Of a DNA stretch of 64,000 nt, positions 1 through 64,000 are shown piece after piece. The notes under the pieces were generated by a model that was given only the letters and a program-made list of their open reading frames with translations, did not search any database and was not told the origin of the DNA. The stretch lies in contig NW_024704742.1 of assembly GCF_018977255.1 (NCBI RefSeq), positions 87,918,001 to 87,982,000 of the forward strand. Reading direction: 5' to 3'. Every line of letters starts with the position of its first letter. The stretch's first letter is position 1. The DNA is from Callorhinchus milii. Its lineage: Eukaryota. The position numbers and the translations under genes are program-made.

Positions 1-422
1 CCACCTCAACCACAATGCTGGGCTGCTCCCCTTCATCCCACTGGTGGATTGGTAGCCCCAAAGGCTTGTGGTATAAAATAGGGGCACTGGGGAGACAATC
101 ATGGGGACGCTTCAGAGTCAATCATGAGGGATTGTTGGGAGCCAATCATCGGGGTGCAAGACAGATAATCATGGGGTCCCTCAAGAAATGTCCCGATTTA
201 TATAGCCAGTCCACCACTGACCACTGAAACCCCTCCGAAGAAGCTGCACTCTTTTCTCCCATCCAACAATCTATCGGTGGAATTTCCACGTGTAGGTGGG
301 ATGCATGGAATTCTCAGTTTGGTTTGGATACTCTTAAGCATGGTGATGGGTTTCCGCATGTGTCAAGACACACTACTGACCAGATTTTTTTCCCCTCTCC
401 TGTCAAGCTCTCCCAAACTCAC

Positions 423-527
423 CTTATCTTTGAAATCCACATGGTTCTCCAGTATAGCTCTCTGGTACGTGGCTGTCCCGATATAGTCCTGCAGCGTGTT
501 CTGTTGTTGTGATAAACAGCCATGAAA
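423..527 (-). CDS. carm1l: CARM1-like (PRMT4 paralogue), exon equivalent to CARM1 exon 4; start of the SAM-binding core
   Basis: Acceptor ctttttctcttag| and donor |gtgagt, 105 bp, phase 0/0. Translates [35 protein letters not shown] versus recalled CARM1 [35 protein letters not shown]. Not in the ORF track in this frame. Confidence 0.93.
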
Positions 528-1304
528 CTAAGAGAAAAAGAGCATTGCCGTGTGGCATTATTTCCTGCAGGATGAGACAGGACATTCAGGGTTGTTTGGT
601 CTTGTGGTTTTGACAAAGCCATAGACACATGAACATTTACGGAAGGAAGTCTCTCTGCCCAATGGAGCCTACTGTCCATTCAATCCCACTGCCCAGCCCT
701 ATCCCTGCAACCCTTCAAGCCTCTATCTTTCATGTACTTGTCTACTACCCTCTCGAAACCCGCAATGGATTCTGCTTCTCCCATCTTACTTGGAAGAGCA
801 TTCCACGACCCAACAACAATTTGAATGAAAGAGAATCCTCCTAAGCTCTCCTTTCGCTCCTTGCCTTTATTTACTTACCAGTAACACTGAGAGCTTGAAT
901 TTCCGAGATTTCCAAAAGGAATTGGTAAACAGGGAACATACAGATACCAGATCTGTCACAGGCTGACCCTCCTCCTCAGTTTCCACTTCTGGATTGCAAC
1001 TGCTGGGACATCGTGTCCGACCGGAGGTTCAGATCCCTTATTTACCAATCCACAGCCGATCACAGATCTGTACTTCTTCGCTTACCTCACACTGAGCTGT
1101 ACGCTCCCAGTCCCAAGCTCTCCACTGTTAGCTCATTCGAAGTCTGCAACTTGCATTTGTATAGTGCTATCAAAATGAAAGAATGCCTCAAAGCACTTTT
1201 TTAAAAAAAAACAAAGAATATGGAGCTAAAGGTTATTCGTAAGTAAGAGGAGATAAATTATAAGATAGTCAGTCGGATTTCTAATAGGAAGTTTAGGAAG
1301 ATAA

Positions 1305-1695
1305 AGTTTCAGTTATATGGAGAGACTAGAGAGGATGGTATTGTTCTCCTTAGAACAGAGAAGGTTAAGGGGAGGTTTAATAGAGGTGTTCAAACTTATG
1401 AGGGGTTTTGATAGAGTAAATAAGGAGAAACGGTTTCCTCTGACGAGGACCAGAGAGGAGTCAAGGAGAATTTTTTTTACCCACAGAGAGTTGTTATGGT
1501 CTGGGATGCATTGCCTGAAAGGGTGGTGAAAGCTGATTCGATGGTTGCTTTCAAAAGGGAATTGGATATGTACTTGAAAAGGAAAAATTTGCAGAGCTAT
1601 TAGGGTAAGAGCAAGGAGTAGGACTAGTTGGATAGCTCTTTCAAAGAGCCGGCATAGGCACAATGGGCCGAATGGCCTCCTTCTATGACTGTATG
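1305..1695 (+). mobile_element. CR1 LINE 3' fragment
   Basis: LFSLEQRRLRGGLIEVFKLMRGFDRV (CR1 ORF2 C-terminus) followed by a 3'UTR ending gggccgaatggcctccttct. Confidence 0.88.
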
Positions 1696-2594
1696 GTTGG
1701 TGAAAGGGTGGAACTTGCTTCAGGAAGCTGCAGATGAGGCAAAAAGTATCAATGTATTCAAGAGAAAACTTTATGCATACTTGAGGGAGAGGGTATAGCA
1801 GGGGTGGGAGCTCTCTTGTAGTATAAACCCCAGCATGAACGAGTTGGACTGAACAGTCTGCTTCCGTGCTGTATCACTATGTAACTCTTTGTAAGATGGT
1901 AAATAGGACGTAGAAAATAAACCCAGAATAGTTGCACATAAGCCAAGACAGTATGACCAGAATGTGCAGGTTCAGGGGTTGTTAAACGTAATCTTTGGGA
2001 TAGATACCACCAGGGAGTGTTCCTTTACACAGGGGAGTAACCAACAGCTGGTACAGGATATCAGGAATGGTGGTAGAAAGCAGGAATTTGGGAGTTGGTA
2101 CAGTGGGTGTCCTATAAGAGTAGGAATCCCTTCCCTATCTTACCAGTAGACACATTATTAACAAAGCTCTTTCAAAAAAATTACTACTCCTTATTAAAAA
2201 AAACAAAGCTCAGGGTTGAACTGAGCCGTACAGACCTGGGACAGAGCTTCTTCTTCTGAACCCACTCCATCCTTCCTGGCCTGCTTCGTGTTCCCTGCCC
2301 CCTCCACTCCACCGTCAGTGGGTAGGCTTTCAGTCACTTTGCCCCTGCAACTTCCTTCCACCTGATCTCCCACTTTGCTCGAACTCCCACTCCGTCTCTG
2401 TGAAGCACTTTGAGTCATTCTTCTGGGTGAAAGGCTCTGCACAAGTGCAGGTTGCAGATCTTGTCATTTGTGTTAAGCTTGTGTTACATGGTTACAGCCG
2501 GTAACACTGGCACAGTATTGGGTTCTAACACTGGCACTGTCTACCCAGCAGCTGTTCCTCTGGCCATATGGTCGTCTGACTGTCTGTCTCTTAC

Positions 2595-2701
2595 CTGGAA
2601 GTATTGTGAGGCAGACGCATCCTCTGTCCTTTCGCTGATTGCTGAGCTGGCTTTACTGGAGTTTTTATGAACTTTTAACGAATTATAAAATGTAGAGAAC
2701 T
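2595..2701 (-). CDS. carm1l: CARM1-like, exon equivalent to CARM1 exon 3 (end of PH-like domain and alphaX helix)
   Basis: Acceptor ttctttttcatccacag| and donor CAG|gtaaga, 107 bp, phase 1/0. (E)FSTFYNSLKVHKNSSKASSAISERTEDASASQYFQ versus CARM1 [36 protein letters not shown]. Confidence 0.92.
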
Positions 2702-3634
2702 CTGTGGATGAAAAAGAATATTGTTAAGTTCCAATATTTGTCAGCTCTGACCTTTGCTTTTACCCACCAAGCCATTTCTCAGCTTAGTTGGCTGGGTGCT
2801 TCCCTGTTTACTTATTATAATAATAATCATCATCATAATAATAATCCTTGATTTGATATAGCTCCTTATCATGTCGTCAAGACATCTCAAAGAACTTCAC
2901 AAAATATACTGTCAAGTGGATTGACTGTATATTTTGTGGACGAAAGGTGGCAGCCAATTGCGCACAGCAGTGTCCCACAAACAGTCGTGGATTGAGTGAT
3001 CAAGTTATTATTATTTTTTTTGAGGCATTATTACCCTCGGTATCTGATTCTGTAGGTTCTGTGACTGGCGTTGAAACAGCCATGAAGTGAATGACCAGTC
3101 TTATCTGGGGAGACGGGAATTGTTGGCCCAGACACCGGGAGAAACTCCCTTCCCTTTTTAAACAATCCCCACAGGATCTTTCAACCTTTCACTGCGTGGT
3201 ACAAACAATGGGACATTCAATCAGACAATGATAAACTGTGAACAGCTCCACAGTACCATCTGAACTCTCTTCAGATCTGTCAACATTCCCCTCACTGGTG
3301 TTGTTTATTAAACTCTATACAGATGGAACATGCGAGTGAGGGTTCGAGATTTGCCAGTTCTGCGCCTGAGGTGCTAACACAATCAGCAGAGAGAAACATC
3401 AGGGTCCCACATTAAAAATCCACACAGCTTTCAGCTACTTGCCATGATCCTGGGGGAGGAATTCCAGTTACTCAATTTTTCTCAACATTTCGGAGCATCC
3501 CGAACATGGCACGTTGCTGAACTCAGTCCTAACTTGAATCCTGTTTCCTGTAGTTCTTAAAAAGAGGCTTAGGTGAACAGAGAAATCAAGGGGATATAAT
3601 GCCTTCAAATCTGAGGCTGTATTTAAGAATGAGC

Positions 3635-4012
3635 CAGATGGTTGTGGGTTCAAGCCCCACGTCAGGACTTGAAACCACATACTTTAAAATGACACTCAAA
3701 TGCAGTGCTGGGGGGGTGTTGCATTGTTGGAGGTGCCATCCTTCATATGAGACGTTCAGGTGGACATTAAAGATTCCATGGCAGTAATCAAAAAGAGAAG
3801 GGAGTTTCTCTCAGTGTCCTGGCCAATAATTCCCCAAATAAAATTGGTCACTCACTCTATGGCTGTTTGTGTGACACTGCTGTGCACAACTAACTGGCTG
3901 CTGGATTTCACTCAAAAAATGCACAGTCCATCCACTTTACAGTTTATCCTATGAAGCGCTTTAAGACATCTCAACAACATGATAAGGCACTATATCAAAT
4001 GCAAGGATTATT
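3635..4012 (+). mobile_element. Deu-domain tRNA-derived SINE
   Basis: ggttgtgggttcaagccccac B-box, Deu core (ggaggtgcc..tgagacgtt..ttcaggtggacattaaagattccatggca), and the shared L2-like tail ...tcaaatgcaaggattatt. Confidence 0.8.
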
Positions 4013-4239
4013 TTTATGTGCCAAATTCTGGATGATCTGAAACAACAGTTCTTCAACATAACATGTTGATGCCTTTCACAATAGGAGGAGATCTGAAAGA
4101 GCTTCACAGGATTTACTGCAGTCGCATCCCACTATAACACTAATGCCTACATGCCTTGGATTAGCCCACCTGTTCTATTTATAAAGACTGATACTCCATC
4201 TGATGTGGTCTGGTCTGGTGTGGTATTCCCCCTCCACCC

Positions 4240-4680
4240 AAGTTCTAGCTGTCTAGGCTCTGATTTTAAGGTTCCCCCTTGTAACAGATCTCTCTTCCAA
4301 GGGGAAAGGTCATCCATGATCTAACCTGTCACTTCCTTTTCCTTATTTTAAACACTTCAATCAAATCACTTCCTTTCCTCTTTATAAAAAAATTCCCAAT
4401 CTAGCAGGCTTCTTATCATAACTTGGCCCCTTCATATATTAAGGTAATGAACCATTGCGGACACTCTCTGAGGCTAGTAAAAATCCTTCATAAGTTTGAT
4501 TCCCCAAAACTGATCACATTATTCCAAATGAGGTCTGACCAGCCCTCTATATAACTGCAGTAATACCTCTTTGCTATTACATTTCACACCTCTAGTACTG
4601 AAGTCCCATTTGCTTTATTGACTGTTTCTGCATGTGTGAATTCGATTTTAGTTTAAAGTCTAGGGCCTTCAACCCCTAGA
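4240..4680 (-). mobile_element. Degraded CR1 ORF2 3' fragment
   Basis: The reverse strand shows CR1-type motifs (ggtcagacctcatttggaat, gatttgattgaagtgtttaaaat). Confidence 0.55.
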
Positions 4681-4739
4681 TCTGTCTGCTCATCTACCCC
4701 TCCTAGAGCATCCCCATTCAGAATATAAGAATAAATACA

Positions 4740-5165
4740 ATAATACTTGTATTAGATACCACCTCATGGTGTTGTCTAAACATCTCAAGGCACTTCGCAG
4801 GATGTACTGTAGAATGCAGTGACTGATTATTTGTGGGTGAACGTGGCAGTTAATTTTGCGCACAGTAATAACCCACAAACAAAAAATGCCCAATTTTATT
4901 TGGGGAATTGTTGGCCAGGACACCAGGAGAGAGAAACTCCCTTCTCTCTTTGAATAGTACCAAACTTTCACTTGAACAGGCAAACAGGGCCTCAGTTTAA
5001 CATCTTATCTGAAGGACAACCTCACTGACAAACCAGACCCCCTCACCCCCTGTACTGCATTGCAATATCAGCTATGTCTGTGAGCTCAAAGACCTGACGT
5101 GGGGTTTGAACCCACAACCTTCTAACTCAGAGGCGAGAGTGCTACCAACTGAGTCAGGCTGACAT
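4740..5165 (-). mobile_element. Deu-domain tRNA-derived SINE, near full length
   Basis: The minus strand starts tgtcagcctgactcagttggtagcactctcgcctctgagttagaaggttgtgggttcaaacccca (A and B boxes), followed by the Deu core and shared tail. Confidence 0.82.
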
Positions 5166-5574
5166 TTGCTCTCAATCTCTGAGACAAGGCAGTATCTCAG
5201 TAAGTTGTAATGAAATGTGGTAATTGGTAATTGAGAAGAGCAAATGGTAGGTCTGAAACCTTCAGGCTCAACCACTGTGCTGACAACAGTATGGGGAGCG
5301 AATGTTTTTATTCCCATCAATAGTGTTATTGACAGAGGCATGCTTCCTTAGGTTCAGACACTCTTTACAGCAAAGAGCCAACAACCAAATATCCATGACT
5401 GTACAGCAAGTGCCTTTGTTATTCCTAATGCTGTCCAGTGGCTTGTGACGTCCTCCCAAAGTGGAAGGTCTTATATAGTGAAATCTATTTTTATTAATGC
5501 AGTATTTGAAAAATCTAAATCTCTTCGCCGCTCTCACACGGCAATCACCAACTGAGCAACTTGCAGTTCTTTTA

Positions 5575-6872
5575 TTTGATCAGGCGGGTGTCTTAACACA
5601 TTCAGAAACCCACCACCATACCTAAAGAATATCCATTTGGTTAGCCACCCACATTTCCCTATGTCTGGAATGGAAATGCATGCTCTTTGCCTGGAGGGAC
5701 ACACTCTGCTTACCTAAGTCCAGAGAGTATTAGGCGCAGGTTGGCAAGAGCCAAGGCTTGGGGATCCCAGAGTGTGCATTGAGATACTGCTAGAGTCAAT
5801 CCACCTAAAACCACATAGCTTGCCATTGATATCGCTCTCTGGCAAGCTTTCCCACTGCTTGTCCAGCTGGGACCATCCTACCCATTAGGGCTTTGGTTTG
5901 TAGGGTTAACAGGAGCTGAATTGGAAGCAGCCCTTACACTCAATTGCACTTACAGCAGCTTGAGAACGGTGTGGGAATTCAGACCTCCCAATGCAATAAC
6001 ACTGCTAGTCTGGCAGGTACAGTAGGAACAGTCACAGGGGAAACTATCACAGGGGAAACCATGCAGAAGTAGCCAAAAAGAGTGGAGGCAATAAATCCAG
6101 CCTAATGTGGCTTCACGACCTGCACAGCGTGTGAAAGATATTGTGATCCTTCCAGTATATAACAGACCTGCAGCCAGCAGTTCTTTTTCTGTACAGGTTG
6201 TGCTGGCCTGCTCAGGAGCAAATTGCACGATTCCCAAATTGAGAAGAGTGGTTCCCACAGGATCCCGGATCTGTCCCTCAAGGCCTCTGCTCGGACTCTG
6301 GGAGCCTCCTCTGGCAAGCTTCACCGAGGTCAGCACTGAGATCGGTGTCCGAGCGGAACTCCAATGAGTCACCACAAAACACATCTGGACACGGGCAGGA
6401 ATGAGGCGTCAATGAATCTGGCACTTTAGAATCCCAGTTACCCACTGAGCCCCATAATGATTAAAATAATATTAATTCTTGCAATTGACCCAGCGCTTTA
6501 TGACGCCATCAAGACGTCTCAAAGAGCTTCACAGGATACACTATAAAGTGATGTGACCATATGTGTTTTGTGGGTGAAACACCTTGATAAAGGCTTGGGT
6601 CTAAGTTCTTCCTGAATGATGAGCCGACTATGTGGTTTTAGCAGGTTAGATTCCAGCAGTTACCCCAACGCACACTCTGGGATCCCCAAGCCTTGGCTCT
6701 TGCCAAGCTGCGCATAAAACTTTCAGGAATTAGGTAAGCAGAGAGAGAGTGCGCATTCCATTCCAACAATCTATCTCTGGGATTTCCATGTGTAGGTGGC
6801 ATCCAGTTTGGTTTCGATGCTCTTAAGCATGGTGATGGTTGTCAACATGTGTCAGACACCTCGTTGACCAAA
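5575..6872. repeat. Inverted pair of an unclassified ~250-bp repeat (5575-5820 and 6627-6872); partial third copy at ~263-385
   Basis: 5734-5777 matches the reverse complement of 6670-6713 at 43/44 nt. 263-385 aligns with 6763-6870 (ccaacaatctatc...ctcttaagcatggtgatgg...gacca). Confidence 0.85.
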
Positions 6873-7100
6873 ACAAAAATGAGCCAACTGGTTACCAAGT
6901 GAACACTCCAACATGGTGTGGGGGGAGGGGGGGAAGGACCCAGGCATGCCTGCCATTAACCCTCAGGACTCCGCTCAGATATCAAACTCAGTAAGTACAA
7001 ATGTCCAAATCGCTGTCCAGCGCCTTGGGATGTCCTCCCGACGTGAAACACACTATACACTATAATTACTATATATGTAATTTTGTATTGTATTGTGTGT

Positions 7101-7463
7101 GGAGTCCTGCAGCCTAATGGTTAGAGCACTTAGGACAAGCAAGCGGACCTGGGTTTAATTCCCAGCAGGGCGAAATGCTAGAGAAGTCTCCTTACTCCAC
7201 ACACCTCTGTTCACCTAGCAGCGAGTAGAAACCCGGTTGTTAGTTGATTTGCAGATTGCTTTTCCGGGGGTAATAATAAAAATAAAAAATGAATAATAAA
7301 TTGGTCACTCAATCCACAACTGTTTGTGGGACACTGTGCTGTGCGAGTTTCGCCCACAAAATATACAGTCAATTCACTTTTCAGTATATTCTGTGAAGAG
7401 CTTTGAGACATCTCAATGACGTGATAAGGCACGATATCAAATGCAAGGATTATTATTATTATT
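7101..7463 (+). mobile_element. tRNA-headed SINE (family A), full length
   Basis: ggagtcctgcagcctaatggttagagc head, body ccttactccacacacctctgtt, tail ...aatgcaaggattattattattatt. Confidence 0.85.
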
Positions 7464-9570
7464 GAGGCGGGATTGTGGCTAAAGGAGAAGCCAGGCAGCA
7501 GATCGATGTTGGAGCGAGCCACGTCCCGGATACCTGCAGGATTTAAGTTTTTTGGGACTTGCTCATGGCATTGTTGAGAAATCGCTGATGAGGTTCCCAG
7601 CGACCGGAAAGACGAGGAGCAATAGAGGGCAGACAGACTGGCGCATCTGTAAGCCAGTCTGCTGTATGTTTATTGTTAAACAGTGATTCCCAGGCGAAGC
7701 ACTTGTTTAATTTATTGCCGCTTTCTGACAAGAGTAGATAAGATGCACTGAATATATTGCTCCTCAGAGCACCCGGACGGCAGCGATTACACTTAAGAAT
7801 TGTAGGGGATATTGGGCCGTGCTCCCCGCTGTTTAACTGATGAATGCGCAGTAAAGCAGCGGTCACAGGCCCAGATAAATGGATTCCATATGTTTCTCCT
7901 CTATGACCCCAGGTCTCCCAATGCCTGCTGGTAAATGTCAGCGTCCTGTACCCAGAGCCCGTGCCCGAGTCACTGCCTGACTTTACCACAAATCAATAGC
8001 ATCAAGTCACTGTAATAATAATAATATTCCTTGCATTTAACAAGGACTTTAGTTTTTCTGTGTTTATTAATTTCATTTTTTTTAGAAATTTCGAGTTCTA
8101 TGTATGTAGTTATTATTATTGTCCAAAAATTGGACAGTTTCAGGGCTTTCAGTTACTGTAATGAGACAATTCAGACGTGCCTGCAGAGCATTCTCCTCCT
8201 CCATTACGCAGGTGTGTCTGGTGAAGTGTATGTATGTGAGAGGAGGGAGGCATTGCACAGGTGTGAGTGTGCCTCTCTTTGAGAGAGACACACGTGCGTG
8301 CGTGTGCGACTGTGTGCGTGAGTGTGAGCAGAAATACTGGAGCCCATGTCCTGTAAATGTCCATTAGCAGGATGACACCAGTGGCTTTTGGGTGGAGGCC
8401 AGGAAACCAGTGTGAAGGTGTGAACAGCTCATTGCTTGCCCATCTCACACCTGGGTAACGGGAAGATAAGACTACCCTGTGCCTGGGCTGACCTTTCTTT
8501 CTCTCACCAATGTGCTCCCCTCCTTTTTTCTTCTATTCCTCTACTTTGTTCGGTCAGCAGGGTGTCTGGCACATGCGCAAACCCATTATCATAATAATAA
8601 TAATAATTCGCCCACAAAATATACAGTCAATTCACTTTACAGCGAAGCACTTTGAGTCGTCTCGAAGATGTGATAAGGCGCTACACCAAATGCAAGGATT
8701 ATTATTATTTTATTATTATTATCATATCTAAAACCGACTGAGATTTCCACAGATGTATGCCACCAATGCATGGAAGTTACTCTGTGTCACACAAAGAGTA
8801 GTAGAAATCTGGAACTCACTCCCTCAAAAGGCTGTGGGTGCTGGATCCATTCAGATTTTCAAGATGGGTGTATAGATTTTTGTTAGGTCAGGGTATCTAG
8901 GGATATGGGCAAAGGCGGGTAAATGGAGTTGAGGTACAGGTCACACTTTGACCCATTATCCTACATGAAAGGTGCTACAGTGCAGCCTCGCTGCAATCCT
9001 TTTAGAACTAATTTGGTTATAATGTAGTCACAGAGTGGATCCCAGCAGCAAACAGCAAGTGACGTTGCTAGTGACCTGACAATCTGGAAGTTGGCCATTT
9101 TAACTTCCCTTGTTTAAAACGTGCCTGCCTGCCAGATCATCAAGGTGCCACTGATATCACTTCCTGCTTGGCACACACACCCCAAACAGGAAGAGATGTC
9201 GGCAAGGAACCAGTGACTTGCAAGATAAGCAGGAGAACCAGCCAGAGTGTAGAGTGAAAGGGATGAAACCAGCTACTGCACCTCGCTAAATGAATTGTGA
9301 CCACCACGGCATAACGGCTCCACTGGACATGGATACAGATTGTGGTTTTATTGCTCTCCAGTACTGCATCCAAGTGGCCATTATAGATGTTTAAGGTTTA
9401 ACACTGAATATCATAAAGGCCTGATATCTACAGGGCTCACTGGACAGTGATGAGGAGTAGGAGATTTCTGTACCCCAGGGCCATGACGCCTGACTGACTT
9501 ACCCTCCCTACCTCAGCTCAAATTGACTGCCGTGTTCTCTCACAAAAGACAAAATCACTACACTTTACAG

Positions 9571-9941
9571 TGGAGTCCAGTATCGCAGTTGTTAGCGCGT
9601 TCACCTCACAAGTGAGAGGTCCCAGGTTCTACCCTCGGCAGGGCAAAACCTTCGGCAAGCTTCCTTACTCCACAGGCCTCTGTTTACCTAGCAGTAGGTA
9701 GGAACCCGGTTGTTAGTCGATTAGCGGATCACTTTCCGGGGGTAATAGTCCCTCCCCCCAAAAATTGGTCAATCAATCCATGACTATTAGTGGGAGAGTG
9801 CTGGGAGCAATTGGCTGCCGCATTTTACCCACAAAATAGACAGTCAATCCACTTTAGAATATATTCAGTGAAGTGCTTTGAAATGGCTCAATGACGTGTT
9901 AATGCGCTATATCAAATGCAAGGATTATTATTATTATTATA
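9571..9941 (+). mobile_element. tRNA-headed SINE (family A), full length
   Basis: Same head, body and tail as 7101-7463; (ATT)n end. Confidence 0.85.
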
Positions 9942-10038
9942 ATTTCCCGTGAACCGGCTCGAGACGTCCTTTTGATGTGAAAGGAGCTGTACCTAACGTG
10001 AATTATTGTTGAATGGCTAAGAGGCAGTGAACACTCAC

Positions 10039-10164
10039 CGTTGGATGACCTAAACTGTAGCAGCACGCTGCTGTAACCCACTGTGATGAGAAAAGCTTGT
10101 TTCCCTACTCGGCAGCTTTCCGTCTCCCGGCTCATGACACATTTGAACACGCACATGCCATCTC
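10039..10164 (-). CDS. carm1l: CARM1-like, exon equivalent to CARM1 exon 2 (N-terminal PH-like domain)
   Basis: Acceptor cttctgtttctttcag| and donor G|gtgagt, 126 bp, phase 1/1. DGMCVFKCVMSRETESCRVGKQAFLITVGYSSVLLQFRSSN versus CARM1 DVCVFKCSVSRETECSRVGKQSFIITLGCNSVLIQFATPN. Lies within ORF 9899..10156. Confidence 0.93.
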
Positions 10165-10192
10165 CTGAAAGAAACAGAAGTCAGGTCAAGAT

Positions 10193-10795
10193 TCAGATTA
10201 CGCCTTCGTTCCCGTTTGGTTTACACTCAATAGCTGGTAGCGTCCCAGAGCGCTTGACAGTGGCTGAGCACGATGCCGAGCCAGGGAATGGGGGAGGTGA
10301 CCGTAGGGATGATCGAAGAGGAAGGTCTTCAGGCACGACCTGAATATAGGGAGGAAGGGGGCAAGGCAGAGGGATGGAGGGAGAATACTCCAGAGTTTGC
10401 AGGCGTAATGGCTGAAAGCGTGGCCACCAATGGTGGAATGGAGGGCACGAGGGACAAGCAGGAGGCCGGAGCCAGTCGAATGGAGGCAATGGGTAGTGGA
10501 ATGGGGAATAAACAGGTCGGACAGGTAGAGAGGTCCAAGGGCCTGAAGGGATTTGAAGACGAGTGAGAGGGTCTTGAAATCGATCCATTCGGTGACAGGG
10601 AGCCAGTGCAGCCTTGCTTGAACTAGTGTGATGGGGATATGGAGTATAGTGCGGTTGAGAATGCAGGCGACAGAGTTTTGGATTAACTGGATTTTGTGGA
10701 TAGTTGAGCTGGGGAAACCGGCGAGGAGGACATTTGAATAGTTGAGGTGGGAGGTGATGAACGCATAGATAAGTGTTTCGGCTGCATTTGGGAGA
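10193..10795 (-). mobile_element. L2 LINE 3' fragment
   Basis: ETLIYAFITSHLNYSNVLLAG...QLIQNSVA..RLHWLPV..IDFKTL...AFSHYACKLWS (L2 ORF2 C-terminus). Confidence 0.9.
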
Positions 10796-11199
10796 CAGAC
10801 GTACAGACAGAAACACACAGGCCGAGATAGATATACACATGAACACACACACAAAATCACTGCTCAAGCCTAGAAAACACCCACGTCAGCATGGGTGAAG
10901 AATTACTGTGAGCCTTTGACCTCACTGTACACTTGCCTGAGCCAGGCTGAGCTCTCTTTGTCCCTGCGGATCTGATCATTCCGACAATGATGACATCTGC
11001 CTGGTGATCTCTGTGTTAACTCATTCACAGTGTCTCCTGTTTGGCTCGGGCCTGTCTTTGCTCATCGGATAATGAAGGTGGAAATAGTTTGAGGAACGGA
11101 TAAAATCATCCCCCGAGCTGGATGCGGCCCACGGGCCACCAATTGGACCACCTTGTTCTATGGCAATTGTCAACTATTTCTCCCCATAACAACAACTCT

Positions 11200-12005
11200 G
11201 GCATTTGATTTAGCACCTCATCGCGTTGAAACGTGAATAACACTTCATAGATGACTAATTTTTATTTGGGAGACTGTTAACCAAGGAACCAGGACACCCT
11301 TCTCTTTTTGAATACAGTAAAACTCACATAAGTCTTATCTTTATACATCGGATAATCCCCTAAACCGTACATTCACCCAAGTCCCATTCAGTTTACTATC
11401 AAAGCCACTTAGATTTATTTGCACTACTCGTATTAATCACCTCCCAACTCGAAAAGCTGCTCCCCTATGCTCTATTACTCCCACACTTACCGGCTGCATC
11501 GAATCGCAGGAAATGTAGTTTTGATCCTGCGATACATTCGCAGAAGAACTTCATTTTCCACGATTGAATGCAATTCCAACCTTACTGATAAGTCTGCATG
11601 CGGCCACGGATCAAGATGCATTGAATTGCTGGAAATGTATTCTTAACCTGTCACCGCATGCCCACTTACCGGCTACATTGAATTCTGCATATGCAGTGTA
11701 GATTATTGCTTAAATTGGATTTTATACGATTTACACAGTTTGCCTGCAATTCGAACTTTACTGAAGTCATATAAAATGTTATAGCGTCAACTGATTCAAC
11801 GTATGCAAGTTTTAATGTAGTGCCGTGGGTTCTTTATCATTTACCTGAACAGGCTGATGGTGGAACCTCAATTTAATATCAGTACCTCTAACAATGCAGC
11901 AGCGCACTTGAGTATCAGCCTGAACTATGTGAGATTAAAGTCCCAATGAGGGGCTTGAACCCAAAACCTTTTGACTTAGAAATGAGACTGTCACCAAGTG
12001 AGCCA
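11200..12005 (-). mobile_element. Deu-domain SINE interrupted by a MITE
   Basis: The halves ...cccttctctttttgaata | gtgccgtgggttcttt...acctgaacagg rejoin into the SINE consensus; head at ~11950-12005. Confidence 0.75.
11315..11817. mobile_element. Non-autonomous Tc1/mariner (pogo/Tigger-like) MITE with TA target duplication
   Basis: TA|cagtaaaactcacataagt ... acgtatgcaagttttaatg|TA gives a 17/21 inverted match including the TA. Internal repeats include cttaccggct(g/a)cat(c/t)gaat. Confidence 0.8.
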
Positions 12006-12945
12006 CAGTCGCTATGCTGGAGGAGGGGGTTGAAAACAGATGCCAAATAATAAACTGACTTCTCTTTAAAATTATAATAGCTATTTTGTTCACAAGTTAC
12101 AGTGCAGTGATTCTCATCGGATGTTTGAGCACATAAGCCAGCGTGTAACAGGGATAAGATCCATCTTGATTGATTGACCCGAGTTATTTATGTGGAAAAG
12201 GGGAATCAAAGTAGTGTTCTCCCCAACTTCAATGTCCTGACTGTCTGTCTCTTCCTCCCCCCACCCCAAACCCACACATCAGCTCCTGTCTGAAACCATG
12301 AAGAGAAGGATGGGAGCAAATAATCTGTTGACAGTGAATGGTTGTCAGTTCTCCAGAGAATCAGTGAATACTGATTTTATTGATGCCGTGTTAGCTGTGT
12401 GGACCTTGGATCATTTACAGTGGAGCTGGAGCCAGAGGGGAGAGACAAGTGGAGATCCAGGGGGAAGAAGGCATGACCTGGTGCGGAGGGGAGGGTGACC
12501 CGGGGAGGGGAGCAATGCCAGTGGGGTAGCAAACTGATGGCTGTTGCCTGGCTGACAAATGACAGACATGTGACTAGGCATTTTGGGGTGGGGGAAGTTT
12601 GGGGGTCAGACGTCTCCATTGTCAAGGTAGCTCCTGGTTAAGGCGTCTCGTGAGGGGAGAGCGGAGGAGAGTCTCTGCACTCTAACGTGTGATAATCACC
12701 GAAGGATCAGTGGATCCTGCAGATAACCTGAGCTAACCTTGGTCAGCCTGATGGATCAGATTGGGGTTCGCTGCCCCTGAAGCTGGCCCCAATCCAGCTT
12801 TCCATGCAAGTGGGGAATGGGATCGTTTTCCGAGCAGAGGTCCAGAGGCCTGGCACGCCCCGGCACCTGGAGGATTAGTTATTTAGAAATTGTTTTGTGG
12901 ATACAGTAAGTTGGAGGCCTCCATGACGGACTCAATGATCTAAGA

Positions 12946-13190
12946 CAGGGAGGTCCAACCAGCGGCCGATGGGCCGCATCCGGCCCCCAAACGATTCCCA
13001 ACTTCATCAGCTGATGAGCAAATACAAGTGCCACTCAGGCCCTGAGCCAATCAGGAGATGGTCACCAGGGCCTCAGGCTCTGCCCAGCAATGGGACTGAC
13101 CCATCAGGATAAAATATTGCTTACGTGGCCCACCGACATTTCTAAAACCTGACATCCGACCCTCAGCAGCCAAAAGGTTGGACCAACCTC
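12946..13190. mobile_element. hAT (Charlie-like) MITE
   Basis: TIRs cagggaggtccaacc and ggttggaccaacctc, subterminal gggccgcatccggccc motif. No clear TSD. A related terminus lies at ~11100-11154. Confidence 0.7.
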
Positions 13191-14224
13191 AGCTCCTCCA
13201 GAGTATCAGTGAACCCTGGCACTATAATCGAGCACCACACCCCCACCCCATAATGCAAGGGTTTGGGGCCATAAACTGAAATCTCACATTATAACATGGC
13301 CGCTAAAAAAAATTAGTTTCCGGGTTGTCAGGTCACCCCTTCCGTCACTTCCTGTGCAGCACTTTGTGCACAAAACGCAGAACATCAGCACTTTAGCCCA
13401 CGTGCACACAACATGCAGAAGACCATCTGTACACTGTGTATTCCGCTAGTACACCACTTGTCCACTGCACACCCGCACTGTAAACAGACCTACGCTGGAC
13501 AGAAGCACATTACGGTGGGGTCGTGGGGGTCGATGAGGGAGTAACTGGCTGATCACCATCCTACAAAGAAAATTGGCCACTCACCCCATGGCTGTTTGTG
13601 ACACTGCTGTGTGCAACTGCCTGCTCCATTTTGCCCACAAAACACAAGGTCAATTCACTTTACAGTATATTCTGTGAAGCGCTTTGAAACGTCTCAAAGA
13701 TGTGATAAGGCGCTATATCAAATGCAAGGATTATTATTATTACTACAAGTCCTCCTACAGTGGTTTCATCTGCTTCAATTCCGGCAATAACTATTCCTAA
13801 TGCCACTGCTTTTCCCATCCCTCCTCTTGTGCTCTCCGGGCATAGGCAACAGAAACTGTGAGAGAAACAGATCACTCGAGAGCTCACAGACACTCTGCTC
13901 CCCTGAGTTCCCAGCACCTGTAGCTCAAGGTTGCTAACGCACGGTGAAAGGATTCTCCACTTGTCAGACTCTTCCCCCATACGTACCCACACACACACAT
14001 ACATACACACACATGCATATGTCCACATTTCATTTAATAAACACTCAAATACCCACAGAGTGAGTAGGAGTCCCACTCAGTGACTTTAGGAAAGGAAACA
14101 CTGGAAAGTCTGGTGCGAGTGGGTTAGAAAGGTTTAAAATTCACTGTCTCTGTTTCACTCAGAGTGAAGGGCATGTAAGGGGCACTCAGAGATGACAGTG
14201 CTAATAACTGAGCCAGCCTGACAC

Positions 14225-14435
14225 AAGAAAGCAAGAGAAAAACATAGAGGGCGAGAGACAAGGAGAGAGAAATAGGTAGCAAGAGAGAAAAAGACTATAA
14301 GAGCGAAACATAGAGAGAGGGAGGGAGGGAGGGAGAGAGAGAAAACGATGGAAGAGAGAAAAAGGCATAAGAGATAGAAAAAGATAGAAAGAGAGCGAAA
14401 CATAGATAGAGTGAGAGAGAGAGAAAGAGAGGATA
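14225..14435. repeat. GA-rich low-complexity tract
   Basis: Purine-rich degenerate (GA)n/(AGAT)n sequence. Confidence 0.85.
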
Positions 14436-14901
14436 TACTGAGACGACCATATACCAGCATAAATGTGCAGACAGGTCATGTCTCATGAGGTAGTTACAAT
14501 CAGCTCACAAATGTCTCTCGCATCGACCAGTTGAGGGTGAGTGCCTGTTGGAGTAGCTAACCCAAAAGCTTTTATGCTGAAGTTCAGGAGAGTACAATAT
14601 AGCGGAGCGCTCGGGGCAGCTGCCTGGAACTGAGATATCACTGATGTCCCGGCCACAAATTACCTGGTTGTCCCCTTCCACCTCCCCACAGTCTTGCTGT
14701 ATCAGCCAGGTCTCTCCCAGACCACTTGCGATCAGCTCATCGACTACAGTCGCGGGAAAAGCATTTACAACTAAAATTGTTACAAAGGAATTTTTTTTCA
14801 AAATGTCTAATATAAACAATCTAATAACTAACTCATATTTTTTGACTAAGAGGAAAAATCCACTATATTAGTGCTTTTTTTTGCTGGAAAATGCATTTGT
14901 A

Positions 14902-15335
14902 CTAATAATCCTTACATTTAGTTTAGCACATTTTTAATGTTGGGACTTCGCAAAGAGCTTCACGGGATATACTGTAAAGTGTAGTGATTGCGTATTTTGT
15001 AGTAAACGCAACAGCCCAATTGTGCATAGCAATGTCCCACAAACAGCCCTGAGGTGAATTTTATTTGGGGGATGTGTAGGCCAGGACACTGGGAGAAACT
15101 CCCTTCTCTTTTCGAGTAATGCCATGGGATCTTTAACATCCACCTGAACAGGCAAACTGGGCCGAAGTTTAATATCTCATCCGCAGGACGGCACCTCTAA
15201 TAGTGCAACACCCCCAGCACTGCATTGAAGCGTCCGCCTAAATTGTAAGATAAAAAGCCCCGATGTGTAAAGATGTACACTTTACAACCTTCTGACTCGA
15301 AGGTGGGAGTGCTACCACCTGAGCCAGGCTGACAC
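14902..15335 (-). mobile_element. Deu-domain tRNA-derived SINE
   Basis: Minus-strand head tgtcagcctggctcaggtggtagcactccc, Deu core aggtgccgtcctgcggatgaga..cctgttcaggtggatgttaaagatcccatggca, and tail. Confidence 0.85.
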
Positions 15336-15514
15336 CTAAAAGATAAGATTGGGATCAGCTGTAAAATCCACAATGGCAGATAGTCTCTCAACATCAACTG
15401 ATTCAACTCGCAAGTGATGAATGGAATATTCACTTTGACAAGATATTGGCAGAGACGGATGGCACCACACCCCTACCAGCATGGCTCAGCATCTCCGGGA
15501 GAAAGCGAAAACAT

Positions 15515-16900
15515 GTTTAATAGAGGTGTTCAAAATGATGAGGGGTTTTGATACAGTAGATAGGGAGAAACTGTTTCGTCTGGCGGGTGGGTCAGTAACC
15601 AGAGGACAGATTTCTGCAAAAGATGCAGAGGGGAGACGACGAGGAGAGTTTTTTTTACTCAGAGTTGTTGAGGTCTGGAATGCACTGCCTCAAAGGGTGG
15701 TGGAAGCAGATTCGATAATAGTCAACGTTAACAAGACCGAAGGCAGATGGATGCACACTTCACCTTACTAAGCCTTGGTGTCTTGTTTGACCCTCAATTG
15801 TCCTTTCTACCCCACATACGTGCCATGACCCGCTCTGCCTTCCCCCACCTCCACAACATCACCCGGCTCCAACACTGTCTCACACCGCAGGCCACCAAAA
15901 CCCTCATACATGCTTTCATAACATCCAGGCTCGACTATGCGAACTCCCTGCTTGTCGGCCTCCCCAACTCCTCCCTCCTTAGGCTGCAGATCATCCAGAA
16001 TTATACAGCCCGTGTCCTGTCCCGCACCAGACTCCGTGACCCTATCATCCCCATCCTCGCCCGACTCCACTGACTTCCCATCACGCAGAGGATACCGTTC
16101 AAAATCGTGGTCCTCACTTTCAAAGCCCTCCATGGTCTTGCTCGCCCTTACCTCTACGACCTCCTAACCTCCTACCAACCTGCCAGTTCTCTCTTCAAGA
16201 CCTATCTGAAGACCCTCCTCTTTGACCTTGCCTTCGGTCGTCCTCCTTTCCCCCCCCGCCCTCAACCCTCCCCAATCCTGACCCCCAGTTCGGGTCTGAA
16301 ACACTGATTGTCCAGCACCTTGGGATGTCCTTCTGATGTGAAAGGCGCTATGTAATTTTGTTGTTGTTTGTTGTTAGCTTTCAAAGGGGAACTGGATACA
16401 TACAATACAGTACAAATTATATTTGTATAGCGCCTTTCACATTGGGCTGGTCATTGATTTTGGACCCGAGCTGAGAGTCGGGATTGGGAGGGTGGAGGGT
16501 AGGGATGGTAGGAGGGTGGTTGATGGCTCAGTTGAAGAGGAGGGTTTTGAGACGTACCTTGAAGGAGGCAAAGGAGGGAGTGAGATAAAGGAAATGTGGG
16601 GTGGAATTCCATAGGGTGGGGGCAGAAAGGCTGAAAGTCTGGATGCCGATGGTGGGATGGGCCGAGCCGGGGACGTCGATCAGGCCAGAGCCTGCTGAGT
16701 GGAGAGAGCGGACAGGTTCATTTGGGATCAGCTGGTTACAGAGGTAGGGCGGGGCAAGGCTGTGGAGGTACTTAAAAAGGTTAAATTTATAGGGGTATGG
16801 GGTAAGAGTGGGACTAATTGGATAGCTCTTTCAAATAGTCGGCACGGGCACAATGGGCTTAATGGTCTCCTTCTGTGCTGTAGGATTTTATGATTCTATG
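15515..16900 (+). mobile_element. CR1 3' end split by two nested L2 insertions (L2 on + at ~15722-16378; L2 on - at ~16404-16768)
   Basis: The CR1 pieces LIEVFKMMRGFDTVDREKLF...gattcgataatag | ctttcaaaggggaactggatacatac | tacttaaaaagg...ttttatgattctatg are collinear. L2 protein motif HAFITSRLDYANSLL and (GTT)n tail. Confidence 0.85.
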
Positions 16901-17663
16901 TTGAGGGAGGAGAGGGAATAGGAGAAGAAAAATCGGAATACATACTAACTCCTAAGCTTTTTCAAGTACATTTCTGCCCATTGCAACTAAACATTCATCA
17001 CTGTCTCTGCAGAAGTGTAGTAGATGTTCGGATCGCTGAACTGCATGGAAAGTAAAGACAGAGGGAGTATTTGAGTGGGCTCAGGGTGAAGGGAGCCTTG
17101 ATGCACATGGGTTGTACCTCTCTGTGCAGGGGTAACCAAACACCGAGCCACTGCCACTAATCTCATCCTACCATGAAGACAAAGTCATTAACAAAGGAAG
17201 GTAATTCATATCGCTCAATAAAGCATCAATCTGATTATATTCATACTGCGCGCACATAACCTCGGGCTACATTCCTGGGACCAAATAAAGCGATTCCAGC
17301 ACCCATGAGCAGGTTTGGAAAATGCAGTTTCCACTGCAACCACAATTACATTGGTCTCAGTTCACCTCCAGAGAGAGAGAGAGAGAGAGAAAGACAGTCC
17401 AGACTGGTTTTACAAATCAGATGAAGCAAATCGTTTAAGATTGTTAGCAGCTCTCCTCATCTCTGAGAAGCACCGACCCACACAAAGTGGGATGTTTTTT
17501 AAAAGCACTGCAGCACCACACGTCAAACTTATGTTCATTTCTTCCTTTTGATCTTTCTTCCTTTGTGGCCTCACCCACAGGAGGTGAAAAATGCGATGTT
17601 TCGTAGCAAATTTCGTATGAAATTTCAGACGATTACATTGATTCATTTATAACATTACATTTT

Positions 17664-17803
17664 CCACACACACACATTTATATAAACATAAGTCACACAC
17701 ATACATATACACGTATATTCACACACACACATATACACACATAATCACACACACAAACATAACAGTCACACACACATATGAACACACAGACAATCACACA
17801 CAC
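17664..17803. repeat. Degenerate (CA)n/(CATA)n microsatellite
   Basis: Read directly from the sequence. Confidence 0.85.
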
Positions 17804-19150
17804 CTTCTCATTTTCCCTAGTCATTTTTCTCCTTCCTTCCCTACCTTTCCTCTTTTATATTCTACTGCTTATATGGAAACAGAGAATGTATCTGTTTGAT
17901 CACCGTAGAAGAGCAGCACTCCTACCTCCAGGGCTATGGCCTGGGATCTTACCTAACCTGTCTGACCTTTAGGGGCAGGATGGACACCACATATTTCAGT
18001 GTGTAGGTGAATGGGGCTAATTCTACCAGAATGCAAAGAAGCAATTTGCTGCTTATCATCTCACTTCAGACATGGCTGGATGCTGAAAGTGCTTGAAACG
18101 TAAATTACAGCATGAAATTCACAGGAACACTTTTGAATTCAAATTGCAGTTGCTTGTGGATTAAGCTTTTCCCCCAAACGTGAAATAACCAACTGTAAAA
18201 ATGGCTTCAATTTACCTAGAACTGCATCATCACAACACTTTCAGTAACATTTTCTGAAGCTCTTTGAGGCATTTTGTCACTATGATGAAGCGCTCAAATG
18301 CAAGTATATTATTATTATTAATGTTATCAATAATAGTCTCTTAAATTATTAACATCTTAGATTCAGGCTTCATTTTGGAAGCAGGTTTTCCATAGTTCTT
18401 CACAAAGAATCAGCTTAAGTTTAAGGATTTTCCACCATTTATGCCAAATCTTAAGACAAAAGTTGTCTTACAGGCTAAGACTGCTCGGAATTTGGGGCCT
18501 TAGTTCCTTCATCCTGTTGAAGAGTACAGAATCGTAGAACTTTACAGCACAGAAGAAGGAGGCCATTCAGCCCATCATGCCTATGTCGCTTCTTGGACAG
18601 AACTATTTACACTTTACAACCCATTACACTTCTCTTTCCAAACATTGCCATGGGATCCTTAACACCTTCCTGAACCGGACAGCGAGACCTTCTTTTAATG
18701 TCTCATCCAAAAGACAATTTACCTAGTAAAAATGCAACGTACCTCCAGCACTGTGCTGGAGTGTCAACCGAGACTTTTCACCCTGTTCAGGTTCCGCCAC
18801 TGTTAAGCACTTTTATCCAATTATTTCTCCAATATTTTTCCTAAAATCTTTTACAGATTCTGCTTCAACCATCACTATCAGTAGGGCATTCCACATCCTG
18901 ATGGTCCTGTGAACCCAAGGTACCCAAGAATGCTTTCCTTCAAGCTGGCACCTACAGATCGCCACCACCACACAATAAGCCGATAAAGGTAACAACTACA
19001 GAGCCAATTAGGTTTCAAACACTCCCTTCCAGCGCTTTGAGATGTCCTCTCAATGTGAAGGCGCTGTATCAAATGCAAGGATTAAATTGTTACTATTATT
19101 TGTGCAACTATTACAAAAACAAATGTTTACTGCAGTAGTTTTACAAGGAG

Positions 19151-19473
19151 TGGGGTCCTGTAGCTCAGTGGTTAGAGCACTCACTTTGCAAGTGAGAGAC
19201 CTGGGTTCAATTCCAGGCCGGGCTAAACCTTGGGCAAGTTTCCTTACTCCACACACCTAATAATAATCCCTCCAAAAACCAAAAACAATAATAAAAATTG
19301 GTCATTTTCAATTTACGACTGTTTGTGGGACATTGCTGTGTGCAATTGGCTGCCACGTTCGCCCACAAATATACAGTCAATTCACTTTACAGTGTGTTCT
19401 GTGAAGCGCTTTGGGACATCCTCCTGACGTGAAAAGCGCTATATCAAATGCAAGGATTATTATTATTATTATT
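19151..19473 (+). mobile_element. tRNA-headed SINE (family A), internally deleted; an inverted partial copy follows at ~19515-19745
   Basis: gggtcctgtagctcagtggttagagcactcactttgcaagtgagagacctgggttcaattcc tRNA-like head and (ATT)n tail. Confidence 0.85.
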
Positions 19474-19859
19474 AAGGTGTTGACATAACACGTAACATAA
19501 TAATATTAATAATAGTTGAATATATTATAAAGTGAATTGACTGTATATTTTGTGGGTGAAACACAGAAGCCAATTGGTTACAGCAGTGTTCCACAAAGAG
19601 TGATGGAATAAGTGACCAATCTTTTTTGAGGGATTATGACTCCTGGAAAGTGATCCACCAATCGACTAACAACCGGGTTCCTACTTACTGCTAGGTTAAC
19701 AGAGGGGTGTGGAGTAAGGAAACTTGCCTAAGGTTTCGCCCTTGTGTGTGGGAAAGTGAAATATTTTAAGTGTGCTACAGGAAGGAGCACTCGGTGTGTT
19801 TCTTTAAGAATGATCTCAACAAATTGCACCAATCGAGCCAGAAACACAAATGGAGTGCA

Positions 19860-20287
19860 GTTCTGGCCGGGCTCCACTGGCTCCCCATCACCGAATAGAT
19901 CAACTTCAAGATCTTCACACTTGTGTTCAAATACCTTCACTCTCTGGCACCTCCCTACCTCTCCGACCTCCTCAATCCCCAATCCACCACCTGGTGCCTC
20001 CGCTCGACTGGCACCGACCTCCTGCTCGTCCCTCGCACCCTCCTCCCAACCATCGGAGGTCGCGCTTTCAGCCACTACGCCCCCAAACTCTGGAACACTC
20101 TCCCTCAATCCCTTGGCCTTGACCCCCCTCCCCTTTTTCAAGTCCCACCTAAAATCCTTTCTCTTTGCCTATGCTTATGGCCACACACCCACCCCCCCAG
20201 CTCGGAGTCAGGTTCCGCCACTGTGAAGCACTCTGAAACGCTACCCTGGATGGAGGGCGCGATATAAGTGCAAGTTGTTGTTGTTGT
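19860..20287 (+). mobile_element. L2 LINE 3' end
   Basis: FKYLHSLAPPYLSDLL..IGGRAFSHYAPKLWNTLP; tail gtgcaagttgttgttgttg. Confidence 0.9.
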
Positions 20288-21068
20288 AATGCCCCAAGTA
20301 TGTAAATGTTGAAGATGTATTTCACCCTAATGCTTTGCACTTGAGTGACTCGTGACCACCATAAGGCCTTAACGCCAGATTTCATTGTCCGTAAACCCAA
20401 CACCATTCTCAACAGTATCCAAACCAGACTGAGTCCTCCCGAAGTGAAAGGTGCTATATAAATGCAATTTGTTGTTGTTGAGAGTTCCAGGCATTAAACG
20501 GAAAAGAAACCAAATGCTGAAGATCCCAAATAATAGCAGCAAACACTGGAAGTGCACACACCAGATCCAACTGGCTTGCAGAATCTGACCCGAAACATTA
20601 GCCTGTACTTTCTACATCAGATGCTGATCTGCACCTAAAGACTGGGCCACCCCACCGTTTCCAGCCGAGGCCAGAGCCACTCAGCCCCAACCCTCTGGAT
20701 CTCCCCTGCAATTTCTGCCCTGTCCAGCACAGTCTCTGTGAAGCGCTTTGAGAAGTTACCCTACATGAATGCACTGCATAAACAAAAGTTGTTATTGCTG
20801 TATGTTTCCAGGGTTTGCTAATTTTATTGCCAGTTTTAATGTGCTTATGTCAGCCTTCGCCCACAAAATAGAGTCTATCCACTTTACACTATATCCTGTG
20901 CACTTTGTGAAGTCTCGACGATACGATATAATAATAATAATCCTTGCATTTAATATAACACCTTATCACATCTTCGAGACATCTCAAAGTGCTTCACAGA
21001 ATATAATGTAAAGTGAATTGACTGTATATTTTGTGGGCAATATAGGCTGTATAGGCTCAAATACAAGG

Positions 21069-21104
<36 letters not shown>

Positions 21105-21844
21105 GCTTGGCTCAGTTGGTATTGCTTTCGCCTCTGAGTGATGAGATCAATTTGAAACTCCAATGCAGTACTAAGGGTGTGCTGCGATCCGACAATCGAC
21201 TAACAACCGGGATCCTACTTTCCGCTTGGTAAATAGAGATGGGTGAAGTAAGGAAACTTGCCTAATGTTTCGCCCAGCCCGGGAATTAAACCCTGGTCGT
21301 GTCGCAAGTGAGGAGAGTGCGTTAACCACTACGCTACAGGATTCCACGATCCTCCATTATAGAATCGATATCACATCCAAGGACTATTAGATAGCACTGT
21401 GTAGAGGTTGTAAATGCAAGTATCTGGTTCTTCTGCAAAAAAGTTTAATTGATTGAATGGTCTACATTGCCACTGGATTCTTCTAACGGAAAGGAAACTA
21501 CAGCACTTGCATATTTATAATGCGTTATCACATTGAAATGACTGAACGACTGCTATCAGGTAGTGACTGATCTTGTAGCTAAACACAGCAGTCAGTTTAC
21601 ATACACACATTGAACACTGCACAAGCCTGGCTAGCACCACCCTGTGGAGTAACTAACTGCAGCCCATTTGTTTACTGTATTATCACAATAAAATTATGAA
21701 TGAAATTGCATTTTCATGATCCCTTATAACAGCCGAAACATCTCAAACAGTCACATATAATCACTGTTTTTTCTTTTTTGCAGGCCAAAGTTAGAATGAG
21801 TTTTGAAATGTTGTGGGTTTTCACGTGATTCGCGTAAAAAAGTT

Positions 21845-22210
21845 CCCGTAACGTAGTGGTTAGAGAGCTTGCCTCGCAAGCGAGAGAACCCGGTTTTATT
21901 CCCGGGCAGGGCGAAACCTTAGGCACATTTCCTTACTTCACACACCTCTGTTTACCTAGCAATCAAATAGGAACCCAGTTGTTAGTCGATTGGAAGATTG
22001 CTTTCCAGGAGTAATAAAACCTCCCCAAAAAAATGTGGTCACTCAAACCACGACTGTTTGTGGGACACTCCTGTGCCCAATTGGCAGCCGTGTTTCACCC
22101 ACAAAATACACAGTCAATCCAATTTGCAGTGCATTCTGTGAAGCGCTTTCAGACGTCTTAATGACGTGATAAGGCAATGTATCAAATGCAAGGATTATTA
22201 TTTATTATTA
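21845..22210 (+). mobile_element. tRNA-headed SINE (family A)
   Basis: Head, body and tail as in the other family A copies. Confidence 0.85.
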
Positions 22211-22950
22211 TCACACCATCCAAACGTCTCAAAACACATCGCAGAATCTACTGTAAAGTGTAGTGACTGTGTATTTTGCAGGCGAATGTGGTAGCCCATT
22301 TCAGCCCAGCAATGTCCTTCAAACAGCCATGAAGTGAGTGAGCAAAATATAAAACATACATTCACTGCACTGCACAGTAAATCCTGTGAAGTGCTTTGAA
22401 GATGTCCTCCTGATGTGAAAGGCACTCTACCAAATGTATTTTTTATTATTATAATTATTATATCACTGCTGAGTGCAAGAGCTGCTAATACACTGGCTCC
22501 ATTAGCTGATGCTGTACCTTTTTGCTGCTGTTACTACAGGAAACCTATATGTATGATGGTAAAATGAATGAAATTCTGCAAGGTTATTTGGCATGGTTGA
22601 TTAACAGAATGTAATGAATCCAATATTCTACATGTGGTGAATTACTAATCTCGCTCATTGGAAGGAGAGGTGGAGATTCACACATGTAGAGGGGAGCTGG
22701 GACAATAAGTTATCCTCATTTCTCTCTCATGCACCTTCCAGAGACAGACAGACCCTTCACTGGCAGTGCCAGAGGCCGCAGAGTAAATTGTCCACCTGAT
22801 GTTTTAGCTCAAAAAGGCCTGGGACTTAGAAACCTAAATAAATAGGGGAAAAAAATGTAATTAAATTAAAATTAAATTAAATATATCGCCACCTTTTCAA
22901 CGCTCCAAGACCCATGAAGGAAGCTATATAAATATGAGTTGTTGTCGTTG

Positions 22951-22975
22951 NNNNNNNNNNNNNNNNNNNNNNNNN
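22951..22975. other. Assembly gap (25 N)
   Basis: Run of n characters. Confidence 1.
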
Positions 22976-23243
22976 GTGAATTGACTGTGTATTTTGTGGG
23001 TGAAACACGGCTGCCAATTGGGCACAGGAGTATCCCACAAACAGTCGTGGTTTGAGTGACCACATTTTTTGGGGAGGTTTTATTACTCCTGGAAAGCAAT
23101 CTTCCAATCGACTAAAACCGTGTTCCTATTGATGCAGGTAAACAGAGGGTGTAGAGTAAGGAATGTGTCCTAAGGTTTCGCCTGCCGGAATAACCCGGTT
23201 CTCTCGCTTGCGAGGCGAGCCTCTAACCACTGAGCTACAGGAC
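22976..23243 (-). mobile_element. tRNA-headed SINE (family A), truncated by the gap
   Basis: Its reverse complement is nearly identical to 21855-22118. Confidence 0.85.
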
Positions 23244-23799
23244 TTGTTTGCGTTCCCCTGCAAATGCATAGTCACTGCACTAAATACTGAGACGTCCTCC
23301 TGATGTTAAAGGTGTTATATCAAATGCAAGGTTTATTATTGTTGTTATGGTAGATGTCTTCCTAGTGGGCAGGCTCATCTTAGCTGGTTACTGATTGACG
23401 CCTTATTTGTGTATATTGTAACTTACAGGATATACACAGATGCCTCCATGGCTCAGTTTGTAGCAGTCTTGTCTCGGGGTCACAAACCAATAGGAGAAGA
23501 GTTTCCTCAGTGTCCTGGCCACGAGACCTCCAGATTGATTGATCATTCACTTCACTACTGTTTAGTGGGACACATAATGTGTTTCTTGTGTGTTTTCCAT
23601 TTGTTGACAGAATGAACGTAGTGCTGCTTAAATCCCATTTCATCAACTGTTTCACCAAATGGAAACAATCCAACTATAAACCAGCAATTAAATTTGCCAT
23701 ACTTTGACTAAATAAAGGAGAAAGATCAGCACAATCTTCTCCCTGTGTGATCATCGCAGACTTAACTCACGGCAAATGGTGCCTGGGATTTATAACTTA

Positions 23800-24370
23800 T
23801 AACAACAGCAACTTGCACTTATATAGCGCCCTCCATGCAAGGTAGGGTCTCAAAGCCGGGGGAGGTGCACCGGATGGTGGATTGGGGAGTGAGGAGGTCG
23901 GAGAGATAGGGAGGTGCCAGAGAGTGAAGGGATTTGAACACGAACGTGAGAATCTTGAATCTTGTTCGGTGATGGAGAGCCAGTGGAGCCTGGACAGAAC
24001 TGGTGAAATGTGGGTACGGAGTTTGATCCGGGTCAGTATGCGGGCGGCAGAGTTCTGAATGAGCTGGATCTTGTGAATAGTGGAGCTGGGGAGACCGGCG
24101 AGGAGTGTGTTGGAGTAATTCAAGCGGGAGGTCACAAACGCATGCACAAGGGTTTTGGCTGTATTTGGGGTAAGGCAGGAAATGTGGCGGAGGTGGAGGA
24201 AGGTGGTCCTGGTCAGGGACCAGATGTGGAGGACAGCTGGGGATTGAGCCAGGTGCCTAGATTGCACACTGTTCGGTGAGTCTGAGGGAGAGCCCAGGGA
24301 AGTTGTGGAGTTCAGATCCGCAGGATTGAAGACGTTGATGGGGACAAAGAGTATGACTTCTGGCTGTTCC
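23800..24370 (-). mobile_element. L2 LINE 3' fragment
   Basis: AKTLVHAFVTSRLNYSNTLLAGLP..IQLIQNSAARILT..SRLHWL; tail at ~23800-23830. Confidence 0.9.
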
Positions 24371-24529
24371 ACATAATAACCACAGCAAGGCCAAACACAA
24401 ACATGTGCAAAAAAATACCAACGCATGTTGCAACCTCCAGTCTGGAAATTATCAATTTAATTTTCAATGCAAATAAATTATCAATTTCATCCTCAATATA
24501 TTATCAATATATTGTGCCTTATCAGGTCA

Positions 24530-24910
24530 TGGACTCGGAATCACAGTCTAGGATGACGATCCCAATGCAGTGCTGGGGGTGGGGGTTGTTGCATTGTCGG
24601 AGATGCCGTCTTTCGAATGAGACATTAAACAGAGGTCCTGTCGGTCTGTTCAGGTGGATGTTAAAGAACCCATAGCACAGTTCGAAAAGAGAAGGGAGCT
24701 TCTCCTGGTGTCTTGGCCAACAATCCCTCAAATAAAATTGGTCACTCACTCCATAACGGTTTGTGGTACATTGCTGTGCGCAACTGTCTTCCGGGTTTCA
24801 CCTACAAAATACACAGTCAATCCACTTTACAGTATATCCTGTGAAGCGCTTTGAGCCATCTCAATAATGTGATAAGGCACTATATCAAATGCAAGGATTA
24901 TTATTATTAT
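24530..24910 (+). mobile_element. Deu-domain SINE
   Basis: gcattgtcggagatgccgtctttcgaatgagacattaaac..ttcaggtggatgttaaaga core plus the shared tail. Confidence 0.82.
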
Positions 24911-26866
24911 CGAAAGATCTCAAAGCAACTCACAGGATTTACTGTGCAGTCTAGTGATTGCTTTCATTTGTAGGTGACATTTGCATGATTCTCTAAAGCA
25001 GGCAAAGTATGGAAAAGGCACAGGAAGAGTGGCAAAGGCACACTGGACTATTGGACAACCATTGGATATTTATCTTATGGTTCGAGAAGGCCTTTCTGTC
25101 AGATGAGCTTTGTGTTCACTGGCAGACATTTCACAAACGTGCTTTGGACTTTAGGATGTTTTTTCCAACAGCTTTATTTTTATTCTGAGTTATTTTCTCC
25201 TGGTATTTTAAGCTTTAGCAGGTGCCCAGTGACCTCCCCTAACCTGTCAATTGTCACTTTGGATCATTCATCAGGAAGTGCACAGGTCAGGCCAGGCTGA
25301 CTCATTCTTTTTTCCCTCCCAGTGGAAATGTTCTCGATCCTACTATCAGCTACTGCTCTGGTAAATGGAGACATGGACGTGCTGTGTGCTTGGGAAATGT
25401 TAGTGTCGTAGAAGTAAACTACTGAGACTTTACAATGGGCAGAGCTGTACGTTTCAGCCACAAACAGTTCAGTTCACTTTACAGTACATTCTGTGATGTG
25501 CTTTGAGATGTTTCAAAGACACGGTAAAGTGCTATATCAAATGCAAGGATTATTATTAATTCAATTTCATGGGTTCTAAATACAGACATGGGGCTTGAAC
25601 CTGCAATCATTCTGGCCAAAAGACAAAACTGTTATCAACTGGTACAGGGTAAAATGCAGATTATTAAGTGTACACTGTAGCTGCAAGGAACACCAATGAT
25701 AAGTGCTTTTTACGGGAGGGAAGAACAATGTGTTCATTCAAAGTATCAGGTGGAGTGAAATCTAGTGAGACTGTCTCCCCTGTGTTAGAGACAACGATAA
25801 ATGATAGACACTGTAAATTCATATAATAGTTTTGAAATAATTTTACCATTCATTTTTGTTAACAAAGAGCTTCAGTCATATCTGTTCATAACTGTCGCAG
25901 AATTAGTGATAAACTGATGAATTACACACCAGTCAATCTTCTTTCATTCAGATGCTAAATGGAGACAGAGACAATAACTGGTGGTGTTTTTTCTCACTTG
26001 GGACTGATATATTTTGTGGACAGACTCTTAAAACTGTGAGGAGCTCCAGGATGTTTCAACACAAGGAATAATGTGAAGTCAACGACTCTTTTGACAACCC
26101 CCTATATATGATAATAATCCTTGTAGTTGATACGCCGTTCACATTGGGAGGACGTCTCAAAGAGCTTCACAGGATGTACTCTAAAGTGGTGGGACTGTAT
26201 TTTTTAGGTAAACAAAGCAGCCAATTTTCACACAAACAGCTAAAAAGTGAATGGCCAAGGTGATGTCAAGGGGTTCCTGCCAAATCAGTGAATAATTTTG
26301 ATGTACTTGGACAAATGAAGATCAATACAGATAAATGCAAGGTACTGCATACAGGATACACAGTAGAATGACACTCATTCACATGTCTGATAACCCCAAA
26401 ATGAGGGAGTTCTTCTGGAGTCCTGGCCAACAATCTGCCAGATAAAATCGATCATTCACTTCATAGCTGTTTATGAGACATAATTGGCTGCCACGATCAC
26501 TTATAAATACACCGTCAAGAGCCCCAGCTCACGTGCCAAGCCTGGAGGGACTGTAAAGTGCCCTGGCAGCTCCTTGTAAAAAGAAAGCAACAACAACAAC
26601 AACAACAAGATTCCATTTATTGAGCGCCTTTCACATCGGGAGGACGTCCCAAGGCGCTGTACAGTTGGGTCAGGACCCGAGCAAGGGGGAAATGGTGAGG
26701 GGAGGGAAGGGAGGGAGCGAGGAGGGGGTAAAGCAGCTGTATAAATGTAAAATTGTATTATATAAATTTGATTCTATCCCTTAGAGAAGGGAGAAGTGAG
26801 CGGTTTTTATCAGGGGAGGCTGAGGAGAACAAATTGAGCACAGGAGATAAACAAGAAAAAACATTT

Positions 26867-26872
26867 TTTATT
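26867..26872 (-). terminator. Candidate distal polyadenylation signal (AATAAA) of RFX3
   Basis: Plus-strand tttatt. Downstream on the minus strand is tgttttttcttgtttatctcctgtg (U/GU-rich). It coincides with the boundary between unique AT-rich DNA and repeat-dense DNA. Confidence 0.5.
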
Positions 26873-28689
26873 GATTTTACGGACAAGCCACAGCTTATAG
26901 AAACACAACAAGAAAGCTAGCCTGAGTTCAAGTCTGAAATATTAAGAAAAAACTTTCTACACAAGTGTCTTCAGTATATACTAGTTGCTTGTCTACATGT
27001 AAGAACACGCTATAAGATTTCATTTTCTTATTGTTTACAAAAAGGTCCTGTCATTGTACAGTACACAGTACAAATCTTTCACACACGTACGATCGGTCTG
27101 CCTCAACCAATTTATAAAGGTCATGATATATCGAAAGATTTCATAAAACATTTCTCACAAAATCACAGCATGAAATACGTATTTACATAATTGAACACGT
27201 TATTCAAAATCACATCCTCTTCAAAGGTGTTTAAATAATTAAAACTATATGCAGCTGTCATTCAAAAAAAATCAGAAAAAGAACATTACACAATCTCACA
27301 ATACATTCTCTACAAAAAAAGGAAAACAATCTCATCTTTTACATAATTTATTCACACAGTTCAGAAGTAGTTAGAGCAATTTAAAAAAATCCCCCCACAA
27401 TTTGGGCCTTTTTTTGTGCTTGTGCATCTAAATACTCAAAGCTGCCACTTAGGAAGTGAATTCTAAAATGGCACTGAAAACAAAAATGTGTCTGAGAAGG
27501 AAATATGCTCATCCGAGTTGCCCTGCTCAGTGTTATAAAGAAATGTACATGCAGTTGCTGGAGTCTTTTAATCATCTCTTGTTACTGTCATAAGGCAGTC
27601 TGGGGGCAGCCATTCTGTACTGAACATCTCCCTGATGTAAAATCATGACTGGGGAGCACTGCATCTCCACTGACCTAGATCATGATGTTACGTAAGGGAG
27701 AGAACATCTTCCAGACTGCCTGTTCCAAAGTATAAAGCACTGTGACAAGGGGCGACTGAAACACACCAGTAATGGTACAAGACATCTAACTCCCTTTACA
27801 AGTTTTGGGGTCCTGGGTCAATAATTCCCAACGTGCTTCTCTTTTAAATGATTAAAACTCATTTTACGAACAAAAGTGGATGATGTGGAGCTCAAGGAAG
27901 CACTGAGCCAGTGCTGTTTTGCAGTCTGCGGTGGACACATACAGTTTAGGCACAACATTACCAAGCGTTTTTAAAAGGCACTCACATTTCTCCTCAAGGT
28001 TGATTTATTCACGTAGCTTTGATATATTTGGTACATTGGTCCTTTCTTTTCTTAATCCTTTGCAGTCTTGAAATCAGTCGAGATTGCCTGAAATTTTAAG
28101 TACCTGATCATATTGGGTGTCAGGGCAAAACTGACAGGGCACAGGGTTTTGGGGGCAGGAAAAAGGTTGAACAATTTGTCATTGGATCAAATGAGCTAGA
28201 CTGAACTATCACAGCATCAAGCTGAATTTTAAACGAGGCCAGTGTTCCCCCGAAGCTATGCTCAAGCTGTAGTGATCTTGTTGGTTGGTACCTACCGTAC
28301 CTAGTATTGTTTTAGCTGCTTTAACATGAGGGGGCTGCCAGGCTCTAGAGACAGTCAAGAGGAGACAAACGAGGCTGATCCTCAGTGCTAAATGCGATGA
28401 GCTGTGAGATAACGATGGGATAAGCTAATGCTCTTCAGCTTTGAAAAGAGAAGCAATGGAGTGGAACTTGTAGAGATATATAAGATGTGGGTTTGAGAAA
28501 ATAAACCAAGAACAATTCTTTCATATACATCAAGGCAGCAGGGCAAGAGGAAGTGGGTTCAGGGCTATGAAGGTACATTTTAGGGCAGACACCAGGAAGT
28601 TTTTCTTCACAGAAGAAACAGCTTTCATTTTTATAGCGCCTTGTATGACCTTGTATACCGCAAAGTTCCTTTACTCTAATAAACAAAAC

Positions 28690-28820
28690 ACAAAATACTG
28701 CAGATGCTGGAAATCTGAAACAAAAACAGAAGTCGCTGGGAACACTCAGTAGGTCTGGCAGCATCTATAAAGAAAGGAAAGTGAGTCAACATTTCGGGTC
28801 CACGACCCTTCGTCAGAACA
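28690..28820 (-). mobile_element. Penelope-like-element terminal-repeat relic containing a degenerate minimal hammerhead ribozyme
   Basis: Minus strand reads CTGACGA-A-GGGTC-gtg-GACCC-GAAA-TGTT followed by ...agatgctgccagacctactgagtgttcccagc. Family assignment is recalled, not searched. Confidence 0.6.
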
Positions 28821-28824
28821 AAGG

Positions 28825-30580
28825 GTAATTGGCTCAATGATTGATGCGGGAGAGGACATGAGCTGTAGAGTTCTGAATAATTTGCAGCCTGTGGAGGACA
28901 GAGCTGGGAAGTCTGGCGAGCAGAATTAGCATAGTCAAGCCTGGACATCATGAAAGTATGGCTGAGGGTCTCGGGGACCTGAGGGGAGATGTAGTGGCAG
29001 ATAGGGAAGGCAGAATGGGTCATGGCTCGGAGATGGGCTTTAAAAGACAGTTGAGGGTTCAACAAAACACAAAGGCTATGTACTGGTTTGGTGAGGTGGA
29101 GAATGGATCCATGAATAGTGATTCTGTCAGTACCTGAGGTAAGGAGACGCTGATGGGAGCTAAGCAGGAGAGCCTCTTGTCTTGTCAACATTCAACTAGA
29201 GAAATTTGGCTCTATTCCAGGACTTGACATCTGACAAAGACAACACGTCACAACAGCAGCGCTCTGGAGTCTAGGGTGGAGGCAGAAATAGAGGTGGGTG
29301 TCATCTGCATACATGTTGAAGTTAGCCTCATGCCTGCAGATGACATCACCGAGTGACAGCATGCAAATATTAAAGAGGAAAGGACTAAGGACAGAGCCCC
29401 AAGGAACACCACACATGATATAGTACAAGATACAATACAAAATTACATTTGTAAAGTGTCTTTCATGTTGGGAGGATGTTCCAAGGCATTGAACAGTCAG
29501 GAATTAGGACACGACTGGGGGCTTGGGTTCAGGGCGGGTGGCCGAAGGCATGGTTGAAAAGGAGGGTCTTGAGGTGTGCCATGAAGGAGGAAAGGGAGAG
29601 AGTGAGGTGAAGGGAATGTGAGATGGAGTTCCAGAGGGTGGGGCAGAGATGATGGTGTGAGGGCTGGAGGAGATGATGGTGTGAGGGCTGGAGGATATAA
29701 AGTGGAGACAGTTGGAAAGGTAAGAATGAAACCGGACAAAGACAGAACCATGAAGTTGGAGCTCTGTATAGAATGGTTCAATAGTGTCGAAGGCGGCAGA
29801 GAGAGTGAGAAGGACAAGGAGACAGAGAGCGCCCTGGTCCAGATGGACAGAATGTCATTTGTAACTTTGACTAAGGCTGCCTCTGCACTGTGAGCAGCAC
29901 GGAAACCCAACTGGAGGGGTTCATACTTGGAGTGGCGGGAGAGGAAAGAGCGAAGCTGAGAAGCAAAGACTCATTCCAGGAACTTGGAAAGTAAAGGAAG
30001 GTGAGAAATGGGATGGTAGTTAAGAGAACAGACATGGATCAAGGGAAAACATTTTTAGGATGGGGATGATGCGGTCAAAGGAGAAGGCGGTGGGTTTCAT
30101 TTGGGAAATAATGGAGGTGAGAGATGAGGTCAAAAGTATGGAGGGAGTGATAAGTGGAGGCCGGAAGGGAAGGTGGGCTCAGTAGAAAGGGTAGAAGCAG
30201 CAGAGGTCATCCCCTAAATTTGGGACTCCAGGAAGCATTGTTGCCTCAAATTTGGAGTTGAAGGAGAAGATAGGTGAGGAATGGAAAGGTGGGCGAAGGA
30301 GCCGGTTTGTGGTGAAGAGGAGCCTTAGCCTTCAAGATGATCTTTGAATAGAAAGTGAGGGCGGAATGGTAAGTTTTGATGGGGTCCAGCCAAATCTGGC
30401 AATGGATTTCTGCCAGATGAGTGCAGGGTCACGTACCTGTGACTTGAGAGAGTAGAGATGGCTGGTGTACCAGAGGGACTTGGACTAGTAGGAGGCACTG
30501 TGGGAGATGACAAGGATAATAAAGGGGGAGTTATGGAGGAGATTGACCGAGGAGGTAAGGATGGGTATTACAGGAGGATA
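28825..30580 (-). mobile_element. Degraded L2 ORF2 (reverse transcriptase) fragment with a nested L2 3' tail (~29430-29650)
   Basis: [40 protein letters not shown] and MSRLDYANS motifs, broken by frameshifts. Confidence 0.88.
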
Positions 30581-30882
30581 GGTATTATGGCTTTGAATTA
30601 ACGAAAAATAAAATAAACCGACTTTCAAATATTTCTGCAAAGGCTTCTAGGAATCTTTTTTCTGCAACTCATCCTCAAACAGATAACCGGAGTATGTGAA
30701 ACGATGCAAAAAAAATACACACCGACAGTCTGTAGATTGATCCCTGCATAATGACTAGAGACAAACCTAATGAAAAGGTGCCACATAAGTGTTTAAACAG
30801 CTTTTGCATCCACACGAGAATAATTGCTGGTTGTGGGTTCAGACGAAGATTCATCTTGTGCCATGAATCTCACAGGAATTCA

Positions 30883-30896
30883 GTCGCCATGGTAAC
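30883..30896. promoter_or_regulatory. X-box (RFX-binding) motif GTCGCCATGGTAAC
   Basis: Matches the consensus GTNRCC-AT-RGYAAC exactly. Function untested. Confidence 0.35.
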
Positions 30897-33800
30897 ACAT
30901 TCAACACCCCAACTAAGTGATGCAATTACAGCAGCAAACCTCATATCTAGTTTTCAAAAAACTACTTTACCAGCACTATTGAACAAGTCTATTGATTCAA
31001 CAGAAGATAATTAGCAGACTTGACAATCGTATTTTGTAAACAGCAAATTGATGTTTTTTTAAATCCAAAGACCTGTATCGGTTAAAAAAAAAGGTTTCAA
31101 TAGATTTCATCTCGCCTCGGATAACATTTTAGTTTAATGAAAGTTCCCTAAAAGCAATTTGGGACAATTTCTTACCTTAAGAAGATGGAACGCTAAAGTA
31201 AAATGGATGGTAATAGTTACTGTACTGTGCCATCAAGTGGGGGGTCCCACAGCCATTCCACCACTCCTTCTGTCACCGATGTTCCTCACAAGAAATCACA
31301 AGATCTGGTAGGCTGTTTGGAGGGAATGGCAGATGCTTCCCAGGGGAATGAATGGCAAATTGAGGGAAGAGCTAATCCAATGCATTCTTGCATATTTCCG
31401 AATGATGGGATTGGAGTGTATATCAAGAGAGTTCTGGGACCAGGCTACCTGCCTAACCTCGTGGACATGAGGTAAACGAGAATTGGGGGGAGGGGGGGGG
31501 TTGAAGAGCGAAAATGTTACAGGAGATGAGAGAACCGGAAATAAATGAAAACAGCTTATTTTTATATTTCTCAGTAGATTCATTTCAGTTTATTCCCAAA
31601 TGACCTAAACGTTCACCAAGGACGAGCTGAACCAAAATCTTTGGGAACTTCTAGTATTTGCTGAACTTCAAAAGATGTGATAACTATTAACATCACAAGG
31701 TTGTGACTGTGTCAAAGTTATCACCGTTCAGTGCTCCTGTAGTCCACATCACTCCACGCTGCTTGGCAAGAAAGTTGAAGCACGTTAATTTTAAGCACAT
31801 TAAGAACTCCTGCAGTAAGGCTTTAAATGAATGTGGTTGCACTCGGTTCTATATATCATTGAAAAAAAGGCTGATATTATTATTCACTTGGTAAGTGGCT
31901 CTTTGAAATGTGATGGTATAAGCAGGAAAAAGTGCGAGAAAATTAAAATGGGGTTTTCCTAACTGGCACCAAAAACAAAACCCACTAACTAGCAGCATAT
32001 AAAAAAGGCATGCAAACTGAGAAGCACTTCTACTGCCAAAAACATAAGTCTTCACGTTTGAGAACAATTCAGTGGACCTTTATCCCTTCAGTACTGAAAG
32101 GCAACACAAAGGTCATGCTTCAATTCCAGTTTTTATACCAGGTAAAATGTCCATCCCCAGCAATGTTCAATGAGTCTATTGATCAAACAGAGCAGAGTGT
32201 GTGTTCTGTTCTACAGAACTACATTTTACTGTCAACACAGGATCTATAGGTGAAGCCCCACCCCAAGCCCCCTACTGACTCTCTAAATTGCACATTACAA
32301 TCCAAATATATCTTCAGCACAACAAACTAAACACTGGGGAAAGAAAGGACAAAGGTAACAAAACATGAAAAAGGCATTTTTCAACCTTTACAGACACACA
32401 CTTAGATACAGCATATAAACACATTTTGGTCCAGAACAGTATGAGCATGTTAGTGTAAAACATAAAACGGTAACGCGCGTTTTTTTTGAAGAATGAAGGG
32501 GACAGAATTTCTATGTAAAGTGTACCCCAAATTGGCTAAATATCATTAAGACTTGAAATCTGTTCAGAAAACAAACCTTTGGAGTTTGGTTTTAAAGCAC
32601 AAAAAACAGAATTAAGGAGACCCCCTCCCTCCCCCTCCCCTCCCCAAGGGGTAGCTGAAACTGTCTGGCAACCAACTTAACTCTTGGTGCTGATCAGCAC
32701 TAAAATAAATGATATTGAATAGAATGAGTATGTTTGTTCGAAGCTGCTTTTAACATTGGGAAAATCGGGGTCTATCATATATCCATCGCTGTATGATAGG
32801 CCACTTTGTTTGAAGCAAGCTAATATTAATAACTTTATAATATATTCTGTGAAGCGCTTTGAGACATCTCAACGATATGATAAGGAGCTATATCAAAGGC
32901 AAGGATTATTATTATTAATATTTATTTTTCATTATATTTTGGTTTAGAAACAAATGCTTTGAATACTTGAGGTTCCCAATAGCTTTGCCTTGGATGAACA
33001 CAAAGAATTATTATATCTACCTATTTTAGCATCCACATTTTACTTATTTAAAAAAAACAAAGAACCCCTTAAGATGTAATTTTTAAAGTTGTTCTTCATG
33101 CCTCAACAATTTAGGAAGTAATTATGAATGAATCAGCTTTAATTAAAGGTACTGTCTATTGGAGCAGCGCTGAATCTGGACCTTGTTTGAAAATAGATGG
33201 AAAGAATGACATGTAAAGATTCTGCTATTTTTAATCTCAGTTTTTAAAAAAATAATAGGTGGGCGTGTTTCTGAACACCGCAAAATGTTTATTCACTAAC
33301 TGCCTTTATTCCTTCTCTCTCAAAGAAAACAAATCACACGACATTCATGTGCAAATGGAGGGGAAAATTGCTAGTTAATTTACGAATGTTGTACAGTGCC
33401 ATGCAATGGAGGATTAGCTATAATGTGTTTGATTGCACCAGTGCACACCCAGCTCTCCAGGGCCCAAATCCCAGAAACAAAAAGGAACATCAAAGACACT
33501 CCCAGTATATTTCAGGCAGTTGCATGGATGAAAAATCTGCACTACCTTCGTCAATGGGGATTTGGTGGACATCTTTACCAAGTGTTACTTGATGCATTGG
33601 CGGTTTTGCAACACATCTAAGAGCGAAGCAAACATTAAACACTAATTGGTGACTTCTGCACTTGTGTATTAGCTCTGCTGCTATTTCCTTATCAATTCCA
33701 AAGTGTCAAAATTCCCAATCATTGCAGATCTTCAAATTACTTAATTAAACAAATATACTCATTCTTAATGGGAGCAAAGACATAGGTTTTAACTAAGAAT

Positions 33801-36023
33801 CATCTCTTCAGCTTCTCTTCCACAGCTCCCCTTGGGCAATAGAAAAACAGCAGGCACACCTTGCTGAACTACAAAAATTAACTCTCTCCACAACTGTTTA
33901 AGGCACTGTGTAATAGCCGAGGTACAGTAATCCCTGACGTACATTCCTGAAGTGGCATTTAACTGCCTACCAAATCTGTTCCTACAGAATTGATGAGTAT
34001 GTGTGAGGTGTGCCAGCTACAGTACTTTTGGTCTAGTCATTCTGGACAGCCACACGGAACATACAGAAAACTCAATGTAAAGCTGCCAAGACTATGCTGA
34101 GTGCTACATTCCTTGCGTTCCACAGTTAGACATAGGGGTCGACCAATACTTTGACTGGAATCAGCTCTGACGTTATGGTGCTGACCCACAGTCACGTCAG
34201 CTTAAAGAAAAAAAATAATAAAATCAAGATATTTACAATTTTAACTAAATCGAGGGATCTCTCAACTTTGTTTATGATCAAGCCTACATATCCAATTTCC
34301 CAGCACTGAAGTCCAAATGACTTGAAATCTCAGCTCTTTAACAAAGTAATTTTATGGGGATGGGGAAAGCACTGGCATTAAATATTAGCCCAAAACAAAA
34401 TATTGGTTGTATTGGCAACAGTTGGTATTGGTCAACCCCGAGTGAAGTCTTTTCATAGCAGCTAAAGACACTACAGCAAAACAGACAAAATGATTCATAA
34501 TGAATTGACTTCTGTCTGTTCTAACATTATTAACAGGTACATAGGACTATAATGAAACAGCATACTTTTTGTTGGTCTACTGAGACTCAATTTAAGAAAG
34601 TATCACAAGTAAAACAAATGCAACATTTTCTTTTCCACATATTGCAGCCTTGATGAAGATTGTTTTTAATTAAACTAAACTAGTTGCTAAATATGGCTGC
34701 AAATCTATGCAAATCAGTAGCATTATAAATGTTCCATAGGGAAATTCCATCAAACTTTCTACAAAGGCATGAGATTGTTGAAATGTACTGTATGCATTTG
34801 ATAGCTTTTAAATACAGTAGTTTAGGAGGCTGGTAACAATGAACACTGCCTCGAATCCTGGGCTTTCAATTTCAGTCAATATATATTTCAAAATCGCACC
34901 ATTCAACAGCAGAAGTGTCAAGCCCATGAAGCTGGAGAATAGACTCGTCCATTTCTAGGTACAATAGTCAAATGTTTGTGGTCAGAACATTGTTGTTGTA
35001 CTGAAGTAAATTGTTTCAGGACTAGAATCAATCAGAACATCCTGCTCATTTGTTCAGATCAGTGGCTAATGGATGGCAGGAGGGATGATGATAAGAGTGT
35101 GTATGTGTGTGTGTAGAGTAGGGGTGATTGTACTCAAAATAATTTGTTGTTTGTGGAAAGCATTGTGTAACATGAAAATCTAAAGCCTTCTTGGAGGAAT
35201 GTGTATGTGTGTGTGTGGTTGGGGTGGGGGGGGGCAGAAACAATCTAAGTTATGGAGGATTTTGCAATTCTTTCAGTTGCTGTAGTCACAAATAGTTTTG
35301 TACTAATCCTTGAGGTAACAGGAAGATTACACAGAATCTGAGGCATATGTGGTGGTGAGGCACAAGAATACATTATTTAACAAATATACACTTTGGTCAG
35401 GAATATTGTTGTTGATAACCATGCCACACCTTCAACCCCCAAATATAACCCATATTAAAGAATTCATCAAGACTAGGTTTTACTCAAGTGATCTAAAATT
35501 CACCTGATCCTTGCAAAACACAATCACCTGTACCTATTTTGAAGAGTGATATGGACAATGTAATCCTACTGGAACCTTTTAAGTGCAATGAACAGAGCAA
35601 TTAGAACATCACTTCTGCAATCCATCAAAGAAGATCAAAACAAAAATAGGATGAGCAGTGACATTCCAGGATCTTGTTGAATTCTAGACCTACAGATAAT
35701 TCTGCTGCTGAGTGAGTGTATTCTGAAGTATATATAATATATTATTCTCAGTCAAAAATAGAACAAAACAACTTCAGCTGTTAGAAGTTCATCCAAATTA
35801 ATCTGCCATGACCACAGAGAACCCGCCTTCAGTCAGTCAACACCGTGAACACAGGACTAAAAGATCTGAAAACTATATACACTCATTCAATTAATGTACC
35901 AGAGTAACTTCCAGCATAGCAGTACGTGTCGTGTCATTAGCTGAAGCCAGTACAGTGTCAGACTTCAAACTTGATGCAAAAAAAGCAAGAAAAAAAATAA
36001 TCAAACAATGCTCATGACATTGT

Positions 36024-36262
36024 TTAGACTGCAGTGTATGTGCTTCCGGCAGAGGTGCAGTGCCTAGCACTAGACACACTGGTAATGATTTGATCAGCAT
36101 GAAGTGGGATCAGAAGGTCCTGCTGCATGCTGTTGTCGAGGGGTGATTGAGCGCAGGCACCTTGGAGTGTCTGGTTCATGTCCATTTTTTCTCTTTTGGA
36201 CGGTGGTTCTCCAGAATCATCTAATTCCTCATCCATCTCGCTGTCAACTTCACTCCCTTCAT
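36024..36262 (-). CDS. RFX3: RFX3 last coding exon (acidic C-terminus and stop codon)
   Basis: Acceptor tttcctcgaag|. (D)EGSEVDSEMDEELDDSGEPPSKREK...CTSAGSTYTAV* matches the RFX3 C-terminus (..TYTAV). 239 bp. Confidence 0.95.
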
Positions 36263-37127
36263 CTTCGAGGAAAGTAAAAAGACAAGATACTTAGTACATG
36301 TACAGGAACGTGGAGATAGACGATGGTTGGCAGCACATTACACATAGGACTGACATGCTGTCTGGAGTTTGGTGACAAGGCACCAGCACATTGACACATC
36401 AAGGGGTTCAGATAACACTGGAAAGCATCACAGTCAGAACTAAATGGTACATCAAAACCATCAGAAATTCAAGACACATGATAACCTTGGGATGCACTTC
36501 CACCTATGTTGTTCTTTCCCTTTCTCTGTTCTGTGTTTGTCTACAGTTCCCCATCTCACCTTCTACATTTTTATTGTAAATGGAAGTTTGTCTATCTGCA
36601 GCAGATGATAGTTGGATAACACTGTTAGCAGGTGAGGCTATTCCAAACTCCAATAACACAATTGAAGGTGCACACACACGGCTTTACCTTGCAAATAATA
36701 ATTGCAGATGGTGCAAAGCGAACACTTTAAACATTACACAGACATTGATTTGGAACAGTGCCTGCGGCATCATTCAGCTGTTAGATTACAAAATGTACGA
36801 GATGTGAAAGAATTAACAAGCTCTGAGGTGCTTCACTGGACAGTCCTCATAATTTTAGCATAAGCTGACAGTTTTATCAGCTCTTCACTAACATTATACT
36901 GGTGGTGGCATTTTAACTCTCGGCTGCCATCTCGCACTGCTCTGCTACAGACATTGATTTGGAACAGTGCCTGCGGCACCATTCAGCTGTTACATTGCAA
37001 GATGCCAACAGTTTTAAAAAAGGGATCTAAACAGACGTGAATTGATGTCTATGAATTATAGTTTAAATTATTCCTAATAGAGAAATATTGCCATACTCAT
37101 TGTTTGGTACCGAGATAAGTAACATTG

Positions 37128-37976
37128 GCATTGTTTTAAATCTGGCATTATGTAGTTACACCAACATAAATAGCCACTAGATGGCAGCACTCCACTCCTG
37201 GGAAGTGGAATGTTCCTTTTCAGACCTGGATGGCTGTCGGCTTTGTTCCCCCGAAGCAGAGGTGAATGTGATAGTGATTGTAGCCACTAAAGGAGGCGTT
37301 TCAGACATTTTGTTATCTTAAGAAAATTTCAACTAATCGTGAGAAGGGACAGAAATCCACCCCCTCCCCTGCTAAAAATTAACTTTTTAACGATCGAGGG
37401 GCTAAGCTTCGTTGCTAAAGTTATTTTTTGTCTAAGGAAAGAGAAAATGTTGCTTCTCTTTGGAAGAATGTTGAGAAAGAAATATTAAATAACAAAACAT
37501 CCTTCGGATGAGATGTTAAACCAAGGTCCCATCTGCCTGTTCAGGTGGATGTTAAAGATCCCATGGCACTATTCAAAAAGAGAAGGGAGTTTCTCTTTCC
37601 CGGTTTCCTGGCCAACAATCCTCCAAAATAAAAAAAAAGGTCACTCACTCTATGGCTGTTTGTGGGACGTTGCTGTGCATAACTGGCTGCTGCATTTCAC
37701 CCACAAAATACACAATCAATCCACTTCAGAGTCTATCTGTGAAGCACTTTGAGACGTAATATGGCACTATTACAAGGATTATTATTATTACTAATAAAAT
37801 AATTTAAAAGTCACTCGCAGACCTAAGATTCACTATGACAATCACCTTCAGGGAGAACAAAAATGGTGGTGATCCAGGTCTATAAAGGAACATTCCACTC
37901 GTGGAAGGGCAGCACTGCCATCCAAGTAGCTGGTTGCACCGGTGTAGACTAACACAATGCAGGCTTAAACATTGCA
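37128..37976. mobile_element. Old foldback/MITE-like element with ~100-bp inverted arms and a Deu-SINE inserted at ~37500-37795
   Basis: 37204-37231 matches the reverse complement of 37872-37899 at 26/28 nt; similarity extends outward to ~37128 and ~37976. Confidence 0.65.
37172..37190 (+). promoter_or_regulatory. CTCF consensus motif AGCCACTAGATGGCAGCAC
   Basis: Matches the core CCASYAGRKGGCRS. Confidence 0.45.
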
Positions 37977-38423
37977 GACTTTACTCTACAACCACTGGAC
38001 TAACATGATAAAATAAACAGGACAACAACAACAACAAGATTGCATTTATAGAGCGCCTTTCACGTTGGGAGGACGTCCCAAGGCGCTGGGATGTCCTCCC
38101 AACGGGAGGACAGACAACGCATTACTTTGATTCCTTGAATTTTACAACTTGTTTGTGCCAAAGATACTCATGAATCACGACTTGTCGAACCCTCATGAAA
38201 GAACAGTTACACTTGCCATTATAGCACTAGTTTATTATCTCATTCACAATCCCCTTATAATTTTTGCTTTTTGATATCTACACAAATTCTATGAGATTGA
38301 GTAGATTTAAATGTCAAAATGTTTCAGCTACATATGTAACATTTTAACGGGAGGTGGAAGTGGTGGCAATTTGAAGCCTGACTCAAGTGCTCTGCAGGAA
38401 ACATTTGCCTATTATCTGCTTAC

Positions 38424-38466
38424 CTTTATCCATGTTATTTGGAGACATACCACTGAGGTCAGCAAA
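38424..38466 (-). CDS. RFX3: RFX3 43-bp exon
   Basis: tttcag| FADLSGMSPNNMDK(D) |gtaagc; compare RFX3 FGDLNAVSPGNLDK. Phase 0/1 fits the neighbouring exons. Confidence 0.92.
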
Positions 38467-39558
38467 CTGAAACACAAGGACATTACAATTATGAAACACG
38501 AGTCTCAGATCTGCGGGTGTTACAAATGCAGTGTTGTTTACAGCTATAAATTCTGAAATCCAGGGAAAGATTTTAAAAAAAAGATAAAGAGGTAATCTAT
38601 TCCACAGTGCTTATTTTTTTCCCCTTTCACCCACAAATATACAGTCAATTCACTTTACAGTGTATTCTGTGAAGCACTTTGAGACGTCTAGAAGACGTGA
38701 AAAGCGCTATATCAAATGCAAGGATTAGTATTATTATTTTATAAAGGAGTGCCACAGTGGCTAAAAAAGGCTCATCAGTCTAATTTTTCATTTAAAAATT
38801 CCCTCTCTAATCTTTTCTCTTTTAAGGCTACAGTTTCATTCTGGGTTGGGTGACATACATTCTATAGTACACGGTACTCACAAAGTCCTGTGACCCCCTG
38901 TGTTTTTTTCTTACAATGATTTTTTATTTTTGGTTGCAGATGAGTTGAGTGTAACAATGTCTGTTATCAGTAACTTCCTCGTTACTCCATCTATGTTATG
39001 GGAAGATGTCACAACGAACATGGCAATGGATCATTATCTGCCATGAAAATAATGGCATCCACACCGATCCTTTGGACATCTAAATACCGTTTCACACTTG
39101 TACTGAATACGATGAAGTTAATCTAAATACAATTAGCATTGTTCTTCCACATGTTGCAGTTGTTGGTAGAAAAAAAACATGAGAGTAATAGGGCTTTGTA
39201 CATTGTCCAATTGGGCCTAGACAATAAGTGTTGGCAGGCAATGGAGGTCAGCAAAGCCCAAATCTATCGTCACCTGTTGCTCAACAAATGCAATTTGCAG
39301 TGCAAACCCTGAAAAATATGTACCCTTCCTCACCCAGGAGAGCTGGGGTCAATTACAGCACTTCTACTATTAATGCAGTTGAGATTACCTATGTCAGCAG
39401 AGACTCGGGATCAAACATGTGCTTAAAGCCATTGCTAAAATCGCTGCTCTTAGTTCGAGAAATTTGTCTCAGGTTTCCAAACAAACTGATAAAAGTTTCC
39501 AGAAGTGTTTTTCTAATAACAAAATCCATTCTCAAGTTTGGGACTGCTAGTTGCTTAC

Positions 39559-39712
39559 CTCTCCCATCACTGCTATGGGTGTTTCCCCGGTAGCTTGGGC
39601 CACCCGATGTTCCACTAGATAAAACATGTACTCGTCGTAGAGCAAGCGTATTAGGTGAAAAGAACCAAAGCTTGCTGCACTCCGTAGAGTCAGATCTCGA
39701 ATAACCATGGAA
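39559..39712 (-). CDS. RFX3: RFX3 exon (dimerisation domain)
   Basis: ctaacag| (S)SMVIRDLTLRSAASFGSFHLIRLLYDEYMFYLVEHRVAQATGETPIAVMGE |gtaagc. 154 bp. Confidence 0.97.
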
Positions 39713-40019
39713 CTGTTAGAAAAGTAAAAGCTTGAATTCAGTGGGGCTATACAATCAACCACAACAACCACCTGCTTTTATAAAGCACCCTTCAATGTAG
39801 AAGGTCTCGGAGAGCTCCATCTTTACAAATGGCTCCATAGCTTCTCATCTCAATCTTTGGGTCTGTCCAAACACACAAAGGTCTATCGCACAAGCTGTGT
39901 AAACCATGTGGAAACAGCTGTATTTAACCTAACTTTTTATTCTGTGAAGCGCTTTGAGACGTCTCAACAATGTGATAAAGCGCTACATCAAATGCAAGGA
40001 TTATTATTACTATCATTAT

Positions 40020-40490
40020 AAGCTGTGAATTTTGTATATCTGGATGTTGTATATTTGGATTTCAGTGAGGCCTTTTATACCGTTCCTCATGAAAGGCTGG
40101 TACTGAAAATAAAGAAAGCGTAAACCAGAGGAAGTATCTTGCAATGGATATGTAATTGGCTGACCGATAGAACCCAGAAAGTGATGGTACAGGGAATATC
40201 ATCAGGCTGGGAGAATGTTACCAGTGGAATTCCACAAGGATCTATTTTGGGACCTCTTTTATTTAACATCTTCATAAACGATCTGGAGCTAGGAGTCACA
40301 AGCACAGTGGCTACATTTCCAGATGTGAAGCACTTTGCATTTCTCTATCTTAAATTTCATCTGCGATCGATCTGCCCAATTTCCAAGAATGTTCAAGTTC
40401 TCCTGTAACCTATCCTGTTCATCTTTGCAGTTTACCACCTTCATTAGCTATGTGTCACCTGCAAATTTAGCTACAGTGCTCATGACTCTG
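40020..40490. mobile_element. CR1 reverse transcriptase fragment with an internal inversion
   Basis: The + strand reads VYLDFSEAFYTVPH...SGIPQGSILGPLLFNIFINDL. The - strand (40488 to 40320) reads VAKFAGDT*...LQENLNILGNWADRSQMKFKIEKCKVLH. Confidence 0.85.
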
Positions 40491-42859
40491 CCCCAGCATG
40501 GTCTCCTCCAATACCTCATTTATAAAAATCTTATCCTCTCTAATACTTTGATGCATGGCCAGTTGCTCACTGAGACTGACAACTTCAGCCTTGAGTGCAA
40601 CCTGCTGCAATATACAAGGTATTCCATTTTCATTGAAGTTTAACTTTAAACAAAGCTGGTTAGGTTTTCTCATCTGCTTCTTATTAATTCCTGTTGATTC
40701 CTATTTCTATATTTCCGCTTATTTTGATATAAGCACTCCCTTCACCAAATTCCATCACTAAAGTCTCCACTCCTGTTCCCACCGCACACCATTCCCACCT
40801 CTTTCTATTTGGCTCACTGCTCCTAGGATCTGATTCCTTTATTATTGACCACCGAATAGGGTTTATAGGTGCAATTTTAGCATTTAAGCGTAATTTTATG
40901 TGGTGAAACACAGTAAAGTGTTGTCCTAATTGATGCCCTGTTTTTGCAAGCCAGAGTTGGTAATCATTCCCATTACATGACATTTTGACAACACATCACC
41001 CCATAGGAGGCTGGCTCATGCCAGATGGTGATCTACCCACTCTTCTGACCAGGGAAGCTGCGCAAGGCAAGAGAACCGAAGAGAGAAAAAAAAGGATATA
41101 AACAAACTTTCAACAAATAGCATCTTCCTGAAGAAAATTTATTTTAGTATTTAAATCAGCTATATTGAGCCAAGTCAAATACGGTGCATTTGAAAAAAGT
41201 GCTCGTCAGGAAAGTGGGAGCAGACGGTGCCTCAATGCCAAATAGAATCCCTCGGGTTGTAAAGTGTCTCCTGTAGGGAACCTCACGTATATCATGCTAA
41301 CCTGCCAGAACCTGCCTCTGAAGGAAATCTGAGTTGCCTATAGCAAAACGCACCCACTCACTTTGAAGGAAAAATATATTAGAGGCCAACCCTATTATAA
41401 CATGACCTTGCTTAAACGTGCTGTGAAATGTGATTATAGCAGAAATTATCTAAACTTTTGGTGCTAACTCACTTGGCTTCCTGCACACAGGCACAGAAGG
41501 CCTCCCAGGGTCCAGTGGTTTCCTAGCAAATCCCAAAAACACTCGCGAGGGTGATTGTCACCTTCATGTGTGCTGCACGCAGGAAATGACATCAGTGGCA
41601 ATGTTGCGGCAATTTGGAAGAACTGACCTGGGGATATTTTTATACTGTGCGTCACAAGCCTGGTCTCAAACAGAGGTTCAAACTTTTCAACTGAGATTTC
41701 TGTACGTTTCTTTATTAGCGCCAGTGGTAATTAGGAACAGAATGCTTTTGGAAAACCACAATCTTGATTCCATTAGCACATAAATGCCAATAGCACACAA
41801 GTGCTCCTTCCTTTTCATATTTCTACCTTATTGGTTTATTTGCAAAATGCTGAATGAGTTTCCTTTCAGTGTGCTGCATAATGGCCTAAAAAATCATCTC
41901 ATGATGTCAAGTGCTATTTGACAATGATTTCAGACATGATTCATCTGCTTTTACGCTCGAGTTATTGCACTGATCCTTTGCATTACAAGTACGTAGGCAG
42001 AAGGTTCATGTTCAGGCCATACATCATGTACAATTTCTTTCTGATAAGCTCAGGTTGAGCTGCTTGCTTAAGGGTTCTACACTTGATGCACTGACATTGA
42101 CATTTCTTAGACTGTGATACCTGTGTAATGTAAAACATAGTGTACTACAGGCATTCCAAAATCATGGACCATAGTCCAAAGCTCTTTGATTTAGATCATA
42201 GGGACCTCGCTGCCTCAATCCATGTTTCTGTCTATTTCAGGATGCAGCTAGCAAGCTGTAATATAAAATAATGTGCATTCGCCCACTTGGTTCAACTTCT
42301 GCTTGGCTGAAGTGGGGGAGGGAGGGTTTGAGCAAGCTTCATCAAGATTAATAGCAAGGCTGAGGAGAGAAGAAATAATTGTTTTTTTAAGGCACACTAC
42401 CATGTTAAAATGTCAACTATAATGATGGCCAACAGTCGCCAAATAAAATTGGTCACTCACTCCATGGCTGTTTGTGGGACATTGCTGTGCACAAAATAGC
42501 TGCAAAGTCTGCCCACAAAATACACAGTCACACCACTTTACGGTACATTCTGTGAAGCATTTTCATACCTCTCGACGTTGTGATAAGGCACTATGTCAAA
42601 TCCAAGGATTATTATGAAATGGCAACCACTTGTGCCAGGAAACTCCACAAACAAGTGAAAGACCAATACATCGGAAAGCCTGTTGGCTCGGACATTGGGA
42701 GAATCTTCTTTCTCTTTTCAAATAGTATCACAGGGTCTGTAATGTCCCATAATTGGAAGCAGGGCTTGGATGAATACAATGTTTGTCCATTTGATCACAT
42801 CTTTTCAGAGAGCTGACATTTACAGCATCCAATTATGTTTTAAATGAGTTGTTGCAACC

Positions 42860-43350
42860 TCCACCACTCTTGTTCCAGTTGTTAATTATCTTTTATCTCA
42901 AGAAATACTTTCAGGCCCTAAAATTGCCTTTCACAACCCTGAACTTGTGCTTGTCTGTCTGCTGCCTTGACATATCTGATAGTATTGTTCTGGGTTTATT
43001 TTTCCAATTTCATTTAACATCTTATGCATCTCTATAAAATCATCTCTGAAGACTATAGAATACTAGCTTGTCTAGTCATTCTCATATCTGATCCCTCTAA
43101 CACTAGGGATTATCCTTGTTGTTCTTCTCTGCATTGCCTCCATGACCTGTCATTCCCCTTATGTGTTGCCAACCAGAACTGTACACAGTACATTCTCGGT
43201 GAAGCTTAACCAGAGCATTGTGCAACTTGAGCACGACTTTTGGTGACCTGAATTCAATTGATCTGGCAGTATAGCCCAGCATTCTGTTTGCCTTGTTTAT
43301 TGCTGCTTCACACTGTTCGAACACAATGAGTGATGAGTCGACTAACATGG
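42860..43350 (-). mobile_element. CR1 ORF2 3' fragment
   Basis: QCEAAINKANRMLGYTARSIEFRSPKVVLKLHNALVKLH. Confidence 0.82.
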
Positions 43351-43825
43351 CTAGATATTTTTATTTCTCATGAGTTTCACATAGTTTACTGATGGGCTGT
43401 TTGTTTGCAACTCAGTGTGGGCATTGGCCAGTATAACAACAAAATGCCCCCAGGGAAGAAGCGGCGTTGAACTGTGAATAATGGGCAGGGGAGAATCACA
43501 GCTCCAGGAAGAAAGAAAGGAACAATACACCCGAGGGAGGCAGAGAGTATGGTGTGCAGAGCAGAAAGAAGGGAGAGTAAAAGTGACTAGGCGACTATAA
43601 TGTGCATTAAGAGTGAAAGGTTATGATTCTTAATAATAATAATGCTTACATTTGGTACCGTGCCTTTCACATTGGGATGATGTCCCAAAATGCTTCACAT
43701 GATATACTGTAGGGTGCAGTGACAGTGCGTTTTGTAGGCGAATATGGTAACCAATTTGCATACAACAATGACTTCAGATGATTCGTGCCAATGTAATGTG
43801 CTTTTATTTCTTGTCCTGGACTTAC

Positions 43826-44034
43826 CTGTAAAAGGACCATTTCAACAAGAATTGACGGGCAGCTTTGGGGAAGCTGGGGCTCCCTTCATATGGCTTCAGT
43901 ACTTGTGTTACCACATTGTCAAGCCAGGCAGCCCACTGCTCCAGAGTGCTCTGCTGTTGAAGAGTCATCTTGAAGTCCTGTTCCAGTCTTTGTACGGTGC
44001 TGTCATCACACTGACACACCCAGGAAGCCTGCTC
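43826..44034 (-). CDS. RFX3: RFX3 exon (dimerisation domain)
   Basis: tgacag| EQASWVCQCDDSTVQRLEQDFKMTLQQQSTLEQWAAWLDNVVTQVLKPYEGSPSFPKAARQFLLKWSFY(S) |gtaagt. 209 bp. Confidence 0.97.
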
Positions 44035-44729
44035 CTGTCACAGCACAAGAAACATTGGCTTTATATGTATTATTACCCTATTAGTAACAGACAGAGAGGC
44101 ACAGCTGTGTGACACAGTTGGAGGGGAAAAAAATCTTCAGTGCTCAGTTCTAGTAGGTTTCACTGCCACCAATGACCAGCTTAATTCTGTATATTAGGTA
44201 TGGACGCATAAATTGTCAGGTGTCTCACACAGGACATATAGTAATCCTTGCATTTGATACAGCACCTTATCAAGTTGTTGAGATTTCTCAAAGCACTTCA
44301 CTAATATATTGTAAAATGGATTGACTGTGTATGCTATATGCTGTTATGTATCAGAGCTAGATGGTGCCTACATGAGCGTTATGCTATTTAAACAGCTGCT
44401 CTGCCAATGCAAGATGCTGCATAGATAAACGTCGGCTCAAATACGAGCTCCTCAATTAGCAACCGTTCTCAAATAACAGATACTACTGCTGTAAGCGAGG
44501 CAAACCAAGAGTCCACCATACAAACACAGAACCTGTATAGATGGATTGTCAACATTTACATAATGCTTCTTGTGTGTGGGATGAGTTTTTCAGGGAGTTC
44601 CTTTTCAGATAGTTGTAGTGAACGGGAATATCTCTTTTCGGGGATACAAGTAAATCTCCCATCTCCCTTTCCCTGCCCCATGTTGTTTAGTTATTATTCT
44701 TTTCTTTAAAGTCCCTCTGAGTCACATAT

Positions 44730-45240
44730 AAGTTTAAACACACACAGACTTGCACTTGTACAGGCTTGAATACAAACTGGTTCAACATGTGCAAGCTTAA
44801 ACATGTGCAGGTTTAATATGCATAAGCTAAACATACACAAGCTTAAACAAACATGCACAGGCTTAAACAAACACACACAAGCTTAAACACACAGGCTTAA
44901 ACATGCACTGGTTGAACCCAGACGGGTTTACACACATACTGGTTGAACACCTGCAAGCTTAAACATGCGCAGTCTTATACACGCATAAAATGAATATACA
45001 CAGGCTTAAACAAACGCGCACAAGTTTAACAGACACGCACAGGCTTAAACAAACGCGCACAAGTTTAAACAAATGTTGACTGAACACATGCAGGTTTAAA
45101 TACACAAAGGCTTGAAACACAATGATACACTGGATTAGATGCACAGACTTCAACATGCCTAGTTTTCAACATGCACAAGCTTCATCAGGCACATGGGCTA
45201 AACATGCACAGCTGAACACATACACGGACTGAACATGTTC
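44730..45240. repeat. Degenerate ~16-bp minisatellite (gcttaaacatgcacag-like)
   Basis: Many tandem variants of ttaaac(a)tgcac(a/g)gc. Confidence 0.8.
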
Positions 45241-46435
45241 AAGGATCCCTGGCCCCTTGGTTTTCCCTTCCTCACCCAGATTTCTTTCTACTCAATAACC
45301 CTTTCCCACACAGTGACAATCTGGCTTTTATCACATGGAATCTTGAGAAGTTTCCATTTGAGCTGATTTCGCCCAATTACACCTGATCAACAGTGTTCAG
45401 CAAGTGCCCAACCCACAGTAATTTGTATTCTCCCACTACTAGGATTTGTATTCAAATGCAATTGAACAGAAAACTGTAGGTTTAGTTGATGAATAATTTC
45501 ACCTCATTATTTCAGGACTGGGGTATATCCAGCAGTAGTAACCACTGATTATTTATTCTTCTGGTTTTAGTCACTGCACTGCGCAAACATGTTACTGCAT
45601 GAAAAGGCTGCAAGTGGAGATTTTTTCAGAGTTCACATGCTGTAACACCTTGGTTACAGTCCTAAAGTGCTGGTTCTTGACAAAAATGAAACAATCAAAG
45701 GTTTTAAACTTGGCGAGAAAATCAGCAGGATGGGTATAGATTTTTGTGCTAAATCAGAGAGGGAGTTTTATAAAATAAGGAAACCTTGAAATAAATATGT
45801 ATGAAGGTTTTGAACCTTAGAGAATAGCGTTAACAACTTTGTGTAGTGAATGCATTAAAACTTCATTACAATAGATTTTCTCTATGTCGCTAGCTGTGGA
45901 GTGGCAGCCGACATTTACCTCATCAAAAAATCCATAATGTGGAGTGCTGACTCCATCAAAGCTTCAAAACACTGGCAGGTGTGCATGAGAGAAGCTAAAC
46001 AGCTGACTTCAGGGTCAACTGGTTGTCACTGCTATCACGTTGTGTGCACTGTGCAGCGCGTAGGAAGTCATGGGGAGGGGTGCAACATAATATAGTAATA
46101 TAATAATCCTTGCAATTGATATAGTGTCTGTCTTATCACATCAACGAGATGTCTCAAAGTGCTTCATAGAATGTCCTACAAGTCGGACATTTTGACCCAT
46201 TGGCTAAAAAAAGGGCTGACTTCTGGGTCAGGCGATTGCTGCCGAAGTCACTTCCTATAAGTTCCAAATCCCAATGTGGGCCTTGAACAACACCCTTCTG
46301 ACTCAGAGGTGACAGTGTTAGCAACTGAGCCAGACTGATATTGTGGTGGGAAGTATTTAATTATGCCATGTAAGTGTGCACCCAGCTGACACGTGTTCAG
46401 TTATGTGACACTGTTAGAGACCTCCCAACACTTAC

Positions 46436-46585
46436 CTGGACATTGGCGAAGTCTACACGATTGAGGTCACTGAGCATCTGGTTAATTTGAGATGTGTTTT
46501 GCAGCACAGCTCGAGCAGCTTGAGCCAAATGATTGAGGGATGTGTATCTACGCAGCGTCTGAGCAAAGGCACTTACAGCTCCAAC
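46436..46585 (-). CDS. RFX3: RFX3 exon
   Basis: ctggtag| VGAVSAFAQTLRRYTSLNHLAQAARAVLQNTSQINQMLSDLNRVDFANVQ |gtaagt. 150 bp. Confidence 0.97.
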
Positions 46586-47574
46586 CTACCAGAAAACAGG
46601 TGAGATGGTTAAAGCAAGTGACAGAAAGCTCTAGACTGATTCTGGACTCCCATCTTCACCCTGCCTGATAACATTATGACATCTTTTTTCATCCTCTAAG
46701 CAGGCATAATTCATGCACCTGATGATACTTATAGTCTGTTTATGTTGTGCACTCTCAACTGTTCCTTCTTACCCACCTCTCCCTGATTTCCCCTCTTCAT
46801 TACGGTACTATACCGTTGTTAGCTGCTTTGTTTGTCCGCAGTCAATTTTCATCTCAGTAGCATTCATTGGCCAGATATAAATCTAGTGTTTACTTTAAAA
46901 ATAAAAATACGGAATGAATTTTTGATATCAGGACAGGAATCCAGAATAAGAACTGATCAGTCTGTCAGAAAAATCCTAAAAGCTGAAATTCTTAAAACAC
47001 GAGAAACATTGAATCCAAATAATAATTCTGTGCTCCAGCAGTTGATAGCAAATTGTAGGTCACTGAGAGCACAATTATTCATCTCCCTGTGGTGCCAAAG
47101 CTGCTAGAAAATTGTACAATGAGGGCACAACAGCACTGTGAACCCTCCCACTAGTATGAGGGTATGCGCACTCACTGTAAACACCTCAACCCTGTCAGAA
47201 CAGAATTCCCATGTGCTCCACACATTGTCCCAAAACAACATCTAACGCAGACGAAAAGCAGGAAGTTATAATCCTTCAGTATTGTATATTATAAAGAATA
47301 TACAGAATTGTTTATTGTAGCAGAGAAACTTGTAACAATGATGCAACAAGCTGTAAAGTATCAATTTCCGTGCAGATGAGATTTAGACCAGAATACTAAT
47401 ATTAATCTTAAAATACACATTTACTTTGAAAAACATCTCAATTGACTACTTTGTGGATTAAGTTAAGTATTTAATTCAATCCCTCTGTCTGCTCTCCCAT
47501 TTAAGATTTCTCTGCCAGTTTCACATCACTGTATGATCCTATTTGCTGTCCGTCTGTTAGTTTGTTTACAGACA

Positions 47575-48720
47575 AGGGTCAACTTCCACATGTATACAGA
47601 TGACGCCTGACTCTATCTCTCTGCCTCCACCCTTAATTCCAGGACAACTGACTTCCTGACAGACTGTCTGTCAGGCATCAAGTCCTGAATGAGAGCCAAC
47701 TTTATACAGTTGAATGTCAGCAAGACCGAGGCCCTCCTGTTTGGCTTGTGCCAGCGCCTCCGCACCTCAGGCACTAACAGCATCAGCATCCACGGTTCCA
47801 CACTCCACCTCACCAAGCCAGTCAGGAACCTGGGCGTCTCGTACGACCCTCAACTCTCCTTTCCCCCCATATCCGTGCCATGACCCGCTCTGCCTTCTCT
47901 CAACTCCTCAACATTGCCCGACTTCCCCACTGCCTCACCCCTCAGGCCCTCGAAACCTCATACAACCGTTCGTCACCTCAAGGCTCGACTACGGAAACTC
48001 CCTCCCTGTCAGCCTTCCCAACTCTTCCCTCCACAAGCTGCAGATCATTTAGAACTCTGCAGCTCGTGTCCTCTCCTGCACCAGGCTCCGTGACCCCATC
48101 TCCGCCACCCTCGCCCGGCTCCACTGGCTTCCCAGCCCCAGAGGATAGAAATCAAAACCCTCGTCCTCACTTTCAAGGCCCTCCACTGCCTTGCCCCCTC
48201 CTACATCTCTGAGCTGCTGACCCCCTATCAACCTGTCTGCTCCCTTCATTCTGCAGACTCCGGCCTGCTCCATGTCTCTTATCCTATCCTTCAGAGGATC
48301 CAGTTCAAGATCCTGGTCCTCACCTACAAAGCCCTCCATGGTCTCACCCCACCCTATCTCTGTGACCTCCGGACCCCCCCACTCCCTCCGCTCAGCCGGC
48401 TCTGGCCTGCTCCATGTCCCCTGACCCACCCGCCCCACCATTGGCGGGAGAGCCTTCAGCCACTCTGCCCCCAACCTCTGGAATTTCATCCCCCAATCAC
48501 TCCCCCTCAACCCCTCCTTAGCTTCCTTCAAGTCCCGCCTCAAGACCCTCCTCTTCAACAATGCCATTAGCCACCCCCCTTCCCCTCCCCTCCCTTCTCC
48601 CCACTGACCCCAGCTCGGGTCTGAAATGCTGTACACTGTCCAGCGCCTTGGGACGTCCTCCCGATGTGAAAGGCGCTATACAAATGTAATCTTGTTGTTG
48701 CTGTTGTTTGTTGTTGTTTG
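47575..48720 (+). mobile_element. L2 3' portion (two joined pieces) with an intact (GTT)n tail
   Basis: YTDDA, LNVSKTEALLFG, VTSRLDYGNSL and RAFSHSAPNLW motifs; tail gtgaaaggcgctatacaaatgtaatcttgttgttg. Confidence 0.9.
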
Positions 48721-49651
48721 TTTAGTGTTGTGCCAGATGTTAATCACTGGATGATTCAGTGAAATCACGGAGGATAGTTTAGTCAGTGTTTAGTGAGATA
48801 GAATGTGATTTTTGTGTCAACATAGTCTGAAAGCTAGCCGAGAAGTGAGTCATCAGAATGTACTTATGACAGATGCATTCTGCATTTTGCATTCTGGCTT
48901 CATATCAGTCACCTGGATTCAGCAATCTCTGGATTTGCACAGTTGCCACAGACCTATCAAAGAAAGCGCACTCACTCTCAAATCAAATATACTGGCTGTA
49001 GCAGTGAGAAAGTCATGCCAGGCCACAAATCACAGGTCATAAAAAAACTATGTGACGTGCAATCCAAACACTATATTTCATAGATAAAATGATGATCTAA
49101 GCTACTTTGTAGACTAGTTTCAAGCTACAGAAGTTAACAAAGAAACATCCTGTAAATAAGGTCAATGCTGAATTTTATGGCATTTCATTACTATGAAGGG
49201 AACAATCCGATCAGCAGGTTACTCTGCAATAGTTCAGAATTAGCATAATAAATGCTCAAGGAGATAAAATAATCTGTGAGATACATTAAACCAGATTTTC
49301 ATCACAGGACTGGAAACATATTCTCAGACCTTTTTTTAAAAAAAAGCACCCACAGAGATCAAAATTCATTTTTAAAAAGCTTTAAAAGTCACACAAATGC
49401 CACGCCACTTATCATAAATAGAATATGGAGAAATGTCCTTTATGCATCGCAACATCATACGCCTGAATGTTAGGTGCAAAGAAAGGCTGAAGTAACATTT
49501 ATTCAATGTTTATCAAAAAAGTGTAATGAATGAACTACATAATACAACATACCTGAAATCCATCCTAGAAAACCTTGTAACTTCTAAGCTCTATAGCTGT
49601 GTGAATTTGCAATTGTATTTGGTTTGGTCTGTGACATTTCCAAGCACTTAC

Positions 49652-49749
49652 CTTGGTGCGAACCATTTGCTGTGGAATATTGTTCATGGCATTTGTCAGC
49701 CATCCTTCGAGGCTTTTTGCAAAATTGCGAATGGCTTGGGTCAAGGCAC
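49652..49749 (-). CDS. RFX3: RFX3 exon
   Basis: ttgttag| (S)ALTQAIRNFAKSLEGWLTNAMNNIPQQMVRTK |gtaagt. 98 bp. Confidence 0.97.
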
Positions 49750-50249
49750 CTAACAATGGTTTAGAAAAACACACAAAAATAAGGTCTGTAAAAATTAGCA
49801 TTAGATATTATTTTAAGTAGTTTAAACTGTTTGCTTTGCACAGAGGTCTTTCACTCATTGCTCCAACCTAGGGTTTTAGATACAGAAGAAAGAATCATTC
49901 ATCTACTTTGTAGGAACTTCATGATGTGAGTGCAGCATCCTCAATACAACCATGAACCAGCTTATGTTGGATCACTGACTATGGGAAGCATGGGCAATTT
50001 ATCATAGTGTTATGATTTTGGCATGCGTTGATATGTTTGATGCTCAGACACCCACTTGCTATAAAGGCTGAGTGGCGGCCCATTTTCTCCACATTCAAGT
50101 TACTACCCAAAAACGTAACACGCTGCTTGCAAGACCTAAAGGAATTAGTTGTGACTATATCGCCTCAAGTGCAATTGAAGCTGCATTTTATATGTGGAGA
50201 ATCCATAGCGCCATATGTAGAGAACCACTACAGGTTTGACTCCTACCTG

Positions 50250-51430
50250 TCCCAGTGTCTCCACTTTGTCTCATTCAATAGCTTCTCCTCCCGCCCCCGC
50301 AAGGTCAAGTGGGGCATTGCTCAGGCCTCACTTGATCCTCTCATTTTCCTCATTTACTTGCTCCCCCCTTGATGACATTAAGCGCAGACATGGGGTCCAC
50401 TTCTATATGGATGATAGCCAACTCTACCTTTCCAGCTCTAACCTCAACTTCAGGGCCACTGCTGTTGTGCAGTAAAAATCCTCTCCTGCACCAAGCTCCA
50501 CGAGCCCATCACTCCCATCATCGTCTGGCTCCATTGGCACACTATTCTCCAGCAGATCAACTTTAAGATCATCCTCATCTTCAAATGCCTCCACTATCTT
50601 GCACCATCCTAGCTCTGCAATCTTGTGATCAAACTCTCTCTGCTGTTAACTCCAGCTTGCTCTTTGCCCCCTGCCCGCTCCGCCCCACCATCAGTGGATG
50701 AGCCTTTAGCCACTTTGCTTTCTCCCTCTGTAATTTTCTCCTGAATTCTCTCTATCTCGCCTCTTCAAATCTCACCTGAAGACCTACCTTTTTCACTTTG
50801 TTTTTACCTCACTTACTTCCCCCCAACCAAGAGCTCCCTCCCAGCTGGAGCTCCCGTTCAGCTTTTGTAAAATGCTTTGAGATGCTTTTGAAATGTTCTC
50901 CCAATGTGAGAGGCTCTAAATAAGTGTAAATTGTTGTTGTTATTATGTCCACAACAGAGACGTATCAATCAGTGCAGATATCAGGTTCTTACTGTTTATA
51001 AGATGGTTAATGGGATTAAAGGAAACCTGGAACAATACTCTCAGATATGCCAAGGCAGCAGGACAAGAAGTCACAAGTTCAGGGTTGTGAAAGCAATTTA
51101 GAACAGGCATCAGGTAAATTTCTTTACAGAATCAATAGCTGCCTCCGCTTGACTGGCTCCAACCTCCTCCTTGTCCACCCCACCATCGGCATCCGTGCTT
51201 TCAGCCACTATGCCCCAAAACTGTGGAGCTCTCTCCCTCAATCCCTTCACCTTGCCCCACCCCCCCCCCACCTACCCCCATTTTCAGGTTGTGCCTGAAG
51301 ACCTTCGTCTTTCTACTGTGCCTACGGTCACCTTCCCCCTCCCCTGGCTTGGCATTGGGCTCCACCATTGTTAAGCGCTCTGAGGTACTGTATGGCGTGA
51401 AGAGACGTATATAAATAAAGTTGTTGTTAT
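50250..51430 (+). mobile_element. Two degraded L2 fragments (~50250-50945 and ~51140-51430)
   Basis: MDDSQLYLS and RAFSHYAPKLWSSLP motifs plus L2 tails. Confidence 0.75.
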
Positions 51431-51583
51431 TGTAGCTGGAACCGGTTAGCAGGAAGGGTGTTTGAGGCTGTACACCGGATTCATTTCATCATCTAAAAGT
51501 CTCTTCTGATCAGTTTGATTATTTTTTTACCTCTTGTTACAATGCAACATTTTAAAAATAAAATGAATTCTAACAGTACTCAC

Positions 51584-51735
51584 TAGGAATAGGTCTAAGG
51601 ACGTCTGGAATAAGGATTTCCACCAGAGCCTGGTACATTACATGATCACAGGTACACATCCACTTCAGGACGGAATCATTTTTGCACAGGGCAACAAGTT
51701 TTGCCTTTGGGAGTCTACCTTCTATTTCATTCTCA
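51584..51735 (-). CDS. RFX3: RFX3 exon (C domain)
   Basis: tcctcag| (S)ENEIEGRLPKAKLVALCKNDSVLKWMCTCDHVMYQALVEILIPDVLRPIP(S) |gtgagt. 152 bp. Confidence 0.96.
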
Positions 51736-53472
51736 CTGAGGAAAGAGAGACAGAATCAGACTATTAACAACTAAAGCTACAGTGAAAAATGATGCACTCT
51801 TATCCTTGGTTTCATTTACTATAAAGGCCTGATTATAATAATAATCTTTGCATTAGATAGCACCTTATCCCGTTGTCGAGTCTCAAAGTGCTTCACAGGA
51901 TACACTATAAAGTGAATTGAATGTATATTTTGGGTGATTATGTGGCCACACTGACAGTAATTGATTTGCTAGTGGAGATAGAACTTCTGAAAGTTGTGTC
52001 TACATGTAGCATTAATGGGGCTGCACTGCAACCTTGTTATAAACATATTTGAGGTGTAAAGAGGAGACATGTTAAGAGAGGGCTGCACTATACACAGCAA
52101 ACTAATTGGTTACAACAAACTTCCTTTGGTGGCATTGTCTTTTCATAATGGGAAAAGGGTTGACATGACCACCAACTTCAAGCAGCGTTCTTGGAATCTC
52201 TCTTTCATTCAGAGCAAGAGCCATCTGAGATGTTTTTTGAAACATGCCTTGAGCACGCAGGAGGGGGCCTCAGAGACACATGGAATCAGTGGGAATCACT
52301 GGAGGAGTGGAGGAGTGAAAGGGGAGCATATTAATGAGTTAACAACATTTTGTATTATTTTTCCTAATAAATTAAACATTAGTATTCAAATGCTACCTCC
52401 TGTTAATGTGCCACCTAGACATATACACAGTTCGGTTCTATAAACCCTGATCACCTGGGTTCAGATCTCGTCTACAATTAAAAGAAAATGAAAATAATTG
52501 CAGACTTTGGATTCACGCACAAGCTGTCCTGTGTCACAGGATTGAGGTGTTTGCAGTATCCTAGATGGTGTTTCAAAAGGAATTGAAACTGGATTTATTT
52601 GTTGGGAGGAAGGGTAATGCCGATTTTTTATTGTATAACATAGTTTTTAACAAGGCCTGAAGAGATGATGTTCGATTTCCATAGACATGTACGTGCATTT
52701 GTCCGTAGTAGCTGAATCATGTTTAAAACGCTTACTTCAGAGAAAGGAAAAAAAATGTGCTCACAATTTATAAAACGATGAATGGTGTTAGCTTTACAGG
52801 TGTGTAGTTTCCGAGATTCGGGACTAGCGGATCCCGCAAGTATCTGGATGTGTCTCAAGTCGACTCTCTGGATCTCTGCTCGGATACCACTCTCCTACCA
52901 GGTACCAGGAGCCTCACAGGCTGGCTTCACAGTAGTTTGAATTGAGTTTGACATCTGAGCAGAGTTCCAGAGGGAGGGATGGGATAACGCATCCTGGGTC
53001 ACGCTCATTCAAGTCCAAGGAGTCAACCCTGGAGTGGCGTTGATAGATATACGCATTGTCAGCTATGTTTAAAAAAAGCTAAAAGAGTAACATATCAGTG
53101 GAAATAGTTTAGAGCAGTAGGAGACTGTATAATGTGCAAGTTGGGGAGAAGACAAGTGACTCTGAAAGTGTTGTTTTGTTGGTGACATGTGTTTGAGGCT
53201 TTCCTAAAAGAAGCCTAATGGCACAGGAAAAAACTGGGACTATTTGTCTACTTGCCATCTAGGCTGCTGATAGAGACTTAGAAAAAACACACGGAATATA
53301 AAGAAAGTGCTTCAAATCAATAAAACTGGACTAAAGTAAGAAAGTTGAAGTTGCTACAAAATGTACAGTTACTACAGTATCAATCCTGGGAAGCACTTTG
53401 AGACATCCTCCCAACATGAAAGGCGCTGTAAATCAAACGTAAGGATTATTATTATTTTTATTAGAAACTTAC

Positions 53473-53588
53473 CTGGCTTGATTGATAGTGTTCACATCAG
53501 TTGAAGGTGAGGGACTGAAGTGCCAAAATGTCTGCCACAGCTTTTCAATGAGGCTAAACTGGAGATTTACTACAACATCCAGTATTGC
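53473..53588 (-). CDS. RFX3: RFX3 exon (B domain)
   Basis: ctctttag| AILDVVVNLQFSLIEKLWQTFWHFSPSPSTDVNTINQA(S) |gtaagt. 116 bp. Confidence 0.96.
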
Positions 53589-53889
53589 CTAAAGAGACAT
53601 AAGAAAAATCAACAGTAGCACCTAAAGCAATGATTATTATTCGCCGTTGAAAACACAGGACTTCAATTATAAATGACAAATTCAGACCAGACAGATAGTC
53701 GTGTTAACTTTGCAGAAAACAAACCAAATTAAACAATAAATTTAGAAGTTGGGTTTGCTTCAATGAAGCTTGGTGTTTCCTATGAGAATGAACAAGGATG
53801 TATTGTTCAGTACTGAGTCCTGTATGTCTTTGACACAAAATCTACTGTAAAAGTATCTAAAAAAGGTTTAATGTACAGTATTTCTCAAC

Positions 53890-54445
53890 AACAGTGCAAC
53901 TTGTACCAAGCTTCATGTAGAATAATATTTTGGAGCACTTTACAGAAACAGTACTGGACACTGAGCCGGGGGGGTGGGGGGGGGTTGTGACTATAAGCAT
54001 GGACAAAGAGATACAGTAGGTGTAAAGACAATTTTTGAAGCCGGATAGAGGGGTGAGACAGAGGGATTGAAGGAAGAAGTTCCAGAGGGTAGCATTTGAA
54101 AGTTTGGCTGGCAATGGTGGACAGAGGGAGTGAAGAACTTTCAAAGGCCTGAGTTATCTGAGTGGAGGGGATGAGCAGATAAGTGAGTCTGGAGAAGATC
54201 AGTGATAGGGAGGTATGAGGGCATAAAGGATTTTGTAAGTGACAGTGAGGATCTTGAAGTCTACCTTCTGGGAGACAGGGAGACAGAGGAGTCTGGTGAG
54301 GACACAGGTGATGAGTATGAAAAGCTTTGTGTGGGTAAGGAGGTGGGCAGCCAAGCTATGAACAACCTAGAGCTTTTAAGATCCAGGGAGGGTGTTGAGG
54401 AAGGCATTTGAAAAATTGAGTCTAGAAGTAATGAAGGTGTGAATG
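53890..54445 (-). mobile_element. Degraded L2 3' fragment
   Basis: Reverse-strand L2 ORF2 C-terminal remnants and tail. Confidence 0.65.
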
Positions 54446-54665
54446 GGGATTAATAGGAAACCTTGACAAGGAATGCAAATTGTTCTGCAAATGGGTTCTC
54501 CTTCTGTAGTCATAGATATGTTTTGCTGCCCTTCAGAGACTTCATTCTGACTTGATCCATTCCCATGAGTCGCTAGAATTCTAATATGGAAGACATACTA
54601 GAATATATATATAGAATATATATATAGAATAATATGGAAGACCCATTAAACGGTTAGTTCTGTAC

Positions 54666-54784
54666 CTCACAGTGCTCCCGATAAAGAATCTGTAGTGTTC
54701 TGATGTCCTCAAGTGCAATACCGTCCAACAAGGGGCTGTCTCCAACCTCGAGTTCTACAAACTCTGGAAGTGCTCGAGATGCAT
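54666..54784 (-). CDS. RFX3: RFX3 exon
   Basis: gaatag| (D)ASRALPEFVELEVGDSPLLDGIALEDIRTLQILYREHCE |gtacag. 119 bp. Confidence 0.95.
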
Positions 54785-57700
54785 CTATTCAGCAAAATAA
54801 GATTGATTTAGATGCAGTTCAGTAGATCAGATTTAATTTTTAATTTAATGACTTAAAAAGCCATTTGGAGTTCAATGGCTAAATGCTAAAGTAATATGGA
54901 GAAAGAGATCATAAATAAACCTCTCAGAATTTTAAGTGTTAACCGGTTTGAATTCTACCTAATATGAGAGTTAATAAATATTCATACACATTTACAAGTT
55001 AAGACCTTTAGCTTCATGGTAAAACATGGATTCAGTAGTTTGGACAGTAATGCACTGATATGCTAGATTAACCTTAAAATAGATTGCATGGTACATACAA
55101 TATTTCAATTGCCCCTCAAACCACTCAGTATTTTTTTCATCTCATTGTTAGTTTTCTTATGATCTGCGTTTCAGGATCAAATGTGCGTGGAATACTGCAA
55201 CATCCAAATACTAGATAATGCGTTGGAAAAAATAATAGAATATTTCATGCTAAATAAATTTAAAATAATCAGCAGTAAAAGTAATAACTTGAATTTACAG
55301 TATATACTAACAGATTAAATAAACATCTCAAGCACTTTGCAAAATATAACAACTTGCATTTAAATAGTGCCTGTAATGTCTCAAAGCACTTTACAGAGCT
55401 GGTGCTGGACACCGAACAGGGAGGGTGGAGGTGACTTGTAGTCAGAGTCAGAGGTAAATTTTTAGGAAGCTTTTAAAGACAGATGGATTGATTAGAAAGT
55501 CACAATGGTTGGTCAGGCCCAAAGATTTCAGCACTATTTATTCTTGTGACAGGGAAATTCCAATGCAGCCAGAAAATAGTGTAGCATACCACCTTATATA
55601 CAAGCAGGATCCTGTTAAGCAGGATTCAAACACTGGTACAGGTGCGTGAAATTGAATTTGGATCTGCTCAAAATCATTGTGAAAAGTTGAGGGGGTGGTT
55701 CATTTCCAAACCTGTCGTATTATAATAATTATTCGTGCATTTCATGTAGTGCCTTTCACATTGGGAATATGTCTCAAATCTCTTCACAGGATTTAATGTC
55801 ATGTGTTGTGACTGTTTAGATTGCACTTTTCAACAATCATTACCAGTGTTGAAAGCTACCTTTTTCACCCCAACATTTTATTAAAGTCCCAAATTGGATT
55901 TATAAATATGTACACGATTAAACAAATAATTTTTAAAAATTCTAAAACAATATACACTCACTCCATTTCAGAATTTACAAAGACCTGAGTGCCAGCTGTT
56001 AAATATCATTCAAAGGATATTCTTCAAGGTCACACTTTAACATCACCATTATCAACTGGACACTGCCCATAATCCACTGATTGACTAGCAAGGGCACAAA
56101 ACAAGAAACAATATCCCAGAGGAGTAAGGAAGTAAGCTGCTTGTTTTATAATATATAATAATTCTTGTGTTTGATACAGAGTCTTATCACGTCATCGAAA
56201 CTTCTCAACGTGCTTCACAGGAATTACTGCGGATTTGAAAGCAAACTTGGCAGTTACCTTGCACACAGCAAAGACCCACAGACAGCCAGGAAGTGAATAA
56301 CCAATTTTATTTGGAGGATTGTTGGCCAGGACACCAGGAGAAACTCCCTTCACTTTTCAACTAGTGTCGTGGGATCTTTAGTATCCACCTGAACAGGTTT
56401 ATAACCACAATAGCAGGCAGAATAAACATACAATTGACCTGGTGTACCCACTGCACTGAACTAAATTCCATTAGGTTTGTCATGTCACTGTGGCTGGGTG
56501 AAAATCAGGCATATTTTGAATGGCCTGATATACCTGACTGAAACCCTTCATATACTTCAGTATATTCTCAGATTGTGGTGGCTTTTAAGATGGACACCGC
56601 CTGTCGTGACAGCTGATGTGACCTGATTCTTTTATGTACAACTCTCCGAGCTCACACAGAGTTTTTACGGTATTGGTTGTATGGAGGCTCCTGTCACGGG
56701 GCAGAGTCTGCTTGTGGCTTGAGAAGTCGCATTGCGTCTGAAGGCTGGGCCTCTTTTATTTGGATGATACGGTGGGTGACCTTTTGCCAGTTGTCTCATC
56801 CACTTCATTTCACTTTCTATGTCTGAGATGCTGATTGGTTCTTGGAGCAATTCCAAAAACCGTGAAAGAATCAACTGTGGAGACACAAAGTGACATATAA
56901 ATAATTGACTCTGAACTATGTATAAACTCTATGCCAAAGCACCAAAGGCAGAAAAACAATAATTAATCTACATACTATACACACAGGAAACAAATACGGT
57001 CACAAGACATCATCTGAAGCACTTTGAGATGTTTCGAAGACGTGATAAGGAGCTATATCAAATGCAATGTTTATTATTATCTGCATGAACTTTACGGAAT
57101 TATTATTGGCAAGACAATTATGACATTGCTGTAATATTATTTCTAACATTAATCTATTTGAAATGGCAAAAAAATGCAACACTTACCAGAATTGGAAAAT
57201 TCAGAGAAAGGGGTGATTCTCTTGTCTGGAAGGCTGAAGACTTGAACAATCATTGTACTGTACTTCATTTCTGGTTCTGTAGCTATCGTTGTCCACTCCA
57301 GCATGTTTATATAATATGTCATTGTAAATGGAGCCACACTTCAAATCAGCAAAATACTTTGTAGAGTCATCTGTGTTCCAAAATCTTTGCACATGTTATT
57401 AGGTTTTCTTTCAATCGCAGCTCAGTTCTTTTTGACCTCGCTGCTGTAGATAGTGTTGCTTTATAATACAGTTATAAGGCGAGGTAAGGATCCATAAAAT
57501 CCCTGTCTTTATCCACTTCTCTGCCTCTGGGCTACTTTTGCACTGTGGACCATTCCATCATCTCGATCGCCTCCTCTTCCTCATCCACCTCCAAAGGACT
57601 GGACTCTCTTGGGTCCAATTGAACTAGAACTAGAAAGTGCTTCCACTTTGTCTCCTCCCTGGATTTTACTCACAGTCTTGCATGGTAACCTGCAGAGTAC

Positions 57701-58019
57701 CTCAGGGCTCTATCCATGGCCCGCCCCTTTTCCTCAAGCAGAAATGGGACTAAACGGTCACCACCAATATCTAACCCAAACATTGTAAAGTGCTCCGAGA
57801 TGTTATCCTATGTGAAGGCTGCTACATAAATGCAAGTTGTTGGCTTTCACAATAAGGAGAATCCCATTAAGAAATAGTAGAAATTATACTGCCTAAATGT
57901 GTAAACTTAACTTTTATGCATGAAATCGTTCTCTAATACAGCAGAAATTCACAGGAATATATCCGTAAATATCGGTATATCTTGTAAGTCAGAAAATACA
58001 AGCATATCTTGGAAGCAGC

Positions 58020-58462
58020 ATTAAATCCAAAACTCCGTCACCCAGATACTCACCAGCACTAAACTCGGTACCCCCATCACACCAGTTCTCGCCACTGGCT
58101 CCTTATCATCGAACGGATCGACTTCTAAATTCTCACACTCGTTTTCAAATCCCTTCGTGCTCTTGCATCTCCCTATCTCTCCGACCTGCTTACACCTCAA
58201 TCCATTACCCGCAGCCTCCGACCATCTACTTGTCGCTTGTGTCGTCCGTTCCAGCATTGGTGGTCGTGCTTTCAGCCACTATGCCCCGAAACTCTGGAAC
58301 ACTCTTCCTCTATCTCTCCGCTTTGCCCCCTCCTTCCTCATCTTCAGGTTGTGCCTGAAGACCTTCCTCTTTGACTGGTCGGCATCTTGCTCTGCCACTG
58401 TCAAGCACTCTGGGACCCTAGCCTGCGTGTGGGCGCTATATAAATGCAAGTTGTTGTTGTTT
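58020..58462 (+). mobile_element. L2 3' end
   Basis: IGGRAFSHYAPKLWNTLP..LKTFLF; tail ggcgctatataaatgcaagttgttgttg. Confidence 0.88.
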
Positions 58463-58503
58463 TATTAGAGGTGTAATGGAAGAACTTTTTTGATTTAGCT
58501 TAC

Positions 58504-58625
58504 CAAGAAACTGCTGATGGTGTTGACTTTGTGCTACAATAGTTTGCTCTGCACAGTTAGGAATTTGTTGGCCACTTCCTGTAAAACCGTCACCAATTCC
58601 ATCCAACTTCTGCACAGGTTTATAC
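58504..58625 (-). CDS. RFX3: RFX3 exon
   Basis: tttctcag| (R)YKPVQKLDGIGDGFTGSGQQIPNCAEQTIVAQSQHHQQFL(D) |gtaagc. 122 bp. Confidence 0.96.
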
Positions 58626-58861
58626 CTGAGAAACAATATTAAGAATAAGCAGTACTCCAGAAACAAGAGTGAGGAGGAATGAATACTTCACAAAACAACA
58701 AAACAAATGTGTGTTTCTGGAGCCTTTTCATTTCTTCGTGTATAATATAATAACACGTCAAGCAATGGCCCCCTGAACATTTACACAGGTCTAGGTAAGT
58801 CCCTGTTCGATAGTTAGTGTGTTTCCAGGGTTTTCTTAATTGAGTATATCTTGATTTATGG

Positions 58862-60926
58862 CAGCGTGGACCAACTGGTGGCCTGCGGGCTGCATACAGT
58901 CTGGCGGGTGATCTTATCCAGCCCAAGACCACCTCCAACATTCCAACTTCTGCTCCCTCTCTCCCTGGTGAATATTCTCAGGGCAGCGGCAGGAGCTGGT
59001 GGTTGGGAGGACGCAGCGCAGAGTGATAATAATACTGGCCGTTACTGCAGTCTGTCAAGAAGGCAAGCGCATCTCTTACCAACTGAGTCCTTAAGCAACC
59101 AGTTGCTTAGTCAGCCAGCTCCTGCCGCTAGATAGTAACCCACGTGGCTGATTGGGAGGGAGAAGGATTCGGAAGTGGGGTGGGGAAGATGGTAGAGAGA
59201 GAGGGGGGAAGGGAGAGAGAGAGAGGGGGAAAGAGGAGGGAGGAGAGAGAAAGAAGATGGAGAGAAAGGGGGGTGAGAGAGAGGGAGAGAGGGGGGGAGA
59301 GAGAGGGGGGGGAGAGAGAGAGTGGTTGAGAGAGAGGGGTAGAAAAAGAGGGGGAGAGACAGAGAGAGAGAGGGGGGGAGAGTGCGAAGGGGAGAGAGGG
59401 GGAGAGAGATATGGGAGAGAGAGAAGAGGAGAGTGAGAGGGAGGAGAGAGGGGGGCGGAGAGAGAGGGGGAGAGGCAGAAGGGGAAGAAAGGGGGGATGA
59501 TAGTGAGGGGGGAGAGAGAGAATAGAAAGAGAGGGGAAAGAGATTGAATGAGAGAGGGGAGATAAAGTATGTCATGTGAGAGAGAGAGGGGGGAGAGAGC
59601 GAGATGCGAGAGAGTGATTAACAGATAGAGAATGATTAAGAGAAAGAGAGAATGATTGCGAGAGGCAGAGAGAGGGAGATTGAAAGAGGGATAGAGCAGA
59701 GAGAGATATTGAATGAGGGAGAGTGTGAGAGAGGGGAAACAAAAGTGTGTGAAAGAAAGGGGAAGAGAGTGATTGAGAGGGGGGTGGGGGGAAGAGTGTG
59801 TGAGAATGAGTTAGAGGTGAGAGAGGGTGAGGGAGAGAAAGGAGGGGGGGAGAGAGAGGGAGAGATTGAGAGAGTGTGTGAGAGAGAGGGAGGAGTGAAA
59901 GAAACTGAGAGAGTTATTGAGAGTGCATAGAAAGAGTCTGGGGGGGGTGGGTGAAAGAAAGAGAGTGAGAGAGAGTGTGTGTGTGAGAGAGAGAGTAATT
60001 GAGAGAGGGAGAGTGTGTAAGAGAGAAGGGGGTTGGGAGTGATCGAGAGGGGGAAAGTGTGAGAGGAAGAGAGTGTGAGAGGGGGAAGAGTGTGTGCGAG
60101 AGAATGCGTAAGAGGGGGTAGAGAGAGAGAGAGAGGTGGGGGTGGGGAAATGATAGAGAGAGAAAGAACGTGAGAGGGGGAGAGAGAAAAACAAAAAGAG
60201 CGAGAGAGCAGAGAGAGAGAGAAGTGAGGACAATGTTTCATGGTTCACTGTCAGGACAGACAGACGGAGTCTCCCTCAGCCACCGTGGGGAGGACCAAGG
60301 ACAGACACTGAGTGATGTGCTGTGCAGATTCCTCACAGAAAGTTCCCTCTTTCCCCAGTGACAAACCCCTCTGTCCTTCATTCCACCCCCGCCACCCCTT
60401 CCCCACCCTACCTCTGTGATCTCCCAACCCAGCTGTTCCCTTTGCCCAGCAAACACCAGCTTGCTTCATGTCCCCCCCACCAACCCCATCTACCCCACCA
60501 TCGCCATTTTGCCCTTGCTTTCTGGAGTTCCATTCCTGGATCCCTGCGACTTGCACTCTCCCTCCCCTCTTTCAAGACATGTTAAGACCTAACTCTTTGA
60601 CCACACTTTGGGTCATCTTTTCCGCTCCCTCTCCCACCTCTCTCTTGACTCCCACCCCCAGCTCAGGTGCTCAGCCGACAGTGTTGAGCGCTTTGAGATT
60701 AAAAAAAACATGTTTAAGCTATAAAGAATAAATATGTTTATTCTTTATTAAATATGTTTATTCTTATAAACTTTATTGCTTTGAGATGTCCTTCCAACAC
60801 GAAAAAGGTGCTGCGTAAATGTTGTTATGTTTTTGGAAGGGAAACACAAAATATTGTTTATGTGGCTTGCAGATTTTTCTCAAATGGAAAATCAGGCCTG
60901 CGACAGCCAAAAGGTTGGAACCCCTG
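58862..60926. mobile_element. Non-autonomous hAT (Charlie-like) transposon, ~2.07 kb, with a perfect 8-bp TSD
   Basis: ATTTATGG at 58854-58861 and 60927-60934. Imperfect TIRs cagcgtggaccaac and ggttggaacccctg. Termini resemble the MITE at 12946-13190. Confidence 0.85.
59150..60228. repeat. ~1.1-kb polypurine (GA/GGA-rich) tract
   Basis: Almost pure A/G on the + strand, with G runs. Confidence 0.95.
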
Positions 60927-62001
60927 ATTTATGGCATAAATCGAGAAACAGTTGATCAAGAAAATTTATTTTGTTGGCTGACCAAAAAGATTGGCCACCA
61001 GTGGCTTACAAGTTTGGCCTTTATTTGTGTTTTTGCAAACATATTTATTCTTTATAGCTTAAAGAAAATTCTCCTTTTTACACTGTTGGTGCAAATATAA
61101 CGTTTTAGTTCAATCACCAGCTATATTTCTATGTTCCCTAAACAAAGATACAAAATTGAGTTCCATATTCTAAGCAAAATATACACATAAACACATATAT
61201 AATATATGACACTGTAAACCTGCGAAAAACATGAAGCAATGATGTGCCAGTCAATTATCTTTCAGCAACAAAGTGGGTAATTGCAAAGCCCACAGAGCAC
61301 AAATCTCCCACCCCCCCATTCCCTAAAAAGACAACACCTCCATAAAATTAAGAGCACATATTACAAAACATAATTAATATTGTGGAATAGGATGTTGGGT
61401 GTTCAGGGTTTTAAAACCTTCCAGCTTCGCTTTTGCATTTGAAAGCATTATCTGACAGCTTCTAACTCTAAATCTACCCTTGAAATCTATTCTCAGGTAA
61501 CCTACCATTTTCTGAATGTGCTGCAAATGGATACCTCAACCAATGGTTGCTGTTACTATGCATAAATCTCCCTATCAATGCAACATTCATAACTCAGGCT
61601 GTCACAAATTATTCCCTTTTTCTCTAAATGATGACACTAAAGGCTTAGAACCAGAGAAATTAATAGCACAGAAGAAGGCCATTTGACCCAGTGTCTGTTC
61701 TCTTTGAAAGAGCAATCTATTAATTTCCATTTACCTGCCTTTTAGCCCATACATTTGCAAATTACTCCTTTTTAGATATCATTCTACTTCCTTTTGAAAG
61801 CTTGACCATTTTGAAGTAGGTGATCTTTGAATGTTACAAATTCTTTTCTTACATTAGATCATCAAATCAGTGTCACACAACATATTTTAAAAAAAAGGAA
61901 CAAAGAAAGAAGAGATTTGGAAAGGTGCTAAGATTATAACCTCTGAGACTCTCAACCTATGGTCTAAATGTCCCTAATGTATGGCCACTGCTTGTTATTA
62001 C

Positions 62002-62121
62002 CTTTGCTTCTGATGCATAGGCTGTTGTCTCATAGCCATGTATTGCATGTCCTCCTGTAGGCGATTCAGTGGAGAGTCAGGTTTAATCCGGATGCCATAG
62101 TAGTGATATTTAGAGTTTCCC
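62002..62121 (-). CDS. RFX3: RFX3 exon (C-terminal end of the DNA-binding domain)
   Basis: ttccctcag| (R)GNSKYHYYGIRIKPDSPLNRLQEDMQYMAMRQQPMHQKQ(R) |gtaata. 120 bp. Confidence 0.97.
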
Positions 62122-62320
62122 CTGAGGGAACAGAGGTTTAAAATAGATCAGGCATTTATAATAATAATAATAATAATCCTTGCATTTGATATAGCACCTT
62201 ATCATGTCATTTAGACGTCTCAAAGGGCTTCACAGAATATATTCTAAAGGGCATTGACTGTGTATTTTGTGGGCAAAACGTGGCAGCCAATTGCATTTTC
62301 TACAATAATAACAATAATAA

Positions 62321-63255
62321 AAAAAGAAATAGAAAGTTGCTCATCCGAACCAACAAAAGTGGCACTTGGAATGAAAATTTTCCTTAAAGAGAAAACAATG
62401 TCTTGTAGAAAAAACAAATGGGAAAAAAAAATCAGGCATGGTCAATGTCCAAGAGAAATAAAAGAAGAATTCCCAGATATGAACCAAAGCTACGACTGGT
62501 TGACCAACAGAGATCTGAAGGCCAAAACCAAAACTCTCATGTTATCGGCATAAGACAAAGCTATTACGACCCGATATTATGAAAATAAGATCTTAAAGAG
62601 AAACATTGATCCAAAATGCAGAATATATCATTAAGCACCAGAAACAGTAAACCAATAATGTCATCATGTCCAGGCCCTAGCACGATCTGAGTGTCTTATT
62701 AGACATAATAATGTAGCTAAATATATTCACCGGGCAATTTAGAAACACTTTAATTGATGTAAAGACTAACTGGCATGAACATCAACCAAAAAAAGTGACA
62801 TTGAGAAACAACATTACAATAATCTGGGATTCACAAGTACATACAGACAGGACAATCAGCTGTAACACACCAGATATTATCACAAAGAATCAAATAGATT
62901 GTAGATGTATTATTATTGATGTGGCTATCCCAAGTGATAGCAATGTGAAAAATAAGGAACTAGAGAAGACCAGGAAATACAATATATCGATCTAGAAATT
63001 GAATGCAGACACCTGCCAGTATAAAGCAAGAGTAGTTTCTAATAATCATTGGTGCAATTGGGACTGTTAAGACAATTCAAAAATGGCTTCACAAAATGTC
63101 AACCTTCTGCAAAAAGGAACTATTTTAGGAAGTTTAAACACACTAAGAAAAGTAAAAACATCCATTTATATAGAATGTGGCAGTGTTATTGGTCTGACTG
63201 ACCCATCCCTGAAAATCACTTAGAAACTACATCTGTGATTTGAACTGTAACAACG
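62321..63255 (+). mobile_element. 5'-truncated, degraded non-LTR retrotransposon with a restriction-like endonuclease (R4/Dong-like)
   Basis: KWEKKIRHGQ, DPKCRIYH*APETV (zinc-knuckle relic), RHNNVAKYIH, IIWDSQVHTDRTISCNTPDII..CIIIDVAIPSD..KELEKTRKY (PD-D..K endonuclease). Contains stops and frameshifts. Confidence 0.8.
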
Positions 63256-63311
63256 TAATAATAATTAGAATAAAAATCATAAAACTGAAAGATGTTGGTT
63301 AGGTAACCAAC

Positions 63312-63493
63312 CTGGTGCCCAGACGCCTGGTGCGCAGACCCATGAAAATGGAGCGAATAAGTTTCCCAAAAGAAGCTGCATTCACTGGGTCGAGCTTCTG
63401 TTCCTGACAGTGGCGCAGGTAGTGGTTGTAGAGAGTGCTTCTGGGAAGACTGACGCCTTCAGCTGTTTCATAGTTGTCCAATAGCCACTGAAG
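63312..63493 (-). CDS. RFX3: RFX3 exon (RFX winged-helix DNA-binding domain); upstream exons are outside the window
   Basis: tctttag| [60 protein letters not shown](R) |gttggt. 182 bp. Confidence 0.98.
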
Positions 63494-63554
63494 CTAAAGA
63501 TGAAGGTTAAAATAATAGTATTAGTAATTATCCATTTATTTTCTGGCTAGGTGT

Positions 63555-63830
63555 GAGTATAGAGTATAAATTCAGAACAAATCTATGGAACTACTTCAGT
63601 GAGAGAGTAGTAAACTTGTGAAACAGGCTCCCTAGGGAGACAGTGGAAGCAGAAAATGTCATTTGTTTCAAGAACAAATTAGATAGATTTGTGCAAGAAA
63701 TTAATATCTCGGGTTACAGTGTATAGTTTGGGACATGACATGTCAAGCGACCCCCAGAAGGGTGGAAGCCGAACTAGATGGACATTGGTATTTTTTCACC
63801 TAGCAAATTCTTTTGTTCATATGTAAAGTA
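63555..63830 (+). mobile_element. CR1 3' fragment
   Basis: gagagtagtaaacttgtgaaacaggctccc..gtggaagcagaa..ttcaagaacaaattagatagattt...gaactagatggac. Confidence 0.6.
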
Positions 63831-64000
63831 ACGTTTGAGTTCACACATTTAGCTGAGACATATTCCTGTTGGTAGATAGCAGGAACGTCCAGGGCCAGCA
63901 ACCAACACTGTGTTCATCTGGCCAGTCTGAAAGTATAACCTCTTTTTTAAAAAAAAATCCTAACTGCTATCTCTCTCAATTAAACTTTTCTCCAATTAGT

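What the first reader, a model, noticed from the sequence alone, without database searches (positions are those of the whole stretch)
423..527. CARM1 paralogue with three conserved catalytic-core residues substituted: candidate pseudo-methyltransferase
Seen in sequence: the exon reads [25 protein letters not shown]. Against recalled CARM1 (mouse numbering F153-Y154...M163...R169), Y154 reads H (CAT, 522-524), M163 reads T (ACG, 495-497) and R169 reads G (GGG, 477-479). Each is one nucleotide from the canonical codon. Established knowledge: Y154 belongs to the YFxxY motif that positions a catalytic glutamate, M163 corresponds to PRMT1 M48 lining the active site, and R169 binds the SAM carboxylate (R169A is the classic enzyme-dead CARM1 allele). 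All three visible exons keep their frame, canonical splice sites and strong conservation of the PH-like domain. Inference: either a catalytically dead, scaffold or dominant-negative PRMT4 pseudo-enzyme (CARM1 works as an oligomer), or a gene under recently relaxed selection.
Basis: partly seen in the sequence, partly recalled or inferred. Interest (0 to 1): 0.82.

Follow-up and report, generated by a model that had tools for sequence, protein, structure and literature searches.

The report
Elephant-shark CARM1 paralogue with rebuilt cofactor pocket
An intact, otherwise very conserved second copy of the arginine-methylating enzyme CARM1 in the elephant shark has lost the arginine that holds its methyl-donor cofactor, so it is probably a non-catalytic "pseudo-enzyme", which only a biochemical assay can confirm.

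Summary
The exon at 423-527 (-) reads as reported. It belongs to carm1l, the short ohnologue of CARM1; protein names and contig length point to Callorhinchus milii.

- **Gene state:** Twelve exons (residues 57-461) are intact with AG/GT borders. GxGxG, both double-E glutamates and the THW loop are kept. Exon 1 of the older model was not found in this assembly.
- **The three flagged residues:** Y154H is not special, as 26 of 114 other carm1l proteins have His. R169G and M163T are private: of 223 other CARM1/CARM1L sequences with the motif, 222 have Arg and 1 has Lys.
- **Further private changes:** M269R and F138I.
- **Clustering:** C. milii changes 9 of 205 sites that are invariant in 15 reference proteins. 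All 9 lie in the cofactor-binding half (9/91 against 0/114, p=5e-4).
- **Rates:** That half evolved 2.5-13 times faster than in elasmobranchs, while the beta-barrel evolved 3-8 times slower.

This pattern fits domain-specific loss or remodelling of cofactor binding in a gene still under selection. It does not fit a decaying pseudogene or an assembly error. Mouse CARM1 R169A is enzyme-dead. My best reading is a catalytically crippled CARM1L with a non-catalytic role (about 0.5). No biochemistry exists, and the timing within chimaeras is unresolved.

The parts
423..527 (-). carm1l exon 4 (35 codons, phase 0 at both ends). It encodes CARM1 residues 153-187: the end of the YFxxY helix, M163, and the SAM-carboxylate site R169.
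522..524 (-). Codon CAT = His at CARM1 position 154 (Tyr in canonical CARM1). His is shared with 26 of 114 other carm1l proteins.
495..497 (-). Codon ACG = Thr at CARM1 position 163 (Met or Leu elsewhere). Thr is private to this species in the sequences compared.
477..479 (-). Codon GGG = Gly at CARM1 position 169, the Arg that pairs with the cofactor carboxylate. Gly is private: 222 Arg and 1 Lys in 223 other sequences.
   Evidence: role from passages in PMC6917500
2595..2701 (-). carm1l exon 3: the end of the PH-like domain through ...SQYFQ (Y150, F151). It contains the private F138I change.
2236..2397 (-). In-frame 162-base cassette exon, used only in the newer protein model P0003. If included it would put 54 residues between Q152 and F153, inside the YFxxY motif. 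Its usage is not shown.
10039..10164 (-). carm1l exon 2: core of the CARM1 N-terminal PH-like domain (PF11531, E 1e-17 for the ORF that holds it).
10937..10979 (-). Alternative first exon of model P0003 (MIRSAGTKRAQPGS...). By my reading its donor is GC rather than GT. It is weakly supported.

Best explanation
This is the elephant-shark orthologue of carm1l, the short vertebrate ohnologue of CARM1/PRMT4. The gene is intact and still under purifying selection. On the chimaera lineage, its S-adenosylmethionine (SAM) pocket was selectively remodelled, while the PH-like domain, the beta-barrel and the dimerisation arm stayed almost frozen.

The key change is R169G. It removes the arginine that forms the ionic bond with the cofactor carboxylate. 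M163T removes the methionine that buttresses the substrate guanidinium. M269R puts a charged side chain where a methionine contacts the adenosine. Y154H alters the YFxxY helix that holds E267 in place.

Inferred consequence: SAM binding and methyl transfer are lost or greatly weakened. The protein then works non-catalytically, as a substrate- or partner-binding scaffold and possibly as a dimer partner of canonical CARM1.

Shown: the sequence facts, orthology, the uniqueness of the substitutions, and their clustering and rate asymmetry. Inferred: loss of activity (by analogy with mouse CARM1 R169A) and any non-catalytic role.
For: - **Gene intact.** Exons for residues 57-461 of P0002 map exactly, with AG/GT borders and a stop after ...FFSSYE. 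Pfam finds CARM1 N-terminal (1e-27) and PRMT_C (3e-20).
- **Orthology.** The carm1l clade has support 100/100 and chondrichthyan carm1l 100/99. This protein is sister to six elasmobranch carm1l proteins.
- **Uniqueness.** R169: 176 Arg and 1 Lys in the other 177 aligned full-length proteins, and 222 Arg and 1 Lys in 223 sequences with the motif. M163T and M269R are seen in no other sequence.
- **Clustering.** Of 205 sites invariant in 15 reference proteins, C. milii changes 9: F138I, Y154H, M163T, R169G, Q179E, V189I, A216G, M269R, L270I.
  - All 9 lie in residues 138-287: 9/91 against 0/114, Fisher p=5e-4.
  - 4 of 16 invariant pocket residues named in papers are changed, against 5 of 189 others, p=0.0025.
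  - The 15 controls have 0-7 such private changes each, and none is in the pocket.
- **Rates on a fixed tree.** SAM region: 0.121 substitutions per site in C. milii against 0.009-0.048 in elasmobranchs. Barrel: 0.015 against 0.05-0.12.
- **Function of the residues (passages read).**
  - R169 forms an ionic bond with the ligand carboxylate (PMC6917500).
  - Carm1 R169A lacks activity in vitro and homozygotes resemble the knockout (PMC9339313, citing Kim 2010).
  - M163 and YFxxY roles (PMC4655611).
  - M269 contacts the adenosine (PMC9469100).
- **Selection and expression hints.**
  - The four listed differences to a related organism's contig in exon L009 131-223 are all synonymous third-position changes.
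  - Run X8 (guessed RNA) has depth 12-31 at the four listed positions in that exon (L009 167-209). It has depth 0 at the listed intronic positions beside it (L009 36-43 and 1607-1738).
- **Not an assembly error.** Two assemblies give the same residues, and contigs of runs X1 and X2 agree.
Against: - No biochemical data exist for any carm1l. The R169A result is for mouse CARM1, not this protein.
- The other catalytic residues are all present: GxGxG, E215, E244, E258, E267, H415 and W416. That would be unnecessary in a dead enzyme, unless they are kept for substrate binding or folding.
- The new Arg at 269 might partly compensate for the lost Arg 169. I could not measure distances because no coordinates were available.
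- The region test is partly post hoc. I set the 138 boundary after seeing F138I, and I did not recompute the test with that site moved to the other region.
- The comparison set is the top-scoring hits of two searches. It contains isoforms and close relatives, so the counts are not independent lineages.
- Table 3 was truncated. One mismatch in the X1 contig and five in the organism-B piece are unlocated.
- RNA status of X8 is the tool's guess, and no splice joints were recovered.
- Exon 1 of the older model is not found in this assembly, and the newest model has an odd N-terminus.
- dN/dS was not computed.
Confidence: 0.5

Rival explanations
1. The protein is still an active arginine methyltransferase with a rebuilt pocket. 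The cofactor carboxylate would be held by water, by Gln160, or by the new Arg at position 269. M163T and Y154H would change product or substrate specificity rather than kill the enzyme.
For: - All catalytic glutamates, the THW loop, motif I, and the ribose- and adenine-binding glutamates are kept.
- A basic residue appears in the pocket on the same lineage that lost R169 (M269R).
- In the papers read, M163 is linked to product specificity rather than to chemistry.
- 26 other carm1l proteins also carry His154 together with other pocket changes, and they persist.
Against: - R169A alone abolishes CARM1 activity in vitro (passage in PMC9339313).
- Arg is kept in 222 of 223 other sequences, including the heavily remodelled teleost carm1l proteins. 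This argues that it is hard to replace.
- M269 is described as an adenosine contact, not a carboxylate contact.
Confidence: 0.25
2. The gene is on its way to becoming a pseudogene. Selection was relaxed recently, and the pocket changes are the first neutral hits.
For: - The substitutions hit residues that an enzyme should not lose.
- Exon 1 of the older model is not found in this assembly.
- The newer model uses an alternative first exon with a GC donor and an extra cassette exon.
- No run on record as RNA holds the stretch. The tool says this blank is no evidence either way.
Against: - There are no stops or frameshifts in 12 exons, and all splice borders are intact.
- 0 of 114 invariant sites outside the SAM region are changed, against 9 of 91 inside it.
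- The barrel branch is 3-8 times shorter than in elasmobranchs. Neutral drift would hit both halves.
- The four listed exon differences to a related organism are all synonymous.
Confidence: 0.12
3. The odd codons are assembly errors, or rare alleles of the sequenced individual.
For: Each change is a single base. Only contigs, not raw reads, could be laid.
Against: - The older-assembly protein model P0002 has identical residues in all 12 mapped exons.
- The X1 contig spans the exon with 1 mismatch in 996 bases. The X2 contig spans the M269R exon, and its single mismatch is matched by the intronic difference listed for X2 at L009 1722.
- Nine separate unusual changes spread over three exons are not what sequencing errors look like.
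Confidence: 0.03

Closest known systems
Canonical CARM1/PRMT4 (e.g. PDB 3b3f, 5dx0 and 5ih3 chains; C. milii CARM1 = P0117, on contig C29)
   Same: - PH-like N-terminal domain, Rossmann SAM domain, beta-barrel with dimerisation arm, and the same exon borders.
- 76% identity in the SAM region and 80% in the barrel to the species' own CARM1.
- Double-E loop, THW loop and GxGxG are present.
   Different: - It lacks the long C-terminal tail and ends at ...NPFFSSYE.
- Y154H, Y156C, M163T, R169G, G171A and M269R.
- It belongs to a separate clade with 100/100 support.
carm1l of elasmobranchs and bony vertebrates (P0122 Heptranchias, P0123 Heterodontus, P0006 Pristis, P0126 Latimeria and others)
   Same: - Orthologues of about 457-461 residues.
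- 90% identity to Heptranchias over the 401 core columns.
- Shared family traits C156 and A171.
   Different: Those proteins keep the full canonical pocket, F138/Y150/F151/Y154/Q160/M163/R169/.../M269/H415 (66 of 111 sequences classed as carm1l by a one-residue signature). The elephant-shark protein changes five of these residues.
Neoteleost carm1l (e.g. P0168, P0179, P0202, P0207)
   Same: This is a second, independent remodelling of the pocket in the same paralogue. It includes the same Y154H change.
   Different: The teleost proteins change Y150, F151, M163L, G193C, often E267D, M269L and H415R, but they all keep R169. The elephant shark keeps those residues and loses R169.
Trypanosoma brucei PRMT1 prozyme (PRO), a catalytically dead PRMT paralogue (bioRxiv 10.1101/776112; abstract and passages read)
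   Same: It is a PRMT paralogue that lacks conserved AdoMet-binding residues but keeps dimerisation residues. The equivalents of R169 and M269 (Arg37 and Met137 of the active subunit) are listed there as AdoHcy contacts.
   Different: - PRO is only 27% identical to its enzyme partner, lacks a helix of the Rossmann fold, and is an obligate partner of an unstable enzyme.
- Here the paralogues are about 76-80% identical.
- The canonical CARM1 of the species shows no private change at invariant sites (0).
- No complex has been shown.
Mouse Carm1 R169A, the engineered enzyme-dead allele
   Same: It loses the same arginine side chain. It is reported to lack activity in vitro and to resemble the knockout (passage in PMC9339313).
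   Different: It is an engineered Ala in canonical CARM1. Here the change is a natural Gly in the paralogue, accompanied by eight other changes in the SAM domain.

Membership tests
CARM1/PRMT4 family (carm1l subfamily) | CARM1-type N-terminal PH-like domain | tested here: met
   PF11531, E 1e-27, residues 11-121 of P0002. The exon 2 ORF alone gives 1e-17.
CARM1/PRMT4 family (carm1l subfamily) | PRMT beta-barrel / oligomerisation subdomain | tested here: met
   PF22528, E 3.3e-20. The barrel is 94% identical to Heptranchias carm1l.
CARM1/PRMT4 family (carm1l subfamily) | Placement inside the carm1l clade, apart from canonical CARM1 | tested here: met
   ML tree of 32 rows: carm1l 100/100 and chondrichthyan carm1l 100/99. 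FastTree of 179 rows: a clade of 115 with support 1.0.
Active type I PRMT | Motif I GxGxG and the ribose/adenine-binding glutamates (E215, E244) | tested here: met
   ILDVGCGSG, AVEGS and KIEE are present.
Active type I PRMT | Double-E loop (E258, E267) and THW loop (H415, W416) | tested here: met
   SEPMGYLLFHERRIES and LTHWYQ are present.
Active type I PRMT | Arginine that pairs with the SAM carboxylate (CARM1 R169) | tested here: not met
   Gly, codon GGG. Others: 222 Arg and 1 Lys of 223.
Active type I PRMT | YFxxY motif (Y150, F151, Y154) | tested here: not met
   The motif reads YFQFH, with His at 154. The same His occurs in 26 of 114 other carm1l proteins.
Active type I PRMT | Conserved active-site methionines (CARM1 M163 and M269) | tested here: not met
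   Thr and Arg here. Elsewhere Met, Leu or rarely another residue, never Thr or Arg.
Active type I PRMT | SAM binding and methyl transfer | not testable with these tools
   This needs recombinant protein.
Pseudo-enzyme / prozyme-type dead paralogue | Loss of cofactor-binding residues with the fold and interfaces retained | tested here: met
   9/91 against 0/114 invariant sites changed. Branch length 0.121 in the SAM region against 0.015 in the barrel.
Pseudo-enzyme / prozyme-type dead paralogue | Purifying selection on the dead copy | tested here: inconclusive
   The frame is intact, the barrel branch is slow, and 4 of 4 listed exon differences to a relative are synonymous. No dN/dS was computed.
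Pseudo-enzyme / prozyme-type dead paralogue | Complex with, and effect on, the active paralogue | not tested
   I did not run a complex prediction. A pass would rest on likeness to solved CARM1 homodimers.

The most novel reading that the evidence does not exclude
Chimaera CARM1L is a vertebrate PRMT 'prozyme'. On this reading it is a SAM-blind paralogue kept by selection because it pairs with canonical CARM1 through the conserved dimerisation arm, or competes for CARM1 substrates through its PH domain and substrate groove. It would thereby tune arginine methylation. Together with the independently remodelled neoteleost carm1l, this would mean the carm1l paralogue has repeatedly drifted towards a non-catalytic regulator.
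Probability: 0.12. Interest if true: 0.8.

Novelty: new variant of a known kind. Interest (0 to 1): 0.55.

Why it matters
The papers I searched describe dead enzyme paralogues that regulate their live partners in trypanosomes. My searches found no such description for vertebrate arginine methyltransferases:
- 'pseudoenzyme' + 'arginine methyltransferase' + 'PRMT' gave 5 papers, and the only PRMT cases were kinetoplastid ones.
- 'carm1l' gave 10 papers (listing only). The one passage I read was a synteny gene list.
- 'CARM1-like' gave 1 unrelated paper.

carm1l itself appears to be unstudied. A natural R169G variant in an otherwise frozen protein is a ready-made separation-of-function allele. 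It could show what CARM1-type proteins do without catalysis. It also gives a clear, cheap biochemical test. If the protein turns out to be active, it would show how a type I PRMT can hold SAM without the arginine that 222 of the 223 other CARM1/CARM1L sequences compared here keep.

Tried and rejected
- a 35-residue query was too short for the homologue search. I used the 54-residue ORF that holds the exon instead.
- the MAFFT run timed out. I repeated it with faster settings.
- no listed holder is on record as RNA ('no RNA holder listed').
- I laid contigs at 80% likeness so as to include a related organism (X18). Repeats swamped the tables.
  - No splice joints could be read.
  - The related organism's state at the R169 exon was not recovered.
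  - Its double-E exon differences were not listed.
- a search with the 74-residue ORF around the double-E exon gave no near-identical fragment from this or a related chimaera (best 68-72% identity). The age of M269R is therefore unknown.
- exon 1 of P0002 was not found in the genome with this query. tblastn over the window and 60 kb downstream also found nothing.
- the supplementary files of PMC6917500 held none of the residue names I searched for.
- earlier scan notes hold nothing on this locus or on carm1l.
- 52 long ORFs of the window gave only the CARM1 N-terminal exon and a reverse-transcriptase fragment.
- **Not run:** structure prediction, fold search and complex prediction. At 76-80% identity to solved CARM1 the fold is not in doubt, no coordinates are returned for measuring distances, and a dimer 'pass' would only reflect likeness to solved homodimers.
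- **Rejected:** a hidden alternative canonical copy of the exon. Only two genomic matches exist, this one and the paralogue on C29.

Full report
**Observation.**
The minus strand of window 423-527 is a 105-base exon with a ...ctcttag acceptor and a gtgagt donor. It translates to [35 protein letters not shown].

It aligns over its whole length with 21 distinct solved CARM1 chain sequences (E about 2e-12). 26 of 35 residues are identical to [35 protein letters not shown]. The canonical paralogue of the same genome (contig C29, locus L002) has TAT, ATG and CGG there.

The residue numbers (Y154, M163, R169) agree with the residue names used in papers I read in passages.

**What the gene is.**
The exon ORF finds two protein models at 97% identity over the aligned part of the query, which also contains intron read-through. 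Their sources name them CARM1 or CARM1-like of Callorhinchus milii. One lies on a contig of 139,202,109 bases, the length of the window's own contig.

Model P0002 (461 aa) maps exactly, residues 57-461, onto 12 exons:
- 10039-10164, 2595-2701 and 423-527 lie in the window.
- Nine more lie beyond the window start, at about G000:C1 87917666-87917773, 87912781-87912960, 87911131-87911223, 87909106-87909183, 87908333-87908419, 87907593-87907682, 87905815-87905952, 87904228-87904314 and 87903215-87903226.

There are no stops or frameshifts. The frame ends at ...NPFFSSYE followed by TGA. The coordinates outside the window are good to within two bases.

Pfam finds the CARM1 N-terminal domain (1e-27) and PRMT_C (3e-20).

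A maximum-likelihood tree of 32 proteins separates a carm1l clade (100/100) from canonical CARM1. It places this protein as sister to six elasmobranch carm1l proteins within a chondrichthyan carm1l clade (100/99). The carm1l clade also holds coelacanth, gar, bowfin, teleost, amphibian, reptile, bird and mammal proteins. It is therefore an old vertebrate paralogue that lacks the CARM1 C-terminal tail.

My literature searches found no functional study of it:
- 'carm1l': 10 papers (listing seen). The one passage I read was a synteny gene list.
- 'CARM1-like': 1 unrelated paper.

**How unusual the residues are.**
I aligned the 187 proteins of 400 residues or more from the two searches, leaving out P0003. 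I kept the 179 with under 10% gaps in the core, so 8 were dropped. A FastTree split them into 115 carm1l (this one included) and 64 CARM1.

| CARM1 position | C. milii | Other 114 carm1l | 64 canonical CARM1 |
|---|---|---|---|
| 154 | His | Tyr 84, His 26, Phe 1, gap 3 | Tyr 64 |
| 156 | Cys | Cys 100 (carm1l norm) | Tyr 64 |
| 171 | Ala | Ala 98 (carm1l norm) | Gly 64 |
| 163 | Thr (private) | Met 89, Leu 22, Ile 1, Lys 1, gap 1 | Met 64 |
| 169 | Gly (private) | Arg 112, Lys 1, gap 1 | Arg 64 |
| 269 | Arg (private; codon AGG) | Met 90, Leu 18, Ser 3, Lys 2, Val 1 | Met 64 |

So Y154H is a recurrent state of the paralogue, mostly in neoteleosts, and is not a private change.

**Pattern of change.**
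I took 15 reference proteins: six elasmobranch carm1l, five bony-vertebrate carm1l and four canonical CARM1. 205 of the 401 core columns are invariant in them.

The elephant-shark protein differs at nine of these sites: F138I, Y154H, M163T, R169G, Q179E, V189I, A216G, M269R and L270I. All nine lie in residues 138-287, the cofactor-binding Rossmann half. That is 9 of 91 invariant sites there, against 0 of 114 in the PH-like domain and beta-barrel (Fisher p=5e-4).

Eighteen pocket or catalytic residues are named in the paper passages I read, and 16 of them are invariant in the references. Four of these 16 are changed, against 5 of 189 other invariant sites (p=0.0025).

Each of the 15 references, tested the same way, has 0-7 private changes. 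None is in the pocket, and most lie in the barrel or PH domain.

Branch lengths were estimated per region on the fixed tree, measured from the chondrichthyan carm1l node:

| Region | Elephant shark | Elasmobranchs |
|---|---|---|
| SAM region | 0.121 substitutions per site | 0.009-0.048 |
| Beta-barrel | 0.015 | 0.05-0.12 |

Identity to Heptranchias carm1l is 88.7% in the SAM region and 94.1% in the barrel. Heptranchias and Pristis are 97.3% identical in both regions.

Caveats:
- I set the boundary at 138 after seeing the list of changes.
- The sequence set contains isoforms and close relatives.

**What the residues do (from papers, passages only).**
[quoted passage not shown] The alpha-amino group binds the Gly193 backbone, the ribose binds Glu215, and the adenine binds Glu244 and Ser272 (PMC6917500).
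- Carm1 R169A lacks methyltransferase activity in vitro, and homozygous embryos resemble the knockout (PMC9339313, citing Kim et al. 2010).
- M163 buttresses the substrate guanidinium. Y150/F151/Y154 stack on the cofactor and fix E267 (PMC4655611).
- The adenosine interacts mainly with Y150, E215, E244 and M269 (PMC9469100).
- In the trypanosome PRMT1 enzyme, the equivalents Arg37 and Met137 are listed among the conserved AdoHcy contacts. Its dead paralogue (the prozyme) lacks AdoMet-binding residues but keeps dimerisation residues (10.1101/776112).

**Reality of the codons, and expression.**
The older-assembly model P0002 and this assembly agree in all 12 mapped exons. From the contigs laid:
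- A contig of run X1 covers L009 7342-8337 (the exon is at 7423-7527) with one mismatch whose place was not listed.
- A contig of run X2 covers L009 1549-2075 (the double-E exon). Its single mismatch is matched by the intronic difference listed for X2 at L009 1722.
- Run X8, guessed to be RNA, has depth 12-31 at the four listed positions inside exon L009 131-223. It has depth 0 at the listed intronic positions beside it (L009 36-43 and 1607-1738). This fits a spliced transcript but does not prove one.
- A contig of a related organism (X18) covers two exons. The four differences listed inside exon L009 131-223 are all synonymous third-position changes. Five further differences in that piece were not listed.

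Because I laid at 80% likeness, repeats flooded the tables. No splice joints were recovered, and the relative's state at position 169 was not recovered either.

**Interpretation.**
A decaying pseudogene should collect changes in both halves of the protein, and should in time collect stops. An assembly error should not give nine coordinated rare changes in three exons that are confirmed in a second assembly.

The data fit a gene that is still selected for what its PH-like domain, barrel and dimerisation arm do, while the constraint on cofactor binding was lost or changed. Because R169A alone kills mouse CARM1, the simplest reading is a catalytically dead or very weak CARM1L with a non-catalytic role (confidence about 0.5).

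- **An active enzyme with a rebuilt pocket (about 0.25)** is the main rival. All catalytic glutamates and the THW loop are kept, and a new arginine sits at 269.
- **Whole-gene relaxation (about 0.12)** and **error or polymorphism (about 0.03)** are less likely.

A prozyme-like partnership with CARM1 is possible but unsupported. The species' canonical CARM1 shows no private change at invariant sites, unlike the dependent trypanosome enzyme.

**Comparison and novelty.**
By domain content and phylogeny the protein is a member of the CARM1 family and of its carm1l subfamily. It fails three sequence features of active type I PRMTs: the carboxylate-binding arginine, the last Tyr of YFxxY, and the two active-site methionines.

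It resembles the engineered R169A allele and the trypanosome PRMT1 prozyme in the kind of loss. It differs from the prozyme in being about 76-80% identical to its active paralogue and in having no shown complex.

I rate it a new variant of a known kind. The idea of a pseudo-methyltransferase paralogue is known. A candidate in a vertebrate PRMT, in an unstudied paralogue, with domain-specific evidence, was not found in the papers I searched.

**Left open.**
- The age of the changes within chimaeras.
- dN/dS.
- The true first exon, and how often the cassette exon is used.
- SAM binding, activity and partners.

Noticed in passing
window 2236-2397 (-): The newer protein model (P0003) includes an in-frame 162-base cassette exon with AG/GT borders and a low-complexity peptide. 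It would insert 54 residues between Q152 and F153, splitting the YFxxY motif. In one search this stretch did not show the very high depths of the repeat-rich bins. Whether it is used in transcripts is not known.
   Followed up: partly
window 22951-22975, and upstream of 10164: Exon 1 of the older model P0002 (residues 1-56, which align well with orthologues) is not found in the window, in the 60 kb downstream, or in the whole assembly with this query. A run of 25 N lies at 22951-22975. The newer model instead starts at 10979, with an exon whose donor reads GC.
   Followed up: partly
proteins P0168, P0179, P0202, P0207, P0212, P0226 and about 20 more: Neoteleost carm1l proteins carry a second, independent and heavier remodelling of the pocket: Y150G/C, F151Y, Y154H, M163L, G193C, often E267D, M269L and H415R. 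They keep R169. The paralogue seems prone to losing canonical catalytic residues.
   Followed up: partly
proteins P0170, P0180, P0183, P0186, P0194, P0225: Six cyprinid (Sinocyclocheilus) carm1l proteins have Gln instead of His in the THW loop, with an otherwise canonical pocket.
   Followed up: no
L009 243-1570 (G000:C1 87911243-87912570): A contig of a related organism (X18, record 9) joins L009 242 directly to 1571. About 1.3 kb of this intron is therefore present here and absent there. The high depths in the bins covering this segment suggest repeat sequence.
   Followed up: no
window 29195-29503 (-): An ORF fragment matches reverse transcriptase (PF00078, E 3.7e-8). It is probably a decayed retroelement upstream of carm1l.
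   Followed up: no
L009 7031 (window 31): Contigs of X1, X2 and X18 all read A where the assembly has C. This looks like a variant private to the assembled individual, and it is intronic.
   Followed up: no
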